NCBI GenBank assembly: GCA_934725105.1
Contig: CAKVBD010000007.1
Coordinates: 7,747-71,746 of the forward strand
Reading direction: 5' to 3'
DNA length: 64,000 nucleotides
Source: an uncultured Bulleidia sp.
GTDB taxonomy: Bacteria > Bacillota_I > Bacilli_A > Erysipelotrichales > Erysipelotrichaceae
Shown here: in pieces, positions 1-64,000 of the stretch
Numbering within the stretch: position 1 is the first letter of the stretch
Layout: every line of letters starts with the position of its first letter
Notes under the pieces: generated by a model
Database searches by the model: none
What the model was told of the DNA's origin: nothing
What the model saw: only the letters and a program-made list of their open reading frames with translations
Position numbers and translations under genes: made by a program

Positions 1-24
1 TTTTTTCAAAAAGATATTTTGCAG

Positions 25-816
25 TTAGAATTTAGATAATCCATTCCTTCTTGCTTTTTTCATCATTGCATCATATATCTTTGTTCCAGCGAATGTATAA
101 AGTACATTTACAATCACAAATACAATGATTTCACATTGCAAAGGAAGAATCAGTGAGCTTCCAAATAAGAGGTTTCTTACAAGATCTAGACCCCAGGTAA
201 ATGGAAAGAGAAGTGAAATGGCAAGAAATGGAGTGGGTAACTGGATGACAGGGAAATAGAGACCTCCTAAAAAAGGTGCAATATTTGCGATTAAAGAGAT
301 GAATTGATCTGCTTCTTTGAAATAGATTGCAAATCCCATTAATATTTCCGCAAAGCCATATGTTCCAAAAGCCATTATTAATGCAATTCCTAAAAAGGAA
401 AGAATACTTTTTACTGTGAGTAAATGAAATGAAGTAAGCAAGAAAATAACAATCAATGGAATCATTTCAAATACAATTGAAACAACACCACTCACAGCCC
501 ATCCAAATACATAATGCATTCCTTTCAAAGGCATATTCATCATATATTCAAAGTTTCCTTCTTTTAGCTTTCGACGGATTTCAAATACAGCTGACCACAT
601 GTTTTCCACAAATTGCCAAAGAATTAATGAAAATAACATGTATTGGATATATTCTGTTTTGCTTTGAATGCCAGATATTTCTAGATTTCCAAATAAAAGA
701 ATGGCAATCGAAGGAAATATCAGCAATATAGCATCTGTGCTTGCAGAGAAGATTTCGATTTTATATCGAAACTTTTCTTTTAGTTCCATCTGCAGAAGAG
801 TGAATGCTTTTACCAT
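25..816 (-). CDS. ABC-2 type exporter permease subunit
   Basis: 263-aa polytopic membrane protein. ATGGTAA start/stop overlap with the upstream permease, last gene of a 3-gene ABC operon. Confidence 0.7.
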   Translation of the reverse strand: MVKAFTLLQMELKEKFRYKIEIFSASTDAILLIFPSIAILLFGNLEISGIQSKTEYIQYMLFSLILWQFVENMWSAVFEIRRKLKEGNFEYMMNMPLKGMHYVFGWAVSGVVSIVFEMIPLIVIFLLTSFHLLTVKSILSFLGIALIMAFGTYGFAEILMGFAIYFKEADQFISLIANIAPFLGGLYFPVIQLPTPFLAISLLFPFTWGLDLVRNLLFGSSLILPLQCEIIVFVIVNVLYTFAGTKIYDAMMKKARRNGLSKF

Positions 817-1538
817 TGTTCTGTATCTCCTTTCTTTCTTAATGTTGAAATATCATTTTGAATAATTGCATAGCCAAACATTGCAAATGCAAAAGAAAGA
901 ATCACAGGAACAAGCAACCATAATGGGTGAATGGTAAATGTATTGTTTCTTGCTAGAGAAATCGTATATGTTAATGGAATGACATATGATACAAACTGAA
1001 TGATTTGTGGATATCTTTTGATATCTGTGGAATATCCACTGAAAAAACCAATGATTTGTTGAACCAATGCATTGACTGATCCAAGCTTTCTGAATTTCAG
1101 AGTGAAACCAAGGAATAGGATTCCCATATTGGCAGTGATAATGTCATTGATCAATAAAATAACAATAAAATGCAGAAGATCAGGAATATGAACATTACAG
1201 AGAGAAAAGAAAAAAATCTGTAGTAATGAAATGAGATAACTTTCAATGCCGATCTGTAATGCTTTGGCAATGAAATATTGTCTGAATTGCACAGGGTATA
1301 GAAACAGGTTTGTAAAAGTACCATCCATTCTTTCTTCTTCCATGAATCCACCAATACCAAAAAAAGCTTGATTTAGTCCAAACCAGCATAACATACCTTT
1401 TAATGTGAGTACCTGCTGATCAGGGGGAACCATATAAATATAAGGTGCAATCATAAAGAATGTGCCAAAAACAAGATTGATCAACAACCATTTGTAGCGA
1501 AGATCAACCTTCAGAAATTTCTTCAAATGATTCCACAT
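810..1538 (-). CDS. ABC-2 type exporter permease subunit
   Basis: 242-aa polytopic membrane protein. Its 5' end overlaps the 3' end of the ATPase gene, so the exact start is uncertain. Confidence 0.65.
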   Translation of the reverse strand: MWNHLKKFLKVDLRYKWLLINLVFGTFFMIAPYIYMVPPDQQVLTLKGMLCWFGLNQAFFGIGGFMEEERMDGTFTNLFLYPVQFRQYFIAKALQIGIESYLISLLQIFFFSLCNVHIPDLLHFIVILLINDIITANMGILFLGFTLKFRKLGSVNALVQQIIGFFSGYSTDIKRYPQIIQFVSYVIPLTYTISLARNNTFTIHPLWLLVPVILSFAFAMFGYAIIQNDISTLRKKGDTEQW

Positions 1539-2178
1539 TTTTGATCTTTCCTTCCTCTATCAAATAGTTTTTGACGTGATTGGTATTATGGATGCCTGTA
1601 TGAGAAACAAGAAATACAGTATTCCCATTTTGAACATGTTCTTGCAGCATATCTTCAACAATCGTGCATGTATCTTTATCTAGACCATTCATAACTTCAT
1701 CCGCAAATATAATATCTGGATCATTTAAGAATGCACGTGCTACCATAACTTTCTTTTTCATTCCTGTAGAAAAGTTTTCTACCAGTGTTTTATCATTTTT
1801 TAGATGTAATCGATCTAGTAAAGAAACAATGCGCTCGTCGAGTTCTTTCTTTGGAATGTTTTGGATTCTGCCAATGTAATACAGATTTTCATATGCAGAT
1901 AATTTGTGATACAAAGAACGATCATCTGCCGTAACAATGCCAATATGATTTAAGTATTCATTTCTACTTTTTTCGATATCTTTTTCATTCCAGTAAACTG
2001 TTCCTTCATCTGGAATCATCAAACCATACATGATTTTCAATAAAGTACTTTTTCCACAGCCATTATTACCGTTCAATAAGTGAATATATCCACGTTGGAA
2101 ATCCATAGTTATATGATCTAGTACTTGCTGAGTATCGAAAGATTTGCTGATATTTTCGACTTTAATTTCTGTTTCCAT
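1504..2178 (-). CDS. ABC transporter ATP-binding protein
   Basis: Walker A GNNGCGKST, ABC signature LSTGMKKK, Walker B IIFADE. 224 aa. Confidence 0.85.
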   Translation of the reverse strand: METEIKVENISKSFDTQQVLDHITMDFQRGYIHLLNGNNGCGKSTLLKIMYGLMIPDEGTVYWNEKDIEKSRNEYLNHIGIVTADDRSLYHKLSAYENLYYIGRIQNIPKKELDERIVSLLDRLHLKNDKTLVENFSTGMKKKVMVARAFLNDPDIIFADEVMNGLDKDTCTIVEDMLQEHVQNGNTVFLVSHTGIHNTNHVKNYLIEEGKIKNVESFEEISEG

Positions 2179-2225
2179 GAATTCTGAATGCCCCGCTTTC
2201 GATTTCTTCAGTTAAATCTAGTATT

Positions 2226-3236
2226 TTATAACAAATGAATATTGTGCTTTTCACATTCATCAATCATTTTCTGTGGCCAGATACTAGCTTGTACTTCACC
2301 AACATGTGCTTTATTTAATAAAAGCATGCAGAGTCTGGATTGACCAATACCACCGCCAATTGTGTATGGCAGTTCTTTGTTTTGAATCATTTGATGATAA
2401 GGAAGTGTGAGTCTACCTTCACAATGAGATGCTTTACATTGAGAAACAATAGTGTCTTCATCAACACGGATACCCATAGAAGAAATTTCCAGTGCACGAT
2501 TTAAAGAAGGCAGCCAGAATAATAAATCTCCATTGAGATTCCAGTCATCATAGTCAGGAGCTCTACCATCATGTGGTTTTCCGCTTCTTTTTAATGGATG
2601 ACCAATCTGTTTGATGAATACACATTTATGCTCTCTTGTAATGGCATTTTCTCTATCTTTGACAGATAAATCTGGATAGCGATCTTCTAGTTCCTGAGAA
2701 GTAATGAAATACACTTCATCAGCTAAATGGCATACTGCTTCTGGATATTTATACCAGACTTCATGTTCCATATGCTTGATTACTTTGAAGATTTCTTTGA
2801 CTGTTGCTTCTAATACTTCTTCTGTTCTTTCTTCTTTTGTGATGATTTTTTCCCAGTCCCATTGATCAACATAGACAGAATGCAGGTTATCTACGATTTC
2901 ATCTCTGCGGATGGCATTCATGTTTGTATAAAGACCTTCATGTTCCTTGAAACCGTATTTCTTTAACGCAAATCTTTTCCATTTTGCTAATGACTGAACA
3001 ACTTCAATTCTTTCATCAGGCAGTTCCTGGATGTCAAAGTTGACAGGTCTTTCAATGCCATTTAAGTTATCATTCAAACCAGAAGATTTTGTGACAAACA
3101 AAGGTGCAGAAATTCTTAATAATCCTAGTTCTTTTCCAAATTCTCTCTGGAATGTATCACGAATATATTTGATTGCTTCTTGTGTCTGCATGACAGACAA
3201 TACTGGTTCATAGTTTTCAGGTGTAATTAAATTCAT
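2226..3236 (-). CDS. asnA: aspartate--ammonia ligase (asparagine synthetase A)
   Basis: Conserved AsnA motifs [37 protein letters not shown]. Start placed at MNLITPE, 29 codons inside the ORF-track start. Confidence 0.85.
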
Positions 3237-3349
3237 ATCTTTTTCCCTCTTAATGCAAACCATTATACAAGAACACAATAGAAACGAGCATGAAACTTGC
3301 GAAATAGCAGGTAAAATGTACAATTAAAAATGAAAGAAGAGAAAATTAT

Positions 3350-4225
3350 ATGACAAGAGTAGATATCGCAATTATTGGCAGTGGTCCTGCAGGACTAGAA
3401 GCAGCTTTGACTGCGAAAAATAGAAATAAATCCATTCAGATCTTTGGTACAAAAGATTTATCTAACAAGATGCAGGTAATTGATCATCCAATTACAAACT
3501 ATCTTGGTTTATCAAATGTAACTGGAAAACAAATGGCTGAAGCATTTTTGAATCAAATGCATGATGCTGGAATTGAAATTACAGAATCTAAAGTGACAAC
3601 AGTATATGCAATGGGTGAGTATTTTGCATTACAGCTAAGTAACAATGAAATGGTGGAAGCAGAAAGTGTGATCCTGGCAAGTGGTGTTGTTGCGGGAAAA
3701 CCATTCAAGGGAGAAAGTGAATTCCTTGGTAGAGGTGTTTCGTATTGTGCAACATGTGATGCACCATTATATAAAGGAAAAGATGTAATTGTTATTGGTG
3801 GTTCAAAGGAAGAAGAAAGTGAAGCGGAATTCCTTGGAGAAGTATGTAATTCTGTAAAGTATATTCCTTTGTATAAAGGTGAGATTGTATTCAAACATGA
3901 CAATATTGTTGTGGTGAATGAAAAACCTGTTGAGATCAAAGGTATGATGAAAGCAAATACTTTAGTGACGGATCAGAATGAATATTCTACAGATTGTGTG
4001 TTTGTATTAAGAGCGGCACAATTTCCAACACAGTTAGTTCCTGGATTACAGGTAGAAGGTAATGCTGTAAAAGTGGATCGTGAAATGAAAACGAATATTC
4101 CTGGTATCTTTGCAGCTGGCGATATTGTTGGCTTGCCATATCAGTTTATTAAATCTGCTGGTGAAGGAAATATTGCGGCAATCTCTGCAGCTGCATATGT
4201 TGATCAAAAGCTAAGAAACAGATGA
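3350..4225 (+). CDS. thioredoxin reductase-like FAD/NAD(P)-dependent disulfide oxidoreductase
   Basis: N-terminal GSGPAGLEAA dinucleotide fold, redox CATCD motif followed by a VIVIGG second Rossmann motif. 291 aa, shorter than canonical TrxB. Confidence 0.7.
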   Translation: MTRVDIAIIGSGPAGLEAALTAKNRNKSIQIFGTKDLSNKMQVIDHPITNYLGLSNVTGKQMAEAFLNQMHDAGIEITESKVTTVYAMGEYFALQLSNNEMVEAESVILASGVVAGKPFKGESEFLGRGVSYCATCDAPLYKGKDVIVIGGSKEEESEAEFLGEVCNSVKYIPLYKGEIVFKHDNIVVVNEKPVEIKGMMKANTLVTDQNEYSTDCVFVLRAAQFPTQLVPGLQVEGNAVKVDREMKTNIPGIFAAGDIVGLPYQFIKSAGEGNIAAISAAAYVDQKLRNR

Positions 4226-4251
4226 GGTATCCATAATGGATATCTTTTCTT

Positions 4252-4794
4252 TTGAAAAACATAGTTATTGTCAAAGTGACTTTAAATAAATTGTCAATTA
4301 GACTATTACGTTTATGCGTACATCGTTATGGTATTGATGCGATGAGTGCAATGGCACAAGGTTTATTTGCAAGCTTATTGATTGGAACAATCATTAAGAC
4401 ATTAGGGCAGCAGACAGGCATTGATTTCTTGGTAAATGCAGGTACATATGCAAGCAGTGTTGCTGGACCTACAATGGCAGCTTCTATTGGCTATGCATTG
4501 CATGCACCACAGCTTGTATTATTCTCATTGATTGCAGTGGGTGCTTCTGCGAATGAATTAGGTGGCGCAGGTGGACCATTGGCTGTTTACTTGATTGCTA
4601 TCGTTGCAAGTGAAGTTGGAAAGCTTGTTTCAAAAGAAACAAAAGTAGATATTCTAGTCACACCTGCAGTAACAATACTTGTTGGTGTTGGATTAAGTGT
4701 ATTATGTGCACCTGCGATTGGTGCGGCTGCAAGTTCTGTTGGAAATTTAATTATGTGGGCTACAGAATTACAGCCATTCTTGATGGGTATTCTT
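4252..4794 (+). pseudogene. PTS EIIC (PTS_EIIC_2 family) N-terminal fragment
   Basis: MAQGLFASLLIGTII...LVTPAVTILVGVGLS...MGIL matches the N-terminal half of PTS_EIIC_2 permeases. Homology ends at 4794, where the antisense of a transposase gene begins. The C-terminal half resumes at 7621. Confidence 0.7.
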
Positions 4795-4795
4795 T

Positions 4796-5417
4796 TATTT
4801 TTCGGAATCTTGCGGCGTACTTTTCTTTTCAGGTCAAGATTGGTGATAGAAACGCCGGCATCCTGAAATACGCCATCTTCGATATATGTATACAGTGTTC
4901 TTTCGGATACTTTGATTTCCGGATGGTTCTGACAGATGACATAGAGAGACTGTCCCTGTTCCAGAAGAGGCTTGATAAGAAGACCGAGATCTCTGATTTC
5001 ATTGACTGTAGCGTTGACACCGGCACGTGCATCACAGAGCATTTCAACATATTCTTTCTGTGCAGCATCCGCTTCATACTTGTACTTGTCGAACCGGCAG
5101 CGCTTGTATCTTTCGCAGCCGTTGCATGCGCCAGGAGAGCGGTCACGTTTTTTACAGATGAAAGGCTTGAAGGAAGGACATTCCTTAGAACAGTGGTGCG
5201 AATACTTGTTAGGACATTTTCCGGCATCAATGCACTCGACAGGATACTTGGATTTGTAAGAGAGAGTGCGATGATTCCTGATTTCCTTTCCAATTGTAGA
5301 TTTGTCTTTGCCAAGCGTATCAGCGATGGACTTTTTAGAAGAATTATTTTCAATACCGCGTTGAATGATTCTGCGTTCGTCATCAGTTAAATGTAAATTC
5401 TTGTTTGATGTTGCCAT
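4796..5417 (-). mobile_element. IS30-family transposase gene, 3'-truncated (HTH and linker only, no DDE domain)
   Basis: MATSNKNLHLTDDERRIIQRGIENNSSKKSIADTLGKDKSTIGKEIRNHR is an IS30-type HTH. The following YxxxxAxxxY and LLEQGQS...TLYTYI segments match the IS30 transposase linker. The protein stops being transposase-like at about 4796, directly against the PTS fragment, and no GHWEGD-type DDE core is present. RBS AAAGGAAA precedes the ATG at 5417. Confidence 0.6.
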
Positions 5418-5845
5418 AGTATGATTTCCTTTCTGAGAGGCAACACATCCAGCTGAGAAAAATAAAACATTATGAAAGAGTAAAATCAACTGGAAGTTGG
5501 TGAAATAGTAAATTCTATTCTGTGTATACGAAAGTGGAATTTGACTTTTCAGTTCAGCTCTCCAGTATAGGTAGTATTTATAAAAATTCTAGACTTATAA
5601 TGAAAATAAATATCATGTATAACGATTAGAATAGCTCAGGAATATACTCTTACTAAAAGCTAATAATTGGCAAATACTATGTACAATAAATGATATGTAA
5701 AGATATTGATATTGTCATGTTTTATGCTAAACTGCGGTTGTAAACATATATGTTTGTGAGGAGCAAATATGAATTATCAAAATAATGCAAGGTATAAGAA
5801 CGGTGACATTTAGTCTTCCATCAATAATATTTTGAAGGAGATTTT

Positions 5846-6292
5846 ATGTTGAAAAAAATAGTATTCGTTTTAGTAATTCTTCTTCTTCTATCGTCATGTA
5901 GTAAAAACACGAAAATACCTTTGGATCAAAGTACTATTGACAAACTAAATTTGGATGATACATCAGTTCATTTATATGCAATCACTATAGATCAGTTGAC
6001 GAATAGCTCAGATTCTAAAGGTCTTAATGGTTATGTATTACTGTTGAGACCAGATTGTAAAGGGTGTCAAACTTTTGTTACAGAGTTTAATGAATACTCA
6101 TCTTCAAATAAAATAAATTCAGATATTTACGTGCTTGATACTACAATATTAACTGATGAGGAAAAAGAAACATTATTCACTGTGTATTCAGTGACTTCTG
6201 TTCCTTCAATTATGGTGTTTGAAAGTGGCAATTTCATTTCATTAGAAGTGGGAATTTCTTCGAAGGGACAGCTATCAAGTATTCTAAAATAA
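5846..6292 (+). CDS. thioredoxin-fold CxxC lipoprotein, putative thiol-disulfide oxidoreductase
   Basis: Lipoprotein signal with lipobox LLSSC. CKGC motif in a roughly 120-aa Trx-like body. RBS AAGGAG 6 nt upstream. First gene of a tight 3-gene cassette. Confidence 0.6.
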   Translation: MLKKIVFVLVILLLLSSCSKNTKIPLDQSTIDKLNLDDTSVHLYAITIDQLTNSSDSKGLNGYVLLLRPDCKGCQTFVTEFNEYSSSNKINSDIYVLDTTILTDEEKETLFTVYSVTSVPSIMVFESGNFISLEVGISSKGQLSSILK

Positions 6293-6306
6293 TTTGAGGA
6301 AAATCT

Positions 6307-6918
6307 ATGATAAAGAGAATATTTTCTGTAATATTAATTATTACCCTTTCGCTCACTTCTTTTATCCCGATTAGCGCTAAAACTTCTATTTCTTCTGAAA
6401 ATGAATTTAAAGAAATTGTTGAAAAATCTAAATACTATAAAGATTATGCAGATGAAGTTATTCAATATGATGTTTTACGTAAAGTTGAGACAGATGAAGG
6501 TACAAGATTTACCATTGAGTATAATCTCAAAACTGAAGAAGATGAATATGTACGAAACTTGGTTTTTATTGGAGATGAAAATGGTGAATTCCTCGAAGTT
6601 CTACTAACAATTGGCAAAGATGATTTGTTATCGGTTAATGATTTGATTAAGCAACATAAGACTAATATTTATATAGAAACAATAGGGCGCGTCTACCAAT
6701 GTATTAAGTATACATGCAAATCATGGTCATATGATGCGTCGTATCAATCTAGTCCTGGTTGCACTGCTATTGTAGGGAAGCCTTGTGAGATTTTTAGTTT
6801 GATGAAAAAAAAGATTGTTGCTGCTATATGTAAATCAGGAGTTTGGGCAGCGTGTCATTTTAGTGTTGATAAAGTTTGTACTGGTTATTATGAAACGTTT
6901 GATGTGTGTGATTTATGA
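6307..6918 (+). CDS. secreted protein with C-terminal 10-cysteine domain (candidate toxin or bacteriocin-like protein)
   Basis: Sec signal peptide ending ISAKTS, acidic middle region, and 10 Cys in the last 80 residues. No recognisable family. RBS GAGGA upstream. The stop overlaps the next gene as ATGA. Confidence 0.55.
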   Translation: MIKRIFSVILIITLSLTSFIPISAKTSISSENEFKEIVEKSKYYKDYADEVIQYDVLRKVETDEGTRFTIEYNLKTEEDEYVRNLVFIGDENGEFLEVLLTIGKDDLLSVNDLIKQHKTNIYIETIGRVYQCIKYTCKSWSYDASYQSSPGCTAIVGKPCEIFSLMKKKIVAAICKSGVWAACHFSVDKVCTGYYETFDVCDL

Positions 6919-7382
6919 AGAAAGTAAATGTGTTTAAATATACTGGTATTTTTATTGGTGTATTGATTATTACTTTTGTTGTTATGACATATGTATCGGA
7001 ATATATTTATAGCATGATTGGTGCAAGAGTTAACTTTAGCTTATCATTTATTGTTATTGAGTTTGTGAAGTTTGGTATCATTTATGATTTGACATTTGGT
7101 TTATTAACTACACTAATATGTATCTACATGTTCAAGAAATTTGTTGACAAATGTAAACAGAATCATAGTTTGATTTACTACCAACTATTAGAACTAGAGA
7201 AAGAATCTTGGTGTTGTTATGTGGTTGTATTAGTCGCAATACTAGCAGGGTTTATGTTAAAGAATCCAGTATTTATTATCTTTGCAAGTTTAGCTATTGT
7301 AATCTTAAATCCAATTTATAGTGTTATCTTAGTGCTAAAGAAAGATTTAAAGAATTTAGCTGTTTCAAAAGCTGCTAGTTGA
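6915..7382 (+). CDS. small 4-TM integral membrane protein (putative immunity protein)
   Basis: 155 aa with four hydrophobic helices. Translationally coupled to the Cys-rich protein gene. Hairpin TTGAGGT/ACCTCAA follows at 7404-7423. Confidence 0.5.
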   Translation: MKKVNVFKYTGIFIGVLIITFVVMTYVSEYIYSMIGARVNFSLSFIVIEFVKFGIIYDLTFGLLTTLICIYMFKKFVDKCKQNHSLIYYQLLELEKESWCCYVVVLVAILAGFMLKNPVFIIFASLAIVILNPIYSVILVLKKDLKNLAVSKAAS

Positions 7383-7620
7383 AGAAAAATGGTGTTTTAT
7401 AATTGAGGTTTATTTTACCTCAAACAACTTAGATACTTAAATTACATGAAGATCAAATGATCAATGAGTTATGTGAAACTCAACTGATTATTTTGGTCTT
7501 TTAATGAGCTAAAACGGTACTTCTTCAGGTCCTTTACTTATGTTGTAACGTAAGCGTCAAATAAATACCGTCTACAAAAATATCTCCAGTCTAGGATAAT
7601 CATATCCAGAAGGGAGATAT

Positions 7621-8010
7621 TTTATATCTGTACTTGTTGGTATTGCGTTAACACTTCCAATTTCTTCTGCCGCAATCTGTGCTGCACTTGGCTTAACAGG
7701 TTTGGCTGGTGGAGCTGCAGTTGCTGGATGTTGTGCACAAATGATTGGCTTTGCCTGCATGAGCTATAAAGAAAATGGTATTGGAGGTCTTGTATCACAA
7801 GGGATTGGTACAAGTACGCTTCAGATGCCAAATATCATCAAGAATCCGAAAACATAGATTCCGCCAATTCTTGCTTCTGCAATTACAGCGTTTGACTGGA
7901 TTGGATTAGTCATGATCTCTTTTATCTTGCCTGCAGTATTAAGTGTTATCTTCTGTAATATTTTACGTAAGAAACAATGGATCAAAGAAAACGATCTTAA
8001 ATTAAACTAA
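7621..8010 (+). pseudogene. PTS EIIC (PTS_EIIC_2 family) C-terminal fragment with in-frame TAG
   Basis: SVLVGIALTLPISSAAICAALGLTGLAGGAAVAGCCAQ continues the family sequence that stops at 4794. An in-frame TAG at 7855-7857 sits where homologs have W. The frame then continues IPPILASAITA... to the TAA at 8008. Confidence 0.65.
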
Positions 8011-8057
8011 TCAAAAAAGGAACAATTCATTTTTGAAGTGAATGTTCCTTTTTTAGT
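8011..8057. terminator. bidirectional intrinsic terminator
   Basis: AAGGAACAATTCA / TGAATGTTCCTT stem flanked by A-runs and T-runs, between convergent genes. Confidence 0.6.
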
Positions 8058-9386
8058 TTAAAACTGGATTGTTTTTCTAATGATCATGATGGATATGAGT
8101 GATGCAACTGTTTCACTGATCCAGAATGCATGCCATACACCACTTGCTCCTAAGAATCTAGATAATACATAGGATACAGGAATGATGACAATGATATAGC
8201 GAAGTGCTGAAATAACAAGAGATGGATTTCCTTTTCCGAGACCTTCTAATACACCACAAACAATGACAGAAATGGAAGAAATGACAAATCCACTGCTGAT
8301 GATATGTAATGCAGAAGAACCTGCACGGATCGTTTCTGTGTTCTGTGTGAATAAATGCATGAGATCATTTGCAAAAAGCCAGCAGATGCATGTTCCAATA
8401 AACATGATAGAAACTGCAAGTAACAATGAAGTAAAGAAAATCTTTTTCACTCTTTCATGTTCTTTTGCACCATAGTTATATCCAATTAATGGACGAATAC
8501 CTTGTACAATGCCATTGACTGTTAAATAGATAAATGTCTGTAACTTATAGTAGATTCCTAAAACCAGTACATACATGTCTGAGAACTCTGCCAGGATACC
8601 ATTTAATAACGTGATCATAATGGATGGTAGAGAGAGGTTCATTGTTGCTGGCAAGCCAACACTGTAGATTCTTTTACAGATTGTTTTCTGGAACATTTCT
8701 TTTGAAAAATGAATGCGTAGTTGAGATTCTTTTGTGAAATAGATAATCAAATAGATGACAAGTGTAAGTACTTGGCCAATACCTGTTGCTAATGCTGCAC
8801 CAGCAATTCCCATTTCAGGAAAGAAGCCAATACCGAAGATCATCATTGGATCAAGAATAATATTACAGATACATCCACATAGCATCGCAATCATGGAGAC
8901 TGTCATTTTTCCTTCTGCCTGATAGATCTTTTCATAGGCAATGGCAATAGAGTTTGGGAAGTTAAACAGGAATGCAAGTGTTCCATATGTAATGCCATTT
9001 TGAATGACTTCAGGATTTGTTGTGAATAGATGCAGGAATGGACGCAATACGCCAATACATCCAACAGTTAACAGGATACCGTGAATCATGGAAAGAAATA
9101 ATCCTAAGGATACAGTATCGTTTGCTTTTTTCTGATCTTGTGCACCGAGGTAGAAAGATGCAATGGCATTGACGCCAATTCCATGTCCTACGGCAACTGC
9201 AGTCACAATCAGCTGTAAAGGATACACAAGAGAAATGGAAGTCATTGCGCTTTCCGATATCTGTGCGACGAAATAACTATCGACAATGTTATAAAGTGCA
9301 TTGACAAGCATTCCCAATACCATTGGCAATGACATTGTTAATACAAGTGGTAATATCTTTTTTTCTTTCATGTATGTTTGATTCAT
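8058..9386 (-). CDS. MATE family efflux transporter
   Basis: 12-TM protein with the MATE N-terminal pattern LPMVLGMLVNALYNIVDSYFV. Start set at MNQTYM with RBS GGAGGTG. Confidence 0.8.
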   Translation of the reverse strand: MNQTYMKEKKILPLVLTMSLPMVLGMLVNALYNIVDSYFVAQISESAMTSISLVYPLQLIVTAVAVGHGIGVNAIASFYLGAQDQKKANDTVSLGLFLSMIHGILLTVGCIGVLRPFLHLFTTNPEVIQNGITYGTLAFLFNFPNSIAIAYEKIYQAEGKMTVSMIAMLCGCICNIILDPMMIFGIGFFPEMGIAGAALATGIGQVLTLVIYLIIYFTKESQLRIHFSKEMFQKTICKRIYSVGLPATMNLSLPSIMITLLNGILAEFSDMYVLVLGIYYKLQTFIYLTVNGIVQGIRPLIGYNYGAKEHERVKKIFFTSLLLAVSIMFIGTCICWLFANDLMHLFTQNTETIRAGSSALHIISSGFVISSISVIVCGVLEGLGKGNPSLVISALRYIIVIIPVSYVLSRFLGASGVWHAFWISETVASLISIMIIRKTIQF

Positions 9387-9504
9387 TGTTGTCACCTCCA
9401 TAAAAAAATCGTCACAAATAATATGTGACGAAAAGTGGGGCTATTTCCCCAGAAAAATTCACATGAAGTTTTAGCGGTAGAGATAATACTATAGTTGTAT
9501 TCAA

Positions 9505-10596
9505 ATGTCAAAAAATAAATTTTTCTTTTATAATGAAACAATGAAGAAAACACCAGCATATATTCGTGTATATCAGAATATTTCAAATCAAATCATCCAT
9601 GGTATTTATCCATATCATTCTAGAATTCCATCCAAAAGAGAAATGGCACAAAAGGAAAACTGCAGTTTGATTACGATTGAACATGCATATGAACTATTGA
9701 TAGATGAAGGATATATTGAATCGAGACCAAGAAGTGGCTATTACGTTTCCTATCAGGTAGGAGATGTGTTTGAAAGTGAAGTGACACCTGTAGATATTTC
9801 TGTATCATTTGAAAATACAGATATGACTTTTCCTGCCAGTGTATTTGCGAAAGCATGTAGAAAAGTGACAGGAATGATGGTTTCAAAACTTCCGTCTAGA
9901 AGTGAAGGAAAAGGAAATATTTATTTAAGAAATGCAATCAGTAAGTATCTTGCACGTAGTAGAAATCTTTTGGTTTCGCCAGAACAGATTATCATTGGTG
10001 CAGGCAGTGAGTATTTGTATTCATTGATCGTGGATCTTCTTGGAAGAAGCAAGATCTATGGGATTGAATCTCCATCGTATGAAAAAATCTATCGGATTTA
10101 TCGTGCAAGTGGCGTGAAGGTGGATTTGTTGAAACTTGCGAGAAACGGTATTTTATCAACAGAACTGGAAAGAACTCCAGCTTCTATTCTGCATGTTACG
10201 CCATATCATTCTTTTCCAACGGGTTCGACAACGGATGCATCCAAAAGACGGGAGTATATCCGATGGGCAAATGCGCATCAGGCAATTATTGTGGAAGACG
10301 ATTATGAATCTGAATTTACAAAATCCATCAAATCACAGGAAACTTTATTCTCTTTAGACCCGCAACATGTGATTTATATGAACACTTTTACAAAAACAAT
10401 CTCGTCATCAATTCGAATTGGTTATATGATATTACCAGAAGATTTACTAAAAGCTTATGAACAGACACAATCATTTCGTTCGTGCACGGTGAGTGAATTT
10501 ATGCAGCTTGTTGTTGCGGAGATTTTAAACAACGGTTCTTTTGAAAGGAACCTCAACCACATTCGTAGAAAGAGAAAAACACATGAGAAAGATTGA
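9505..10596 (+). CDS. MocR/GntR-family regulator (wHTH plus aminotransferase-like domain), C-terminally short
   Basis: GntR-type wHTH (SKREMAQKENCSLITIEHAYELL), class I aminotransferase fold with TFTKT lysine motif. Ends right after the HIRRKRK motif, lacking the usual C-terminal subdomain. Start could be M at 9541. Confidence 0.6.
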   Translation: MSKNKFFFYNETMKKTPAYIRVYQNISNQIIHGIYPYHSRIPSKREMAQKENCSLITIEHAYELLIDEGYIESRPRSGYYVSYQVGDVFESEVTPVDISVSFENTDMTFPASVFAKACRKVTGMMVSKLPSRSEGKGNIYLRNAISKYLARSRNLLVSPEQIIIGAGSEYLYSLIVDLLGRSKIYGIESPSYEKIYRIYRASGVKVDLLKLARNGILSTELERTPASILHVTPYHSFPTGSTTDASKRREYIRWANAHQAIIVEDDYESEFTKSIKSQETLFSLDPQHVIYMNTFTKTISSSIRIGYMILPEDLLKAYEQTQSFRSCTVSEFMQLVVAEILNNGSFERNLNHIRRKRKTHEKD

Positions 10597-11251
10597 AGAT
10601 ATATATTTCATTGATAAAAACAATGCTCCTCAACCGCATACAATTATTGAAAATACTTCGTTTAAGCAAAATGGGTATCGTATTACTCATTTTTCTATGG
10701 GAGCAAATACTGCTGGCTCTCCAGAGAGATATCATCATATTGCGATATATACGTGTAATATTGGAACATTGCATTTGAAACACTATATTGATAGAAATTC
10801 TTATGAAGAAATCGTTTTAAAGCCAGGAGACTTCTGGATTCGTCCAGCCCATACGTTAGTGAGCTGGTATGCAGAGGAGGATACTGTATTTACAGTCTTA
10901 TCGATGCGCTATACTGCGAATTTCTGTGATGGAGACATGCTTGGAAAAACTTTATCAATTAATCATTTAATTGATAAGAATGAATCTGATATTGCTCAGA
11001 AAAGACTTGTGGATGATGAACAATTCAAGTTAGATGCAATCCATATGGGGAAAAACAGTCGACTGGAATTGAGCAGTAATGATAATTTAATTATTTGTTC
11101 CATAGAAGGAAAATGTGCTTTGCTTTACCATAATCGACAGATGATTATCAATTCTCAACAATGTTTCCATACAAATATAGCGGATAAAATTGTTCTTTTA
11201 TCCGCAACAGATGCAAAATTGCTGCTTCTCAAATTTGTAAATCAGGTTTAA
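10583..11251 (+). CDS. cupin-domain hypothetical protein
   Basis: About 220 aa with a two-cupin-like repeat architecture. Overlaps the 3' end of the MocR-like gene. Confidence 0.45.
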   Translation: MRKIEDIYFIDKNNAPQPHTIIENTSFKQNGYRITHFSMGANTAGSPERYHHIAIYTCNIGTLHLKHYIDRNSYEEIVLKPGDFWIRPAHTLVSWYAEEDTVFTVLSMRYTANFCDGDMLGKTLSINHLIDKNESDIAQKRLVDDEQFKLDAIHMGKNSRLELSSNDNLIICSIEGKCALLYHNRQMIINSQQCFHTNIADKIVLLSATDAKLLLLKFVNQV

Positions 11252-11377
11252 TATATTTAGCGGAAATGATGTCTTCCAGGAAGAAATTCCAAACCGCTAT
11301 TACAGCTGATGACTTCTGCAATGTTTTTTATCATGCAGGGAATCAGCTTTTTTGTTTGCCTGCTGGAAAGGGTGTTT

Positions 11378-12559
11378 ATGTTATTTAGTTTTGCTTTACT
11401 TTTACTTTGTGGATTATTGCTTGGAGATTTGTTTAAGAAAATTAAATTTCCACCATTATTTGGCTTTATGCTATGTGGAATTTTGTTAGGGCCATATTGT
11501 TTCAAATTGATTGATGCTTCGATATTGGATGCTTCTGCATCGATTCGTAAGGTTGCATTGATCATCATTCTGATCCGTGCGGGATTGAATCTAGATTTGG
11601 ATGCGTTAAAAAAAGTTGGCAGACCAGCGATTTTAATGTGTTTTCTGCCTGCAACATTTGAAATCATTGGATTTGCCTTATTAGGACCAGTAATTTTACA
11701 TCTTTCACTATTAGATGCATTAATTCTTGGTTCTGTTTTAGCAGCGGTATCCCCTGCAGTTGTTGTACCAAACATGTTGAAGCTTATTGATGAAGGCTAT
11801 GGAACAAAGGAAGGTATTCCACAATTAATTATGGCTGGTGCATCTGTAGATGATGTATTTGTCATTGTATTGTTTACTTCATTCACATCTCTTGCTTCTT
11901 CTGGTTCTTTAGATGCTTTGAATTTCTTGAGAATACCAACTTCCATTATCAGTGGTGTTGCTTCAGGGATACTCATTGGCTATGTATTGAATCGCTTTTT
12001 TGATGCAGTAAATTTTAGAGATACCGTTAAAGTGATTGTACTGTTATCTTTATCATTTATCTTGGTGAAAATAGAAGATTTGTGTACTGGCTATTTTGGA
12101 TATTCTGGATTGCTTGCAATCATGGCAATGAGTGCAATGATTCATTTTGAAAGGGAACAGGTATCTGTAACCTTATCGAATCAGTTTTCACAATTGTGGA
12201 TCGTTGCAGAAATATTGTTGTTTGAACTTGTAGGCGCTGCAGTGGATCCTTCCTATGCATTGCAGGCTGGTGCAAGTGCAGTTTTGATTATTGCTTTGGC
12301 GATGATTTTTAGAATGGCTGGGGTGTATCTTTGTGTTGCTTCAACTCCATTAACAAGGAAAGAAAGACTCTTCTGTATGATTGCCTATACACCAAAAGCA
12401 ACAGTACAGGCAGCCATTGGTTCTATTCCTTTAGCAATGGGACTAGCTTGTGGAAATATCGTATTGACAGTAGCCGTATGTGCTATTTTATTGACTGCTC
12501 CACTTGGTGCATTCTTTATCAATCTGACATATCAAAAATTGTTGCAGAAAAATATATGA
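11378..12559 (+). CDS. cation:proton antiporter (CPA family)
   Basis: Start set at MLFSF (ATG 11378) with RBS GGAAAGGGTG upstream. GDLFKKIKFPPLFGFMLCGILLGP motif typical of Na+/H+ / K+/H+ exchangers. Polytopic. Confidence 0.75.
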   Translation: MLFSFALLLLCGLLLGDLFKKIKFPPLFGFMLCGILLGPYCFKLIDASILDASASIRKVALIIILIRAGLNLDLDALKKVGRPAILMCFLPATFEIIGFALLGPVILHLSLLDALILGSVLAAVSPAVVVPNMLKLIDEGYGTKEGIPQLIMAGASVDDVFVIVLFTSFTSLASSGSLDALNFLRIPTSIISGVASGILIGYVLNRFFDAVNFRDTVKVIVLLSLSFILVKIEDLCTGYFGYSGLLAIMAMSAMIHFEREQVSVTLSNQFSQLWIVAEILLFELVGAAVDPSYALQAGASAVLIIALAMIFRMAGVYLCVASTPLTRKERLFCMIAYTPKATVQAAIGSIPLAMGLACGNIVLTVAVCAILLTAPLGAFFINLTYQKLLQKNI

Positions 12560-12771
12560 AAGAGACATTATTTCTTTACTTTTTCTTTATTTTCTAATAA
12601 CATAATAGCGTCTTTGTACCGTTGTATTTATTGTGTATCAGAGGAAGGAAAGCAACTAATGAAATTAATTGTCACATCTTTGAGAACAACAAATATCATT
12701 ACAGATTTGGATGCTAGTAAACTATCCAATCTTATCAACGGTATCAAACTGTCTAAATAACGATGAAATAA

Positions 12772-12808
12772 CAGCTGATGGAATTACTCCGTTAGCTGTT
12801 TTTGATTC
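12772..12808 (+). terminator. intrinsic terminator / attenuator in the purE leader
   Basis: ACAGCUGAUGG-AAUUACU-CCGUUAGCUGU 11-bp stem followed by UUUUGAUUC. Lies 18 nt before the purE RBS GAGGAGG, so it is an expression-platform candidate. Confidence 0.6.
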
Positions 12809-12825
12809 TACTAGAGGAGGTTAAA

Positions 12826-13323
12826 ATGAAAAAAGTCGCAATTGTTATGGGTAGTGATTCTGATGCGCCAGTTATGGCAAAAGCAGCAAAGGTATTAGAG
12901 AGTTATGAAATTCCTTATGAAGTGCATGTATATTCTGCACATAGAACTCCTATGCAGGCTGCTGAATTCGCAACAAATGCAAAAGAAAATGGATTTGGTG
13001 TCATTATCGCAGGTGCAGGCATGGCTGCCGCTTTAGCAGGTGTTCTTGCTGCACATACAACATTACCAGTCATTGGTGTTCCATTAAAATCCGCAGTCCT
13101 GGAAGGAACAGATGCGTTACTTGCGACTGTGATGATGCCTAGTGGAATCCCAGTAGCAACAGTCGCAATTGATGGAAGCAAGAATGCAGCATATCTTGCT
13201 GCAGAAATCATTGCATTATCAGATGAATCTTTAGCTGAAAAGATTGCTGAAGATAGAAAGAAGCAAAGTGAAGCAGTCTTAAAGAAAGACGCTGGAATAC
13301 AGGAAAAGATCAAGGAGCTATAA
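12826..13323 (+). CDS. purE: 5-(carboxyamino)imidazole ribonucleotide mutase / AIR carboxylase
   Basis: MKKVAIVMGSDSD...SAHRTP...GAGMAAALAGV PurE motifs. Confidence 0.9.
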   Translation: MKKVAIVMGSDSDAPVMAKAAKVLESYEIPYEVHVYSAHRTPMQAAEFATNAKENGFGVIIAGAGMAAALAGVLAAHTTLPVIGVPLKSAVLEGTDALLATVMMPSGIPVATVAIDGSKNAAYLAAEIIALSDESLAEKIAEDRKKQSEAVLKKDAGIQEKIKEL

Positions 13324-13326
13324 GAC

Positions 13327-14370
13327 ATGGAAAAAAGTTATTCAAATGCTTACAAAGAAGCTGGTGTAGATGTTACTGCTGGCTATGAATCTGTTGAACT
13401 CATTAAAAAGGATGTAAAGCGTACAGAAATCCCAGGTGTACTTGGTGGTATTGGCGGATTTGGTGGATTATTCGCTCCAGATCTCAAAGGATACGAAAAG
13501 CCAGTATTTATTTCTGGTACAGATGGTGTTGGTACAAAATTGAAGCTTGCTTTCTTGATGGACAAGCATGACACAATCGGTATCGATTGCGTTGCAATGT
13601 GTGTCAATGATGTTATCTGTGCTGGTGCGAAGCCATTATTCTTCTTGGACTACATTGCATGTGGAAAGAACATTCCTGAAAAGATTGCCACAATTGTAAA
13701 GGGGATCGCTGATGGATGTGTTGAAAGCGGCTGTGCACTTGTTGGTGGAGAAACTGCTGAACATCCAGGCATGATGCCAGAAGAAGAATACGATCTCGCT
13801 GGATTTACAGTTGGTATTGTGGATGAAAAGAATATCTTAGATAAGAAGAATGTTAAGAAGGGTGATGTGATTGTTGGATTAGCATCTACTGGTGTACATT
13901 CCAATGGTTTCTCTCTTGTTAGAAAAGTCTTTGATATTGATAATGCTGAAGTACTTGGTAAATATAAGGATGAATTGAATGGCAAGACATTAGGAGAAGC
14001 TTTATTGGTGCCTACACAGCTATATGTCAAGCCAATCTTGAAGCTGTTAGAAGAAGTTGATGTACATTCTATTTCTCATATTACTGGTGGTGGTTTCTAT
14101 GAAAATCTTCCACGTGCCTATGGTGAAAACCTGAATGCAGTCATTCATAAAGGAAGCTGGGAAGTATTGCCTATCTTCAATCTCATTCAGGAAAAGGGAA
14201 ATATTGCGGAACATGATATGTTCAATACATACAACATGGGTGTAGGTATGGCTGTCATTGTTGATGGTAAAGATGCTGACAAGACAATTACATTGATGAA
14301 TGAATTTGGCATCAAGGCGAGTGTCATTGGTGAAATGAGTGAGGGTGATCACTCTGTGGTGATTGAATGA
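13327..14370 (+). CDS. purM: phosphoribosylformylglycinamidine cyclo-ligase (AIR synthetase)
   Basis: PurM fold and motifs, 347 aa. Confidence 0.9.
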
Positions 14371-14975
14371 GAAACATCGCAGTCATGGTGTCTGGAGGAG
14401 GAACGAATCTGCAGGCACTGATCGACGCTGAAAAAGCTGGAAAGATCCCACACGGAAAAATTACTTTGGTTATTGCTTCCAATGATTCTGCATATGCATT
14501 AGAGCGTGCAAAAAACAATGGTATTGAAGCTGTTGTTGTAAAACGCAAGGCATATGAAAATCAGGATGCGTTTGATGATGCAATTGTTGAAACATTACAT
14601 GCACATCACATTGATATGGTTGTATTAGCTGGCTATTTAAGTATCTTGGGAGAAACAGTGATTCAGGCATATCGAGATAGAATTATCAACATTCATCCAT
14701 CTTTGATTCCTTCTTTCTGTGGAAAAGGTTTCTATGGATTGAAAGTGCATGAAGCTGCGCTTGCTAGAGGCGTAAAAGTGACAGGTGCTACGGTACATCT
14801 TGTCAATGAAATTCCGGATGGTGGAAGAATTCTAAAGCAGAAAGCAGTATATATTGAAGATGGGGATACTGCAGAAACATTACAGAGAAGAGTTATGGAA
14901 CAGGCAGAATGGATCTTGTTGCCAGAAGCCTGCGAAGATATCGCAAAACAATTAGATGAAGGAGAAGACAAATGA
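14367..14975 (+). CDS. purN: phosphoribosylglycinamide formyltransferase
   Basis: [21 protein letters not shown]-terminus, SLIPSFCG motif. Confidence 0.9.
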
Positions 14976-15673
14976 GCGTTGATTTGATTGATTACTTGAA
15001 GAATAACGAATACCCAGGTCGTGGTATCGCAATTGGCAGAACGCCATGTGGAAAAAATATTCGTATTGCTTACTGGATCATGGGAAGAAGCAGCAATTCT
15101 AGAAATAGAGTATTCTTAGAAACTGAAGATGGTATCAGAACAGAAGCATTTGATCCAGGCAAGATGGAAGATCCTTCATTGATTATTTATCATCCAGTTA
15201 GAAAACTTGGAAAACAGACAATCGTAACAAATGGTGATCAGACAGATACAATCTGGAATGCATTAAAAGAAGGCAAGACTTTTGAAGATGCACTACGTAC
15301 AAGAACATTTGAACCAGATGGACCAAACTGGACACCAAGAATTTCTGCTCTTGTGGAAGGTGCTGGTTATAAGATGTCTATCTTAAAGAGTATGAATCTT
15401 GAAGGCAGTGCTGTTGGTCGTTATTTCTTTGAATATCCAGAAGCAGAAAATGGTGTTGGTCATTTGATCACAACATATAAGACAAATGGTAATCCAATTC
15501 CTTCTTTTGAAGGAGAACCAATTCGTTGGGATATGGCTCATGAAAAGTTTGATGAATGGGCAAATCATGTATGGGAAGCATTGAATGAAGATAATAAGGT
15601 TTCTTTATATACATGTCATATGAACATTGAAACAGGCGAAACAAAAACAATGATTTTCAATAAGAATAAGTAA
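14972..15673 (+). CDS. purO: IMP cyclohydrolase, archaeal PurO type
   Basis: GRGIAIGRTPCG / IAYWIMGRS / VTNGDQTDTI / TPRISALVEG align with PurO (MJ0626-type IMP_cyclohyd family). Sits immediately before an AICARFT-only purH. Confidence 0.75.
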   Translation: MSVDLIDYLKNNEYPGRGIAIGRTPCGKNIRIAYWIMGRSSNSRNRVFLETEDGIRTEAFDPGKMEDPSLIIYHPVRKLGKQTIVTNGDQTDTIWNALKEGKTFEDALRTRTFEPDGPNWTPRISALVEGAGYKMSILKSMNLEGSAVGRYFFEYPEAENGVGHLITTYKTNGNPIPSFEGEPIRWDMAHEKFDEWANHVWEALNEDNKVSLYTCHMNIETGETKTMIFNKNK

Positions 15674-15684
15674 GGAGAAAGAAC

Positions 15685-16860
15685 ATGGCTAAGGAAATTG
15701 CTTTGAAGTATGGATGTAATCCAAATCAGAAACCATCTCGTATTTATGTGGAAGATGGTGAATTACCAGTTACAGTATTAAATGGAAAACCAGGTTATAT
15801 CAACTTTTTAGATGCATTAAACAGTTGGCAGCTTGTAAAAGAACTCAAAGAAGCAACAGGTCTTCCTTCAGCAGCTTCTTTCAAGCACGTTTCTCCTGCA
15901 GGTGCTGCAGTTGGTCTTCCATTGAGTGAAACAGATCGTAAGATCTATTTTGTAGATGATGAAGAATTATCTCCAATTGCCTGTGCTTATGTGAGAGCAC
16001 GTGGTGCAGATCGTATGTCTTCCTATGGTGACTGGGCTGCACTCTCTGATGTATGTGATGCAGATACTGCTAGACTTTTAAAGAAGGAAGTATCTGATGG
16101 TGTAATCGCACCTGGCTTTACAGAAGAAGCATTAGAAATTCTGCGTCAGAAGAAAAAGGGAAACTACAATGTTGTTCAGATTGATCCTGACTATGTTCCA
16201 GAAGAAATTGAACATAAGCAGGTATTCGGTATTACATTTGAACAGGGTAGAAACAATATCAAGATTGATGAATCTTTATTAACAAATATCATCAGTGAAA
16301 ACAAGAATCTTACTGAAAATGCAAAAAGAGATTTGATGATTGCTTTGATTGCATTGAAGTATACACAGTCTAACTCTGTTGCTTATGCAAAGGATGGTCA
16401 GTGCATTGGTATTGGTGCTGGTCAGCAAAGCCGTGTGCATTGTGTTAGACTTGCGGGTAATAAGGCTGATAACTGGTGGCTGAGACAGAATCCAAAGGTA
16501 TTGGCATTGCCATTTAAGCAAGGTATTCGCAGAGCTGATCGTGATAATACAATTGATGTATATATCTCTGATGAATATGAAGATGTACTAAGAGATGGTA
16601 CATGGGAAAACTTCTTTGAAACAAAGCCTGAAGTATTAACGAAGGAAGAAAAGAAGGAATGGTTAAGCAAGATGAGTGGTGTTTCTTTAGCATCTGATGC
16701 TTTCTTCCCATTTGGAGATAATATTGAAAGAGCGCATAAGAGTGGTGTTGAATTCATTGTTGAACCAGGTGGTTCTATCCGTGATGACAATGTCATTGAT
16801 ACATGTAACAGATACAATATGACACTTGTATTTAATGGTGTTAGATTATTCCATCATTAA
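15685..16860 (+). CDS. purH: AICAR formyltransferase (PurH C-terminal AICARFT domain only)
   Basis: LKYGCNPNQ ... SPAGAAVG motifs. 391 aa with no N-terminal MGS-like IMPCH domain. Confidence 0.85.
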   Translation: MAKEIALKYGCNPNQKPSRIYVEDGELPVTVLNGKPGYINFLDALNSWQLVKELKEATGLPSAASFKHVSPAGAAVGLPLSETDRKIYFVDDEELSPIACAYVRARGADRMSSYGDWAALSDVCDADTARLLKKEVSDGVIAPGFTEEALEILRQKKKGNYNVVQIDPDYVPEEIEHKQVFGITFEQGRNNIKIDESLLTNIISENKNLTENAKRDLMIALIALKYTQSNSVAYAKDGQCIGIGAGQQSRVHCVRLAGNKADNWWLRQNPKVLALPFKQGIRRADRDNTIDVYISDEYEDVLRDGTWENFFETKPEVLTKEEKKEWLSKMSGVSLASDAFFPFGDNIERAHKSGVEFIVEPGGSIRDDNVIDTCNRYNMTLVFNGVRLFHH

Positions 16861-16878
16861 TAAAGAAGGTATAGAACA

Positions 16879-18141
16879 ATGAAATTATTAGTTGTTGGAT
16901 CTGGTGGAAGAGAACACGCAGTGATCCGTAAATTAAAAGAAAATAAAGAAATTGAAAAAATCTATTGTGCTCCAGGGAATGGTGGTATCAGTGCAGATGC
17001 TGAATGTGTTGATATCAAAGCAACAGATAAAGAAAACATGGTGAAGTTTGCGAAAGAAAATGCCATTGATTTCTGTGTTGTTACGCCAGATGATCCTCTA
17101 GCATTAGGTATGGTTGATGTGATGGAAGAAGCAGGAATTCCTTGCTTTGGTCCGAAAGCAAATGCAGCAATCATTGAAGCAAGTAAAGCTTTCTCTAAGG
17201 ATCTGATGAAAAAGTATGGAATTCCTACTGCGGATTATGAAACGTTTGACAATGAGAAAGAAGCTTTACATTACATTGAAGAAAAGAATACATTTCCAAT
17301 TGTTATCAAGGCAGATGGCCTTGCACTTGGCAAAGGTGTATTGATTTGTGAAACATTGGATGATGCAAAAGCAGCTTTACGTGAAATGATGGTTGATCAT
17401 GTATTTGGCTTGAGTGGAAATAAAGTTGTTGTAGAAGAATTCATGACAGGAAAAGAAGTATCTGTTCTTGCATTTACGGATGGTAATGTTGTGAAGCCTA
17501 TGATTTCTTCTATGGATCATAAGCGTGCATATGATAATGATGAAGGTCTCAATACTGGCGGTATGGGCACAATTGCACCTTCTCCTTATTACACAAAAGA
17601 AATTGCGGAAACATGTATGGAAACAATTTTCCTTCCAACTGTGAAAGCAATGAATGCTGAAGGCAGAACATTCAAAGGATGCTTATACTTTGGATTAATG
17701 CTGACACCAAAGGGACCACGTGTTGTGGAATATAACTGTCGATTTGGGGATCCAGAAACACAGGTCGTATTACCTTTGTTGAATTCTGATTTATTTACAA
17801 TCATGAAAGCTTGTCACGATGGAACATTGAAAGATGTTGATGTTGTGTGGAGTGATGAAGCTTGTGCATGTGTCGTAGAAGCTAGTGGTGGATATCCTGT
17901 GAAATATGAAAAGGGATTTGAAATCCATGGCTTAGATGAAAATGGTCAGCATGATGGTGTGATCGTATATCATGCGGGTACAAAGAAAGAAAACGGTAAA
18001 TTCTATACAAATGGTGGAAGAGTACTTGGCATTACTGCTAAGGGCGCTACCTTGCAAGATGCATTGGATCAGGCATATGCAGCTGTAAAGGAAATTGGCT
18101 TTGAGAAGATGCATTATCGTACTGATATTGGAAAAAAATAG
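16879..18141 (+). CDS. purD: phosphoribosylamine--glycine ligase
   Basis: MKLLVVGSGGREHA start, ATP-grasp fold, 420 aa. Confidence 0.9.
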   Translation: MKLLVVGSGGREHAVIRKLKENKEIEKIYCAPGNGGISADAECVDIKATDKENMVKFAKENAIDFCVVTPDDPLALGMVDVMEEAGIPCFGPKANAAIIEASKAFSKDLMKKYGIPTADYETFDNEKEALHYIEEKNTFPIVIKADGLALGKGVLICETLDDAKAALREMMVDHVFGLSGNKVVVEEFMTGKEVSVLAFTDGNVVKPMISSMDHKRAYDNDEGLNTGGMGTIAPSPYYTKEIAETCMETIFLPTVKAMNAEGRTFKGCLYFGLMLTPKGPRVVEYNCRFGDPETQVVLPLLNSDLFTIMKACHDGTLKDVDVVWSDEACACVVEASGGYPVKYEKGFEIHGLDENGQHDGVIVYHAGTKKENGKFYTNGGRVLGITAKGATLQDALDQAYAAVKEIGFEKMHYRTDIGKK

Positions 18142-18151
18142 GAGAAAGTAA

Positions 18152-21100
18152 ATGAGCGTATATCGTTGCTTTGTGGAAAAGAAAAAGCCATTCGCTACAG
18201 AAGCAAATGGTGTGAAGAGTGATCTGAAGATTGCTTTGTTGAATGATGATGTAAAAAGTGTAAGAGTCATCAATCGCTATGATCTTGAAAATATTGATGA
18301 AGAAGATTTCAAAATGGCAGAAAGAACAATTCTTTCTGAGCCACAGGTAGATACACTTTATGAAGAAGCACCTGTTGCGGAAGATGATGAATGGGTACTT
18401 GCTGTTGAATACCTTCCTGGTCAGTTTGATCAAAGAGCAGACTCTGCTTCTCAATGTATTCAGCTTGCTACAATGAAGGAAAAGCCTGAAGTTCGCAGTG
18501 CACGTTTGTACTACATCAAGGGTAATCTTACAGAAGAAGATAAGGAAAAGATCAAAAAGACTTTGATCAACCCAGTAGAAGCAAGAGAAGCTTCTTTAGA
18601 AAAGCCTGAAACAATTCATCAGAATTATGAAAAGCCAGCTTTACCTGAAATCTTAGATGGTTTTATTGATTTGGATGAAGCAGGATTGGAAGCATTTAGA
18701 AGTGAAAATGGCTTGGCTATGGATCTTGCAGATATCAAGTTTTTGCAGGATTACTTCAAGAATGAAGAAAAGAGAGATCCAAGAATCACTGAAATTAAAG
18801 TGATTGATACATACTGGTCTGATCATTGCCGTCATACAACATTCAATACAATTATCAACAATGTTGATATCAAGGATGAAAATATTAAGAAAGCATATGA
18901 TGCTTATCTTGATTTGCGTAAAGAAGTTTACGCAGGAAAAACGGAAAAGCCACTTTCTTTGTGGGATCTTGCAACAATTGGCGTCAAGGCTCTTAAGAAA
19001 GATGGAAAGCTGAAAGATCTTGATGAATCTGAAGAAATCAATGCCTGTTCTGTAAGAATCAAGGTTGATGTTGATGGTGAAGATCAGGATTGGCTGTTGA
19101 TGTTCAAGAATGAAACACATAACCATCCTACTGAAATTGAACCATTTGGTGGTGCAGCTACATGTCTAGGTGGTGCAATTCGTGACCCTCTGTCTGGTAG
19201 AAGTTATGTTTATCAGGCAATGCGTGTAACGGGTGCTGCAGATCCATTACTTCCAATTGAAGATACATTAGAAGGAAAGCTTCCTCAGCGTAAGATCGTC
19301 ACAACAGCTGCTGCTGGTTATTCGTCCTATGGTAACCAGATTGGTTTGGCAACAGGTCATGTGACTGAAATCTATCATCCTGGATATGTTGCTAAGAGAA
19401 TGGAAGTTGGTGGTGTCATTGCGGCAGCACCAAGTGAAAATGTTGTTCGTGAAAGACCAGAAGCTGGAGATGTTGTTATCTTATTAGGTGGAAAGACTGG
19501 TAGAGATGGATGTGGAGGCGCTACAGGTTCTTCGAAATCTCATAACGTTGATTCCCTTGCGAAAGATGGTGCTGAAGTTCAGAAGGGTAATGCTCCTGAA
19601 GAAAGAAAACTGCAGAGATTGTTTAGAAACCCTGAAGCTACTAAGCTGATCAAGAGATGTAATGACTTTGGTGCAGGTGGTGTATCTGTTGCGATTGGTG
19701 AACTTGCCGATGGATTACATATTGATTTAAATAAGGTTCCTAAGAAGTATGAAGGTCTTGATGGAACAGAACTTGCTATTTCTGAATCACAGGAAAGAAT
19801 GGCAGTTGTTGTTAGAAAAGAAGATGCAGATCATTTCCAGAAGCTTGCGAGTGATGAAAACCTGGAATCTACTGTTGTTGCAGAGGTAACAGAAGAAGCT
19901 CGTATGATCATGTATCTTGATGGTGTTGATATTGTTAACATTTCTAGAGAATTCTTGAATACAAATGGTGCAAAGCGTTATACAGATGTTGAAGTTGAAG
20001 ATCATGGCAAGAAACAGATCGTTATGGAAACAAAGCCATTTGCAGAAAGAATGGAAGCATTGGCATCTGACTTGAATGTTTGTTCCCAGAAGGGTCTTGT
20101 GGAAAGATTTGACTCTACAATTGGTGCAGGTACAGTCTTAATGCCATTTGGTGGAAAGACACAGTTAACACCAGCACAGGCAATGTGTGCAAAGATTCCA
20201 GTATTGAATGCAGAAACAGATACTGCTTCTTTGATGGCTTGGGGATTTGATCCATATGAAATGAGTGAAAATCCATTTACAGGCGCACAGGAATCAGTCA
20301 TTTCTTCCATTGCCAAGATTGTAGCTGCAGGTGGTTCTTATCATCATGCATGGATGTCTTTCCAGGAATATTTTGGTCATATGTATACAGATCCTAAGCG
20401 TTGGGGTCAGCCATTCTCTGCTTTACTTGGTGCATTAAAAGCACAGCAGGAATTAGAAATTGGTGCAATCGGTGGTAAGGATTCTATGTCTGGAACATTT
20501 GAAGATATCGATGTTCCACCTACATTAGTTGCATTCTCTGTTTCTACATGTAAGGCTAGTGAAGCCGTATCTGATGAATGGAAGGGTGCTGGACATAATG
20601 TTTATGTATTGAAACCTTCTTATGATGCATATGGCAATCCAGACTGGGAAAGTGTTAGAAATACATTTGATGCAATGGAATCTATCATTAAAGATAAGAA
20701 GGCATTATCTGTATGGACATTGGAAAATGGCGGACTTGCGGAAGGTATTCTCAAGTGTGCATTAGGTAACAAGATTGGTTTTGAATTAGATCCTTCTTTT
20801 GCGGTAGATGATCTATTTGATAAATGCTATGGTGCATTCATGGTAGAAGTAGATGGAACTTTAGAAGAAGGTACATTACTTGGTAGAACAATTGATGCAT
20901 ACAAGATTGTATCCAATGAAGGTGAAGTAGATCTAGATGCATTACAGAAGACATATGAAGCTAAGCTTCAGCCTGTATTCCCATATACAGATGTCAATCC
21001 AAAGCAGGAAATTCAGCCAATCAACTATGAAGCTAGTGAAACATTACATGCTAGCTATACAGTAGAAAAACCACATGTATTAATTCCAGTATTCCCAGGG

Positions 21101-21868
21101 ACAAACTGTGAATGGGATACAGCACATGCTTTTGAAAGAGCAGGTGCTGAATGTGAAATCTTTGTTATCAAGAATCTGACAAGTGCAGATATTGAAGCAA
21201 GTGCAAATGCATTCGCTGAAAAGATCCGTGAATCACAGATCATTGCAATCCCTGGTGGATTCTCTGGTGGTGATGAACCTGAAGGTTCAGCAAAATTCAT
21301 TACAGCGTTCTTTAGAAACCCTAAGGTAAAAGAAGCTGTAACGGATTTACTTGATAACCGTGAAGGTTTGATGTGTGGTATCTGTAATGGTTTCCAGGCT
21401 TTGATCAAGTTGGGTCTTGTTCCTTATGGTAAGATCATTGATACAGATGAAAACTGCCCTACATTGACATTCAATACAATTGGCAGACACCAGTCTATGC
21501 TTGTTAGAACTAGAATTGCTTCTAACAAGTCTCCTTGGTTGAAACATACAAAGCCAGGAGAAATTCATACAGTTGCAATTTCTCATGGTGAAGGCAGATT
21601 TGTTGCAAATGATGATGTATTGCAGCAACTCATCGAAAATGGTCAGGTAGCTACACAGTACGTTGATCTAGATGGCAATCCAACAAGTGATGTAAGATTC
21701 AACCCTAACAATTCTTATTTAGCAATTGAAGGTATTACATCACCAGATGGAAGAGTATTTGGCAAGATGGGTCACTCTGAAAGAAGTGGTGACAACATGT
21801 ATGTCAATATTCCAGATAAGAATCTTGAAAACGAAATCTTCAAGAGTGCTGTTGAGTACTTTAAATAA
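18152..21868 (+). CDS. purL: phosphoribosylformylglycinamidine synthase, large single-chain type
   Basis: 1238 aa with FGAM synthase domains and a C-terminal glutaminase domain (GICNGFQAL catalytic Cys). Confidence 0.9.
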   Translation: MSVYRCFVEKKKPFATEANGVKSDLKIALLNDDVKSVRVINRYDLENIDEEDFKMAERTILSEPQVDTLYEEAPVAEDDEWVLAVEYLPGQFDQRADSASQCIQLATMKEKPEVRSARLYYIKGNLTEEDKEKIKKTLINPVEAREASLEKPETIHQNYEKPALPEILDGFIDLDEAGLEAFRSENGLAMDLADIKFLQDYFKNEEKRDPRITEIKVIDTYWSDHCRHTTFNTIINNVDIKDENIKKAYDAYLDLRKEVYAGKTEKPLSLWDLATIGVKALKKDGKLKDLDESEEINACSVRIKVDVDGEDQDWLLMFKNETHNHPTEIEPFGGAATCLGGAIRDPLSGRSYVYQAMRVTGAADPLLPIEDTLEGKLPQRKIVTTAAAGYSSYGNQIGLATGHVTEIYHPGYVAKRMEVGGVIAAAPSENVVRERPEAGDVVILLGGKTGRDGCGGATGSSKSHNVDSLAKDGAEVQKGNAPEERKLQRLFRNPEATKLIKRCNDFGAGGVSVAIGELADGLHIDLNKVPKKYEGLDGTELAISESQERMAVVVRKEDADHFQKLASDENLESTVVAEVTEEARMIMYLDGVDIVNISREFLNTNGAKRYTDVEVEDHGKKQIVMETKPFAERMEALASDLNVCSQKGLVERFDSTIGAGTVLMPFGGKTQLTPAQAMCAKIPVLNAETDTASLMAWGFDPYEMSENPFTGAQESVISSIAKIVAAGGSYHHAWMSFQEYFGHMYTDPKRWGQPFSALLGALKAQQELEIGAIGGKDSMSGTFEDIDVPPTLVAFSVSTCKASEAVSDEWKGAGHNVYVLKPSYDAYGNPDWESVRNTFDAMESIIKDKKALSVWTLENGGLAEGILKCALGNKIGFELDPSFAVDDLFDKCYGAFMVEVDGTLEEGTLLGRTIDAYKIVSNEGEVDLDALQKTYEAKLQPVFPYTDVNPKQEIQPINYEASETLHASYTVEKPHVLIPVFPGTNCEWDTAHAFERAGAECEIFVIKNLTSADIEASANAFAEKIRESQIIAIPGGFSGGDEPEGSAKFITAFFRNPKVKEAVTDLLDNREGLMCGICNGFQALIKLGLVPYGKIIDTDENCPTLTFNTIGRHQSMLVRTRIASNKSPWLKHTKPGEIHTVAISHGEGRFVANDDVLQQLIENGQVATQYVDLDGNPTSDVRFNPNNSYLAIEGITSPDGRVFGKMGHSERSGDNMYVNIPDKNLENEIFKSAVEYFK

Positions 21869-21883
21869 TTGATGAATGAAAAG

Positions 21884-21916
21884 ACACAGGTTTGTAAAAG
21901 AACCTGTGTTTTTTTG
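21884..21916 (+). terminator. intrinsic terminator of the pur operon
   Basis: ACACAGGTT / AACCTGTGT stem plus T7. Confidence 0.7.
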
Positions 21917-22050
21917 AGTGTGGATCATTCTTTGTGCTCTTAAAATGTTAGCTAACATAGCGAAAAAATAAATGTTAGACTAACGAATACACATGTTTGG
22001 TTTTATAATTTTCTTTTAATAAAACCGTGAAACGGCAGGAGGTATAAAAG

Positions 22051-22338
22051 ATGAATTTATTAAGTGCGAGACTCGTTGGATATGGTGTATTACTTGGAAC
22101 AGTTGGAGTAAAAATTTTAACAAGTGATGATGCAAAAAAGGTATACACACATTGCACAGCTGCTGCTATGAGAGGTGTTGATGAAGTGGCAAGAGTGTAT
22201 ACAGCTTTAAAAGAAAACTGTGAAGATATTGGTGTTGATGCAAAAGAAATCAATGAAAAAAGAGCACAGGCAAAAGAAGCAAAAATGATTGCTGATGCGA
22301 AAGCATTTCTTGAATCTTGTGAAGAGAAAGATGCGTAA
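22051..22338 (+). CDS. small single-TM charged protein co-transcribed with a P-type ATPase
   Basis: 95 aa with an N-terminal hydrophobic helix and a lysine/glutamate-rich tail. The stop lies 3 nt before the ATPase start. Confidence 0.45.
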   Translation: MNLLSARLVGYGVLLGTVGVKILTSDDAKKVYTHCTAAAMRGVDEVARVYTALKENCEDIGVDAKEINEKRAQAKEAKMIADAKAFLESCEEKDA

Positions 22339-22341
22339 TCT

Positions 22342-24414
22342 ATGAAGTGTCAGATTCTACATGAATCAAAGGGACGCATGCGTGTACACATGCTTCAGTA
22401 TCGAATGACACTGAAGCAGGCGGATATTCTGGAATACTATCTAAAGAAACAGAATGGTATAAAAGATGTTAAGGTCAATGATAGAACATCCGATGCGATT
22501 ATTCTGTTTGATACGGATAGACAAGACATTATTTCTCTGCTTTCTTCTTTTCATTATGAAGAGAATATCGATGTTGTTCCTGAACATACTGGACGTGAAC
22601 TTGCAAGAGAATATGAAGATAAAGTGATTTATCATACGTTAAGACGTGCAGTAACAAGAGTGTTTTTCCCTCTTCCACTAAGAAGTGCAATTTCTTTTAT
22701 GAAGAGCTGGAAATTTATTGTGCCTGGCGTACAGGCGCTTCTTGCGGGAAATATTGAAGTGAGTGTATTAGATGCAACAACGATTGTAATTAGTATGCTT
22801 CGTGGCGACTTTGATACTGCTGGCGACTTGATGTTCTTGCTTGGGCTTTCAGAAATATTAGAAGAATGGACACACAAGAAGAGTGTTGATGATCTTGCAC
22901 GCAGTATGTCGTTGAATGTGGAGAAAGCATGGAAAGTACTAGATGATGGTGCTGCGTTACTCATTCCTGTAAACGAATTTAAAAAAGGTGATCGCTTCAT
23001 TGTTCGTACAAGTAATATGATTCCGTTGGATGGTGTTGTTGTGGAAGGAAATGCGGAAGTGAACCAGGCTTCTATGACGGGAGAGTCTTTACCTGTGAAT
23101 AAGGATGCTGGTAAACCCGTCTTTGCGGGTACAGTTGTGGAAGATGGTGAGTGTATTGTTGAAGTGACTTCTATCAGTGGCAGTGGCAGATATGATCGTA
23201 TTGTCAATATGATTGAAGAATCTGAAAAAATGAAGTCGGATTTTGAAAATCGATCTACTGAATTGGCAGATCGCCTTGTTCCTTATTCTCTAATAGGTAC
23301 AGCATTCACTTACGCACTTACTAGAAACACGAATAAAGCTCTTTCTGTTTTGATGGTTGATTTCTCATGTGCGTTGAAACTGTCGATTCCAATTGCGGTA
23401 TTATCTGCGATGAGACAGGCTTCTAACATGGGAATTGTGATCAAAGGTGGAAAGTATATGGAACTGGTAAGCCAGGCAGATACTGTAGTCTTTGATAAGA
23501 CAGGTACTTTAACTGTTTCTTCACCAAAAGTGAAAGATATTGTTACCTTTGAAGGAAATGACAAGAAGGAAATGCTGAAGCTTGCCGCGTGTCTTGAAGA
23601 ACATTATCCACATTCCATTGCAAATGCAGTTGTTAAGGCTGCTGCAGAGCAAGGTCTTGTGCATGAAGAAAAACATTCAAAAGTGGAATATGTTGTTGCA
23701 CATGGAATTGTTTCTTCTATCAATGGAAAAAAGGTTCTGATTGGCTCACATCATTTCTTGTTTGATGATGAAAAGTGCATTATCCCAGAAGGTGAAGAAG
23801 AAAAGTTCAACAATATTCCAGATGAATACTCACATTTATACATGGCAATTGGAAATCGACTGGTTGCGGTAATTCTTATTGAAGATCCAATTCGAAAAGA
23901 AAGTGGACAACTGATTCATTCTTTACATGAGAGTGGTTTACATAATCTTGTGATGATGACGGGAGACTCTGAAAGAACCGCAAAGGCTGTTGCGTCAAAA
24001 GTAGGAATGGATGCATATTATTCTGAAGTATTGCCAGAAGATAAAGCAACATTTGTACGCAAAGAAAAGAGCAAAGGAAATACAGTCATTATGATTGGTG
24101 ATGGCATTAATGATGCGCTTGCCTTGAGTGAAGCAGATGTTGCGGTTGCGATATCAAATGGTGCTGAAATCACACGTGAGATTGCAGATATTACTGTACC
24201 AGCAGACGATATCACAAAAATTGCTGTCTTAAGAAATTTGAGTACAAAGCTGGAAAATAGAATTGAAGGAAATTATCATAAGATCATGACAATCAATTCA
24301 ACATTGATTGCTTTAGGAATTCTTGGTATATTGCCACCATCTTCTACAGCATATCTACATAATTTATCGACACTTGCATTAAGTGTTTACTCAATGAGTG
24401 ATATAAAGATGTAA
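22342..24414 (+). CDS. P1B-type (heavy-metal family) P-type ATPase with non-canonical TM4 motif
   Basis: DKTGTLT, TGDS, GDGINDALAL motifs present. The N-terminal HMA-like fold lacks CxxC. TM4 reads FSCALKLSIP where CopA-type pumps have CPCALGLATP. Confidence 0.75.
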   Translation: MKCQILHESKGRMRVHMLQYRMTLKQADILEYYLKKQNGIKDVKVNDRTSDAIILFDTDRQDIISLLSSFHYEENIDVVPEHTGRELAREYEDKVIYHTLRRAVTRVFFPLPLRSAISFMKSWKFIVPGVQALLAGNIEVSVLDATTIVISMLRGDFDTAGDLMFLLGLSEILEEWTHKKSVDDLARSMSLNVEKAWKVLDDGAALLIPVNEFKKGDRFIVRTSNMIPLDGVVVEGNAEVNQASMTGESLPVNKDAGKPVFAGTVVEDGECIVEVTSISGSGRYDRIVNMIEESEKMKSDFENRSTELADRLVPYSLIGTAFTYALTRNTNKALSVLMVDFSCALKLSIPIAVLSAMRQASNMGIVIKGGKYMELVSQADTVVFDKTGTLTVSSPKVKDIVTFEGNDKKEMLKLAACLEEHYPHSIANAVVKAAAEQGLVHEEKHSKVEYVVAHGIVSSINGKKVLIGSHHFLFDDEKCIIPEGEEEKFNNIPDEYSHLYMAIGNRLVAVILIEDPIRKESGQLIHSLHESGLHNLVMMTGDSERTAKAVASKVGMDAYYSEVLPEDKATFVRKEKSKGNTVIMIGDGINDALALSEADVAVAISNGAEITREIADITVPADDITKIAVLRNLSTKLENRIEGNYHKIMTINSTLIALGILGILPPSSTAYLHNLSTLALSVYSMSDIKM

Positions 24415-24417
24415 AGA

Positions 24418-24450
24418 AAAAGTGAACCTTTATTATTTGGTTCACTTTTT
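24418..24450. terminator. bidirectional intrinsic terminator
   Basis: AGTGAACC / GGTTCACT stem flanked by A-runs and T-runs, between convergent genes. Confidence 0.65.
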
Positions 24451-24456
24451 GCATGC

Positions 24457-25350
24457 TTATCTTTTTTCACCAATCCACTTTAATTCGTATTCACCCGTGA
24501 CTTCCAGTGTTCCGCCATTTGACAAGTCAATCGAATCTTCTGTTTCATAGTAGTCTGTGATTCTTCCAAGAGAATCTTTGACATGCAAGCCTGCATCTTT
24601 TAATGCCTTGACTTGGTAAATGCCAGGGCGTAAAGAGCGAGGAATGTCATAGACACCAGGTGTAATTCTTAATTCGTTATCATTCTTGATATAAATCAAA
24701 TGTTCATCTTTATGATTCTTTGCGGCATTCACTTTCTGATAGAATCTTTCTCTAATAAAGAACATTTCAGCATTTTCTACTGCGTAAGTGAATGTTTTTG
24801 TTGGTGTGACAACTCTGATTTTGTCTGTATCATTTGTATTTCTAACAACATATCCTAATCTATGACAGTTGATGATATGTTCAGACATGAAATAAACCGC
24901 TGCTTCTGTTTCATATAACATACCTTCAATTTTCATGGATTCTTTTTTGCTGACGGCATCTGGAATATTATTGATAGTAGATTTTCTGACTTCAACAATA
25001 CTTCTAGGAGAATATTCATTTGGAATACTGCTTGGAGATACGCGAAGATTTGCACGAATGGCATTGATACAATGTTCTCCTTCATGTAATAAGATCTTAG
25101 GTAAAGGATATAAACGTGCAATGACATCTTCTGGCTTATTTGTTTCCAAGTATGTATCCATGATCATATCTTTCATATGTGGCTGTGCAGTGACAATACG
25201 CTGAAAGATATCATATTTCACAGGAAGACCATGTTCACTGATGATTTGTTTGCAGTTTTTACAAATATAGTGTCCATCTGATAATTTTTCTGGACGGTTA
25301 AATAATCCTCCCATTTCGGATAAACAAAAATCACATACTTTTTTTGCCAT
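24457..25350 (-). CDS. hypothetical protein with N-terminal zinc-ribbon
   Basis: CDFC...CKNC N-terminal ribbon. The remaining 260 aa have no recognisable family. Confidence 0.5.
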   Translation of the reverse strand: MAKKVCDFCLSEMGGLFNRPEKLSDGHYICKNCKQIISEHGLPVKYDIFQRIVTAQPHMKDMIMDTYLETNKPEDVIARLYPLPKILLHEGEHCINAIRANLRVSPSSIPNEYSPRSIVEVRKSTINNIPDAVSKKESMKIEGMLYETEAAVYFMSEHIINCHRLGYVVRNTNDTDKIRVVTPTKTFTYAVENAEMFFIRERFYQKVNAAKNHKDEHLIYIKNDNELRITPGVYDIPRSLRPGIYQVKALKDAGLHVKDSLGRITDYYETEDSIDLSNGGTLEVTGEYELKWIGEKR

Positions 25351-25546
25351 AAAAAATCTCCTTGCTTTAGCTATTATAGCATGAAAAGGAAAATGGAATA
25401 ATCCAGCTTATCTTATTAATATACATTCTAGAGTAGCGGACTTGGAAATATTGAAGGAAACAGATAGAAAATACTATGATTGTTATGCAGAAATCGAATA
25501 TTTGGCACACTCGGATGTGTGGACAAACTTTTTTTGCAAAAAAGTA

Positions 25547-25576
25547 TTGACAGATATATGGTAACAACTGTAATAT
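25547..25576 (+). promoter_or_regulatory. sigma-A type promoter for rpsL operon
   Basis: TTGACA, 18-nt spacer, TAATAT. Lies 100 nt upstream of rpsL. Confidence 0.5.
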
Positions 25577-25677
25577 ATACGAGCTTAGCGAAAATTGGCT
25601 TTACTTTGGTAGAGCCAAAAAATAAGGTTAAGAATGACGCACACGGTTGTGTGTGCATAAGCGAAAGGAGAAAGAAA

Positions 25678-26094
25678 ATGCCAACAATAAACCAGTTAGT
25701 ACGTAAAGGCCGTACTGATAAAGTTTACAAGTCAAAGTCCCCTGCATTAAACAGAGGATTCAACAGTTTGAAGAAGAAACCTACAAACTTGAGCAGCCCA
25801 CAGAAGAGAGGTGTCTGCACTCGTGTAGGTACAATGACTCCTAAGAAGCCAAACTCTGCATTAAGAAAGTATGCCCGTGTTAGACTTTCCAACGGTATGG
25901 AAGTTACAGCATATATTCCAGGTGTAGGACATAACTTACAGGAACACTCTGTAGTTATGATCAGAGGTGGCCGTGTTAAGGATCTACCAGGTGTTCGTTA
26001 CCACATCATCAGAGGTACATTAGATTGTGCTGGTGTTAACGAAAGAAATCAGTCCCGTTCATTATACGGTGCTAAGAAACCTAAGAAGAAGTAA
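25678..26094 (+). CDS. rpsL: 30S ribosomal protein S12 (with a 17-aa insertion after the PAL motif)
   Basis: [12 protein letters not shown]...[10 protein letters not shown]...[10 protein letters not shown]. Extra segment [16 protein letters not shown] relative to E. coli or Bacillus S12. Confidence 0.9.
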
Positions 26095-26101
26095 GAGATA
26101 G

Positions 26102-26587
<486 letters not shown>

Positions 26588-26606
26588 TTAGAGAAAGGAG
26601 CTAAAA

Positions 26607-28679
26607 ATGCCAAGAGAGTTCCCATTAAACAAGATTCGTAATATCGGAATCATGGCTCACATTGATGCTGGTAAGACAACAACAACTGAACGTATCCTTT
26701 ATTACACAGGTAAGATTTACAAGATCGGTGAGACTCACGATGGCGCTTCCCAGATGGACTGGATGGCTCAGGAACAGGAACGTGGTATCACAATCACTTC
26801 TGCAGCTACAACATGCCACTGGAAAGATTGTCAGATCAACATTATCGATACACCGGGTCACGTAGACTTCACAGCTGAAGTTGAAAGATCTTTACGTGTA
26901 CTTGATGGTGCTGTAACAGTCCTTGACTCAAAGGCTGGTGTTGAACCACAGACAGAAACTGTTTGGAGACAGGCTTCTGAATATAAAGTTCCACGTATCG
27001 TTTTCTCTAACAAGATGGACGCTACTGGTGCTGACTTCGATATGAGTGTTAACTCTATCGGTGATCGCTTAGGTGCTAAGGCAGCTGCTATCCAGATGCC
27101 TATCGGTGCTGAAGCAAGTTTCCGTGGAATCATTGACTTAGTTACAATGAAACAGGAAATGTATACAAATGACTTGGGTACAGATATTCAGGTCGGCGAA
27201 ATTGATGAACAGTTCAAGGAAGAAGCTGAAATGAAGCATGCTGAATTACTTGAAGCTATCGCTGACTATGATGAAGATCTCATGATGAAGGTTCTTGAAG
27301 GTGAAGAACCAACTGTTGAAGAAATCAAGGCTGCTATCCGTAAGGGTGTTATGACTTCTGAATTCTTCCCAGTTCTTTGTGGATCTGCATATAAGAACAA
27401 GGGTGTTCAGATGTTATTAGACGCTGTTGTAGATTACCTGCCAGCTCCTACTGATATCGAAGCTATCCAGGGTCATTTACTTGATGGTGAAGAAGCAGTT
27501 CGTAAGCCAAGTGATGATGAACCATTCTCAGCTCTTGCATTCAAAATTGCAACTGACCCATTCGTAGGAAGATTAACATACTTCAGAGTTTACTCTGGAC
27601 ATGCTACTGCAGGCTCTTATGTATTAAATGCTACAAAGGGCAAGAGAGAAAGACTTGGACGTCTTGTAAGAATGCACGCTAACCACCGTGCTGATATCGA
27701 AGAAGTTTATACTGGTGATATCGCAGGTGCTGTTGGTCTTAAGTTCACAACAACATCCGATACACTCTGTGCTGAAGATGCACCAATTGAATTGATGCAG
27801 ATGGTATTCCCAGAACCAGTTATCCAGATGTCTGTTGAACCAAAGACAAAGGCTGACTCTCAGAAGATGGACTCTGCTTTACAGAAGTTAGCAGAAGAAG
27901 ATCCAACTTTCAAAGCTTATACAGATGAAGAAACTGGCCAGACAATCATTGCCGGTGTCGGTGAACTTCAATTAGATATCATTCTCGACCGTATGAGAAG
28001 AGAATTCAAGGTTGAAGCTACAGCAGGTGCTCCTCAGGTAGCTTACCGTGAAACAATCAAGTCCGAAGCTGAAGTACAAGGTAAGTTTGTAAGACAGTCC
28101 GGTGGTCACGGTCAGTATGGTGATGTTTGGATTAGATTTAAGCCAAACCCAGGCAAGGGATTCGAATTCGAAGATCAGACTGTTGGTGGATCAATTCCTA
28201 AGGAATTCATCAAGCCTACACAGGCAGGTCTTGAAGAAGCTCTTCCAAATGGTCTTGTAGCTGGATTCCCAGTTGTTGATATTCGTGCTGAACTATTTGA
28301 TGGTTCTTACCATGATGTCGACTCCTCTGAACAGGCATATAAGATTGCTGCATCCTTAGCTCTTAAGGAAGCTGCTAAGAAATGTAACCCAACAATTCTA
28401 GAACCTATCATGGCTGTAGATATTACTGCTCCATCTGAATACTTAGGTGCAGTTATGGGTGACGTAACTAAAAGACGTGGACAGATCCGTGAACAGGAAG
28501 AAACAGGTAATGCAATCAAGGTTAAGGCATTCGTACCATTAGCTGAAATGTTCGGTTACGTTACAGATCTTCGTGGATTTACACAGGGTCGTGGTATCTT
28601 CTCAATGCAGATGGACCACTATGAAGAAGTTCCTAAGAATATTGCTAAGGAAATTATCGAAGCTCACGCTTCTAAGTAA
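26607..28679 (+). CDS. fusA: elongation factor G
   Basis: [10 protein letters not shown]-domain, 690 aa. Confidence 0.95.
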
Positions 28680-28784
28680 TATTCTGTTTGGAATAAAAAA
28701 TGTTGTAATTTAGTTTGCCATCATATAAAATGATGGCAGACTGAATAAGTTAAAAAGTAAAAAAACTGGAGGAAAAAAACCAAT

Positions 28785-29978
28785 ATGGCAAAGGAAAAAT
28801 TCGACCGTAGCTTAGAGCATGTTAACGTTGGTACTATCGGACACGTTGACCACGGTAAAACAACTCTTACAGCTGCAATCACAAAGTATCTTGCTGATCA
28901 CCCAGAAGATGGTAAGGCTGCTTTCGAAGCATACGACCAGATCGATGGTGCACCAGAAGAAAAAGAACGTGGTATTACTATCAACACAGCTCACGTTGAA
29001 TACCAGACATTAAAGAGACACTATGCTCACGTAGACTGCCCAGGCCACGCTGACTATGTTAAGAACATGATCACTGGTGCTGCTCAGATGGATGGTGCTA
29101 TCCTCGTAGTAGCTGCTACTGATGGACCAATGCCTCAGACACGTGAACACATCTTACTTGCTCGTCAGGTAGGTGTTCCAGCTATCGTTGTATTCTTAAA
29201 CAAGTGCGACATGGTTGACGATGAAGAATTGATCGACCTTGTTGAAATGGAAGTTCGTGAACTTCTTTCTGAGTATGGATTCGATGGAGACAACTGTCCT
29301 GTAATCCGTGGTTCTGCTTTCCAGGCTCTTCAGGGAGATCCAAAGTGGACACCAGCTATCAAGGAATTATTAGATGCTGTTGACGCTTATATTCCAACAC
29401 CAACTCATGACAACGACAAGCCATTCTTAATGGCAGTTGAAGACGTATTCACAATCACAGGTCGTGGTACTGTTGCTACAGGACGTGTAGAACGTGGTGA
29501 ATTACACTTAAACGATGAAGTTGAAATCGTTGGTATCAAGGACACTTCTAAGACTGTTGTTACAGGTATCGAAATGTTCCGTAAGACTCTTGACTATGCT
29601 CAGGCTGGTGACAACATCGGTGCATTGCTCCGTGGTGTTAACCGTGATCAGATCGAACGTGGACAGGTTCTTGCTAAGCCAGGATCCGTTACACCTCATA
29701 CAAAGTTCAAGGCTCAGGTTTACGTATTAACTAAGGAAGAAGGCGGACGTCATACACCATTCGTTTCTAACTACCGTCCACAGTTCTACTTCAGAACAAC
29801 AGACGTTACTGGTGTAATCACTCTTCCAGAAGGTACAGAACTCTGCATGCCTGGTGATAACGTAGTTATGGAAGTTGAACTTCTTGCTCCTATCGCTATC
29901 GAAAACGGTACAAAGTTCTCTATCCGTGAAGGTGGTAGAACAGTAGGTTCCGGTTCTATTACAGAAATCGAAGCTTAA
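28785..29978 (+). CDS. tuf: elongation factor Tu
   Basis: [27 protein letters not shown] motifs. 397 aa. Confidence 0.95.
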
Positions 29979-29998
29979 TTTAAATCTTATTGTTACGT

Positions 29999-30029
29999 GA
30001 GAGATATCCATTCGGGTATCTCTTTTTTT
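29999..30029 (+). terminator. intrinsic terminator after tuf
   Basis: GAGAGATATCC / GGGTATCTCT imperfect stem plus T7. Confidence 0.65.
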
Positions 30030-30051
30030 ACGTCTGTAGTAATATAAATAT

Positions 30052-30726
30052 ATGATTCAAGGAATTATATTTGATTACGATGGTGTTTTAACTAAGAGAT
30101 ATGTTTCTGCATATCACATGTACCAATGGATCATTTGTTCTATTACAAATAAAGAAAAATCAGATTTAGATGTTGAAGAAATGGTTCAAACATGCTTGAT
30201 CTGGGATGAGTTTGGTCATAGTGATAAAAAATATGTATTTGATAAAATGAAAGAACATTGGTTTCATGACTTAGATGTTTCTTACTGGAGAACATACTGG
30301 TATGAACATTTTGATGCATTTCAGATTGTATCGGATGATGCGTTTGATGTGTTGAATCAATTACATAAGCATTATAAACTTGCAATTTTATCAAATGGTT
30401 TTTCTCACTCTCAACACAAAAAGATTTCTTCGTTAAAACTAGAAACGTATTTTGATGAAGTTATTGTTTCAGGTGATTATGAAATTCAAAAGCCAGATAC
30501 TAGAATTTTTCAAATAGCGTGTGATAAATTAAAGCTAGATCCAAGTGAAGTTGCAATGGTTGGTGATACATTCTTTACAGATTTATCTGGTGCAATGCGT
30601 ATTGGAATGCAGCCTGTATGGTATTGTCATGAAAGAAGACCAATTTCTGATTTTTATGTTCCGGTAGTAAAAGATTTTAAGGAACTAGAACAGTATTTCT
30701 TAGGAAATGAAATGTATGCACAATAG
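30052..30726 (+). CDS. HAD-IA family hydrolase
   Basis: FDYDGVL motif I, SNG motif, K...GDT motif IV. Confidence 0.7.
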
Positions 30727-31168
30727 AATAAAATATTTTGCAGCATGCGTATTAACATGTTTACTATATGGATGTTTTCCGCAACCATTAAATAATCCTG
30801 CTAATAATAAGATAGGAAATATATCAATCAGTGAAAGTGCTGAATCAGATCAGAAAGATGAAGTTGCAATGTATATACATCTATATGATCATCTCCCTTC
30901 TAACTACATGACGAAAAAAGAAGCTAGAAAACATGGATGGGAAGCTGGTGCATTATCTAAATTATTACCTGGGAAAAGTATCGGTGGTGATAAATATGGA
31001 AACTATGAAGAAACTTTACCAGTAGAGGATACGTATTATGAATGCGATATTGATACACAAGGTAAAACATCTAGAGGAAAGAAGAGAATCGTTTATTCAG
31101 AGGATGGAGATATCTGGTATACAGATGATCATTATGAGACTTTTGAACAGTTATATGAAGGTGAATAA
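30707..31168 (+). CDS. barnase-family guanyl-specific ribonuclease, lipoprotein
   Basis: [38 protein letters not shown] and TDDHYETF align with barnase. Its K27, E73, R87 and H102 equivalents are all present. Lipobox LLYGC. Confidence 0.75.
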
Positions 31169-31190
31169 GTTTAGATTGGACTGGTAATAA

Positions 31191-31412
31191 ATGAGTATGG
31201 CAAAGATAACAATTGATGATATCGCTAAAAAAGTGAAAGTAAGTAAAAGCACAGTTTCTCGTTATTTAAATGGTGGAAGTGAAGTATTTACATGTCGATT
31301 TTATGGAATGGAAGAAGCGTTCTTGTTTGAAGGCAAAGCTGAAGGAACAATGAATCTTTATCAAATGCATGGCTTTTCTATGAAAGATACAGAAGAAAAA
31401 GATTGTGCGTAA
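31191..31412 (+). pseudogene. LacI-family regulator remnant (HTH only)
   Basis: ITIDDIAKKVKVSKSTVSRYLNG is a LacI-type HTH, followed by unrelated sequence and a stop at 73 aa. Confidence 0.5.
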
Positions 31413-32364
31413 TTGGAGAAGCTTTGATTGATTTTGTGCCTGATGTAAATGGATGTGCTTTAAAATATGTACCTTCATTCCATAGAGTGGCAGGTGGGGC
31501 ACCAGCAAATGTTGCGGGTACGATTAGTAAACTTGGTCTTCTATCAAAAGTATTAAAGAAACTTGGAGAAGATACTTTTGGAGATTATATGATTGAAACG
31601 TTAGAAAAAAGTGGTATTGATACTTCTAGCATCTTGCGAGATCGTAACTATGAAACTTCATTGGCATTTGTATCTTTGAAGGAAGATGGAAATCGAGATT
31701 TTGCATTCTATAGAAAGAATAGTGCAGATCTGCATCTGACAGAAGATGAAATTCCTGATAATATTCTTGATGATTGTGGAATGATCCATTTCTGCAGTGC
31801 TGATCTAGTGGAATCTAGTATGAAGCAGGCACATCACAAATTGATTACGATGGCGAAAGAGAAGGGGCTGCTAATTAGTTTTGATCCGAACTTAAGACTT
31901 TCATAGTGGGAAAGTGAAGAATGTTTAAGAAAAACAGTGAATGCATTTTTACCGCTTGCAGATATTGTTAAAATTTCTGATGAAGAACTGGAATTCATTA
32001 CAGGAAAAACAAATATTGAAGAAGCATTGCCATCTCTTTTGCAAGAAAATACAAAATGTGTTGTGTATACACAATGGGGAAAGATGGTGCTGCAGTGTAT
32101 ATAAAAAATCTAAAAGCAGTATCCCACGGATATTGCGTAGATGTTGTGGATACGACAGGTGCAGGAGATTCTTTTATTGGAGCGTTTGAATATCAATTGT
32201 TAAGAGATGGTGTAGAAGATATTGAAGCAGTATCAAAAGAAACATTTGAAGAATATTTGGAATTTGCGAATGCTTGTGCTGCATATACCACAACAAAGGC
32301 TGGTGCGCTTTTGTCCATGGCTACTGCAAGCAAAATGGAAAAATGGCTGGGTAAAATCCGATAA
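31403..32364 (+). pseudogene. PfkB-family sugar kinase (fructokinase-like), disrupted
   Basis: N-terminus CVIGEALIDF...GGAPANVA and C-terminus VDTTGAGDSF are kinase-like. In-frame TAG at 31906-31908 inside DPNLRLS*WESEE, and a frameshift near 32060-32075. Pieces lie in three frames. Confidence 0.65.
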
Positions 32365-32452
32365 ATATTAAATCATGTACAAATGTGTACGTGATTTTTC
32401 TCTGCTGATAGAAAAATCGGTTAGAAACATATAGAATAGATGCGGTGATAAT

Positions 32453-32740
32453 ATGAATAGTGAATACGATAAGACAATCCATCTCAATGGATATGAGATA
32501 GAAAACAAAGAAAAAGCAATTCCATATTTAAAAACGGAATTTGATTTACCTTCTTATACAGGAAACTCCCTGGATGCAATTGCAGATAGCTTGCCAGAAG
32601 TGAAAGATCGAGTAGAAATTTTATTAACAAAAAAGAATATTACATATATTTGTGACCACTCATATGCATTTAAAGTGTTGATGATGCTTGGAAATGTGGT
32701 GAATGAGAATCCAAATTTGTATATTTTCTTTAGAGAGTGA
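32453..32740 (+). CDS. barstar-like ribonuclease inhibitor
   Basis: IHLNGYEI...LPSYTGNSLDAIADSL matches barstar INGEQI...LPEYYGENLDALWDCL, including both barnase-contact aspartates. 95 aa. Confidence 0.65.
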   Translation: MNSEYDKTIHLNGYEIENKEKAIPYLKTEFDLPSYTGNSLDAIADSLPEVKDRVEILLTKKNITYICDHSYAFKVLMMLGNVVNENPNLYIFFRE

Positions 32741-32759
32741 GAAAAAACTCTCTTTTTTT
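32732..32759 (+). terminator. intrinsic terminator
   Basis: AGAGAG / CTCTCT stem plus T-run immediately after the barstar-like stop. Confidence 0.5.
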
Positions 32760-32841
32760 ATGAGCTATATAGAAATTCAGTGTAAAACATATATATGAAG
32801 GCATATATATGCTTAAAATAAGAAATTTGAGCCAAAATTAA

Positions 32842-33102
32842 TGGCACACTGATAGCGGTTGTTATGGTGTATTCTTTTTTGGAGTACCTAATAGGATATG
32901 AAATTCATGTATAAAAATAAGAACATAGGTATAGAAAATAGCATAAATAAGCCAAATACTATAAAAGTGGCACGCTGAAAACCGTGGACATGAGAAAAAA
33001 TATTAAAAATATTTAAAAAAATGCTTGCATTGGATAAATGATAGTAGTAATATAGTTGAGCACTCGCGTAGAAGTGGGAAGTTGCCGGCACGCTAAAATG
33101 CG
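32842..33102 (+). repeat. three diverged copies of a GGCACRCT(R)AWAnCG motif at about 120-nt spacing upstream of and within the S10 leader
   Basis: TGGCACACTGATAGCGG (32842), TGGCACGCTGAAAACCG (32968), CGGCACGCTAAAATGCG (33086). Copies 1 and 2 are each preceded by AGCCAAA. Confidence 0.45.
33025..33053 (+). promoter_or_regulatory. sigma-A promoter of S10 operon with AT-rich UP region
   Basis: TTGCAT, 17 nt, TAATAT. A/T-rich tract immediately upstream. About 125-nt GC-richer structured leader to rpsJ. Confidence 0.55.
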
Positions 33103-33179
33103 TTGTCACGATAGCGTGATAACCGGGGAACTCACACGGAGCGATCCCTAAGGGGAGTGAATATAAGGAGGAAAAATTC

Positions 33180-33491
33180 ATGGCAAAGAACTCTGTAAGA
33201 ATTCGTTTGAAGGCTTACGAGAACAGAAGCTTAGATGCAGCTAGCGAAAAGATCGTTAAAACTGCAACAAGCCACGGCGCAAAGAAAATCGTCGGTCCTG
33301 TTCCGCTGCCTACTGAACGTGAGGTTGTTACAATCTTACGTGCAGTTCACAAGTATAAGGACTCTCGTGAACAGTTCGAGATCCGTACACACAAGAGACT
33401 GATTGAGATCATCGGCCCAAGTGCAGAAACAATTGATGCATTATCAAGACTTGATCTGCCTTCTGGAGTTGATATCGAAATCAAACTTTAA
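33180..33491 (+). CDS. rpsJ: 30S ribosomal protein S10
   Basis: Conserved uS10. Confidence 0.95.
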
Positions 33492-33513
33492 GAAAGGAAT
33501 CGGGTGAAATTAA

Positions 33514-34269
33514 ATGAAAGGTATTTTAGGACGTAAGCTTGGTATGACTCAAGTCTTCACGATCGAAGGAACACTGATTCCTGTTACTGTCGTTGAAGTT
33601 AAGCCAAACGTCGTACTTCAAAAGAAGACAAAGGATGTTGATGGCTACGAAGCAGTTCAGCTCGGTTACGAAGACGTTAAGGAACAACGTTCAAACAAGC
33701 CAGCAATTGGACATGCTAAGAAGGCTAACACAGCACCTAAGAAGTTCATCAAGGAATTCAACTATGATGAAATGCTCAACCTCGAAGTTGGAGCTGAAGT
33801 AAAAGCAGACATCTTCAAGGCTGGCGATATCGTTGATGTTCAGGGTACTTCTAAGGGACATGGTTACAACGGTACAATCGTTCGTAACAATGCTCACCAG
33901 GGACCTAAGACACACGGTGGTTCCAAGAACATCAGACACCAAGGTTCATTAGCAACTAACGGACGTAACAACGGTGTAGTTAACAAGGGTACAGCAATGC
34001 CTGGTCAGTATGGTGGATACACAACAACTAACCAGAACCTCGAAGTAATCAAGGTTGATGCTGAAGAAGGATACATCCTTGTTAAGGGTAATGTTCCAGG
34101 ACCAAAGAGAGGTCTTGTAACAATCCATACAACAGTTAAGCCTAAGAAGGAAGTAACAGCTGTTGAACTCATCTCTTATGAAAGTGCTTCTGTTGAAGAA
34201 GAACTTGAAAAGGTTGAAGAAACAATCAATGAAGAATTAGCAACAGAAACAGTTGCTGAAGGAAAGTGA
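33514..34269 (+). CDS. rplC: 50S ribosomal protein L3 (with acidic C-terminal extension)
   Basis: uL3 core plus a roughly 40-aa E-rich tail. Confidence 0.9.
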   Translation: MKGILGRKLGMTQVFTIEGTLIPVTVVEVKPNVVLQKKTKDVDGYEAVQLGYEDVKEQRSNKPAIGHAKKANTAPKKFIKEFNYDEMLNLEVGAEVKADIFKAGDIVDVQGTSKGHGYNGTIVRNNAHQGPKTHGGSKNIRHQGSLATNGRNNGVVNKGTAMPGQYGGYTTTNQNLEVIKVDAEEGYILVKGNVPGPKRGLVTIHTTVKPKKEVTAVELISYESASVEEELEKVEETINEELATETVAEGK

Positions 34270-34278
34270 GGATAAAGC

Positions 34279-34908
34279 ATGGCACAGATTGATGTATTTA
34301 ATCAGGAAGCAAAGTCTGTAAAGCAGATGGAACTCGCTGATGCGGTCTTCGCTGTAGAACCAAACCAGCAGGCAATCTATGATGCGATTCTTGCTTACCA
34401 GGCAGGATTAAGACAAGGTACTCATAGCACTCTAACAAGAAGCTTCGTATCTGGTACAGGTAAGAAGCCATTCCGTCAGAAGGGTACTGGTAGAGCTCGT
34501 CAGGGTTCCACAAGAGCAACTCAGTGGAGAGGCGGCGCAATCGCATTTGGACCACATCCAAGAAAGTACAACTTAAAGACAAACCGTAAGGTTAGAAGAT
34601 TAGCACTTCGTTCTGCATTAAGCGAAAAGGTTGCTGAAGCTAACTTAACAGTATTAGAAAATCTCAACTTTGATGAGATTAAGACAAAGAAGGCTGTAGC
34701 ATTACTTGCTGCATTCGGATTCGAAAGAAAGACATTATTCGTTGCTGATGCATCTGAAGACTTCGACAACGCTTACCTTTCTATGAGAAACGTTCCAAAT
34801 GCAACTGTAGTAACAGTTTCCAGCTTGAATGTCTATGACATTGTGAATGCTGACAAGATCGTGTTCACAGAAGCTGCTGCTGCTAAAGCAGGGGAGGTGT
34901 TCGCATGA
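34279..34908 (+). CDS. rplD: 50S ribosomal protein L4
   Basis: uL4. Confidence 0.9.
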   Translation: MAQIDVFNQEAKSVKQMELADAVFAVEPNQQAIYDAILAYQAGLRQGTHSTLTRSFVSGTGKKPFRQKGTGRARQGSTRATQWRGGAIAFGPHPRKYNLKTNRKVRRLALRSALSEKVAEANLTVLENLNFDEIKTKKAVALLAAFGFERKTLFVADASEDFDNAYLSMRNVPNATVVTVSSLNVYDIVNADKIVFTEAAAAKAGEVFA

Positions 34909-35198
34909 GCGCACGCGATATTATCGTAAGACCAATTATCACAGAAAAGACAAGCGTTGCTTCTGCTGATAACAATACAGTAACATTCGAAGTAGCAAAA
35001 AATGCTAATAAGACAGCTATTGCTCAGGCAATCGTTGAAATCTATCATGTTAAACCTGTATCTGTAAACACAGTTAACGTTCATCCAAAGAAGAGAAGAG
35101 TTGGACGTTATGAAGGTATGACAAGAGCTTATAAGAAGGCTTATGTCAAGTTCGCTGAAAATGATTCAATCAACATCTTCGGCGAAAACAATGACTAA
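34905..35198 (+). CDS. rplW: 50S ribosomal protein L23
   Basis: uL23. Confidence 0.9.
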   Translation: MSARDIIVRPIITEKTSVASADNNTVTFEVAKNANKTAIAQAIVEIYHVKPVSVNTVNVHPKKRRVGRYEGMTRAYKKAYVKFAENDSINIFGENND

Positions 35199-35262
35199 AG
35201 AAATTTAGTTTCAATATCGGAGGAAATCGCTATCTCCGGATAAATGCGAAAGGAAAGAAAAA

Positions 35263-36096
35263 ATGGCAATCGTAAAATACAAGCCAACCTCTAACGGACG
35301 CAGAAATATGACAGCTCTTAGCAATGACCGTATTACTAAGAGTACTCCAGAAAAGTCATTACTTGCTCCATTAAATAAAAAGGGTGGCCGCGGCAATACA
35401 GGCCGTATCACTTCCCGTCATCAAGGCGGTGGTGCTAAACAGAAGTACAGAATTATTGACTTCAAGAGAAACAAGGATAACGTTCCAGCAGTTGTAGCTG
35501 GTATCGAATACGATCCAAACAGAAATGCAAACATTGCATTACTTCACTATGCTGATGGTGAAAAGAGATATATCATCGCTCCAGAAAACTTAAATGTTGG
35601 AGACAAGGTAATCTCTGGTGAAGCTTGCGATATCAAGATTGGTAACGCAATGCCTCTTAAGAATATCCCAGATGGAACATTCGTTCACAACGTTGAACTT
35701 ATCGCTGGTAAGGGTGGACAGATGGCAAGAGCTGCTGGATGTTCTGCTCAGATCCTCGGCTCCGAAGGTGGATTCGTTACATTAAGACTTTCTTCTGGTG
35801 AAGTAAGAAAAGTTCATGATAACTGCCGTGCAACAGTTGGTGTTGTAGGCAACGGTGATTACTCCTTAATTAACTGGGGTAAAGCTGGTAGAGTTAGACA
35901 TTTAGGTGTTCGTCCTCATGTAAGAGGTTCAGCAATGAACCCAGTTGATCACCCACATGGTGGTGGTGAAGGCAAACAGCCTATCGGTCGTAAGTCTCCA
36001 ATGACTCCATGGGGCAAGAAGGCTATGGGTGTTAAGACTCGTAACAAGAAGGCTTCTAGCAACAAGTACATTGTGAGAAGAAGAAACGGAAAGTAA
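35263..36096 (+). CDS. rplB: 50S ribosomal protein L2
   Basis: uL2. Confidence 0.95.
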
Positions 36097-36116
36097 TTGG
36101 AAGGAGAGAATGAGTA

Positions 36117-36386
36117 ATGTCAAGAAGCATTAAGAAGGGCCCTTTCTGTGATGCATACCTTTTAAAGAAGGTTGATGCAATGAATGCGGCTAATCAACAT
36201 GAAGTAATCAAGACATGGTCACGCCGTTCAACGATTTTCCCAAGCTTCGTTGAGCATACATTCGCTGTTTACAATGGTAAGGAATTCATTCCTGTCTATG
36301 TAACAGAAGATATGGTAGGCCATAAGTTAGGTGAATTCGCACCTACAAGAAAATTCGGCGGACACGGTGACGATAAGGCCGCTTAA
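36117..36386 (+). CDS. rpsS: 30S ribosomal protein S19
   Basis: uS19. Confidence 0.95.
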
Positions 36387-36402
36387 TTAGGAGGAAATAA
36401 AG

Positions 36403-36738
36403 ATGGACGTAAAAGCAACAGCAAAAACAGTTCGTGTTACTCCTCGTAAGGCTAGATTGGCACTTGACCTCGTTCGTGGAAAGAGCGTTGATGAAGCATT
36501 AGCTATCCTCAAGTTCTTACCTAACAAGGCAGCCGCTGAAGCATACAAGGTAGTAAAGAGCGCTGCAGCAAATGCAACAAACAATCATCAGCTAAATGCT
36601 GAAAACCTTTATATCAAGGAATGCTACGCAAATGAAGGTGTTGTCCTCAAGCGTTTCATGCCTAGAGCTAAGGGTTCTGCTTCAAGTATTTTTAAGAGAA
36701 CTAGCCACATCACAGTAGTGGTTAGCGATGAGAGATAA
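36403..36738 (+). CDS. rplV: 50S ribosomal protein L22
   Basis: uL22. Confidence 0.9.
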
Positions 36739-36755
36739 GGGAGGAAGATCAGAAT

Positions 36756-37565
36756 ATGGGACAGAAAGTTAGTCCAATCGGCATGCGTGTCGGTGTCATC
36801 CGCGATTGGGAATCCAGATGGTATGCAGATAAGGCTGATTATGGAGATCTTCTGAACGAAGATACAAAGATCCGTGAATTCCTCGAAAAGGAACTCAAGG
36901 ATGCTTACATCTCCAGAATCGAAATTGAACGTACAGGCAAGAAGGATGTTAAGGTTATCATCCGTTGTGCTAGACCTGGTGCAGTTACAGGCAAGGCTGA
37001 CGAAAACGGCAAAGACAACGCTGCTAAGTTAAGAGCTAAGCTTGCTAAGTTGACAGCAGGTAAGAATGTAAAGATGGACATCGTTCAGGTTGCAAACCCT
37101 GATTTAGATGCTCGTTTAGTTGCTCGTAAGATTTGCGAACAACTCGAAAACCGTCAGTCTTTCAGAATTGCTCAGAAGAAGGCAATTCAGCAGACAATGA
37201 GATCTGGTGCCAAGGGTATCAAGACTCTATGTAAGGGAAGACTTGGAGGAGCTGAAATTGCTCGTTCCGAAGGTTATTCAAGAGGTGTCGTTCCACTCCA
37301 TACATTAAGAAGTGATATCGACTATGCAGCTGAAGAAGCACAGACAACTTACGGTAAGTTAGGTGTTAAGGTTTGGATCTGCCGTGGTGAAGTATTACCT
37401 GGTCAGATGGTTAAGGAACCAGAAGCTCCAGCTGGAAGAAGAGATAACAACAGACGTGGAAACAACAGACGCCCTCAGCGTGGAAACAGACGTGCAGCTA
37501 GAAATACTGCAGCTGAAAACGCAGCTCCTGCTGAAAAGACAGCAGCTGAAGGAGGTAACGACTAA
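36756..37565 (+). CDS. rpsC: 30S ribosomal protein S3 (Arg/Asn-rich C-terminal extension)
   Basis: uS3 KH domain plus a [19 protein letters not shown] tail. Confidence 0.9.
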
Positions 37566-37987
37566 TGTTAATGCCTAATAGAACAAAATACAGAAGACCT
37601 CATAGATTAAGCTATGAAGGACGCGCTAAAGCTGGTCGTGAATTAGCATTTGGTGAATTCGGTCTTGTAGCTGATGAAGGTGCTTATGTAAGTAGTGCTC
37701 AGTTAGAAGCAGCACGTATTGCTATGACTCGTTATATGAACCGTGGTGGTAAAGTTTGGATCAAGGTGTTCCCACAGCTTGCAAAAACTAAGAAGCCTCT
37801 CGAAGTACGTATGGGTTCTGGTAAGGGTGCTCCTGATCATTGGGTAGCAGTTGTACAGAAGGGAAGAATTCTCTTCGAAGTAGCAGGTGTTGATGAAGCA
37901 GTTGCAAGAGAAGCATTAAGACTTGCTGCTAATAAACTCTGCGTTAAAACACGCTTTGTAAAAAAGAGTGAGGAGGTTAAGAAGTAA
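37565..37987 (+). CDS. rplP: 50S ribosomal protein L16
   Basis: uL16. Confidence 0.95.
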
Positions 37988-37989
37988 TT

Positions 37990-38184
37990 ATGAATATTAA
38001 AGAAATCAGAGACCTCTCTAACGAAGAGCTCGAAAAGGAAGTTGTTTCCCTCAAGGAAGAACTTTACGACTTGAGATTTGCTCAGGCAACAGGTTCTCTT
38101 GAGAATCCAGCTCGTATCAAGGATATTAAGAAGACAATTGCGCGTATGAAGACTGTAATTACAGAACGTGCAAATGCACAATAA
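37990..38184 (+). CDS. rpmC: 50S ribosomal protein L29
   Basis: uL29. Confidence 0.9.
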
Positions 38185-38197
38185 GGAGGGCTAGAAG

Positions 38198-38461
38198 ATG
38201 GCAGAAAGAAATAGACGTAAGGTCCTTCGTGGAACAGTAGTTTCCGACAAAATGGACAAAACAATCGTCGTAGAGATCACTACATCTAAGGCTGATCCTA
38301 AATACGGCAGACATGTTAAGTTTTCTACAAAGTTCAAGGCTCATGATGAAAACAATGAAGCAAAAATTGGTGACATTGTAGAAGTAATGGAAACAAGACC
38401 ATTATCTAAGGACAAACACTTTAGATTAGTTAAGATCGTTGAAAAAGCAGTAATTCTTTAA
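38198..38461 (+). CDS. rpsQ: 30S ribosomal protein S17
   Basis: uS17. Confidence 0.9.
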
Positions 38462-38481
38462 GGCACAGGAGGAAATAGGCA

Positions 38482-38850
38482 ATGATTCAGAACGAAAGCA
38501 GATTGAACGTCGCTGACAACACTGGTGCTAAGGAATTATTAGTCATCAGATGCTTAGGCGGTTCTAAGCGTAAGACAGCTACAATCGGTGATGTTGTTGT
38601 ATGTGCTGTTAAGAGTGCATCTCCTAACGGTTCTGTCAAGAGCGGACAGGTTGTTAAGGCTGTAATTGCAAGAACAGTTTACGGTATTAGCCGTGACAAT
38701 GGTTCTTATATCAAGTTTGATGATAACGCAGCTGTTATTATCAAGGAAGATGGTACACCGGTCGGAACACGTATCTTCGGTCCGGTCGCAAGAGAACTTC
38801 GTGAAAAGGGATATATGAAGATCGTTTCCCTTGCACCAGAAGTTTTATAA
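38482..38850 (+). CDS. rplN: 50S ribosomal protein L14
   Basis: uL14. Confidence 0.95.
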
Positions 38851-38860
38851 GGAGGCCGCT

Positions 38861-39184
38861 ATGAAGATCAAGACAGGCGATACAGTTAAGGTTATCACAG
38901 GTCACTACAAGGGAACTATCTCTGAAGTTAAGGCAGTATTCCCAAAGACAAACAAGATCGTTGTTGAAGGTGTCAACATGATCAAGAAGTCTTTAAAGCC
39001 TTCTCAGCAGAACCCTGAAGGTGGCATTGTTGAAAAGGAAGCTCCAATCGATGCTTCTAACGTTATGTTATATGACAAGAAGTCTAAGTCCGCTGAAAGA
39101 GTTGGATACAAGACAAATGATAAGGGCGAAAAAGTAAGAGTACTTAAGAAGTCCGGTATTGAAGTAAAGGAGGCTAAGAAATAA
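38861..39184 (+). CDS. rplX: 50S ribosomal protein L24
   Basis: uL24. Start at MKIKTGD with RBS GGAGG. Confidence 0.9.
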
Positions 39185-39723
39185 TGAACCGTCTCGAACA
39201 AAAATATGTTGAAACAGTTAAGCCTTCTTTAATGAAGGAATTCAATTACTCCAGCTCAATGGAAGCTCCAAAGATCGTTAAGGTTGTTATCAACATGGGT
39301 GTTGGTGATGCTATTGACAATCCAAAGAACTTAGATGAAGCTGTAGCAGAATTGACACAGATTGCTGGTCAGAAGCCAGTAATCACAAAGGCTAAGAAGT
39401 CCATTGCGAACTTCAAGCTTCGTGAAGGTATGCCAATTGGTTGTAAGGTTACTCTTCGTGGTGAAAGAATGTATGAATTCTTAGATAAGTTATTCAACAT
39501 CTCTCTTCCACGTGTAAGAGATTTCCACGGTGTAAGTGCAACAGCATTCGATGGTCGTGGTAACTACACACTTGGTGTTAAAGAACAGCTAATCTTCCCT
39601 GAAATCAACTTTGATAAGGTTAACAAGGTTAGAGGTATGGATGTTGTTATCGTAACAACAGCTAAGACAAACAACGAAGCACATGCCCTATTGAAAGAAA
39701 TGGGTATGCCATTTACTAAGTAA
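39184..39723 (+). CDS. rplE: 50S ribosomal protein L5
   Basis: uL5. Confidence 0.95.
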
Positions 39724-39740
39724 TAGAAGGAGAACATAGA

Positions 39741-39926
39741 ATGGCAAAGACAAGTTTAAAAGTTAAGCAGTCAAGACCGGCTAAGTTCTCCACACGTGAA
39801 TATACACGTTGCGAGAGATGTGGCCGTCCACACTCTGTATTGAGAAAGTATAAAGTTTGCAGAATCTGCTTCAGAGAATTGGCTTATAAAGGTCAGATTC
39901 CTGGCGTTAAGAAGGCAAGCTGGTAA
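39741..39926 (+). CDS. rpsN: 30S ribosomal protein S14, zinc-binding type Z
   Basis: 61 aa with CxxC...CxxC. Confidence 0.9.
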
Positions 39927-39943
39927 GAAAGGAGTAACGAATC

Positions 39944-40345
39944 ATGAATATGACAGATCCTATTGCTGACATGCTGACAAGAATCCGTAATGGTGTTCAG
40001 GCTCACATGACAACAGTTGATGTAACTCCATCTTCTAAGGTTAAAGTAGAAATTGCTAAAATCTTGAAATCTGAAGGTTATATCGAAAACTATGCCGTTG
40101 AAGGCGAGGGTATCGAAAAGAAGATTGTCGTTACTCTTAAGTATGGTGCAAATGACGCTAAGGTCATCACAGGCATCAAGAGAATTTCTAAGCCAGGTCT
40201 ACGCGTTTACGCAAAGGGCGACAATGTACCTAAGGTATTAAACGGTTTAGGAATTGCTATCATCTCCACATCAAATGGAATGATGACAGATAAAGAAGCA
40301 CGTAAACAACACGTTGGCGGTGAAGTCATCGCTTACGTTTGGTAA
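39944..40345 (+). CDS. rpsH: 30S ribosomal protein S8
   Basis: uS8. Confidence 0.95.
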
Positions 40346-40361
40346 GAGAAAGGAAAACTAA

Positions 40362-40910
40362 ATGTCACGTATCGGAAATAAAGCGATTACCGTTCCTGCA
40401 GGCGTTGAATTAACAATTGCTGAAGGGAATGAGGTGACTGTAAAGGGACCTAAGGGTTCTCTTACAAAGACATTTTCCCCGTTGATGGAAATCTCTGTTG
40501 ACGAAAATGTCATTACAGTCAAGCGTCCTAACGAGGAAAAGCACACAAAACAGTTACATGGAACAACTAGAGCACTTCTTGCAACAATGGTTGAAGGTGT
40601 TTCTACAGGTTTCACAAAACAGTTAAAGGTTGTAGGTATTGGTTACCGTGCAGCTTTAAAGGGTAAGACACTCAACTTAAACGTTGGTTTCTCCCATGAA
40701 GTAAATATTGATGTACCAGAAGGCGTTACAGTTGAAGTTCCAGATAACACAACAATTAACGTAAGTGGTATTGATAAGCAGATTGTTGGTCAGTTTGCTG
40801 CAAATGTAAGAGCAGTTAAGAAGCCAGAACCTTATGGTGGAAAGGGAATCCGTTATGTGGATGAAGTTGTTCGTCGTAAGGAAGGTAAGACAGCTGCATC
40901 TAAGAAGTAA
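40362..40910 (+). CDS. rplF: 50S ribosomal protein L6
   Basis: uL6. Confidence 0.95.
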
Positions 40911-40930
40911 TGGGAAGGAGAGAGTAAGAT

Positions 40931-41287
40931 ATGTTTAAAATGCAAAAGAAAAATGAAGAGCGTATCCGTCGTCATAAGAGAGTACGCCGCATCGTAAATG
41001 GTACTCCTGAATGCCCAAGACTAAATGTATTCCGTTCTAATGCAAACATCTATGCACAGGTTATTGATGATATAACAGGAAAGACACTTCTTTCTTGCTC
41101 ATCATTAGAACTTAAGCTAGAAAATGGCGGAAACATTGAAGCAGCTAAGAAGGTTGGCGAAGCAATCGCTAAGAAGTGCCTAGAAAACAACATCGAATCT
41201 ATCAGATTTGATAGAGGCGGTTATGTATACCACGGAAGAGTTCAGGCTTTAGCAGATGCTGCTAGAGAAGCAGGACTCAAGTTCTAA
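40931..41287 (+). CDS. rplR: 50S ribosomal protein L18
   Basis: uL18. Confidence 0.9.
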
Positions 41288-41307
41288 GGAAAGGAGACAG
41301 AATAGAA

Positions 41308-41889
41308 ATGCCAAACGAAAATGCAGAAGTACGTACTGCAAATACAGAAGCAGGACGTCCACAGCGTAAAGAAAATGGTCGTCGTCCACAGTTCAAAAGA
41401 CGCGAACCAAAAGAATTCGACAGTGTTGTAGTCTCCATTAACCGTGTATCTAAGACTGTTAAGGGCGGACGTAGAATGCGTTTCGCAGCACTCGTTGTTG
41501 TAGGTGATCATAAGGGTCGTATCGGCTTCGGTATGGGTAAAGCTACTGAAGTTCCAGATGCTATCCGTAAGGCTGAAGAAGCAGCTAACAAGAATGTATT
41601 CAGATGCAATCTTGTTGAAGGTACAAGAACAGTACCACATTCCGTTAAGGTTACTCACGGATCAAGTACAGTATTCCTAGCTCCTGCTGCTCCAGGTACT
41701 GGAGTTATCGCAGGTGGTGCAGTTCGTAACATTCTCGAACTTGCTGGTGTATCTGATGTACTTTCAAAGGTTATCGGCTCAAGAACAGCTGTTAACGTTG
41801 TATATGCAACATTAGAAGCTCTCAAGTCTATGAGAACTGTTGAAGAAGTTGCTAAGATTCGCGATAAGAAAGTCGCTGAAATCAGATAA
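41308..41889 (+). CDS. rpsE: 30S ribosomal protein S5 (N-terminal basic extension)
   Basis: uS5. Confidence 0.9.
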
Positions 41890-41903
41890 GGAGGGACTCT
41901 GGT

Positions 41904-42344
41904 ATGAAACTAAATGAATTAAAAGCTACAGAAGGAGCTCGCTCAACAAAGAAGAGAATCGGCCGTGGTCTTGGTTCCGGTAATGGTAAGACATCCGGTA
42001 AGGGACAGAAGGGTCAGAATTCTAGAAGCGGTGGCGGTGTTGCTATCGGTTTCGAAGGTGGACAGACTCCATTCTTTAAGAGAATGCCAAAGAGAGGTTT
42101 CACAAACTATACTCGTAAAGAGTATGCTATCGTTAACGTTGAAGATCTCAACAAGTTTGAAGATGGTGTTACAGTTGACTTCGCTGCAGTTAAGGCTGCT
42201 GGCTTAGTTAAGAAAGAACTCGATGGACTTAAAGTTCTCGGCAATGGAAAGTTAGAGAAGAAGTTAACAGTTAAGGCTGCTAAGTTCTCAGCTTCCGCTA
42301 AGAAAGCAATCGAAGAAGCAGGCGGAACAGCTGAGGTGCTCTAA
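41904..42344 (+). CDS. rplO: 50S ribosomal protein L15
   Basis: uL15. Follows rpsE directly with no rpmD between them. Confidence 0.9.
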
Positions 42345-42346
42345 TT

Positions 42347-43630
42347 ATGATGCGCACGTTCTCCAGCATGTTTAAGAATAAAGAGATTCGTAACAAGATT
42401 CTCTTTACTCTTGCAATGCTGTTGATCTACCGCGTCGGATCTGCAATCCCAGTGCCAGGTGTTGATGCAACAAAGCTGGCTTCTCAGATTTCAGATAATT
42501 CTGTACTGAGCATGATGAATTTACTTGGTGGTGGTGCGCTTGAAAGATTAAGTGTATTTGCAATGGGTGTTACACCATACATCACAGCAAGTATTATCAT
42601 TCAATTGTTATCCATGGATGTTATTCCAGCATTAACTGAAATGACAAAATCCGGACAGACAGGTCGAATGAAAATGGAAAAAATCACTAGATATTTAGGA
42701 GTAGTCTTATCATTTGTACAGGCTTACTCCTTAGTCTATGGTTTTGATAAACAATATAACGTATTAGCAAATTCAAATCTTTCTGGATATTTATATACAG
42801 CTACTGTACTTACTGCAGGAACAATGTTCTTGATCTGGTTAGGTGACCGTATTTCCATGAAGGGTATCGGTAATGGTTTATCAATTATTATCTTCGCAGG
42901 TATCGTTTCAAACATGCCTTCACAGTTTGTACAGGTATGGAACGTATTAGCCGGTGGTACTACACAGGGTGAATTGTTCAACGGTATCTTACAGTTTGCA
43001 TTATTTATACTGTTATATATCATCATCATTGTCTTCGTCATTGTAATGGAGACAGCAGTCAGAAAAATCCCAATTCAGTATACAAACAGTTCTTCTTACA
43101 CAAGAGGAAATGACGTTACATTCCTCCCATTGAAGATCAACTCTGCATCTGTAATCCCTGTCATCTTTGCACAGTCAATTATGACAGCACCACAGATTGT
43201 TATCAGTTTCTTCAATCAGGATCTATATAAGACTTTACAGTCATACTTATCATTAAGTAGTACAACAGGTCTTATTTTGTATGCTGTATTAACATTCTTA
43301 TTTACATTCTTCTATACTGATCTTCAGGTTGATCCTGATCAGGTAGCAGATAACTTAAGTAAGTCTGGTGCTTACATTCCTGGTATTAGACCTGGTAATG
43401 AAACAAAAACATACTTACATAAGGTGTTAAATAGAATTACAGTGTTAGGTGCGATTGCTCTTGTCATCGTAGCTACACTTCCATACATTCTTCCTATGTT
43501 TACATCACTTCCATCTAGTATTTCAATTGGTGGAACTGGTATTATTATCGTCGTAGGTGTTGCTATGGAAACAATTGCCCAGTTGAAAGGTCAGCTTACA
43601 ACAAAGGCATACCATGGCTTCCTAAGATAA
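42347..43630 (+). CDS. secY: preprotein translocase subunit SecY
   Basis: 10-TM SecY, 427 aa. Confidence 0.95.
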   Translation: MMRTFSSMFKNKEIRNKILFTLAMLLIYRVGSAIPVPGVDATKLASQISDNSVLSMMNLLGGGALERLSVFAMGVTPYITASIIIQLLSMDVIPALTEMTKSGQTGRMKMEKITRYLGVVLSFVQAYSLVYGFDKQYNVLANSNLSGYLYTATVLTAGTMFLIWLGDRISMKGIGNGLSIIIFAGIVSNMPSQFVQVWNVLAGGTTQGELFNGILQFALFILLYIIIIVFVIVMETAVRKIPIQYTNSSSYTRGNDVTFLPLKINSASVIPVIFAQSIMTAPQIVISFFNQDLYKTLQSYLSLSSTTGLILYAVLTFLFTFFYTDLQVDPDQVADNLSKSGAYIPGIRPGNETKTYLHKVLNRITVLGAIALVIVATLPYILPMFTSLPSSISIGGTGIIIVVGVAMETIAQLKGQLTTKAYHGFLR

Positions 43631-43655
43631 AATCACTAGAGGGTATAGAAAAAGG

Positions 43656-44306
43656 ATGAATATCTTAATTATGGGTCCTGCAGGTGCTGGAAAGGGCACA
43701 ATGTCCGATCTAATCCTAAAGGAATATGATATTCCACATATTTCCACTGGAGATATGTTGAGAGACAATGTTAGAAATAACACAGAACTTGGCAATTTAG
43801 CAAAATCCTATATGGATGCTGGAAATTTAGTTCCTGATGATGTTATTATTGCTATGGTTGAAAAAAGACTTCAAGAAGATGATTGCCAAAAAGGATATCT
43901 ATTAGATGGTTTTCCTAGAACATTAGTTCAGGCGGAAGCTTTCGAAAAGATTGAAAACAAGATTGGTAAACCAGTTGAGTGTGTCATTGCTCTTGAAGTT
44001 GGATTCGATACACTTGTTGAAAGAATTACAGGTAGAAGAATCTGTCCAAAGTGTGGTGCAATCTACCACATTCATAACAAGCCATCCAAGGTTGAAGGTA
44101 TCTGCGATGTTTGCGGAAGCGAATTGACACAGAGAAAAGATGATACTGTTGAACAGTTGACAGTTCGTATGGATGGTTATGAAAAGAGTACAAAGCCTGT
44201 GATTGATTTCTATGACAAGCGCGGTATTGTTTCATATATCGATGCTTCTCAAGAAACAGCAGCTGTATTTGAAAAGGTTAAAGAAGCTTTATCTAAATTA
44301 AAGTAA
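43656..44306 (+). CDS. adk: adenylate kinase (zinc-binding lid)
   Basis: GPAGAGKGT P-loop. CPKCG...CDVCG lid. Confidence 0.95.
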   Translation: MNILIMGPAGAGKGTMSDLILKEYDIPHISTGDMLRDNVRNNTELGNLAKSYMDAGNLVPDDVIIAMVEKRLQEDDCQKGYLLDGFPRTLVQAEAFEKIENKIGKPVECVIALEVGFDTLVERITGRRICPKCGAIYHIHNKPSKVEGICDVCGSELTQRKDDTVEQLTVRMDGYEKSTKPVIDFYDKRGIVSYIDASQETAAVFEKVKEALSKLK

Positions 44307-44551
44307 AAATGATCTGGGGAAGAGTTCTTCTTTCCCAGTATCATTCAATTTCTTAACATGGAAAATTCCGAATATTGTGGAGATGATAGCCTACGTTTCT
44401 TGTAAAATCCGCATGTAAAAGTACATCCGCATTTTAAGAGAGTATCATTTCCCCGGAAATATCCAAATTAATACGTAGGTTTTTAAAAATATCAGGAGAC
44501 AAATCAAGTTTTTTCTGATAAAATAGACAATTGTCCGAGGAGGCAAACAAA

Positions 44552-44665
44552 ATGAAAGTAAGACCATCTGTAAAACCGATTTGTGATAAGTGCAGAGTTA
44601 TTAAGCGCAAGGGCGTTGTTATGGTAATCTGCGAAAACCCAAAGCATAAGCAGAGACAGGGTTAA
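44552..44665 (+). CDS. rpmJ: 50S ribosomal protein L36
   Basis: [37 protein letters not shown], 37 aa, RBS GAGGAGG. Below the ORF-track length cutoff. Confidence 0.85.
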
Positions 44666-44690
44666 TTAAAAGGGAAAAGGAGAATAAACT

Positions 44691-45056
44691 ATGCCACGTT
44701 TTGCTGGTGTCGATATTCCACGTAACAAGGTTATTGGAGTATCCCTCACATATATTTATGGTATTGGACCTACAACAGCTAAGAAGATCTTAGCAGCTGC
44801 AGGTGTTGATGAAACAGTTAGAGCATCTGAATTAACAGATGAACAAGAAACAGCTATTCGTACTCAGATTGATGCGATCAAGACTGAAGGTGACCTTCGT
44901 CTTGAAAGAAGACTCGATATCAAGAGACTAATGGAAATTGGCTCTTATAGAGGACTTCGTCACAGAAGAAGCTTACCTGTTCGTGGTCAGCGTACAAAGA
45001 CAAACGCTCGTACAAGAAAAGGACCACGTCGTACAGTAGCTAATAAGAAGAAGTAA
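44691..45056 (+). CDS. rpsM: 30S ribosomal protein S13
   Basis: uS13. Confidence 0.95.
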
Positions 45057-45068
45057 TAGGAGGACGAA

Positions 45069-45470
45069 ATGGCAGCTAATAAGAATAAAAAAGTCGTTAC
45101 TCGTAAGAAGAAGGCTAAAAGAAATGTCGCTAAGGGCGTCGCTCATATCCATTCAACATTCAACAATACTATCGTTACAATTACTGACGAAGCAGGTAAC
45201 GCAGTATCTTGGAGTTCAGCTGGTGCATTAGGCTATAAGGGTTCACGTAAGTCTACACCTTATGTTGCACAGTTAGTTTCTGAAGCAGCTGGTAAGGCAG
45301 CTGTTCAGCAGGGTATGAAATCCGTAGAAGTAAATGTAAAGGGTCCAGGTGCTGGACGTGAAGCTGCAGTTCGTTCACTGCAGACAGCTGGTTTGACAAT
45401 TACAGCTATCAACGACGTTACACCAATCCCTCATAACGGATGCCGTCCACCAAAGAGACCACGTGGATAA
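45069..45470 (+). CDS. rpsK: 30S ribosomal protein S11
   Basis: uS11. Confidence 0.95.
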
Positions 45471-45494
45471 TAAATAAAAGAGGAGGATTGAAGC

Positions 45495-46454
45495 ATGCAG
45501 AAATTTGAACGCGCTGATTTTGAAGTTAAAGAATACGTTGAATCAGAGAACTACGGTAAGTTTGTGCTCTCTCCATTAGAGAGAGGATTTGGTACAACTA
45601 TCGGAAATGCGCTTCGCAGGGTCCTGCTGTCCTCCCTACCGGGAGCTGCGGTATTCTCAATCAAGGTTGATGGTGTGTATCATGAATTCACAACTATCCC
45701 TGGTATTAGAGAAGACGTTTCCATGATTATCCTTCAGTTGAAACAATTAGTTATGACAATCGAAGATGATGATGTTTATGACTTACAGATTTCAGCTAAA
45801 GGACCATGTACTATTACAGCAGGAGATATCATTTGCCCAGCTCAGGTTGAAATCCTGAATAAGGACCTTGAAATCGCTCACCTTGAAAAAGATGTTACTT
45901 TAGAAATGGAACTTAAGGCTAAGAATGGTCGTGGTTATGTTTCTGCTGACATCAACAAGCAGTTAAATCAAGGTGCATCTCAGGGAATCGGAACAGTTTA
46001 TACTGACTCTATCTATACACCAATTGAAAAGGTTTCCTACAATGTAGAACCTACTCGTGTTGGTGAAGATGTTAAGTATGACAGCTTAACTATGGAAATC
46101 TGGACTGATGGTTCTATTAACCCTCAGAAGGCTCTTTCCTTAGCAGCTAAGATTCTGATTGATCACTTAGATATCGTCGCAAGTATCAATGAAGACATTC
46201 TCAACATGGATAATGTCATCATGGAAGGTACAACAGAGCAACCAAACAAGGGTCAGCAGATGATGATTGAAGATCTTGATCTTTCCGTACGTTCTTACAA
46301 TTGTTTGAAGCGTGCTGGTATTCAGACTGTTGATGAGTTGACTCAGAAGACTGAGGATGAAATGATGAGAGTCAGAAACCTCGGTAAGAAATCACTGAAA
46401 GAAGTAAAGGATAAGCTTATTGAATTAGGAATGGGCTTCAAATCCTTTGACTAA
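45495..46454 (+). CDS. rpoA: DNA-directed RNA polymerase subunit alpha
   Basis: RpoA N-terminal and C-terminal domains, 319 aa. Confidence 0.95.
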   Translation: MQKFERADFEVKEYVESENYGKFVLSPLERGFGTTIGNALRRVLLSSLPGAAVFSIKVDGVYHEFTTIPGIREDVSMIILQLKQLVMTIEDDDVYDLQISAKGPCTITAGDIICPAQVEILNKDLEIAHLEKDVTLEMELKAKNGRGYVSADINKQLNQGASQGIGTVYTDSIYTPIEKVSYNVEPTRVGEDVKYDSLTMEIWTDGSINPQKALSLAAKILIDHLDIVASINEDILNMDNVIMEGTTEQPNKGQQMMIEDLDLSVRSYNCLKRAGIQTVDELTQKTEDEMMRVRNLGKKSLKEVKDKLIELGMGFKSFD

Positions 46455-46470
46455 TTAGAGAGGAACGTAT

Positions 46471-46833
46471 ATGTGGAATCGTAAATTTGGTAGAAACGCT
46501 GATCATCGTAAAGCTATGCTCAGAAACCTTGCTACTTCCGTTATTCTCTACGGTAGAGTAGAAACAACAGAAGCTAAGGCTAAGGATATGCGTTCTGTAG
46601 TAGATGAATTAATTACTCTTGGTAAGAGAGGCGACTTACATGCACGCCGTCAGGCTGCTGCTTATATCAGAAACGTTGTTGCTGATGAAGCTAAGTCTCA
46701 GACAGTACTACAGAAGCTATTTGACGAAGTAGCTCCAAAGTATGCAGATCGCAACGGTGGATACACACGTGTTGTAAAGACAGGTACTCGTAAGGGTGAC
46801 GCTGCTCCAATGGCATACATTGAACTCGTTTAA
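46471..46833 (+). CDS. rplQ: 50S ribosomal protein L17
   Basis: bL17. Confidence 0.9.
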
Positions 46834-46851
46834 TTAAATATCACAAATTGA

Positions 46852-46882
46852 ACCTACGATTAATTTCGTAGGTTTTTATTTT
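46852..46882 (+). terminator. intrinsic terminator after rplQ
   Basis: CCTACGA / TCGTAGG stem plus T-run. Confidence 0.7.
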
Positions 46883-46924
46883 GCGCAAAAAAACAAGTGA
46901 TGTTCACTTGTTTCATTTTTATAA

Positions 46925-47200
46925 TTACAACTTTAAATACTTCATTAATCGTTGTAAGTGTTCTGTAAATTCATTAAATTCTTGATCTGTTTTGATGCTT
47001 CCTGAAAAGTTTGTTTCATAATACAGAAACTCAACGGTAACATTAAAATAATTTGCAATTTTAAATGCTAGATCTACATCTGGATCTTGTAGCCCATTTT
47101 CAATTTTGCTTAATGACTGTTGTGTACAACCAATTTTTTCAGATAGTTCTGTCTGTGAAAGACCTTTTTCGATTCTTAATGTCTTAATGCGATTCTTCAT
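46925..47200 (-). CDS. XRE-family HTH transcriptional regulator
   Basis: LSQTELSEKIGCTQQSLSKIENG HTH_3. 91 aa. Confidence 0.8.
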   Translation of the reverse strand: MKNRIKTLRIEKGLSQTELSEKIGCTQQSLSKIENGLQDPDVDLAFKIANYFNVTVEFLYYETNFSGSIKTDQEFNEFTEHLQRLMKYLKL

Positions 47201-47360
47201 ATATACATTGTAGAAGTGTAGAATAAATAAAGTTACATCGATTCAATGTATCTCACAACTGATAAATGTAAAAACCACGGATTTATGTTTTTATTGATAA
47301 AAATAACAAATTTCAGAGATTCTTCATATATGTTTGTGATAAGACTGATATAATACTTAC

Positions 47361-48575
47361 GTGATGAAAAAATTAACAAAATTAGTGATTATATCCACGT
47401 TATTGCTTTGTGGATGTACAAATAAAAAGCAACAAGAATCAATTTCTTCTATGACAAAAGAAGAAACAAAATTAACAAAACATAGTGGCGATGCGTTTGA
47501 TTCTTATACAGAATCTGTGAACAATGCTGATACAGCTTCTAGTTATAGTGTTGGCATCTATTCAGCGTATACAATGAGTTACAGTGATGATACTAAAGAT
47601 ATCTTTGAGTTTGATGGTGTGCTAGAAACAGAAAAGACAGGTGATGATACTAAAGCACATTTAACGCAAAATATTGAATCAAATGGTGGCACATTTAATA
47701 TCGAAGGGTATTACTATGGTGGAAGACTTTATAATAACTATAACGATGTTAAGTATTATGAAGATATGGATTATACTGATGTTGAAAAGACAATGCTTGT
47801 TCCTTTGAATCCATATGCATTTGATAAAAAGATAATTGATTCGATTCAGGCAGAAGATGATTCAAATGGGAATGTCATTTATACGATTCAACTAAAAGCG
47901 GATCAAGCTTCTAGTTTATTCAGTGATCGTTATGATACATACGGATTGAATCAATATGATGATTATCAGGTCACAAGCAATAAAATTGTTGATACGTTTG
48001 ATAAAGATGGATTCTTCATTTCTGAAACGACAGAATTTAATACGAGTGTTTCCAGCAATGGGCAAAAGGTGAATGTTAAATATACAAGCTTGGTAAACTA
48101 CTTGAAATTGAATGATACTGAAGTTTCAATCAGTAAAGATCAGAAGAAGGAACTCAAAGAATATGTATATTTTGAAGATATTGATACATCTTCACTCAAT
48201 TCTGATTCTCAATACGATGATACTGCAGAAAAGACTGTAACTGATACATTCAAGAAGAGACTTGTAAATCGTCTTGGATATGAAAAAGCAAATGATGGTT
48301 CATATCAGCAAAGTTACAATGATAATGAAGCATACATCATTGATTTTAAAAATTATACATTCACATACACAAAGTATAGTATTCGATACACATACAACTG
48401 GAAAGGTGATATTGCGACAATGGGGTCCTGTACAGTGAATTATCAAGAAGATAAGCAATCATCTAGTTGTGAGGAAAGTACTGTTGATATGATGAAAACA
48501 GTTAAACAATACTTTGAGATGGAATTGTATTATTGTGGATTATCATTAGATGATTTACAAGAAGAGGCAAAATAG
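47361..48575 (+). CDS. hypothetical lipoprotein
   Basis: Lipobox LLLCGC. 404 aa, Asp/Tyr/Thr-rich, no recognisable domain. Confidence 0.55.
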   Translation: MMKKLTKLVIISTLLLCGCTNKKQQESISSMTKEETKLTKHSGDAFDSYTESVNNADTASSYSVGIYSAYTMSYSDDTKDIFEFDGVLETEKTGDDTKAHLTQNIESNGGTFNIEGYYYGGRLYNNYNDVKYYEDMDYTDVEKTMLVPLNPYAFDKKIIDSIQAEDDSNGNVIYTIQLKADQASSLFSDRYDTYGLNQYDDYQVTSNKIVDTFDKDGFFISETTEFNTSVSSNGQKVNVKYTSLVNYLKLNDTEVSISKDQKKELKEYVYFEDIDTSSLNSDSQYDDTAEKTVTDTFKKRLVNRLGYEKANDGSYQQSYNDNEAYIIDFKNYTFTYTKYSIRYTYNWKGDIATMGSCTVNYQEDKQSSSCEESTVDMMKTVKQYFEMELYYCGLSLDDLQEEAK

Positions 48576-48586
48576 GAGGAAAGTTT

Positions 48587-48853
48587 ATGAGAGCCGTTAT
48601 TTCAGTTGTTGGAAAGGATCATCCAGGTATTCTGGCGTTTGTTGCCAGCAAGTGTGCAGAAAAAGAAATCAACATTGTAGATGTAACACAGAAGGTTTTA
48701 CAGGGTTTATTCACAATGATGATGATCGTTGAAGTTCCTGAAGGATTACAGGTACAGGAAATTACTTCATCTTTTGAACAATATGGAAAAGAAGAAGGTT
48801 TGGATATTCATGTCATGGCAGAGGATATCTTTAATGCCATGCATACAATCTGA
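48587..48853 (+). CDS. ACT-domain protein (UPF0237 family)
   Basis: [19 protein letters not shown] fold, 88 aa. Paired with a UPF0210 gene as in other Firmicutes. Confidence 0.75.
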
Positions 48854-48861
48854 GGTGTATT

Positions 48862-50226
48862 ATGTGGACAACAGCTTCTGATAATATCTTAGAAACGATT
48901 CGAATGATCGAAGAAGAAAATCTCGATATTCGTACAATTACAATGGGTATTAACCTTTTAGACTGTGCAGATAGTGATATCGATGTCTCTTGTAAAAAAG
49001 TTTATGAAAAAATCACTACAAAAGCAAAAGATCTAGTTAAGGTTGCTAAAGAAATTGAAAGTGAATATGGCATTCCAATCATTAACCAGAGAATTACAGT
49101 AACACCAATTTCTCTTTTGGTCAGTGTTTCTGGTGGTGATCCTGTTAAATATGCAAAAACATTAGATGCTGCGGCAAAAGAAGTTGGTGCATCATTTGTT
49201 GGTGGATATTCTGCACTCGTTCAAAAGGGCATGACAAAGGGCGAAGAAGCATTAATTCGCTCGATTCCTCGTGCATTAGCAGAAACAGATATAGTATGTT
49301 CCTCAGTAAATATTGGCTCTACAAAAGCTGGCATTAATATGGATGCGGTTAAATTGATGGGCCAAATCGTTAGAGAAACTGCTGAAATTACAAAAGATAA
49401 TAACTGCTTTGGTGCAGCAAAACTAGTTGTATTCTGCAACGCGGTAGAAGATAACCCATTTATGGCTGGTGGATTCCATGGCGTCAGTGAACCTGATGTT
49501 GTTATTAACACAGGTGTATCTGGTCCTGGAGTTGTAAGAGAAGCAATTCGTAAAGCCGGTAAAGATGCATCCATGAATGAAATTGCTGAAATTATTAAGA
49601 AGACAGCATTCAAAGTTACACGTATGGGACAGTTGGTTGGTGCAGAAGCAGCAAAGAGACTGGGCGTTCCATTTGGAATCGTTGACTTATCTTTAGCACC
49701 TACACCAGCTGTTGGTGACTCTGTTGCACAGATTCTCGAAGAAATTGGATTAGAAACATGCGGTGGACCTGGTACAACTGCGTGTCTTGCAATGTTGAAT
49801 GATGCCGTGAAGAAGGGTGGCGTCATGGCAAGTTCTTCTGTAGGTGGCTTAAGTGGTGCGTTTATTCCAGTCAGTGAAGATGCAGGGATGATTGCAGCAG
49901 CTGAAAAGGGTGTATTAACACTTGAAAAGCTAGAAGCTATGACATGTGTATGTTCTGTTGGTTTAGACATGATTATTATTCCTGGAGATACAACTGCAGA
50001 AACAATTTCCGCAATCATTGCGGATGAAGCAGCAATTGGTATGATTAATACAAAGACAACAGCTTGTCGTTTAATTCCAGCGATTGGTAAAGAAGCTGGA
50101 GAAAAACTTGTATTTGGTGGTTTACTTGGAGAAGGTCCAATTATGCCAGTCAAAACAACAAAGGCAGATGTCATGATCAACCGTGGTGGAAAGATTCCTT
50201 CACCAATCAACTCATTAAAGAATTAA
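48862..50226 (+). CDS. UPF0210 family protein (DUF711)
   Basis: 454 aa. Conserved partner of the UPF0237 ACT protein. Confidence 0.7.
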
Positions 50227-50234
50227 TACATATA

Positions 50235-50267
50235 CTCTCAAGACAAAGCTGTTTTGAGAGTTTTTTT
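50235..50267 (+). terminator. intrinsic terminator
   Basis: CTCTCAAG...TTGAGAG stem plus T7. Confidence 0.65.
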
Positions 50268-50509
50268 CTTATAAATTGAATGCGTTTGTGGAAATGAAAA
50301 TTTGATATAGATATGTATCTAAAAGATGAATAAGCATGATGAAAGTAGACACAATTGATTTGATGATATCGAACGATTATGTAACATAGATGGAAATCTT
50401 TTTCAGCAGTTCTCGACTAGATTCTTATATACTAACAATTATTTATCCTAAGATAAAGTCTATTTTTTTTTGTAAAGTACTCTATTCTAAAATAAAGGAA
50501 GGATAATTT

Positions 50510-51667
50510 ATGCTGAATTACAATCCATCAAGGTTTAAAAATACATTAAACAATTTTCTGATTTATCTGGTCGCAAGTGTACTTTTTCTATCTGGCTGTG
50601 ATATACAGAAGGAACATCGCGCAAATATTTCAGAAGATATTGTTTCTCCATTCCAGCAAGCCTCTTTTTGTACGAATGTATTTGCGGCAGTTTCTGATGA
50701 AGCTATGTATTATCAAATTGAAGGTGGAAAGCTATTTGCGTTAGACAAAAAAGGTAATAATATTCAAATAGGTACCATGAATTTTGTGGATGATAAAGAA
50801 GCTGGTTCTAGTAGAGATGGAATTCCTGCACCGAAAAGATATTCAGATACTGCGGAAATTGGTGTTGGAATGCTTTATTTTGATAGAAAGATTATTTATG
50901 AGAGTAAGTATTTTACTGTAGATGGTCAAATGCGATATCGTCTGAATGCATATGATCCTTCAAACAATCATTTTCAAACAATTCTTGAATTTGATTTTCA
51001 ACCAGCTTACTTCACTTTACAAAAAGATGTGATTGCGGTAGCAGAAACGATTGCGTCAAGTAGAGAAGGAATTGTTCATTTTTTTGATTTGAATGGAAAT
51101 GAAAAAAAAGTTATAAAGTTTGGTGCAGATGTTGTAAACATAACAAATAATGGAAATGATATTATTATCTATTGTGTTGGATGTTTGTATGGTGTAGATA
51201 TTGATACATTAGAACAACGCACACTTGTGCAAAGAGAGAATACCGAATTTGTATATGTGAATGATAATACATATTCATATTGTTCTATTGATGCAGAAGA
51301 ACTGGAAAAAGAAATACCTCAGGTTCATTCTGGTATTATAGACAATTTAAGCGATACTGAATTGTTTGGATTAGACAATGCAATCATTGATTATTATGAT
51401 GATGAAAATATCTATACAACGACACTGGAAAATAAGGTGAAGTATAGAATCTATGACTGGAATGGCAATTTAGTGGATGAAATTATTCCATCTGAAACAT
51501 TAGGCGTATCAGATGGTGCTCTTCCGATAGCTTACCATGAAATGGATTATTCTAGTATCGTTCGGGTATGGAATGAACAACTTATCGCTTACCACTTTAA
51601 TAAATCAGAAATAGAATTATTGTCTTGTAGTCTTGAAACACACGCATGTGAATTTCTGAAGTCATAG
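50510..51667 (+). CDS. hypothetical lipoprotein
   Basis: Lipobox FLSGC. 385 aa, no recognisable domain. Confidence 0.5.
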   Translation: MLNYNPSRFKNTLNNFLIYLVASVLFLSGCDIQKEHRANISEDIVSPFQQASFCTNVFAAVSDEAMYYQIEGGKLFALDKKGNNIQIGTMNFVDDKEAGSSRDGIPAPKRYSDTAEIGVGMLYFDRKIIYESKYFTVDGQMRYRLNAYDPSNNHFQTILEFDFQPAYFTLQKDVIAVAETIASSREGIVHFFDLNGNEKKVIKFGADVVNITNNGNDIIIYCVGCLYGVDIDTLEQRTLVQRENTEFVYVNDNTYSYCSIDAEELEKEIPQVHSGIIDNLSDTELFGLDNAIIDYYDDENIYTTTLENKVKYRIYDWNGNLVDEIIPSETLGVSDGALPIAYHEMDYSSIVRVWNEQLIAYHFNKSEIELLSCSLETHACEFLKS

Positions 51668-51781
51668 GTAAGCTATGTAAAAAGAAATGTATATTGAATC
51701 GGCTAATTTACAACTGTACGGTTGCAGATTAGCTGTTTTCATAGTACGAAAAAAGAGAATCATTTCGATTCTCTTCGTGCG

Positions 51782-54700
51782 TTATAACAATGCTAATAAA
51801 TCATCTCTAGAGAGATTAGAAGAGGAGATGCCATCACCAGAAAGGATCTTATTTGCAAGATCACTCTTTGATGCCTGTAATTCAAGAATTCTTTCTTCAA
51901 TTGTATCTTTCATGATTAATTTATAAACAGTTACGACATTTGTTTGTCCAATACGATGTGCACGATCACTTGCCTGGTTTTCAACAGCAGTATTCCACCA
52001 TGGGTCATAATGGATTACGATATCTGCAGCAGTTAAATTCAATCCTGTTCCACCAGCTTTTAAAGAAATCAAGAAGACAGGTACATCATCATTCTGGAAA
52101 GCCTCTACCATTTCAGCACGTTTTTTCTTTGATGTTTTGCCTTCCAGCTTGTAGTATGAAATTTTCTTTTCATCTAACAGCTTAGAAAGCTTATCTAACA
52201 TCGTTGTAAATTGAGAGAATAATAGAATTTTATGACCACCTTCAATTGCATTGCATACAAGATCAATTCCCATATCTGTTTTTGCTGAATTAGATGCATA
52301 TTTATCATATAGCAATCCAGGGTAGCAGCATAATTGTCTCAGCTTTGTCAGTTCCGCTAAAATCGCAAATTTATTTTCTTTGAATTCCTGATCAGATTGT
52401 TTGCCAACAAGTAATTTGATCTTTTGCACTTCAGCTTCGTATAGCTTCTTCTGTTCTCCTTCCAGCTGTGCATAGTAAACTTCTTCAAGTTTATCTGGAA
52501 GATCTTTCAACACATCTTTTTTCAGTCTACGCAACACAAATGGTGTAATCATTTGTGTGAGTTCTCTTTCCATCAGATCATCATGATCTCTTACAATTGG
52601 AGTTTCAAAGCGATCTCTAAATGTTCTGTATGAATAGAAGAAACCTGGCATGAGGTAATCAAAGATAGACCACAATTCAGATAATCTGTTTTCAATTGGT
52701 GTACCAGTTAAAGCAATCTTAAATGATGCATTGATATACTTTACTGCTTGAGAGTTCTGTGTGTTTGCATTCTTGATATATTGTGCTTCATCAATGACTT
52801 CACATGAGAACTGCATATCTTCATAACAGTCAATATCTCTTCTAAGAAGCTCATAAGACGTAATCAATACTTCATTATCACTAGATGTTTGAATCAGTTC
52901 TTTTCTTTCTTCTGGTGTACCTTGGATCATTCGATGTGGAATGGATGGCAAGAACTTATCAATTTCCTTTGACCAGTTATATACAAGAGATGCTGGACAT
53001 ACAATTAATGTTCTTTTTCTGTTTTTCCATGTACCAAGCATTGCGATGACCTGTAATGTTTTGCCAAGACCCATTTCATCGGCCAATAAGCCACCAAATC
53101 CATTGTCTCTTAAAGCACAGAGCCATTGCATGCCATGCAGCTGATATGGGCGCATTTCAGCGTTTAAATCAATTGGAGGTTCATAGTCTTCCTGATTGAC
53201 TGTATGCATCTGTTGGATCATTCTTCTAAAAGAAGTATCATAGTCTAAGTTATATGCTTTTTTATCATTGAGTGTTTCAAGATACATTGCACGGAATTTT
53301 GGAATATCGGCAGTACCTTTTTCTAGCTCTTTCTGACTTAAGGATAAAGAATCTTTGAGTGCTAATAGTTCATCAATATTGGAAGCTTCTGTATTTAAGA
53401 ATGTTCCATCTTTTAAGCGATAGAATTTCTTCTTTTTATCATATTTAGATAATATTTCCGCAATTTCTTTCATAGAAAGCGTATCACTGACAAGATCTAA
53501 GCGAAGCAGGTCGTGGTTTACAGAAACACCAACATTGACCTTTGGCATTGCTTTGATTGTAATTCTTTTTAATGCATCAGAAATGTATACCGTTGCAAGT
53601 GATTGTAAGTATGGAATTGTAGCAGTTACAAATGTATAAATGCCTTCATCATCTCCATGAAATACAAATTTATGATTCAATTCATCTAAAGAATGAAAGG
53701 AAGGTGCTACACGGTTCACCATAAGAGCTTCTTCATCCTGATCACGTTTAGATAGATCGGTATCAGTTTCTGTGTTATAAACTGCATTGTTGTAGATTGC
53801 TTTGATTTCACATGTAATTGCATCTTTTTGAGGACTATCTAAATATAGTTCAAAAGAAGGTTTTTCAATGACATAGTCATAGGGATCAAATCCATCATTT
53901 TTAACAAGAGATGTTTTTGAAATCACAGGATAAACATACTTAGAAAATTTAGGTAAATCTTCTTCAGAAATGAATTCCGGCTTTTCATTCACCATAGATA
54001 AATGACGTAAAAATGGAATGATTTCATCATTTGATTTCGAAATAAATACAGTAGAATTACGATAATCAAAGATGTAGATATGATCATTTCCTAATGCAAA
54101 AGGATACTTTGCACCTTGAAAGATGCAACCGTCTTCTTTCTTTGTCAGGGATGTATGAATTTCAGGAATTCCTTCTTCAATTCTAAATGGAAGATCATAA
54201 TTTGTGAGTGGATTAGATACAATGACATTTTGATCTTTTATCAGATCCATAAACGCATCTAAGTATCTACCACGAAGACATAAAGAACGCTTCATTGTTT
54301 GCTCCATATATCCGTAATAGCCATAATTGTAGTATTGGTTTGTATTTGATGCCATATAGGCATCATCTTTATGATATAAAGACATTAAAAACTCTATGAT
54401 GGGTTTTGACTGCATATCAAATGCATCAATCGTATGAATAAATTCCAAGGATTTTCCATAGTATTTGTTTTCATGGTTATGAATCAAAGTGCAAAAGGAA
54501 TCAATGCTTTTAATGACATAAGTACGATTATCAGGCTTGTTTAAAGTAAAAGAAACTTCTACTTGTTCATCATTTGTACAATTTAATGTAGGCGTTATAT
54601 GAACAATTGGCTGTACAGCATTCAGCGGTTTTGCATAAGTATTCAATAAGTCTTGCATGGAACGATCACTTTGTACAGAAACTGGTTCTTTTGTATATCC

Positions 54701-55033
54701 ATTTCCAATTGTGGATAATTTATCTTCATCAATATATTTCAAAAGAACAGCAGCGATGTGTTTGCATGGTTCAAAGTTATCCTCGAAGTAAGGACATGTA
54801 CAATCTTCTGTAATGATATTACCGTTTTTTCCAAGTAATACACGCACTTGATATTCATCATATCCACTTGAGCTGTTAACCCATGTTTCAATTTCCGTCA
54901 GGCCAGAAGATTCTTGATCAAATACCATGAGATCACCAACATTATTTGAATAGAAAATATTTTCTCCTCTTTCAAAAATACGGTTGTTTCCAATGTGACG
55001 TTTGATTGAAGCTTCATTGATCATAAAAAGCAC
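51782..55033 (-). CDS. SNF2-family helicase with N-terminal SWIM zinc finger
   Basis: SWIM CxC...CxH (CTCPYFEDNFEPCKH). SNF2 motifs LADEMGLGKT and DEAQYIKN. C-terminal helicase domain. 1083 aa. Confidence 0.85.
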   Translation of the reverse strand: MLFMINEASIKRHIGNNRIFERGENIFYSNNVGDLMVFDQESSGLTEIETWVNSSSGYDEYQVRVLLGKNGNIITEDCTCPYFEDNFEPCKHIAAVLLKYIDEDKLSTIGNGYTKEPVSVQSDRSMQDLLNTYAKPLNAVQPIVHITPTLNCTNDEQVEVSFTLNKPDNRTYVIKSIDSFCTLIHNHENKYYGKSLEFIHTIDAFDMQSKPIIEFLMSLYHKDDAYMASNTNQYYNYGYYGYMEQTMKRSLCLRGRYLDAFMDLIKDQNVIVSNPLTNYDLPFRIEEGIPEIHTSLTKKEDGCIFQGAKYPFALGNDHIYIFDYRNSTVFISKSNDEIIPFLRHLSMVNEKPEFISEEDLPKFSKYVYPVISKTSLVKNDGFDPYDYVIEKPSFELYLDSPQKDAITCEIKAIYNNAVYNTETDTDLSKRDQDEEALMVNRVAPSFHSLDELNHKFVFHGDDEGIYTFVTATIPYLQSLATVYISDALKRITIKAMPKVNVGVSVNHDLLRLDLVSDTLSMKEIAEILSKYDKKKKFYRLKDGTFLNTEASNIDELLALKDSLSLSQKELEKGTADIPKFRAMYLETLNDKKAYNLDYDTSFRRMIQQMHTVNQEDYEPPIDLNAEMRPYQLHGMQWLCALRDNGFGGLLADEMGLGKTLQVIAMLGTWKNRKRTLIVCPASLVYNWSKEIDKFLPSIPHRMIQGTPEERKELIQTSSDNEVLITSYELLRRDIDCYEDMQFSCEVIDEAQYIKNANTQNSQAVKYINASFKIALTGTPIENRLSELWSIFDYLMPGFFYSYRTFRDRFETPIVRDHDDLMERELTQMITPFVLRRLKKDVLKDLPDKLEEVYYAQLEGEQKKLYEAEVQKIKLLVGKQSDQEFKENKFAILAELTKLRQLCCYPGLLYDKYASNSAKTDMGIDLVCNAIEGGHKILLFSQFTTMLDKLSKLLDEKKISYYKLEGKTSKKKRAEMVEAFQNDDVPVFLISLKAGGTGLNLTAADIVIHYDPWWNTAVENQASDRAHRIGQTNVVTVYKLIMKDTIEERILELQASKSDLANKILSGDGISSSNLSRDDLLALL

Positions 55034-55111
55034 CTCCTGAAGTATCTAACCATTTTACCATGAAAATAAGTTACACAGATATTGTTTGTGTATTTTTGAT
55101 AGAATAGATAC

Positions 55112-55932
55112 ATGGAAAAATATAAAAAACCATTAACTTGTTCTGAGCAAGTTGATTATTTAAAAATGAATAAACGAGTAATATATGTAGATACTTCAGA
55201 AGATGAGGCAAAAGAATTTTTATATACTCATAATTACATTAATACAATAAGTCCATTCAAACAATTTTTTTGTGAAATGAATGAAAAACATTTACCAAAG
55301 AAAGATCAAAATGGAAATCATGTGTATGCTAGAAATGTTGATTTTTCTGAATATATTGAGAAGTATAAAGATGAACGTTCGCAGTATTCAAATTTATATG
55401 CATCTATCTCAATGTTTGAAAGTACATTTAATGCAATATTATCAAGTGAAGTTAGTAGATTTTATGAATTACAAAACAAGCAAAATATAGAATTGCTTAT
55501 ATTAAATCTTTCTGAAAATATAATACATTCAGAAGTTTTATCTTTTAATAAGAAACAACACATGTTAAAAACAATTGGACATTTTTGTCATGAAATAGAG
55601 AAATATAATAGTGTTTTTATATTTTTAGATCGCTTATCTTTGTCAGAATTATCAACAATTTATCTATCATGTGATAAAAAAGTTGGATTGTATATTTTTT
55701 CGGAAATGCAAAAAAGAGAGCTTACACTTGGATACAAAAAAAGAAAGATTTTGATGAATCATTAAATCGATTAATTCAAATTAGAAATTGTATTATGCAC
55801 AGTAATAGTTTAACAATTCTTTTGGAATATTATAACGTAAAAGAAAAATCGTTCCGTAAAAGTTCAGATAGAAAAGCATATCAAAAAATTGTTAAAGAAT
55901 TATTAAAGCTAAAAAAGGATAATTATTTCTGA
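55112..55932 (+). pseudogene. Abi_2 (AbiD/AbiF-like) abortive-infection protein gene, frameshifted
   Basis: N-terminus KPLTCSEQVDYLK...YINTISPF fits the Abi_2 family. The ORF ends at 55765. The family C-terminus (IRNCIMHSNSL, an HxxR-like motif) continues in another frame to 55932. The switch is at the A7 tract 55734-55740. Confidence 0.55.
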
Positions 55933-55940
55933 TAACGGGA

Positions 55941-55966
55941 AAAGCCACCAAAATGGTGGCTTTTTA
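55941..55966 (+). terminator. intrinsic terminator
   Basis: GCCACCA / TGGTGGC stem plus T5. Confidence 0.65.
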
Positions 55967-56111
55967 CCTACCCTTATAGGGCTATCTGCAAAATATTTAT
56001 AACATGATTCTAAAATATAATCAAGATAGTTGATTTGAGTGAAATTGTATAAAGTGGTAGATTAAATGCAAAATAACAGTATTCTTTACATATTTTTGAT
56101 AAAATAATTAC

Positions 56112-56699
56112 ATGGATAAAACATTAATGGAAATACATGATGAGGCAAGGAAAAAACATGTTCCTATTATGCTAGATGATGGGATGGCTTTTCTTTTAAA
56201 GTTTATTCATGAACATGAAAATATACGAGATATTCTAGAAGTTGGCACAGCTGTTGGCTTTTCAGCCATCAACATGGCTAAAATACGTTGGGATAATACA
56301 ATTGATACCTTGGAAATTAACCCTAAGATGTATGAAAAAGCCATTCAAAATATTAAAAATGAAAAATTAGATGATAGAATACATGTGCATTTAATTGATG
56401 GTGCTGCATTTGAAACAAATAAAATCTATGATTTGATTTTTATAGATGCGGCAAAATCACAATATCGAAGGTACTTAGAACACTTTATGAAAAATAGTAG
56501 AGCAGGTACTATTTTTATTTTTGATAATTTGAATTTTCATGGAATTGTGGACAATGAAGAACTATCAACAAATCGAAGTACGATTCAAATGGTTCATAAA
56601 ATCAAGAAATTCAGAGAACATCTTTTAAATGATGATCGTTTTACGACTACATTTTATGATGTAGGGGATGGTATTGCGGTAAGTGTAAGGAAAATATAA
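56112..56699 (+). CDS. class I SAM-dependent O-methyltransferase (family 3, YrrM-like)
   Basis: ILEVGTAVGFSA SAM motif I, IFIDAAK, IFIFDNL motifs. Confidence 0.75.
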   Translation: MDKTLMEIHDEARKKHVPIMLDDGMAFLLKFIHEHENIRDILEVGTAVGFSAINMAKIRWDNTIDTLEINPKMYEKAIQNIKNEKLDDRIHVHLIDGAAFETNKIYDLIFIDAAKSQYRRYLEHFMKNSRAGTIFIFDNLNFHGIVDNEELSTNRSTIQMVHKIKKFREHLLNDDRFTTTFYDVGDGIAVSVRKI

Positions 56700-56720
56700 A
56701 AAAATGGAGGGGAAAATAGA

Positions 56721-58073
56721 ATGAAAAGTAATTCAATGGTAAAAGATCTGACAAATGGTTCTGTACCAAAGCTTTTATTTGCTTTTGCGGCACCGTTGTT
56801 TGTATCAAATGCATTACAGGCAATCTATAACATCGTTGATATGATTGTTGTAGGACAGGTGATTGGTGGATCTGGTATGTCTGCGGTAAGTACAGGAGGA
56901 AATATTCTTCACTTACTGACATTCGTTGCGATGGGTTTTTCAGGTGCTGGACAAGTTATTATTGCACGTGAAGTTGGTATGCAGGATCATGATGGAATCA
57001 AGAAAACAATTGGAACGTTATTCACCTTGTTATTTTCAATCGCATTGCTGATTTCTGTTGGATGTTATATCTTTAGAGATAACTTATTACAGCTGGTAAA
57101 TACGCCACAAGAAGCATATGCATATACAATGGACTATACAGTTATCTGTATTTTTGGCTTGATATTCATTTATGGATACAATGTCGTTTCTGCCATTATG
57201 CGTGGAATGGGTGATTCTAAAAGGCCATTTATGTTTGTAGCAATTGCGGCAATTATTAACATTGTATTAGATATCGTATTTGTTGCGGGATTCAAGATGG
57301 AAGTTGCAGGTGCAGCATGGGCAACGGTCATTGGACAATCCTTTAGCTTTATCTTTTCCTTTGCATATCTGTATCGAAGAAAAGAAGAATTTGGATTTGA
57401 CTTTAAATTAAAGAGTTTTATTCCAGATGGAAATGCAATGGCAAAGATTTCAGCATTAGGTATTCCAATGGCATTACAGTCAGCTTCAATTTCTATTTCA
57501 CAAACAGTTGTAGCGGCATGGGTCAACTCCTTTGGACTAATCTACAGTGCAATCGCGGGTATTATCAGTAAGCTGAATATGATGATGGGTATTATGTCCA
57601 ACTCAATTACAACAGCTGCAGCAAGTATGATTGGTCAAAACTTAGGTGCGAGAAAGTATGATCGTATTCCTAAGATTCTTGCATGGGCATTTGGTGGTTC
57701 ATTAGCATTAGCAATCATTGGAAGCTTTGTGATCAAATATGATCCAGACATGATCTTTGGGATGTTTACTTCTGATGAAGCTGTATTAGCGGAAGCAACA
57801 GTTATCATTCTTCCAGCAATCTTGAACTTCTTTGGTGCTGCAACGCGTTGCTTTGCGTTTGGTATCATTAATGGTTCAGGAAACTCTAAATTAAACCTGT
57901 GTGTTGCGATATTAGATGGTATGATTGCACGTGTTGGCTTAGCTTATCTTCTAGGATGGGCGCTAGGTATGGGACCAAAAGGATTCTGGCTTGGAGATGC
58001 TTTTGCGGGATTTATGCCACTTGTGATTGGCGGTGTCTTTTATCTCACTGGTTTCTGGAAAAAAGAAGACTGA
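56721..58073 (+). CDS. MATE family efflux transporter
   Basis: 12-TM MATE topology, 450 aa. Confidence 0.8.
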   Translation: MKSNSMVKDLTNGSVPKLLFAFAAPLFVSNALQAIYNIVDMIVVGQVIGGSGMSAVSTGGNILHLLTFVAMGFSGAGQVIIAREVGMQDHDGIKKTIGTLFTLLFSIALLISVGCYIFRDNLLQLVNTPQEAYAYTMDYTVICIFGLIFIYGYNVVSAIMRGMGDSKRPFMFVAIAAIINIVLDIVFVAGFKMEVAGAAWATVIGQSFSFIFSFAYLYRRKEEFGFDFKLKSFIPDGNAMAKISALGIPMALQSASISISQTVVAAWVNSFGLIYSAIAGIISKLNMMMGIMSNSITTAAASMIGQNLGARKYDRIPKILAWAFGGSLALAIIGSFVIKYDPDMIFGMFTSDEAVLAEATVIILPAILNFFGAATRCFAFGIINGSGNSKLNLCVAILDGMIARVGLAYLLGWALGMGPKGFWLGDAFAGFMPLVIGGVFYLTGFWKKED

Positions 58074-58125
58074 AAATAAAACTCAGACTTGGATGAGAAG
58101 CAAATCATCTTTATCTGAGCTTTTT

Positions 58126-58893
58126 TTATCTTTTCTTGTAAAGAACAAGTTCTGGATTGATTCCATCTTTTTCATATGTACAGATGAGTAAGAAATCCAT
58201 GCTTGCAAGAATACCAAAACATCGTTCTCCACCAAATTCAGATTCCAATTGATTGCCTAGATATGTTGTGTAATCATTAAGAAATTGGACAGTTTTTCCA
58301 TTTGGAAGTGGATACGCAAGATTGACATATTTTCCAACCAAAGCATTTAATTTCTTTGCTTCAGGCAATCCTTCAATATGAAGAACATTGATTTCCTGTA
58401 TGAGTTGCTGCTTAAATGCTTCAAATTGTCCATCATCACTGAGTTCTTCATATCGTTTCCAGTAATCTAGCTGTGGAAGAATTTTTTCCATATAAGAGCG
58501 TGCCTGTTCTTCAGTGCATTGATCACTGATCATGTTTTTTACACAAACATCAATGAGATCATTCATGTTGTGGTATGTGTATGTTCCATCTGCATAGCAC
58601 CATTTGCAGTATTCTTCATTGAGTGATCCATCGTTTTCATGGCTTATGATGGAATCATCTGTAAGCGGCATACCACAACATTGACAAATCAGTTTTCTTG
58701 GTGAACCTAAAAGCGTATTGATGGAAACGTTGAATTCTTTTGAAAGAAGTTTGAGAGTTTCAGTATTTGGAATTGTTTCTCCATTTTCTCATCGAGATAC
58801 AGCTTGTCTAGTTACCATGACTTTTTTAGCAAGCTCATCTTGTGATAATTTATTTTTTGTACGTAATTCTAAAATGATATCTTTTGTTTCCAT
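58126..58893 (-). pseudogene. XRE-HTH / zinc-ribbon regulator with in-frame TGA (TGG to TGA)
   Basis: Reverse-strand translation from the ATG at 58893 gives METKDIILELRTKNKLSQDELAKKVMVTRQAVSR*ENGETIPNTETLKLLSKEFNVSINTLLG. The stop at 58789-58791 replaces the invariant W of the SRWE HTH_3 motif. Downstream in-frame CQCCGMP zinc-ribbon and a roughly 170-aa domain. Confidence 0.6.
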
Positions 58894-58965
58894 TTTTGAT
58901 TTCCTCCGCTAACTATAAATTATCAAAGAAAAGAAAATGGGTAAAGCAACGCGTTGTTACCCTAC

Positions 58966-58998
58966 AAAAAAAAGCCACTTCATTTGAAGTGACTTTCA
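58966..58998 (-). terminator. intrinsic terminator of the symporter gene
   Basis: AAAGTCACTTCA / TGAAGTGGCTTT stem plus T8 on the minus strand. Confidence 0.65.
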
Positions 58999-59006
58999 TA
59001 GATCAA

Positions 59007-60350
59007 TTACTTGCTTACTGTATTGAATACTTCTTCGTTGAGAGAGTTTTCACTCTTGCAGACAACCATTGCACAGGCAGTATCACCTGTAACGTTTAAT
59101 GCGGTAACGAGCATTTCAATTGGACGGTTGATTGCGAGAATCAATGCATATACAGATAATGCGATAGGATTTGTGAATCCAACACCAGATAAGATTGTGA
59201 ATAGAATGATTGCACCTGCACCTGGAGCAGCTGGTGTACCAACAGAAGCAATAACAGCTAATAGACCAATTAAGATCAACTGTGGAAGATGTACTGTGTA
59301 TCCAGCAACACCTGCGATAAAGATTGTAGCGACAACCTGCATTAATGCAGTACCATCCATGTTGATTGTCATACCAAGTGGTAATATGAAGGATGCGATT
59401 TCTTCGGATACACCTAATTCTTTTTCTGCAGTTTCAATATTCATTGGAAGAGTAGCTGCACTTGAAGATGTTGAAAAACCAAACAATGCAACCTTAGCAA
59501 TCTTCTTTGCGAAGACTGTAGGGGATAACTTTGTTGTAACGGATACGAACAATGGATAGAAGATAAATAAGAATGCGAGTAGTAATACTGTTGTTAATAC
59601 AATATAGCTAAGTGCTGGTTTTAAATAAGACACACCATACGCTGCACATGTTCTTGTTAATAAGCAGAAGATTGCGACTGGAGCGAATGTATTAACGATC
59701 CAGGATAAGATGACAGTAACAAGTTCGGAGATTTGTTCACAAAGAGCTGTGATCTGTTTGAACTTTTCTTTATTTGTATTAACGCCAAGACCAACAGCAA
59801 CAGCACAAACAACAATTGCCAATACACCACCGTTATTACTTAGTGCAGAAACAAAGTTGTTAGGAACTGCATTGACGATGAATAGTAATGGGTTTGAACC
59901 GCTCTTGCCAGTTGCAGCTTCAAGGTTAGTTTCAACAGCCTGGAAAAGGCCAGCGTTATAAGCAATCATTCCACAAGCAGCGGCAACTAAGATTGCGATA
60001 ACTGTTGTTAATAAAAAATAGCCAATTGTTTTACTAGCAATTCTACCAAGTTTCTTCGCATCAGATATTCTAATCATTGCAATAACAATAGATGTGAATA
60101 CCATTGGAATGATGATAACTTGCATTGAATTAACAAACAATTGACCAACAATATAAAATAAACCAATAGCTTTTTCGTTTCCTTCAGCGGTAATGTCAGC
60201 AAACAATAAATTGTTAATCACTGACCATGTCGCTTCTTGACCGTTTTCTGTGAGATTAACCCTTAAAAAAATAGCCCCAATACCAACAACTATGCCAAGT
60301 ATCAGTGCAATAACCATTTTTTTAGCTAATGACATTTTTGAATTTTTCAT
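59007..60350 (-). CDS. dicarboxylate/amino acid:cation symporter (DAACS family)
   Basis: Gltp-like topology and motifs, 447 aa. RBS GGAGGAA. Confidence 0.8.
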   Translation of the reverse strand: MKNSKMSLAKKMVIALILGIVVGIGAIFLRVNLTENGQEATWSVINNLLFADITAEGNEKAIGLFYIVGQLFVNSMQVIIIPMVFTSIVIAMIRISDAKKLGRIASKTIGYFLLTTVIAILVAAACGMIAYNAGLFQAVETNLEAATGKSGSNPLLFIVNAVPNNFVSALSNNGGVLAIVVCAVAVGLGVNTNKEKFKQITALCEQISELVTVILSWIVNTFAPVAIFCLLTRTCAAYGVSYLKPALSYIVLTTVLLLAFLFIFYPLFVSVTTKLSPTVFAKKIAKVALFGFSTSSSAATLPMNIETAEKELGVSEEIASFILPLGMTINMDGTALMQVVATIFIAGVAGYTVHLPQLILIGLLAVIASVGTPAAPGAGAIILFTILSGVGFTNPIALSVYALILAINRPIEMLVTALNVTGDTACAMVVCKSENSLNEEVFNTVSK

Positions 60351-60470
60351 AGTTCCTCCTAAAATTGCCTGAACTATGATATCAAATAAAATAGATTTGT
60401 CTATATGTTTTTATGAAAATAAGTGAAAGTTGTGAGAAAAGTGTTGTTGTGAATGAAAAATTATACTTTT

Positions 60471-60499
60471 CAAAACAAAAAGCAAGCCGAAGCTTGCTT
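60471..60499 (-). terminator. intrinsic terminator
   Basis: GCAAGC-TTCG-GCTTGC stem plus T-run on the minus strand. Confidence 0.65.
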
Positions 60500-60503
60500 C
60501 ATA

Positions 60504-61901
60504 TTACTCAACATTTGAAATGTGTGGAAGTACATCCTTTGGAATTAAACACTTATAGGAATCATCCTGTAATCTTGTTTTCAATTCAGCCTTTGCTTTT
60601 TCAATGAGTTCAGGATTTTGATACAGTGTTTTTGCGGCATCAAACAGTACATCACCAGCAAGCATGCATCCTTTGTATGCAATACTGCTCTTGCCTTGTG
60701 CTACCCATTGCCAGCTATGTGCACCTGCACCAATGGAATAACATGCTGTATTGATTTGTGCAGTTGGAACACACCAGGAAACATCACCTACATCTGTAGA
60801 TCCCATTTCACAAACATCAGAGTGATTTGTTTCAATGAAGTAATCATTGATAGGTCTTTCTTTGATATTTTGAATGACTGCCTGTGAATCTTTTGCAAAC
60901 TGTGGAATATCACTGAGTACATTCTTGATATCAAATGTATCTTTAAAAGACTGCGCGTAAGCCAGTTCTTCTTCTGTATAGTCATTCTTGTAAATTTTTC
61001 TAAAAGAATCTGCCAGTACATTTTCTAATACGAAGTTTGGTACAGTATTGCTTAATCCTTCGTCAAAGATGACATCTACAGTTGTACCTGTCATTAAAGC
61101 AGCACCTTTCGCACAGTTAATCACTCTTTGATACAATTCTTCACAGACTGGATTTGTTGCACTTCTAACAAAGTATTTCAATACTGCTTCCGACTGTACA
61201 ACATTTGGTGCTTTTCCACCAGCATTTGTATATGCATAGTGAACACGGTCGCTAGGAAGCATATGTTCTCTTAAATAGTTCACACCAACATTCATGAGTT
61301 CACACGCATCCAGCGCACTTCTTCCAAGATGAGGAGCACCTGCAGCGTGTGCAGATACACCATGGAACTTAAAGAAGCATGAAATACATGATTGAGAGGA
61401 ACCTGTAGAAACTTGATTGTAGTTATCTGGGTGCCATGTTAATGCAATATCACAATCATTGAAATATCCATCTCTAGCGAGATATGCTTTGCCAGAACCA
61501 CTTTCTTCAGCAGGACAGCCAACAAGTTTTACAGTTCCTGGAAGGTTGTTTTCCTGCAGATAATTCTTGAATTCTACCGCTGCGCGAATGGAGCCTGTTC
61601 CAAGCAGATGATGACCGCAGCCGTGTCCAGTAGCATTTGGACTTGTGATTGGATCATAATGCGTTACATCTGCTTTCTGGTTCATGCCAAATAATGCATC
61701 ATATTCTGCCAGAAAACAAATCACAGGATGACCACTTCCATAGACTGCTTCATATGCTGTTTCCATATGTGCGATATTTCTTGTTACAGTAAAACCTTCA
61801 TTTTCAAGAAATTTACACATTGCTTCACTAGACTTGTATTCTTCAAAGCCAGTTTCAGCATAACCCCAAATTTCACTTAATAATGCCTTATAATCTACCA
61901 T
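60504..61901 (-). CDS. M20-family amidohydrolase (AbgB-like)
   Basis: M20D fold. GHGCGHH metal-binding motif. 465 aa. Confidence 0.75.
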   Translation of the reverse strand: MVDYKALLSEIWGYAETGFEEYKSSEAMCKFLENEGFTVTRNIAHMETAYEAVYGSGHPVICFLAEYDALFGMNQKADVTHYDPITSPNATGHGCGHHLLGTGSIRAAVEFKNYLQENNLPGTVKLVGCPAEESGSGKAYLARDGYFNDCDIALTWHPDNYNQVSTGSSQSCISCFFKFHGVSAHAAGAPHLGRSALDACELMNVGVNYLREHMLPSDRVHYAYTNAGGKAPNVVQSEAVLKYFVRSATNPVCEELYQRVINCAKGAALMTGTTVDVIFDEGLSNTVPNFVLENVLADSFRKIYKNDYTEEELAYAQSFKDTFDIKNVLSDIPQFAKDSQAVIQNIKERPINDYFIETNHSDVCEMGSTDVGDVSWCVPTAQINTACYSIGAGAHSWQWVAQGKSSIAYKGCMLAGDVLFDAAKTLYQNPELIEKAKAELKTRLQDDSYKCLIPKDVLPHISNVE

Positions 61902-61913
61902 TTTCTTTTTCTC

Positions 61914-62651
61914 CTAGTTTTCTAAATATCTCTTTAAAAAATCTCTTGTTCTTTCATTCTTTGGATGTGTGAAGATTTCTTGCGGTGTTCCTTCTTCTAG
62001 AATAATTCCTTTATCCATGAATACAACACGGTTGCTGACTTCTTTTGCAAATGTCATTTCATGCGTGACAACGACCATTGTCATGCCTTCTTCTGCCAGT
62101 TGCTTCATAACATCAAGTACTTCTCCAACGATTTCTGGATCAAGTGCAGATGTTGGCTCATCAAATAACATGATTTTTGGATTCATGCATAATGCTCTTG
62201 CGATTGCAACTCTTTGCTTTTGTCCACCGGAGAGTGTTTTTGTGGATGCATGAATAAATTCTTTCATACCAACCTGAATCAATCGCTGTTTTGCAACTTC
62301 TTCTGCTTCTTGCCTGCTGATGTGTTTGATCATCATAGGTGCAAGTGTGCAGTTATCCAATACATTCATATTAGGGAATAAATTGAAAGATTGGAAGACC
62401 ATACCGATATCCTGACGTAATTGATTGATGTTCGTAGATAAATCTGTTAAATCGGAATTTTCAAAATAGATATGTCCAGAATCTGGTTCTTCTAGTAAAT
62501 TGATACAGCGAAGCATTGTACTTTTTCCACTTCCAGAAGCCCCAATCACAGTAACAACTTCACCCTGATGAACTGTTAAATTAATATCTGTTAATACACG
62601 TAAAGTACCAAATGACTTTTGTAGACTTTCTAGTTTTAGTATTTCATTCAT
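61914..62651 (-). CDS. amino acid ABC transporter ATP-binding protein
   Basis: GASGSGKST Walker [27 protein letters not shown]. 245 aa. Confidence 0.9.
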
Positions 62652-62665
62652 AGTGCGTTGCTCCT

Positions 62666-63778
62666 TTAATTGCTGCTAGGAACGCCATGTTGAACTGGCA
62701 TATCCATTTTTCTTGCAAAGAAGTTCATGATTGCCTGCAGGCAGACTGTTAAGAACAGATAAACGATCGCAGTAATCATGTACGTTTCCAGGAATACATA
62801 ATATGTACCGGAAACCGTTGTTGTCATAAACATTAATTCTGTCATACCTACAACATTTAAGACAGAAGTATCCTTGATGTTGATGATAAATTCATTACAG
62901 ATTGCGGGAATACTGTTACGAATTGCCTGTGGAAAGATAACTTTCTTCATTGCCTGCCATGTGGATAATCCTAATGATCTTGCGGCTTCCATCTGCCCTT
63001 TATCAATAGCTTCTACAGAACCTCTTAGGATTTCTGTGATATAGGCAGCAGTATTCAGCGATACTGTAATTGAAGATGCGAGGAATACAGAATAGATTCC
63101 ATTCAGCTCGGATACTGTCATTGCTGGAAAGATTGCACGAATGAGTCGGAATCCAGCATAGTAGATAATTAATGCCTGTACCATCATAGGTGTTCCACGA
63201 ATGATCGTAACGTAGAAGGAAGAAAATGTATTTCCTAGAAGCTTGATCGATTGAATGAATTCAGAATCTCTTTTATCTGGCTTTGCAATTCTGCAGAATA
63301 CAAGCAGCATGGCGATAACAAATCCAATCACTGTACCTACAAATGCAAGTTCTAATGTGTGGAAAATACCTGTATAGAATGTTTTAAAATTCGTCCTTAG
63401 GATATACACCATTGTCGCAAAGAATGTTAATCCTTTTTGGCTTGGTGCCGCAAATGCTACGAGGATATCCGAAATTCCACCTAGAATAACACGATCAATG
63501 AAAGTAATCAGAAACAGTGAAAATGCAATACCATAACAGATCCATTCAAGCATGTTTCTTTCTTTGTTTTTCAATACGATATGCTTTACAAAGATAATGA
63601 CTGCGACAGCATAGCTAACAATCATACATGCCTTTGTAAGAATGAGTGGTACAAAGAATAGCAGGGATATGAGATTGATTTTACTTGTTAAATAGTTGGA
63701 AATTAGAATTCCTGAAAGAATGGAAGCAAAGATTGCTAAAGCCCATAAATGGTTTTTCCATGTAATTCTTTGAATCAT
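62666..63778 (-). CDS. amino acid ABC transporter permease (extended N-terminus)
   Basis: HisM/GlnP-like permease core with EAA region. 370 aa. Confidence 0.8.
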
Positions 63779-63786
63779 GTGAACCT

Positions 63787-64000
63787 CTACTTAGGCATAT
63801 TTGCCTTTGCTTCTTCCATGAGCTTTTCTCTTGTAGCTGTATCAATTTGAGCCAATGCATCATTCACATTCTTTAGTAATGTTGTATCTTCAAGTCTAAT
63901 ACCTACACAGGCACCAGTCATATCAATTGTGAATCCCTTTCCTTCATCGAATGTAAGAATCTTATAGTTATCATCTCCCTTGTACTTGCTTTCTGCAGTA
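63787..64000 (-). CDS. amino acid ABC transporter substrate-binding protein, C-terminal part (gene continues past window end)
   Basis: Reverse-strand translation ...FDEGKGFTIDMTGACVGIRLEDTTLLKNVNDALAQID...MPK* is a type 3 SBP C-terminus. Stop at 63787. Confidence 0.7.
   Translation of the reverse strand, partial: TAESKYKGDDNYKILTFDEGKGFTIDMTGACVGIRLEDTTLLKNVNDALAQIDTATREKLMEEAKANMPK

Follow-up and report, generated by a model that had tools for sequence, protein, structure and literature searches.

Background

Insertional pseudogenes in bacteria arise when an insertion sequence (IS) element or an island splits a gene, which small deletions and nonsense mutations then erode. The loss of the IS30-family element ISApl1 from Tn6330, by which cassettes become immobile, has been ascribed to abortive copy-out-paste-in transposition (PMC5821093). 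Pediocin-type loci encode PedC, an accessory thiol-disulfide oxidoreductase, together with an immunity protein (PMC4919988). The IIC and IID components of Man-PTS are receptors for class IIa and some class IId bacteriocins (PMC11403280, PMC10783117).

The locus studied here lies in a window of 64,000 nucleotides (64 kb) from an uncultured Bulleidia sp., and holds a split PTS permease gene, an IS30-family remnant and a bacteriocin-like cassette. The account that we favour, and regard as probable though well short of certain, is that a foreign mosaic of 2,830 bp was inserted once in an ancestor, most likely by illegitimate joining, and that the interrupted gene acquired further lesions later.

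A dead copy of a conserved PTS permease gene

Positions 4320-4794 and 7625-8010 of the window, both on the forward strand, are one dead copy of a normally well-conserved PTS EIIC permease gene (PTS_EIIC_2, PF13303). The N-terminal part, assigned by Pfam, nucleotide alignment and codon mapping, corresponds to codons ~18-175 of a 347-codon ortholog. It matched PF13303 with 115.6 bits (E 3e-33, profile positions 4-166), and the C-terminal part, assigned by Pfam and alignments, with 135.2 bits (E 4e-39; best stretch at profile positions 168-255, plus a second stretch). Both scores are far above the gathering score of 28.9 bits. Jointly, the two parts cover the profile from position 4 onward; the match is interrupted after position 255, where 132 nt are deleted from the gene.

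Intact 347-codon orthologs were found in other metagenome contigs (L001-L003) in the same gene neighbourhood; AsnA, Pyr_redox, EIIC, MatE and GntR are common to intact and split loci. The N-terminal part had 92-96% nucleotide identity to L001 and L003. At the amino acid level, the two parts were 97% identical to the intact 347-aa orthologs P0003 and P0004 and abutted in the protein alignment. EIIC genes in uncultured Erysipelotrichaceae MAGs were only ~83% identical in a genome scan.

A sequence-only reading of this DNA had taken the two fragments for one PTS EIIC gene on one strand. The Pfam matches agree with this, as do the intact orthologs in L001-L003, against which the window gene is interrupted at a single point and its fragments adjoin as parts of one protein. 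That the halves continue each other at the amino acid level holds in the ortholog alignment except at Val176, whose GTA codon has lost its G; in every intact ortholog seen, residues 175 and 177 flank a single valine. The proposed starts had to be moved. Positions 4252-4319, counted as coding, are former upstream intergenic DNA read through by a mechanical ORF, and homology to the gene starts at ~4320 (codon 17/18). The C-terminal part was placed from 7621, but in the alignment starts at 7625, its first bases being the last two of codon 176.

The former intergenic DNA and 5′ leader (4226-4319, forward strand) were delimited by alignment with L001, L003, L016 and L100-L102 and by a terminator scan, which detected a terminator-like hairpin of the upstream Pyr_redox gene at 4224-4246. 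An apparent start at 4237 ('MDIFSFEK') is not what is left of the true N-terminus: it belongs to this terminator hairpin, and in intact loci the DNA aligned with it is intergenic. The first in-frame ATG of the N-terminal part is at 4342 (Met25), and the stop codon of the pseudogene is at 8008-8010. As a PTS_EIIC_2 member the gene is non-functional: the start region is deleted, a 2,830-bp insertion splits it, codon 253 is TAG, and 44 codons are deleted. EIIC protein cannot be made from the interrupted gene.

Composition of the insert

The insert is an already joined mosaic of an IS30-family remnant, a linker, a three-gene bacteriocin-like cassette and an 80-nt tail. An IS30-like remnant and three ORFs had been noticed earlier between the fragments, and are evident in the sequence and in profile searches.

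The IS30-family remnant (4795-5558, reverse strand) was identified by an HTH_38 match, a partial NCBIfam match, alignment, and an inverted-repeat pair in contig L017. It keeps the 28-nt left inverted repeat (IRL; 5531-5558, outer end at 5558) and the first 209 codons of the transposase gene (start at 5417, kept to 4795). The DDE catalytic half and the right inverted repeat (IRR) are lost, and the coding sequence ends at the left junction. The IRL/IRR pair was seen only in L017, and IRR is absent from the window. HTH_38 (PF13936) scored 42.4 bits against the Pfam cut-off of 27 bits, and the NCBIfam IS30 model matched at positions 9-105 of 267 only, with 21.5 bits against a cut-off of 80. The remnant aligns with IS30-family proteins of 342-365 aa, named IS30 family transposase by JGI. 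Its GC content is 41% overall with a peak of ~47% in the core, compared with ~36% for the flanking genes. In the orientation of the remnant, the missing IRR would face the EIIC N-terminal part. A 276-308-aa "HTH_38" ORF called here is an artefact, in which the IS30 fragment is fused to antisense EIIC sequence.

A linker (5559-5680) runs from the IRL to the conserved cassette block, and is joined to the IS30 remnant in the unrelated context of L017 as well. Identity to L017 was 97% for 4837-6270 and 99.4% for 5544-5700; the IS30-linker-cassette unit thus also exists outside the EIIC locus.

The cassette block (5681-7544, forward strand) is conserved in other genomic contexts, with 82-95% nucleotide identity to L007-L014, where it adjoins IS3, IS66, IS21, ISL3 or IS1595 transposases. 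Its boundaries in these contexts differ (5681 and 7470/7544), with homology to L010, L012 and L013 ending at 7544. All three genes lie on the forward strand. The first (5846-6292) encodes a lipoprotein with a CxxC motif (CKGC) in a putative thioredoxin/PedC-like domain, for which the thioredoxin matches were weak and below cut-off (Pfam E 0.003, NCBIfam E 6e-7) and a precomputed collection annotation gave PF20207 (PedC-like). The second (6307-6918) encodes a secreted 203-aa protein with eight conserved cysteines toward its C-terminus. This protein belongs to no Pfam family, had a weak, below-cut-off NCBIfam match to the SAR2788 putative-toxin model (E 0.004), and has only about 13 homologs; its AlphaFold model, from a 6-sequence alignment, had a pLDDT of 48, too poor for a fold search. 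Its dN/dS was 0.09-0.27. The third gene (6915-7382) encodes a 155-aa hydrophobic membrane protein, a candidate immunity protein. The cassette genes appear functional, and are likely the reason why the insertion allele persists. Weak domain matches make the cassette a candidate for a new toxin/immunity module, one that recurs in association with IS elements.

The 80-nt tail (7545-7624) is unmatched in the other cassette contexts. It carries hairpin arms at 7577-7592 and 7608-7623, which stop 1 nt before the junction. The RNA fold of 7383-7640 gave z = -5.3, and an Rfam search of 4000-8300 at E<=1 gave no match. Short-word BLAST of tail and linker against cassette-bearing loci and L017-L019 returned chance-level matches only. 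The GC content of 5559-7624 is 29%.

Junctions and route of insertion

The insert occupies exactly 4795-7624 (2,830 bp), between codon 175 and codon 176. Intact alleles read CTT-G-TATCTG and the interrupted gene reads CTT-insert-TATCTG; one target base, the G of GTA (Val176), is lost, so that removal of the insert would not restore the frame. The earlier statement that the halves mark the insertion site precisely is accurate to within 1 nt, apart from this lost base and the absence of a target-site duplication. Alignment of the junctions to intact orthologs revealed no such duplication, of 2-3 bp or otherwise. The junctions carry an imperfect 10-11-nt repeat (TATTCTTTTAT / TATTTTATAT). We rejected its interpretation as a target duplication that has decayed, because the same G would have to mutate in both copies.

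Simple transposition of IS30 does not account for the insertion, since the IS30 piece is cut exactly at the left junction and has neither its catalytic half nor IRR. Neither an inverted-repeat search nor direct reading found terminal inverted repeats at the insert ends, and the tail and insert ends showed no similarity to the IS30 inverted repeat. We propose that a pre-formed fragment would have entered EIIC between codons 175 and 176 by illegitimate, microhomology-type joining rather than by IS30 transposition. This route is favoured because the left end lies inside the transposase gene, terminal inverted repeats and a 2-3-bp duplication are lacking, and one target base was lost. We tentatively regard it as the most likely one, with a decayed IS30 composite transposon as its main rival.

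In that rival, a Tn6330-like element (compare ISApl1-mcr-1-ISApl1), either IS30-cassette-IS30 or IS30 plus cassette with a second end, would have jumped into EIIC, duplicating 2-3 bp of the target. The right copy would then have been removed almost exactly by abortive transposition, and the left copy from IRR inward to 4795, together with the duplicated bases and one extra. We consider this unlikely, though a serious contender. The family and orientation of the remnant agree with it; ISApl1 copies do leave Tn6330 by near-exact, end-anchored deletions (PMC5821093); and a 2-3-bp duplication at an AT-rich target, combined with a joint displaced by a few bases, could yield the net change of -1 nt. 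However, it requires two separate precise deletions, and a trace of more IS30, of IRR or of a right-hand copy was found in none of at least 20 contigs. The end of the tail is unlike the IS30 inverted repeat, and Tn6330 loses whole IS copies, whereas half an IS remains here. In addition, the protein database contains only truncated forms among the close relatives of the remnant, and identity to the best full-length relatives is only ~42-48%. No intact composite ancestor of the insert was found; the insert holds one truncated IS30 copy only, and its passenger is flanked neither by two copies nor by discernible traces of two.

Searches for a source gave the following results. With the whole insert as query, BLAST found no match in the plasmid and phage collections, and two scans of viral contigs for exact patterns of the tail and of the IS30 end found nothing. 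The 64-kb window contains no repeat of any part of the insert and no second IS30 copy. No donor molecule running past either insert end was found, and a scan with the 25-mer 4799-4823 for a donor with a longer IS30 returned solely carriers of the same EIIC junction.

Carriers of the insertion

Both junctions are common to at least 20 independent contigs, and identical junctions occur in contigs from different samples (L004-L006, L016, L100-L102, L103-L115). Index entries for the exact 203-aa protein cover 118 sample blocks, and the same neighbouring genes were present in 24/24 contigs read. The insertion allele is widespread in gut metagenomes. In sequence derived from metagenomes, a chimeric contig or base-calling errors might in general produce an insertion, a TAG or both, but nothing specific to this locus pointed that way. 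Such an artefact has a negligible probability here, refuted as it is by the same junctions and lesions in independently assembled contigs from many samples and different pipelines.

Among carriers, the cassette is 99.4-99.9% identical and the junction stretches 4744-4871 and 7545-7640 are 99.0-100% identical, compared with 91-98% for EIIC and its flanks and 92.5-99.9% for the IS30 core. In L004, 9 SNPs cluster at 4965-5047, whereas the rest of an 8.5-kb stretch is identical. The 25-mer 4799-4823 was fused to the EIIC N-terminal part in all contigs of a metagenome scan (13/13), a pattern that agrees with a stretch that has no paralog and is therefore unconverted. The identity of insert and junctions among carriers (99.4-100%) suggests that the insertion allele arose once and recently. 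The carrier flanks, which differ by 2-8%, were probably overwritten by homologous recombination, and the core of the IS30 remnant was probably patched by gene conversion from paralogous remnants. Divergence of the IS30 core matches that of the chromosome, and the insertion may conceivably be older, with the cassette homogenised later.

The carrier flank haplotypes diverge 17-22 nt to the right of the junction (from 7641 in the L016 type; L111 is L003-like from 7647), and the flanks of each carrier are nearer to some insertion-free allele than to those of other carriers. A difference this close to the junction is unusual for homologous exchange, and repeated insertion into different alleles also fits it. 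L101 has a gene for an IS200/IS605-type Y1 transposase at a distance of ~6 kb.

These flank patterns, with identical junctions on diverged flanks, would be explained if 4795-7624, which lacks a transposase, had been mobilised in trans repeatedly into the same point of EIIC in different strains, a process to which the right-end hairpin and the Y1 gene in L101 might also point. We nevertheless judge it very improbable. The unit has no recombinase or transposase; its left end has no hairpin, inverted repeat or att-like core and falls at an arbitrary point within the IS30 gene; it was seen at no other site, the 25-mer being always fused to EIIC; and the cassette boundaries elsewhere differ from its ends. 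Contig L100 also shows that recombination between carriers occurs.

Later lesions and order of events

Besides the insertion and the TAG, both of which the sequence-only reading had detected, the gene carries a 5′ deletion and a 132-nt deletion that it had missed, making four lesions rather than two. The 5′ deletion of 86-89 nt (junction ~4317-4320) removed the RBS, the ATG and ~17 first codons; in intact alleles, the deleted stretch is flanked by the short repeat ATCGTT. The TAG at 7855-7857 is codon 253, which is TGG in all eight aligned homologs (8/8), in agreement with the earlier remark that family members have Trp there. It recurs in the independent assemblies L004-L006, L100 and L110, and is therefore not a read or assembly error. 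The 132-nt deletion is in frame (residues 264-307) and lies between the 10-nt direct repeats GCAATTACAG and GCAATTACTG, with its junction within the retained 10-mer at 7879-7888.

Six carriers (L016, L101, L102, L103, L105 and L111) have the identical insertion alone, with TGG, an intact 5′ end and no 132-nt deletion. Therefore, the insertion came first and the nonsense codon and the two deletions later, and decay did continue after the insertion, as had been claimed. In the lineage of the window, the gene subsequently lost the RBS, start and ~17 codons at the ATCGTT repeat; the Trp253 codon changed from TGG to TAG; and a 132-nt stretch was deleted between the 10-nt repeats. Contig L100 has the insertion, the TAG and the 132-nt deletion with an intact 5′ end. 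It may be a recombinant rather than a true intermediate, so any ordering of the three later lesions would be tentative.

Intact EIIC alleles had a dN/dS of 0.035, and the window-specific EIIC substitutions were 19 synonymous and 4 non-synonymous. These values suggest that most divergence accrued in functional alleles and that pseudogenisation was recent. The L003-type insertion-free lineage has an early stop in the same EIIC gene.

Discussion

The split EIIC is a well-documented but ordinary pseudogene, and its two fragments belong in annotation as one. It provides a clean population series from the intact gene through insertion only to insertion with nonsense codon and deletions, which shows the speed at which a strongly constrained gene erodes once interrupted. 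The locus also shows how a small accessory cassette may spread in a gut species in which recombination reshuffles the DNA on either side.

A bolder reading, which we rate as very improbable, is that the Cys-rich 203-aa protein is a bacteriocin-like toxin that needs this PF13303 EIIC for entry or action, so that the insertion would confer immunity by receptor loss. If true, it would explain the sweep of a near-invariant cassette across differing flanks, and the early stop in the L003 type. The likeness to PTS bacteriocin receptors is that a strain with a bacteriocin-like cassette has lost a membrane component of the PTS; the difference is that PF13303 is not the Man-PTS family, and the tie between cassette product and permease is purely hypothetical.

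The arrangement recalls pediocin-type loci, in that a CxxC lipoprotein annotated as PedC-like, with a putative thioredoxin fold, adjoins genes for a Cys-rich secreted product and a small membrane protein. In contrast to those loci, this cassette has no ABC transporter/PedD or double-glycine leader, and the candidate toxin, at 203 aa, has a Sec-type signal and no class II bacteriocin motif.

The locus resembles Tn6330 (ISApl1-mcr-1) in that an IS30-family element is joined to a short passenger cassette, transposase function is lost, and the cassette is fixed and >99% identical across backgrounds. It differs in that half of one IS copy stays, and the second copy, the outer inverted-repeat remnants and the 2-bp duplication are all absent.

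Compared with insertional pseudogenes in bacteria, the interrupter here is a 2.8-kb mosaic rather than an intact IS, with the IS30 piece truncated at the junction, no target duplication and one base lost. The locus is like them in its single interruption point, in the later direct-repeat deletions and nonsense codon, and in the intact orthologs of sister lineages.

EIIC pseudogene and its intact orthologs

In an ORF listing with translation, an N-terminal EIIC-like frame ended in ...ELQPFLMGIL at 4794, and a C-terminal frame ran from ...SVLVGIALTLPISSAAICAA at 7627 to a stop at 8008-8010, broken by a TAG at 7855-7857. Four ORFs lay between them: three on the plus strand and, on the minus strand, one with an HTH_38 domain. 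Both EIIC pieces gave consecutive matches to Pfam PF13303 (PTS_EIIC_2), well over its threshold: the N part covered profile positions 4-166, and the C part had its best stretch at 168-255, plus a second stretch. Because of these consecutive matches, we regard the split-EIIC description as real, not a chance resemblance.

A protein search found EIIC orthologs of 347 aa with 97-98% identity (P0002-P0004). The window and the insertion-free contigs L001-L003 share the neighbours AsnA, a Pyr_redox_2 protein, EIIC, MatE and a GntR/aminotransferase regulator. The sequence-only reading had claimed that an insertion split EIIC into two continuous halves; the profile matches and the intact orthologs in L001-L003 bear this out. 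Of the N part that it placed at 4252-4794, 4320-4794 stands, but 4252-4319 is former intergenic DNA that had been counted as coding.

The 465-aa homolog P0001 has an internal tandem duplication of ~113 residues (roughly residues 90-203 of the 347-aa form). In L003, upstream of the gene called at 1113-2084, a conserved N-terminal extension (1041-1112; MNTI*SFFERKD...) has a TAA at codon 5. The L003 protein is P0002, called from Met25 and representing a cluster of 437 members; the TAA would be either an independent early knock-out of EIIC or a sign that an internal start is used.

Four lesions of EIIC in the window

Comparison with intact orthologs in DNA and codon alignments defined four lesions; the sequence-only reading had listed the insertion and the TAG and overlooked the two deletions. 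A 5′ deletion of 86-89 nt upstream of 4320, bounded by short ATCGTT repeats, removed the Shine-Dalgarno sequence, the ATG and codons 1-17. The 2,830-bp insertion (4795-7624) separates codons 175 (CTT) and 176 (GTA). At the insertion point GTA lacks its G, so that Val176 is gone and the reading frame would stay shifted even if the insert were cut out exactly. The halves had been said to mark the insertion site precisely: they mark a single site, with junctions 4794|4795 and 7624|7625, but one base is missing. Codon 253 (7855-7857) changed from TGG to TAG at a position reported as a conserved Trp, and it is indeed Trp in 8/8 aligned homologs. By alignment, an in-frame deletion of 132 nt removed residues 264-307 (GPIATC...GKAIT); it is bounded by the 10-nt repeats GCAATTACAG / GCAATTACTG, of which a single copy is kept at 7879-7888.

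EIIC substitutions specific to the window were 19 synonymous and 4 non-synonymous, with three missense changes (A134V, M240T and C318S), and dN/dS among intact alleles was 0.035. Since the substitutions are mostly synonymous and this ratio is low, most of the divergence probably arose in functional genes, and inactivation would be recent. About a dozen variants, mostly at third codon positions, form a run at 4566-4743 of the window-type N part and are missing from both intact alleles and every other carrier. This run looks like a tract imported from a more divergent functional allele and unlike the drift of a pseudogene.

Strains differ by many indels in the intergenic region 5′ of EIIC (L001:3400-3530; window 4270-4300). 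L001 has ~110 nt extra there with a terminator-like hairpin (GGAGACTGCGGGAACAGTCTCC and a T-run), and a 23-nt stretch present in the window is missing from L003 and L101.

Structure of the insert

The IS30 remnant (4795-5558, minus strand) keeps the first 209 codons of a transposase starting at 5417, and this coding sequence reaches the left junction of the insert without a gap. It matches the HTH_38 domain and, in the NCBIfam IS30 model of 267 positions, the stretch 9-105; it also aligns with the N-terminal halves of IS30-family proteins of 342-365 aa. A related copy in L017 (IS30 and cassette in another context), cut at another point (4837) by an IS21 IstB fragment, revealed the 28-nt terminal inverted repeat of the element (GCTGAACTGAAAAGTyAAATTCCACTTT). 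Only the left repeat, IRL, is present in the window (5531-5558), and no second IS30 copy was found within its 64 kb.

Gene callers report a 276-309-aa 'HTH_38' protein (window 4587-5417, minus strand), with equivalents in L004, L016 and L100-L102. We rejected it as a real gene: it is the N-terminal IS30 fragment with its frame continued antisense to the EIIC N part, an artefact with hundreds of database entries (P0134-P0143).

A linker (5559-5680) follows; in L017, the cassette is already joined to it and to the IS30 remnant. The cassette block (5681-7544) encodes three proteins and has 82-95% nucleotide identity to the block in unrelated contigs (L007-L014), where it always lies beside transposases (IS3, IS66, IS21, ISL3 or IS1595) and homology stops at window position 7470 or 7544. 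In L013 and L014, a lanthipeptide dehydratase cluster lies upstream of the block, from which most of the PedC-like gene is absent. The first protein is a lipoprotein with a CKGC motif and weak thioredoxin matches, annotated PedC-like in the collection. The second, secreted and of 203 aa, has eight conserved cysteines in its C-terminal part and no Pfam family, its sole match being a weak, sub-threshold one to the SAR2788 putative-toxin family. The third is a hydrophobic membrane protein of 155 aa without an assigned family. Against diverged copies, the 203-aa gene had a dN/dS of 0.09-0.27 and the membrane-protein gene one of 0.47-0.71, a contrast that suits, without proving, a candidate toxin with a fast-evolving candidate immunity partner.

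No counterpart elsewhere was found for the tail, the last 80 nt of the insert (7545-7624), which closes with a hairpin, its 3′ arm reaching to 7623. The non-coding region 7383-7640, 3′ of the third cassette gene, folds far more stably than shuffled controls (z = -5.3), with hairpins at 7403-7423, just past the stop codon, and 7577-7623, the long one at the very end of the insert; it has no Rfam match. The 13-mer TCTCCAGTATAGG at 5559-5571, adjoining the outer end of IRL, recurs in direct orientation as TCTCCAGTCTAGG at 7583-7595 inside this terminal hairpin. Chance alone should give about three such pairs in 3.2 kb, but the position at an IS boundary is a curiosity. GC content is ~36% in the flanking genes, 41% overall in the IS30 remnant (core peak ~47%) and 29% in 5559-7624.

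Carriers and order of events

Exact copies of the 203-aa protein are indexed in 118 sample blocks, and neighbouring genes were alike in 24/24 contigs read. L004-L006, 99.6-99.97% identical to the window, share its two junction sequences and its four lesions. Further carriers came from an IS30 protein search (L016, L100-L102), whose 276-309-aa hits join IS30 to antisense EIIC and so mark the same junction, and from a pattern scan of metagenomes (13, L103-L115). The left junction is identical in all of these, as is the right one wherever the contig is long enough.

Three carrier states were seen: insertion only, with intact 5′ end, TGG and no 132-nt deletion (L016, L101, L102, L103, L105 and L111); insertion, TAG and 132-nt deletion with intact 5′ end (L100); and all four lesions (window, L004-L006 and L110). 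These states place the insertion first and the other lesions later, and the insertion-only carriers confirm the earlier claim that decay continued after insertion. The TAG recurs in L004-L006, L100 and L110; this excludes the sequencing error that had been considered, and we take the TAG to be inherited. The earlier observation and interpretation were thus correct in substance, refined by the exact junctions. The left flank of L100 is 99.3% identical to L101 and its right flank is window-like, and L100 may be a recombinant, not a true intermediate.

In L101, an IS200/IS605-type Y1 transposase gene (PF01797; 12919-12927) lies ~6 kb past AsnA, beyond the window's left edge.

Mode of insertion

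Plain IS30 transposition was rejected on its own defining tests: there was no catalytic domain, right inverted repeat (IRR), inverted repeat at the insert ends or 2-3-bp duplication, and one base was lost. We favour illegitimate, microhomology-type recombination that would have joined a pre-formed fragment; no donor of the insert was recovered. At its right end (GATATTTTA|TAT) the insert resembles the target (TTCTTG|TAT); at its left end, the two would have CTT in common if a Lys/Arg codon came next in IS30, as in relatives. The main rival, an IS30 composite transposon decayed via abortive transposition as documented for ISApl1-mcr-1 (PMC5821093), could account for the near-intact target, but it requires two end-anchored deletions, and none of the 20 or more carriers shows an intermediate. 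Of the explanations considered, a trans-mobilised, site-specific element has the weakest support.

Diversity among carriers

Carrier identity was 99.2-100% in the left junction stretch (4744-4871) and linker (5561-5680), 99.4-99.9% in the cassette (pairs of distinct lineages) and 99.0-100% in the tail and right junction (7545-7640). It was 91-98% between lineages in the EIIC fragments and neighbouring genes, and 92.5-99.9% in the IS30 core (4872-5543). For each carrier, some insertion-free allele matched the flanks better than the other carriers did. We read this pattern as a single recent insertion with flanks later overwritten by homologous recombination within the species. As a caveat, flank haplotypes diverge as near as 17-22 nt right of the junction, heterology so close to it that recurrent insertion is formally conceivable, though unlikely, as the source of the identical junctions.

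On the reading of a single insertion, paralogous remnants would have patched the IS30 core via gene conversion, for which three observations speak: the nine SNPs between the window and L004, otherwise identical over 8.5 kb, all fall in 83 nt (4965-5047) of the IS30 remnant; the IS30 haplotypes of carriers mix variants of the window, L016 and L017 types; and the invariant 4795-4871 overlaps 4795-4836, the part missing from the L017-type paralog, and holds a 25-mer (4799-4823) that the metagenome pattern scan found at the EIIC locus only. The clustered SNPs and mosaic haplotypes suggest either this gene conversion or strain mixing in assembly.

Comparison with known systems

The locus is a PF13303 EIIC permease gene turned into a pseudogene by an insertion, after which came ordinary direct-repeat deletions and a nonsense mutation. 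This is a well-known kind of feature; what remains of value is the population series and the uncharacterised cassette. Mannose-family PTS permeases are classical bacteriocin receptors (PMC11403280, PMC10783117), which invites the speculation that loss of EIIC could be advantageous to a bacteriocin producer; PF13303, however, is a different family. For the inserted unit, the closest analogies are immobilised IS30-family passenger cassettes (Tn6330 derivatives) and bacteriocin loci containing PedC (PMC4919988).

Follow-up and report, generated by a model that had tools for sequence, protein, structure and literature searches.

The window, by which we mean the whole 64-kb stretch of DNA that was analysed, from an uncultured Bulleidia sp., contains a gene for a barnase-family RNase and a gene for a barstar homologue on the same strand, separated by 1284 nt that hold the degraded remains of sugar-utilisation genes (Table 1). 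A gene for a HAD-IA family phosphatase overlaps the start of the RNase gene, and the group lies between tuf and rpsJ.

Table 1. Features of the RNase–barstar locus, in window coordinates.
Feature	Coordinates	Strand	Basis or remark
Terminator-like hairpin and T-run 3' of tuf	29999..30034	+	Upstream limit of HAD–RNase–barstar unit
HAD-IA family phosphatase/nucleotidase gene, no signal peptide	30052..30726	+	PF13419, 87 bits
Barnase-family guanyl-preferring RNase precursor (ORF)	30707..31168	+	Probable start ATG 30716
Lipoprotein signal peptide, lipobox L-L-Y-G-C at its end	30716..30775	+	Cys codon 30773-30775; regex test
RNase catalytic domain, residues 51-148	30857..31150	+	phmmer alignment to barnase
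LacI-family repressor 5' stub, helix-turn-helix only, ~29 codons	31191..31281	+	PF00356
GH32 sucrose-6-phosphate hydrolase 3' tail, last 20 codons (GSEVFTCRFYGMEEAFLFEG)	31275..31337	+	Identity to L092
Fructokinase (PfkB family) pseudogene	31350..32364	+	Pfam and NCBIfam matches in three pieces
Putative Shine-Dalgarno GGTGA of the barstar gene	32444..32448	+	Inside block 32405-32452
Barstar-family RNase inhibitor, 95 aa	32453..32740	+	Pfam, jackhmmer, AlphaFold/Foldseek
Terminator-like hairpin and T-run at barstar gene end	32732..32761	+	Downstream limit of unit

Genes and gene remnants at the locus

The RNase was matched by the Pfam profile PF00545 with E = 1.7e-18 and 67.4 bits (cut-off 24 bits) over positions 4–97 of the 98 in the profile, and barnase from the PDB aligned to the catalytic domain with E = 4e-19. 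Residues K70, D95, E112, R123, R127, H142 and Y143 of the RNase correspond to K27, D54, E73, R83, R87, H102 and Y103 of barnase. In barnase catalysis, Glu73 serves as the general base and His102 as the general acid, together with Arg83, Arg87 and Lys27. The catalytic columns were invariant in an alignment of 13 diverse homologues (alignment A1). The guanine-recognition loop, S57-N58-R59-E60 in barnase, reads G-N-Y-E here, with Tyr in place of R59 between the retained N and E; Tyr is the usual residue at this position within the RNase clade. The product of 30707–31168 is thus a barnase-family protein and is predicted to be an active RNase. Its start at 30716 is likelier than one at 30707, because the Shine-Dalgarno sequence AGGAA (30702–30706) lies upstream of that ATG and because gene callers on other assemblies give a product of 150 aa.

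The N-terminal sequence LLYGC fits the PROSITE-type lipobox pattern, and its Cys is residue 20 of the 150-aa form. A PS51257-type signal consists of a positively charged N-region, a hydrophobic core and the motif [LIVMFWSTAG](2)-[LIVMFYSTAGCQ]-[AGS]-C with the Cys at position 15–35, all of which the RNase N-terminus has. The RNase is thus predicted to be lipidated at the lipobox Cys.

For the 95-aa protein, the PF01337 profile gave 29.3 bits (cut-off 23.4 bits), with only profile positions 2–51 of 96 matched. That the assignment might rest solely on this borderline, half-length match was excluded by a full-length jackhmmer match and by the fold. Started from the B. amyloliquefaciens barstar, jackhmmer found the protein with E = 4e-27 over barstar residues 2–88, and the AlphaFold model has the strand-helix-helix-strand-helix-helix-strand order of barstar, a fold of three parallel strands and four helices. 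All of the top 27 PDB matches retrieved by Foldseek were barstar (TM 0.73/0.77, rmsd 2.3 Å). The model was built with 7 close sequences and has a mean pLDDT of 76.6 (42–70 for the remaining four models); since the alignment is shallow, confidence in the fold is moderate. Profile searches and predicted fold together confirm the product of 32453–32740 as a full-length barstar homologue.

Residues Y35, D41 and D45 of this protein correspond to Y29, D35 and D39 of barstar, and E80 is also kept. The contact region reads L-P-S-Y-T-G-N-S-L-D-A-I-A-D, with the DxxxD on the second helix preceded by the Tyr. Among the 79 barstar homologues examined, D35 was kept in 75 of 76 and D39 in 76 of 76. The interface differs from that of the classical pair at R59 of the RNase (to Y) and at W38 (to A), T42 (to P) and E76 (to N) of barstar. 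The 95-aa protein would be expected to inhibit the RNase, with an affinity that may not match that of the classical pair. The block that contains its putative ribosome-binding site is conserved in the related loci L006 and L092. An earlier note on this DNA had described both genes, the RNase with its catalytic residues and lipobox and the barstar-like protein with both contact Asp residues; this description was borne out, and both proteins scored above their Pfam cut-offs.

Between the two genes, PF00356 matches only residues 7–32 of a 73-aa LacI ORF. A functional LacI consists of a helix-turn-helix and a periplasmic-binding-protein-like domain, about 330 aa in all, whereas the remnant has no effector domain; at 31225–31281 its DNA aligns with the 5' portion of the intact lacI gene (316 aa) of locus L093. 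The GH32 tail is fused in frame to the lacI stub, and its former stop codon is now AAA (31335–31337). At the DNA level the tail has 90% identity to its counterpart in L092, a GH32 remnant with a product that gave weak matches to PF00251 and PF08244. The pfkB gene has no uninterrupted frame across the PfkB domain. It carries three lesions, defined against the nearly intact 325-aa copy of L092: a 1-nt deletion at 31401/31402, an in-frame change of TTG to TAG at 31904–31906, and a frameshifting insertion of 2 nt (AC) at 32069–32070 that is absent in loci L004 and L005. The closest intact fructokinases beyond this locus are about 65% identical and belong to Lachnospiraceae, e.g., Anaerostipes. The LacI helix-turn-helix stub, the TAG and the downstream frameshift had all been recognised in the earlier note as signs of a decaying lacI–pfkB locus, while the GH32 remnant and the 1-nt deletion had been overlooked. 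The RNase, barstar, LacI and PfkB elements all lie where the note placed them, with matches well above chance. Assembly error was rejected as the source of the lesions: independently produced JGI, Logan and ENA assemblies show the same broken arrangement with the same lesions, and the broken locus is therefore no assembly artefact.

Firmicutes sucrose utilisation clusters comprise a LacI-type regulator (ScrR), a GH32 sucrose-6-phosphate hydrolase and a fructokinase. The insert has remnants of the same three gene types in the same order. It differs from these clusters in being non-functional, with lacI and GH32 reduced to stubs and pfkB interrupted by its three lesions. Transporter genes were absent from every version of the cassette seen.

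The HAD protein is YjjG-like, yet scores under the curated cut-off. Its gene has a dN/dS of 0.10 and extends 11 nt into the RNase gene, counted from the probable start of the latter. Linkage of the HAD and RNase genes was found only in the genus-level group of the window (loci L003–L011). The HAD gene was rejected as a general partner of the RNase, being present in 0 of 80 other genomes among the matches listed. The spacer between tuf and the HAD gene is 73 nt and consists mostly of the terminator. (The host EF-Tu shares 91% identity with the Solobacterium moorei protein.) Terminator-like sites were found only after tuf and after the barstar gene, and none between the RNase and barstar genes. 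Promoter-like sites were not above chance (14 found, 16.5 expected from shuffled sequence), so that none was assigned as a promoter, and an Rfam scan of 28600–33600 at E ≤ 1 gave no match. The RNase and barstar genes may be co-transcribed. With no terminator-like site ahead of it and a putative ribosome-binding site of its own, the barstar gene could still be expressed on one transcript with the RNase gene, or else be driven by a putative internal promoter.

Synteny and selection

Family-level synteny was taken from 80 Clostridia genomes with a related RNase, which served for that purpose only (the matches listed did not include the window's own species, and the best of them was 66% identical), and close relatives were gathered by exact-protein look-ups. 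Among the matches listed, a barstar homologue lay directly downstream of the related RNase, on the same strand, in 65–68 of the 80 genomes, and the gap between the two genes was 300 nt or less in 62 of the 80 Clostridia genomes. The median gap in the family is about 27 nt, compared to 1284 nt in the window. At the same chromosomal site, L009–L011 have the order tuf–HAD–RNase–barstar–rpsJ with a 27-nt spacer between RNase and barstar. Other relatives hold different remainders of the insert. In L006 the spacer is down to 215 nt and contains what is left of the lacI helix-turn-helix; a GH32 remnant and a nearly intact pfkB lie between the genes in L092; and L093 has an intact lacI, a TnpB insertion and a 5'-truncated pfkB. 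The lesions vary among close strains.

The two genes thus appear to be genuine cognate partners rather than unrelated neighbours, as the comparison with relatives proposed in the earlier note was meant to decide. Because L009–L011 have the 27-nt spacer and the genes are adjacent in 62 of the 80 listed genomes, the cassette would have entered between genes that were already neighbours; the synteny settles this order of events, in which a sucrose cassette (lacI, GH32, pfkB) was apparently inserted into the pair and is now being deleted. Ancestrally, a HAD–RNase–barstar unit would have occupied the site between tuf and the S10 operon, with RNase and barstar adjacent. In an ancestor of the lineage, a cassette with a LacI-type repressor, a GH32 sucrose hydrolase and a fructokinase would have landed between them, after which it would have been inactivated and deleted piecemeal, independently in different sublineages, while purifying selection kept the RNase and inhibitor genes intact. 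The insert-free state of the L009 lineage is less likely to represent a clean deletion of the insert than its primary absence. Of the two histories offered in the earlier note, the decay of a sugar locus stands, while insertion of the pair around or into that locus gives way to entry of the cassette into an adjacent pair. Nor is the pair being pulled apart, as had been suggested there: the insert is shrinking, to 215 nt in L006.

Purifying selection acts on both the RNase gene and the barstar gene. In the comparison of the window with L006, dN/dS was 0.16 for the RNase and 0.07 for barstar (range for both genes, 0.07–0.17). No assembly examined has a broken RNase or barstar ORF, while stops, frameshifts and deletions have built up in the intervening DNA. 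The exact 95-aa barstar sequence was found in 105 blocks of the assembly collection, on 93 contigs. Compared to L004, the RNase gene of the window is 4.8% divergent and the pseudogene insert 1.4%. The 10 amino acid differences between the two RNases are confined to the signal peptide, linker and first helix and leave the catalytic domain unchanged; diversifying selection as evidence of an arms race at the interface was dropped for this reason. At silent sites, the HAD–RNase–barstar islet has a dS of about 0.9–1.3 between the window and L006, compared to 0.25 for a neighbouring non-ribosomal gene. The locus offers a natural example of a barnase–barstar pair that tolerates interruption by over 1 kb of foreign DNA, with both partners maintained intact by selection. 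It also shows, across related uncultured Erysipelotrichaceae, a sucrose cassette whose decay has reached different stages at a single chromosomal site.

Function of the pair

We consider it probable, at roughly three in four, that the locus encodes a chromosomal barnase/barstar-type pair in which an exported RNase is anchored at the cell surface and its inhibitor is cytoplasmic, the two genes being split by a decaying sucrose cassette. The RNase would be made with its lipoprotein signal peptide and exported, and the lipid on the lipobox Cys, together with a linker of about 30 residues, would hold it on the outer face of the cytoplasmic membrane. By analogy with the Bacillus enzymes, the tethered RNase might cut extracellular RNA, most likely for nutrient scavenging. 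The barstar homologue, which has no signal peptide, would remain in the cytoplasm and block any RNase that folded before export, its second helix entering the active site with the DxxxD and the preceding Tyr. Beyond its correct annotation, the locus would then matter little, as an ordinary RNase–inhibitor pair.

A close parallel is barnase/barstar of B. amyloliquefaciens (PDB 1BRS), in which the RNase has the same fold family and catalytic set (K27, E73, R83, R87, H102), the inhibitor has the same fold and contacts (Y29, D35, D39), and the presumed logic of an exported RNase and a cytoplasmic inhibitor is the same. Unlike barnase, which has a cleaved secretory signal, the RNase described here has a lipoprotein signal, and R59 of the loop that contacts both guanine and barstar is a Tyr; the inhibitor is about 23% identical to barstar and has A and N in place of W38 and E76. 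[quoted passage not shown] This corresponds to the layout taken as ancestral here, and is shared with most Clostridia RNase–barstar loci among the matches listed. In contrast to balifase/YrdF, the window genes are separated by pseudogenes, the RNase is predicted to be lipid-anchored, and the neighbours are the HAD phosphatase gene, tuf and rpsJ. The synthesis of binase and balifase is induced by phosphate starvation (PMC5021464). The classical barnase and binase genes do not share an operon with the genes for their inhibitors, and separation of the RNase gene from the inhibitor gene is therefore tolerated.

We considered the possibility that the surface-tethered RNase poisons neighbouring cells on contact, with barstar providing immunity against attack by sister cells. 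The gene order, toxin followed by immunity, agrees with such a role. Zhang et al. (2012; PMC3482391) describe simple barnase–barstar pairs in this order as widespread and see them as incipient toxin–immunity systems. Their Tox-Barnase/Imm-Barstar pairs share with the window the gene order, the DxxxD and the form of a single cassette without notable polymorphism; the window pair differs in being broken by a foreign cassette and in showing no sign of a larger polymorphic toxin locus. The apparently high silent-site divergence of the islet would also be in keeping with interbacterial toxicity. However, the 150-aa RNase has only the lipoprotein signal and the short linker before the RNase domain, with no delivery or translocation domain, no repeats and no other Pfam domain. 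Within the 64-kb window there are one RNase and one barstar, with no variable tips and no spare or orphan cassettes. Furthermore, the catalytic domain is identical in the window and L004, and dN/dS is far below 1. An interbacterial role is thus unlikely.

That the pair is on its way to loss, the separation having uncoupled expression of the inhibitor and left one or both genes non-functional, we regard as very unlikely. Such a fate would fit the outlying gap between the genes, the altered interface residues and the idea in the earlier note of a pair drifting apart. It is at odds with two ORFs that stay intact in all assemblies examined while the DNA between them decays, with the wide occurrence of the exact barstar sequence, with the low dN/dS and with the conservation of catalytic and contact residues.

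Even less probable is a history in which the sugar locus came first at this site, with the RNase and barstar genes entering around or into it afterwards. The lacI remnant is common to the window and L006 lineages, which suggests that the sugar genes have long been resident at the site. Nevertheless, adjacency of RNase and barstar is the rule across Clostridia among the matches listed and is found at this very site in L009–L011, and two coordinated insertions would be needed to flank a pre-existing operon with cognate halves.

An intracellular type II toxin–antitoxin addiction module, suggested by the combination of a small, toxic RNase and a nearby gene for a small protein inhibitor, is hardly credible: almost every homologue retains a signal peptide and lipobox, which makes export of the RNase most likely; the inhibitor gene lies downstream of the toxin gene, whereas a type II antitoxin gene is usually upstream; and the inhibitor is a compact barstar fold only, with no DNA-binding domain.

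Lipid anchoring across the RNase clade

A lipid-anchored barnase had initially been thought unusual. The lipobox is, however, present in 103 of the 120 best RNase homologues (regex test) and in at least 51 of the 80 RNases of Clostridia genomes among the matches listed, and its Cys is invariant in all 13 homologues of alignment A1. Predicted lipid anchoring is thus the norm in the RNase clade and no oddity. A search of the literature for lipoprotein barnase-like RNases found no discussion of them. The close barnase homologues of anaerobic Firmicutes, being mostly predicted lipoproteins, could merit a short comparative or experimental note.

A wider proposition, which we hold to be doubtful, is that lipid-anchored barnase-type RNases with cytoplasmic barstar dominate, undescribed, in anaerobic oral, gut and rumen Firmicutes and have a role beyond that of free barnase. 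One possibility for such a role would be the destruction of neighbour or host RNA at contact range; another would be the capture of extracellular RNA at the surface, coupled to the adjacent HAD nucleotidase. If there were such an additional role, allele exchange or balancing selection of the kind found at toxin–immunity loci would account for the apparently deep divergence of the islet at silent sites.

A predicted barnase-family lipoprotein and a barstar homologue

The locus is bounded by tuf and rpsJ and so lies between the str and S10 operons of a low-G+C Firmicute. EF-Tu from the window is identical to that of Solobacterium moorei at 362 of 397 positions, within a common 90%-identity cluster. 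This makes the source a member of the Erysipelotrichaceae related to Solobacterium but distinct from S. moorei.

Features of the tuf–rpsJ interval (window coordinates; pfkB lesions relative to the nearly intact 325-aa copy in the related locus L092)
Feature	Position	Strand	Remark
tuf	28785-29978
Terminator-like hairpin and T-run	29999-30034		directly 3' of tuf
HAD-IA phosphatase gene	30052-30726	+
RNase gene	30707-31168	+
73-aa ORF	31191-31412	+
pfkB lesion 1	31401/31402		1-nt deletion
Three PfkB-matching ORF pieces	31403-32364	+
pfkB lesion 2	31904-31906		TTG to TAG, in frame
pfkB lesion 3	32069-32070		+2 nt (AC) insertion
95-aa ORF (barstar homologue)	32453-32740	+
Terminator-like hairpin and T-run	32732-32761		directly 3' of the 95-aa ORF
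rpsJ	33180-33491

The RNase ORF matched Pfam PF00545 over 94 of 98 profile positions (E = 1.7e-18; 67.4 bits, cut-off 24 bits), and its residues 51–148 matched PDB barnase chains with E = 4e-19. Aligned to PDB barnase, K70, D95, E112, R123, R127, H142 and Y143 correspond to barnase K27, D54, E73, R83, R87, H102 and Y103; all seven are invariant across 13 aligned homologues that are 50–69% identical to the window protein. The position of barnase R59 is occupied by Tyr, which is common there across the clade. The N-terminus ends in LLYGC and satisfies a PROSITE-type lipobox rule, bearing out the earlier note's description of a barnase-family RNase with its catalytic residues and a lipobox. Its true start is probably the ATG at 30716, since AGGAA at 30702–30706 lies at the proper distance and all gene calls on other assemblies give a 150-aa product.

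The earlier note considered a lipid-anchored barnase unusual, a view that the data did not support. The lipobox test was passed by 103 of the 120 best database homologues (several of the others being fragments or near misses), and the lipobox Cys is invariant in the 13-sequence alignment. At least 51 of the 80 RNases from the listed genome loci passed a conservative version of the test, and several failures visibly have a lipobox that the script missed. Judged from these sequences, the lipoprotein form is the rule in this clade. A literature search on barnase-type lipoproteins found nothing; such proteins may be under-described rather than rare. A group of RNase homologues (P0012–P0019; 263–268 aa) carries two tandem barnase-type domains behind a single lipoprotein signal. 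P0012 has Arg for the catalytic His in domain 1 (TEDRYES) and retains the His in domain 2 (TDDHYET). At one tandem-domain locus, from a Candidatus Limivicinus MAG (L022, 5878–6700), the RNase gene is followed by one barstar gene.

The 95-aa ORF scored 29.3 bits against Pfam PF01337 (cut-off 23.4 bits), with a match confined to the N-terminal half of the profile, and direct phmmer comparison with PDB barstar was weak (E about 0.2). As this was the weakest point of the original observation, the barstar identity was tested in three further ways. A jackhmmer search that started from B. amyloliquefaciens barstar and covered the ORFs of every fetched locus reached the protein with E = 4e-27 (92 bits), aligning barstar 2–88 to residues 7–92. 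In this alignment Y29, D35, D39 and E80 of barstar are kept, including both barnase-contact Asp residues of the earlier note (D35 and D39), which are almost invariant across 79 sequences; W38 is replaced by Ala, T42 by Pro and E76 by Asn. An AlphaFold2 model built from 7 sequences (mean pLDDT 76.6) has the order strand-helix-helix-strand-helix-helix-strand, and all 27 of its best Foldseek matches in the PDB are barstar chains (TM 0.73/0.77, rmsd 2.3 Å, 90 columns). The protein is a full-length barstar homologue.

Conservation of the pair

The earlier note had allowed that the two genes might prove to be unrelated neighbours. The synteny set comprised 80 listed loci with related RNases, one genome per species, most of them rumen and gut MAGs of Clostridia. 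A same-strand downstream barstar homologue was found in 65 of these by phmmer and in 68 by jackhmmer; in 62 it starts no more than 300 nt from the end of the RNase match, with a median gap of about 27 nt. At the same site in loci L009–L011 of the window's own genus-level group, the order is tuf-HAD-RNase-barstar-rpsJ with a 27-nt RNase-barstar spacer; their RNase (P0066) and barstar homologue are 58% and 64% identical to those of the window. The downstream barstar in most listed loci and the 27-nt spacer argue against chance proximity: the partners are cognate and were ancestrally adjacent. The 1284-nt gap in the window is an outlier. Two unrelated Clostridia genomes also have large gaps, of about 1200 nt in L026 (RNase 1874–2224, barstar 3379–3681) and about 540 nt in L088 (barstar 6787–7098), which points to insertions between the partners more than once.

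Neither ORF is disrupted in any of the assemblies seen, and 105 blocks of the assembly collection contain the 95-aa sequence unchanged. Between the window and L006, another member of the group, dN/dS was 0.10 for HAD, 0.16 for the RNase and 0.07 for barstar. Non-saturated comparisons with L009 gave 0.27 for HAD (from both window and L006), 0.17 for the RNase (L006) and 0.17 for barstar (window). These sequences indicate that the pair is maintained while the intervening DNA decays.

The HAD-RNase-barstar block and the first ~260 nt of the barstar-rpsJ spacer are 70–87% identical between the window and L006; in the flanks, tuf and the S10-operon genes are 97–100% identical. Silent-site divergence is ~0.9–1.3 in the block versus 0.25 in a single control gene (non-ribosomal, 297 aa, 24457–25350), and a short lacI remnant within the block is 90% identical. 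Allele exchange or relaxed codon constraint could account for the high divergence. Compared with L004, a close strain, the RNase gene shows 22 differences, none of them beyond codon 77 and so confined to the signal peptide, linker and first helix, and the 3' end of the pfkB pseudogene (32097–32312) shows 13 in 215 nt, mostly window G for L004 A. These clusters (30716–30950 and 32097–32312) resemble short tracts of recombination or the outcome of a local bias in mutation.

The decayed sucrose cassette between the genes

The LacI helix-turn-helix stub reported earlier was recovered as a match to residues 7–32 only of the 73-aa ORF. Comparison with related loci assigned residues 29–48 (GSEVFTCRFYGMEEAFLFEG; 31275–31334) to the C-terminal end of a gene for a GH32 sucrose hydrolase, whose old stop codon is AAA in the window and of which L092 retains a longer remnant. 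The final 21 codons are the true pfkB 5' end, with its ATG at 31350. Measured against L092, the in-frame TAG and the frameshift of the earlier note were both found (lesions 2 and 3). Lesions 1 and 2 are common to the window and the L004/L005 lineage; the AC insertion occurs only in the window and the related loci L001 and L003. In addition, L001 lacks one nucleotide at 31911, and a 1-nt deletion particular to L092 lies near the 3' end. The same arrangement recurs in assemblies from JGI, Logan and ENA, which shows the lesions to be genuine. At dS 0.24, dN/dS between the window and L092 pfkB was 0.195, which argues for long constraint and fairly recent inactivation. The nearest fructokinases outside this site are ~65% identical, from Lachnospiraceae such as Anaerostipes.

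Four further states of this site were recovered. L004 and L005 (RNase 93% identical to the window) share the window's insert and two of its three pfkB lesions. L092 lacks the lacI stub and has, in order, the RNase 3' end, an 86-aa GH32 remnant made of joined N- and C-terminal pieces, pfkB and barstar. In L093 and L094, from another strain, an opposite-strand TnpB gene cuts into the 5' end of lacI (316 aa, otherwise intact), and the 5' third of pfkB has given way to a PRiA4_ORF3-family gene; barstar and rpsJ follow. Within this stretch (L093 423–3400, L094 277–696), the TnpB-type gene was called as 470 aa with a Cas12f1-like_TNB domain; the contig ends inside the element. The site seems to attract mobile DNA. 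In L006–L008 (RNase 69% identical), the RNase-barstar spacer is 215 nt and reads MAKITIDDIAKKVNVSNSTVSR, then a frameshifted continuation of the LacI helix-turn-helix; this remnant joins directly to the conserved block 5' of barstar.

The simplest reading of these sequences is a single ancestral insertion followed by independent erosion. A sucrose cassette (lacI, GH32, pfkB) would have entered a short RNase-barstar spacer in an ancestor shared by every one of these lineages but L009, and would later have been worn down by separate deletions, point lesions and hits from mobile elements. The earlier note's alternative, that the pair was inserted around or into a sugar locus, did not stand; synteny resolved the history as insertion between already adjacent partners. 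The note's observation was confirmed, its identifications were right and its interpretation was partly supported. The local history is untidy but explicable.

Expression and proposed function

No terminator-like site was found between the two hairpins, and promoter-like sites occurred at chance level, so no promoter was assigned. The tuf-HAD spacer (29979–30051) is only 73 nt, mostly tuf terminator hairpin, and no convincing promoter fits there 5' of the HAD gene; tuf is strongly expressed, and read-through of its transcript may be what the HAD-RNase-barstar unit relies on. With its probable start at 30716, the RNase gene shares its first 11 nt (30716–30726) with the end of the HAD gene, an overlap suggestive of translational coupling. 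This HAD-RNase link is conserved in L003–L011 and found in none of the 80 listed other genomes with related RNases.

Barstar has its own ribosome-binding site, GGTGA at 32444–32448, in a block conserved in L006 and L092. With this and no intervening terminator-like site, it can presumably be made from a read-through transcript or an internal promoter. In Bacillus, the balifase gene shares an operon with its inhibitor gene, but those of barnase and binase do not (PMC5021464); physical separation of the partners is thus tolerated in nature. Synthesis of binase and balifase is induced by phosphate starvation (PMC5021464).

By analogy with the Bacillus system and from the features of the locus, the RNase precursor would most likely be exported by Sec, lipidated at Cys20 and cleaved. 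The RNase would then be tethered to the outer face of the membrane by a ~30-residue linker rich in Asn, Ser and Glu and degrade extracellular RNA, while barstar, which has no signal peptide, would neutralise any RNase folding in the cytoplasm. The pair fits the barnase-barstar description of Zhang et al., in which Imm-Barstar is defined by a DxxxD motif (PMC3482391). A polymorphic toxin system was rejected for lack of a delivery module, of spare cassettes in the 64-kb window and of catalytic-domain variation relative to L004. A type II toxin-antitoxin module was rejected because the toxin carries an export signal and the inhibitor has no DNA-binding domain.

The barstar-rpsJ spacer (32741–33179; 439 nt) gave no Rfam match at E ≤ 1, and a minus-strand 97-aa ORF at 32888–33181 looks spurious. 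The first part of the spacer is only ~70% identical to L006; the last ~180 nt are 97–99% conserved and presumably hold the S10-operon promoter and leader.
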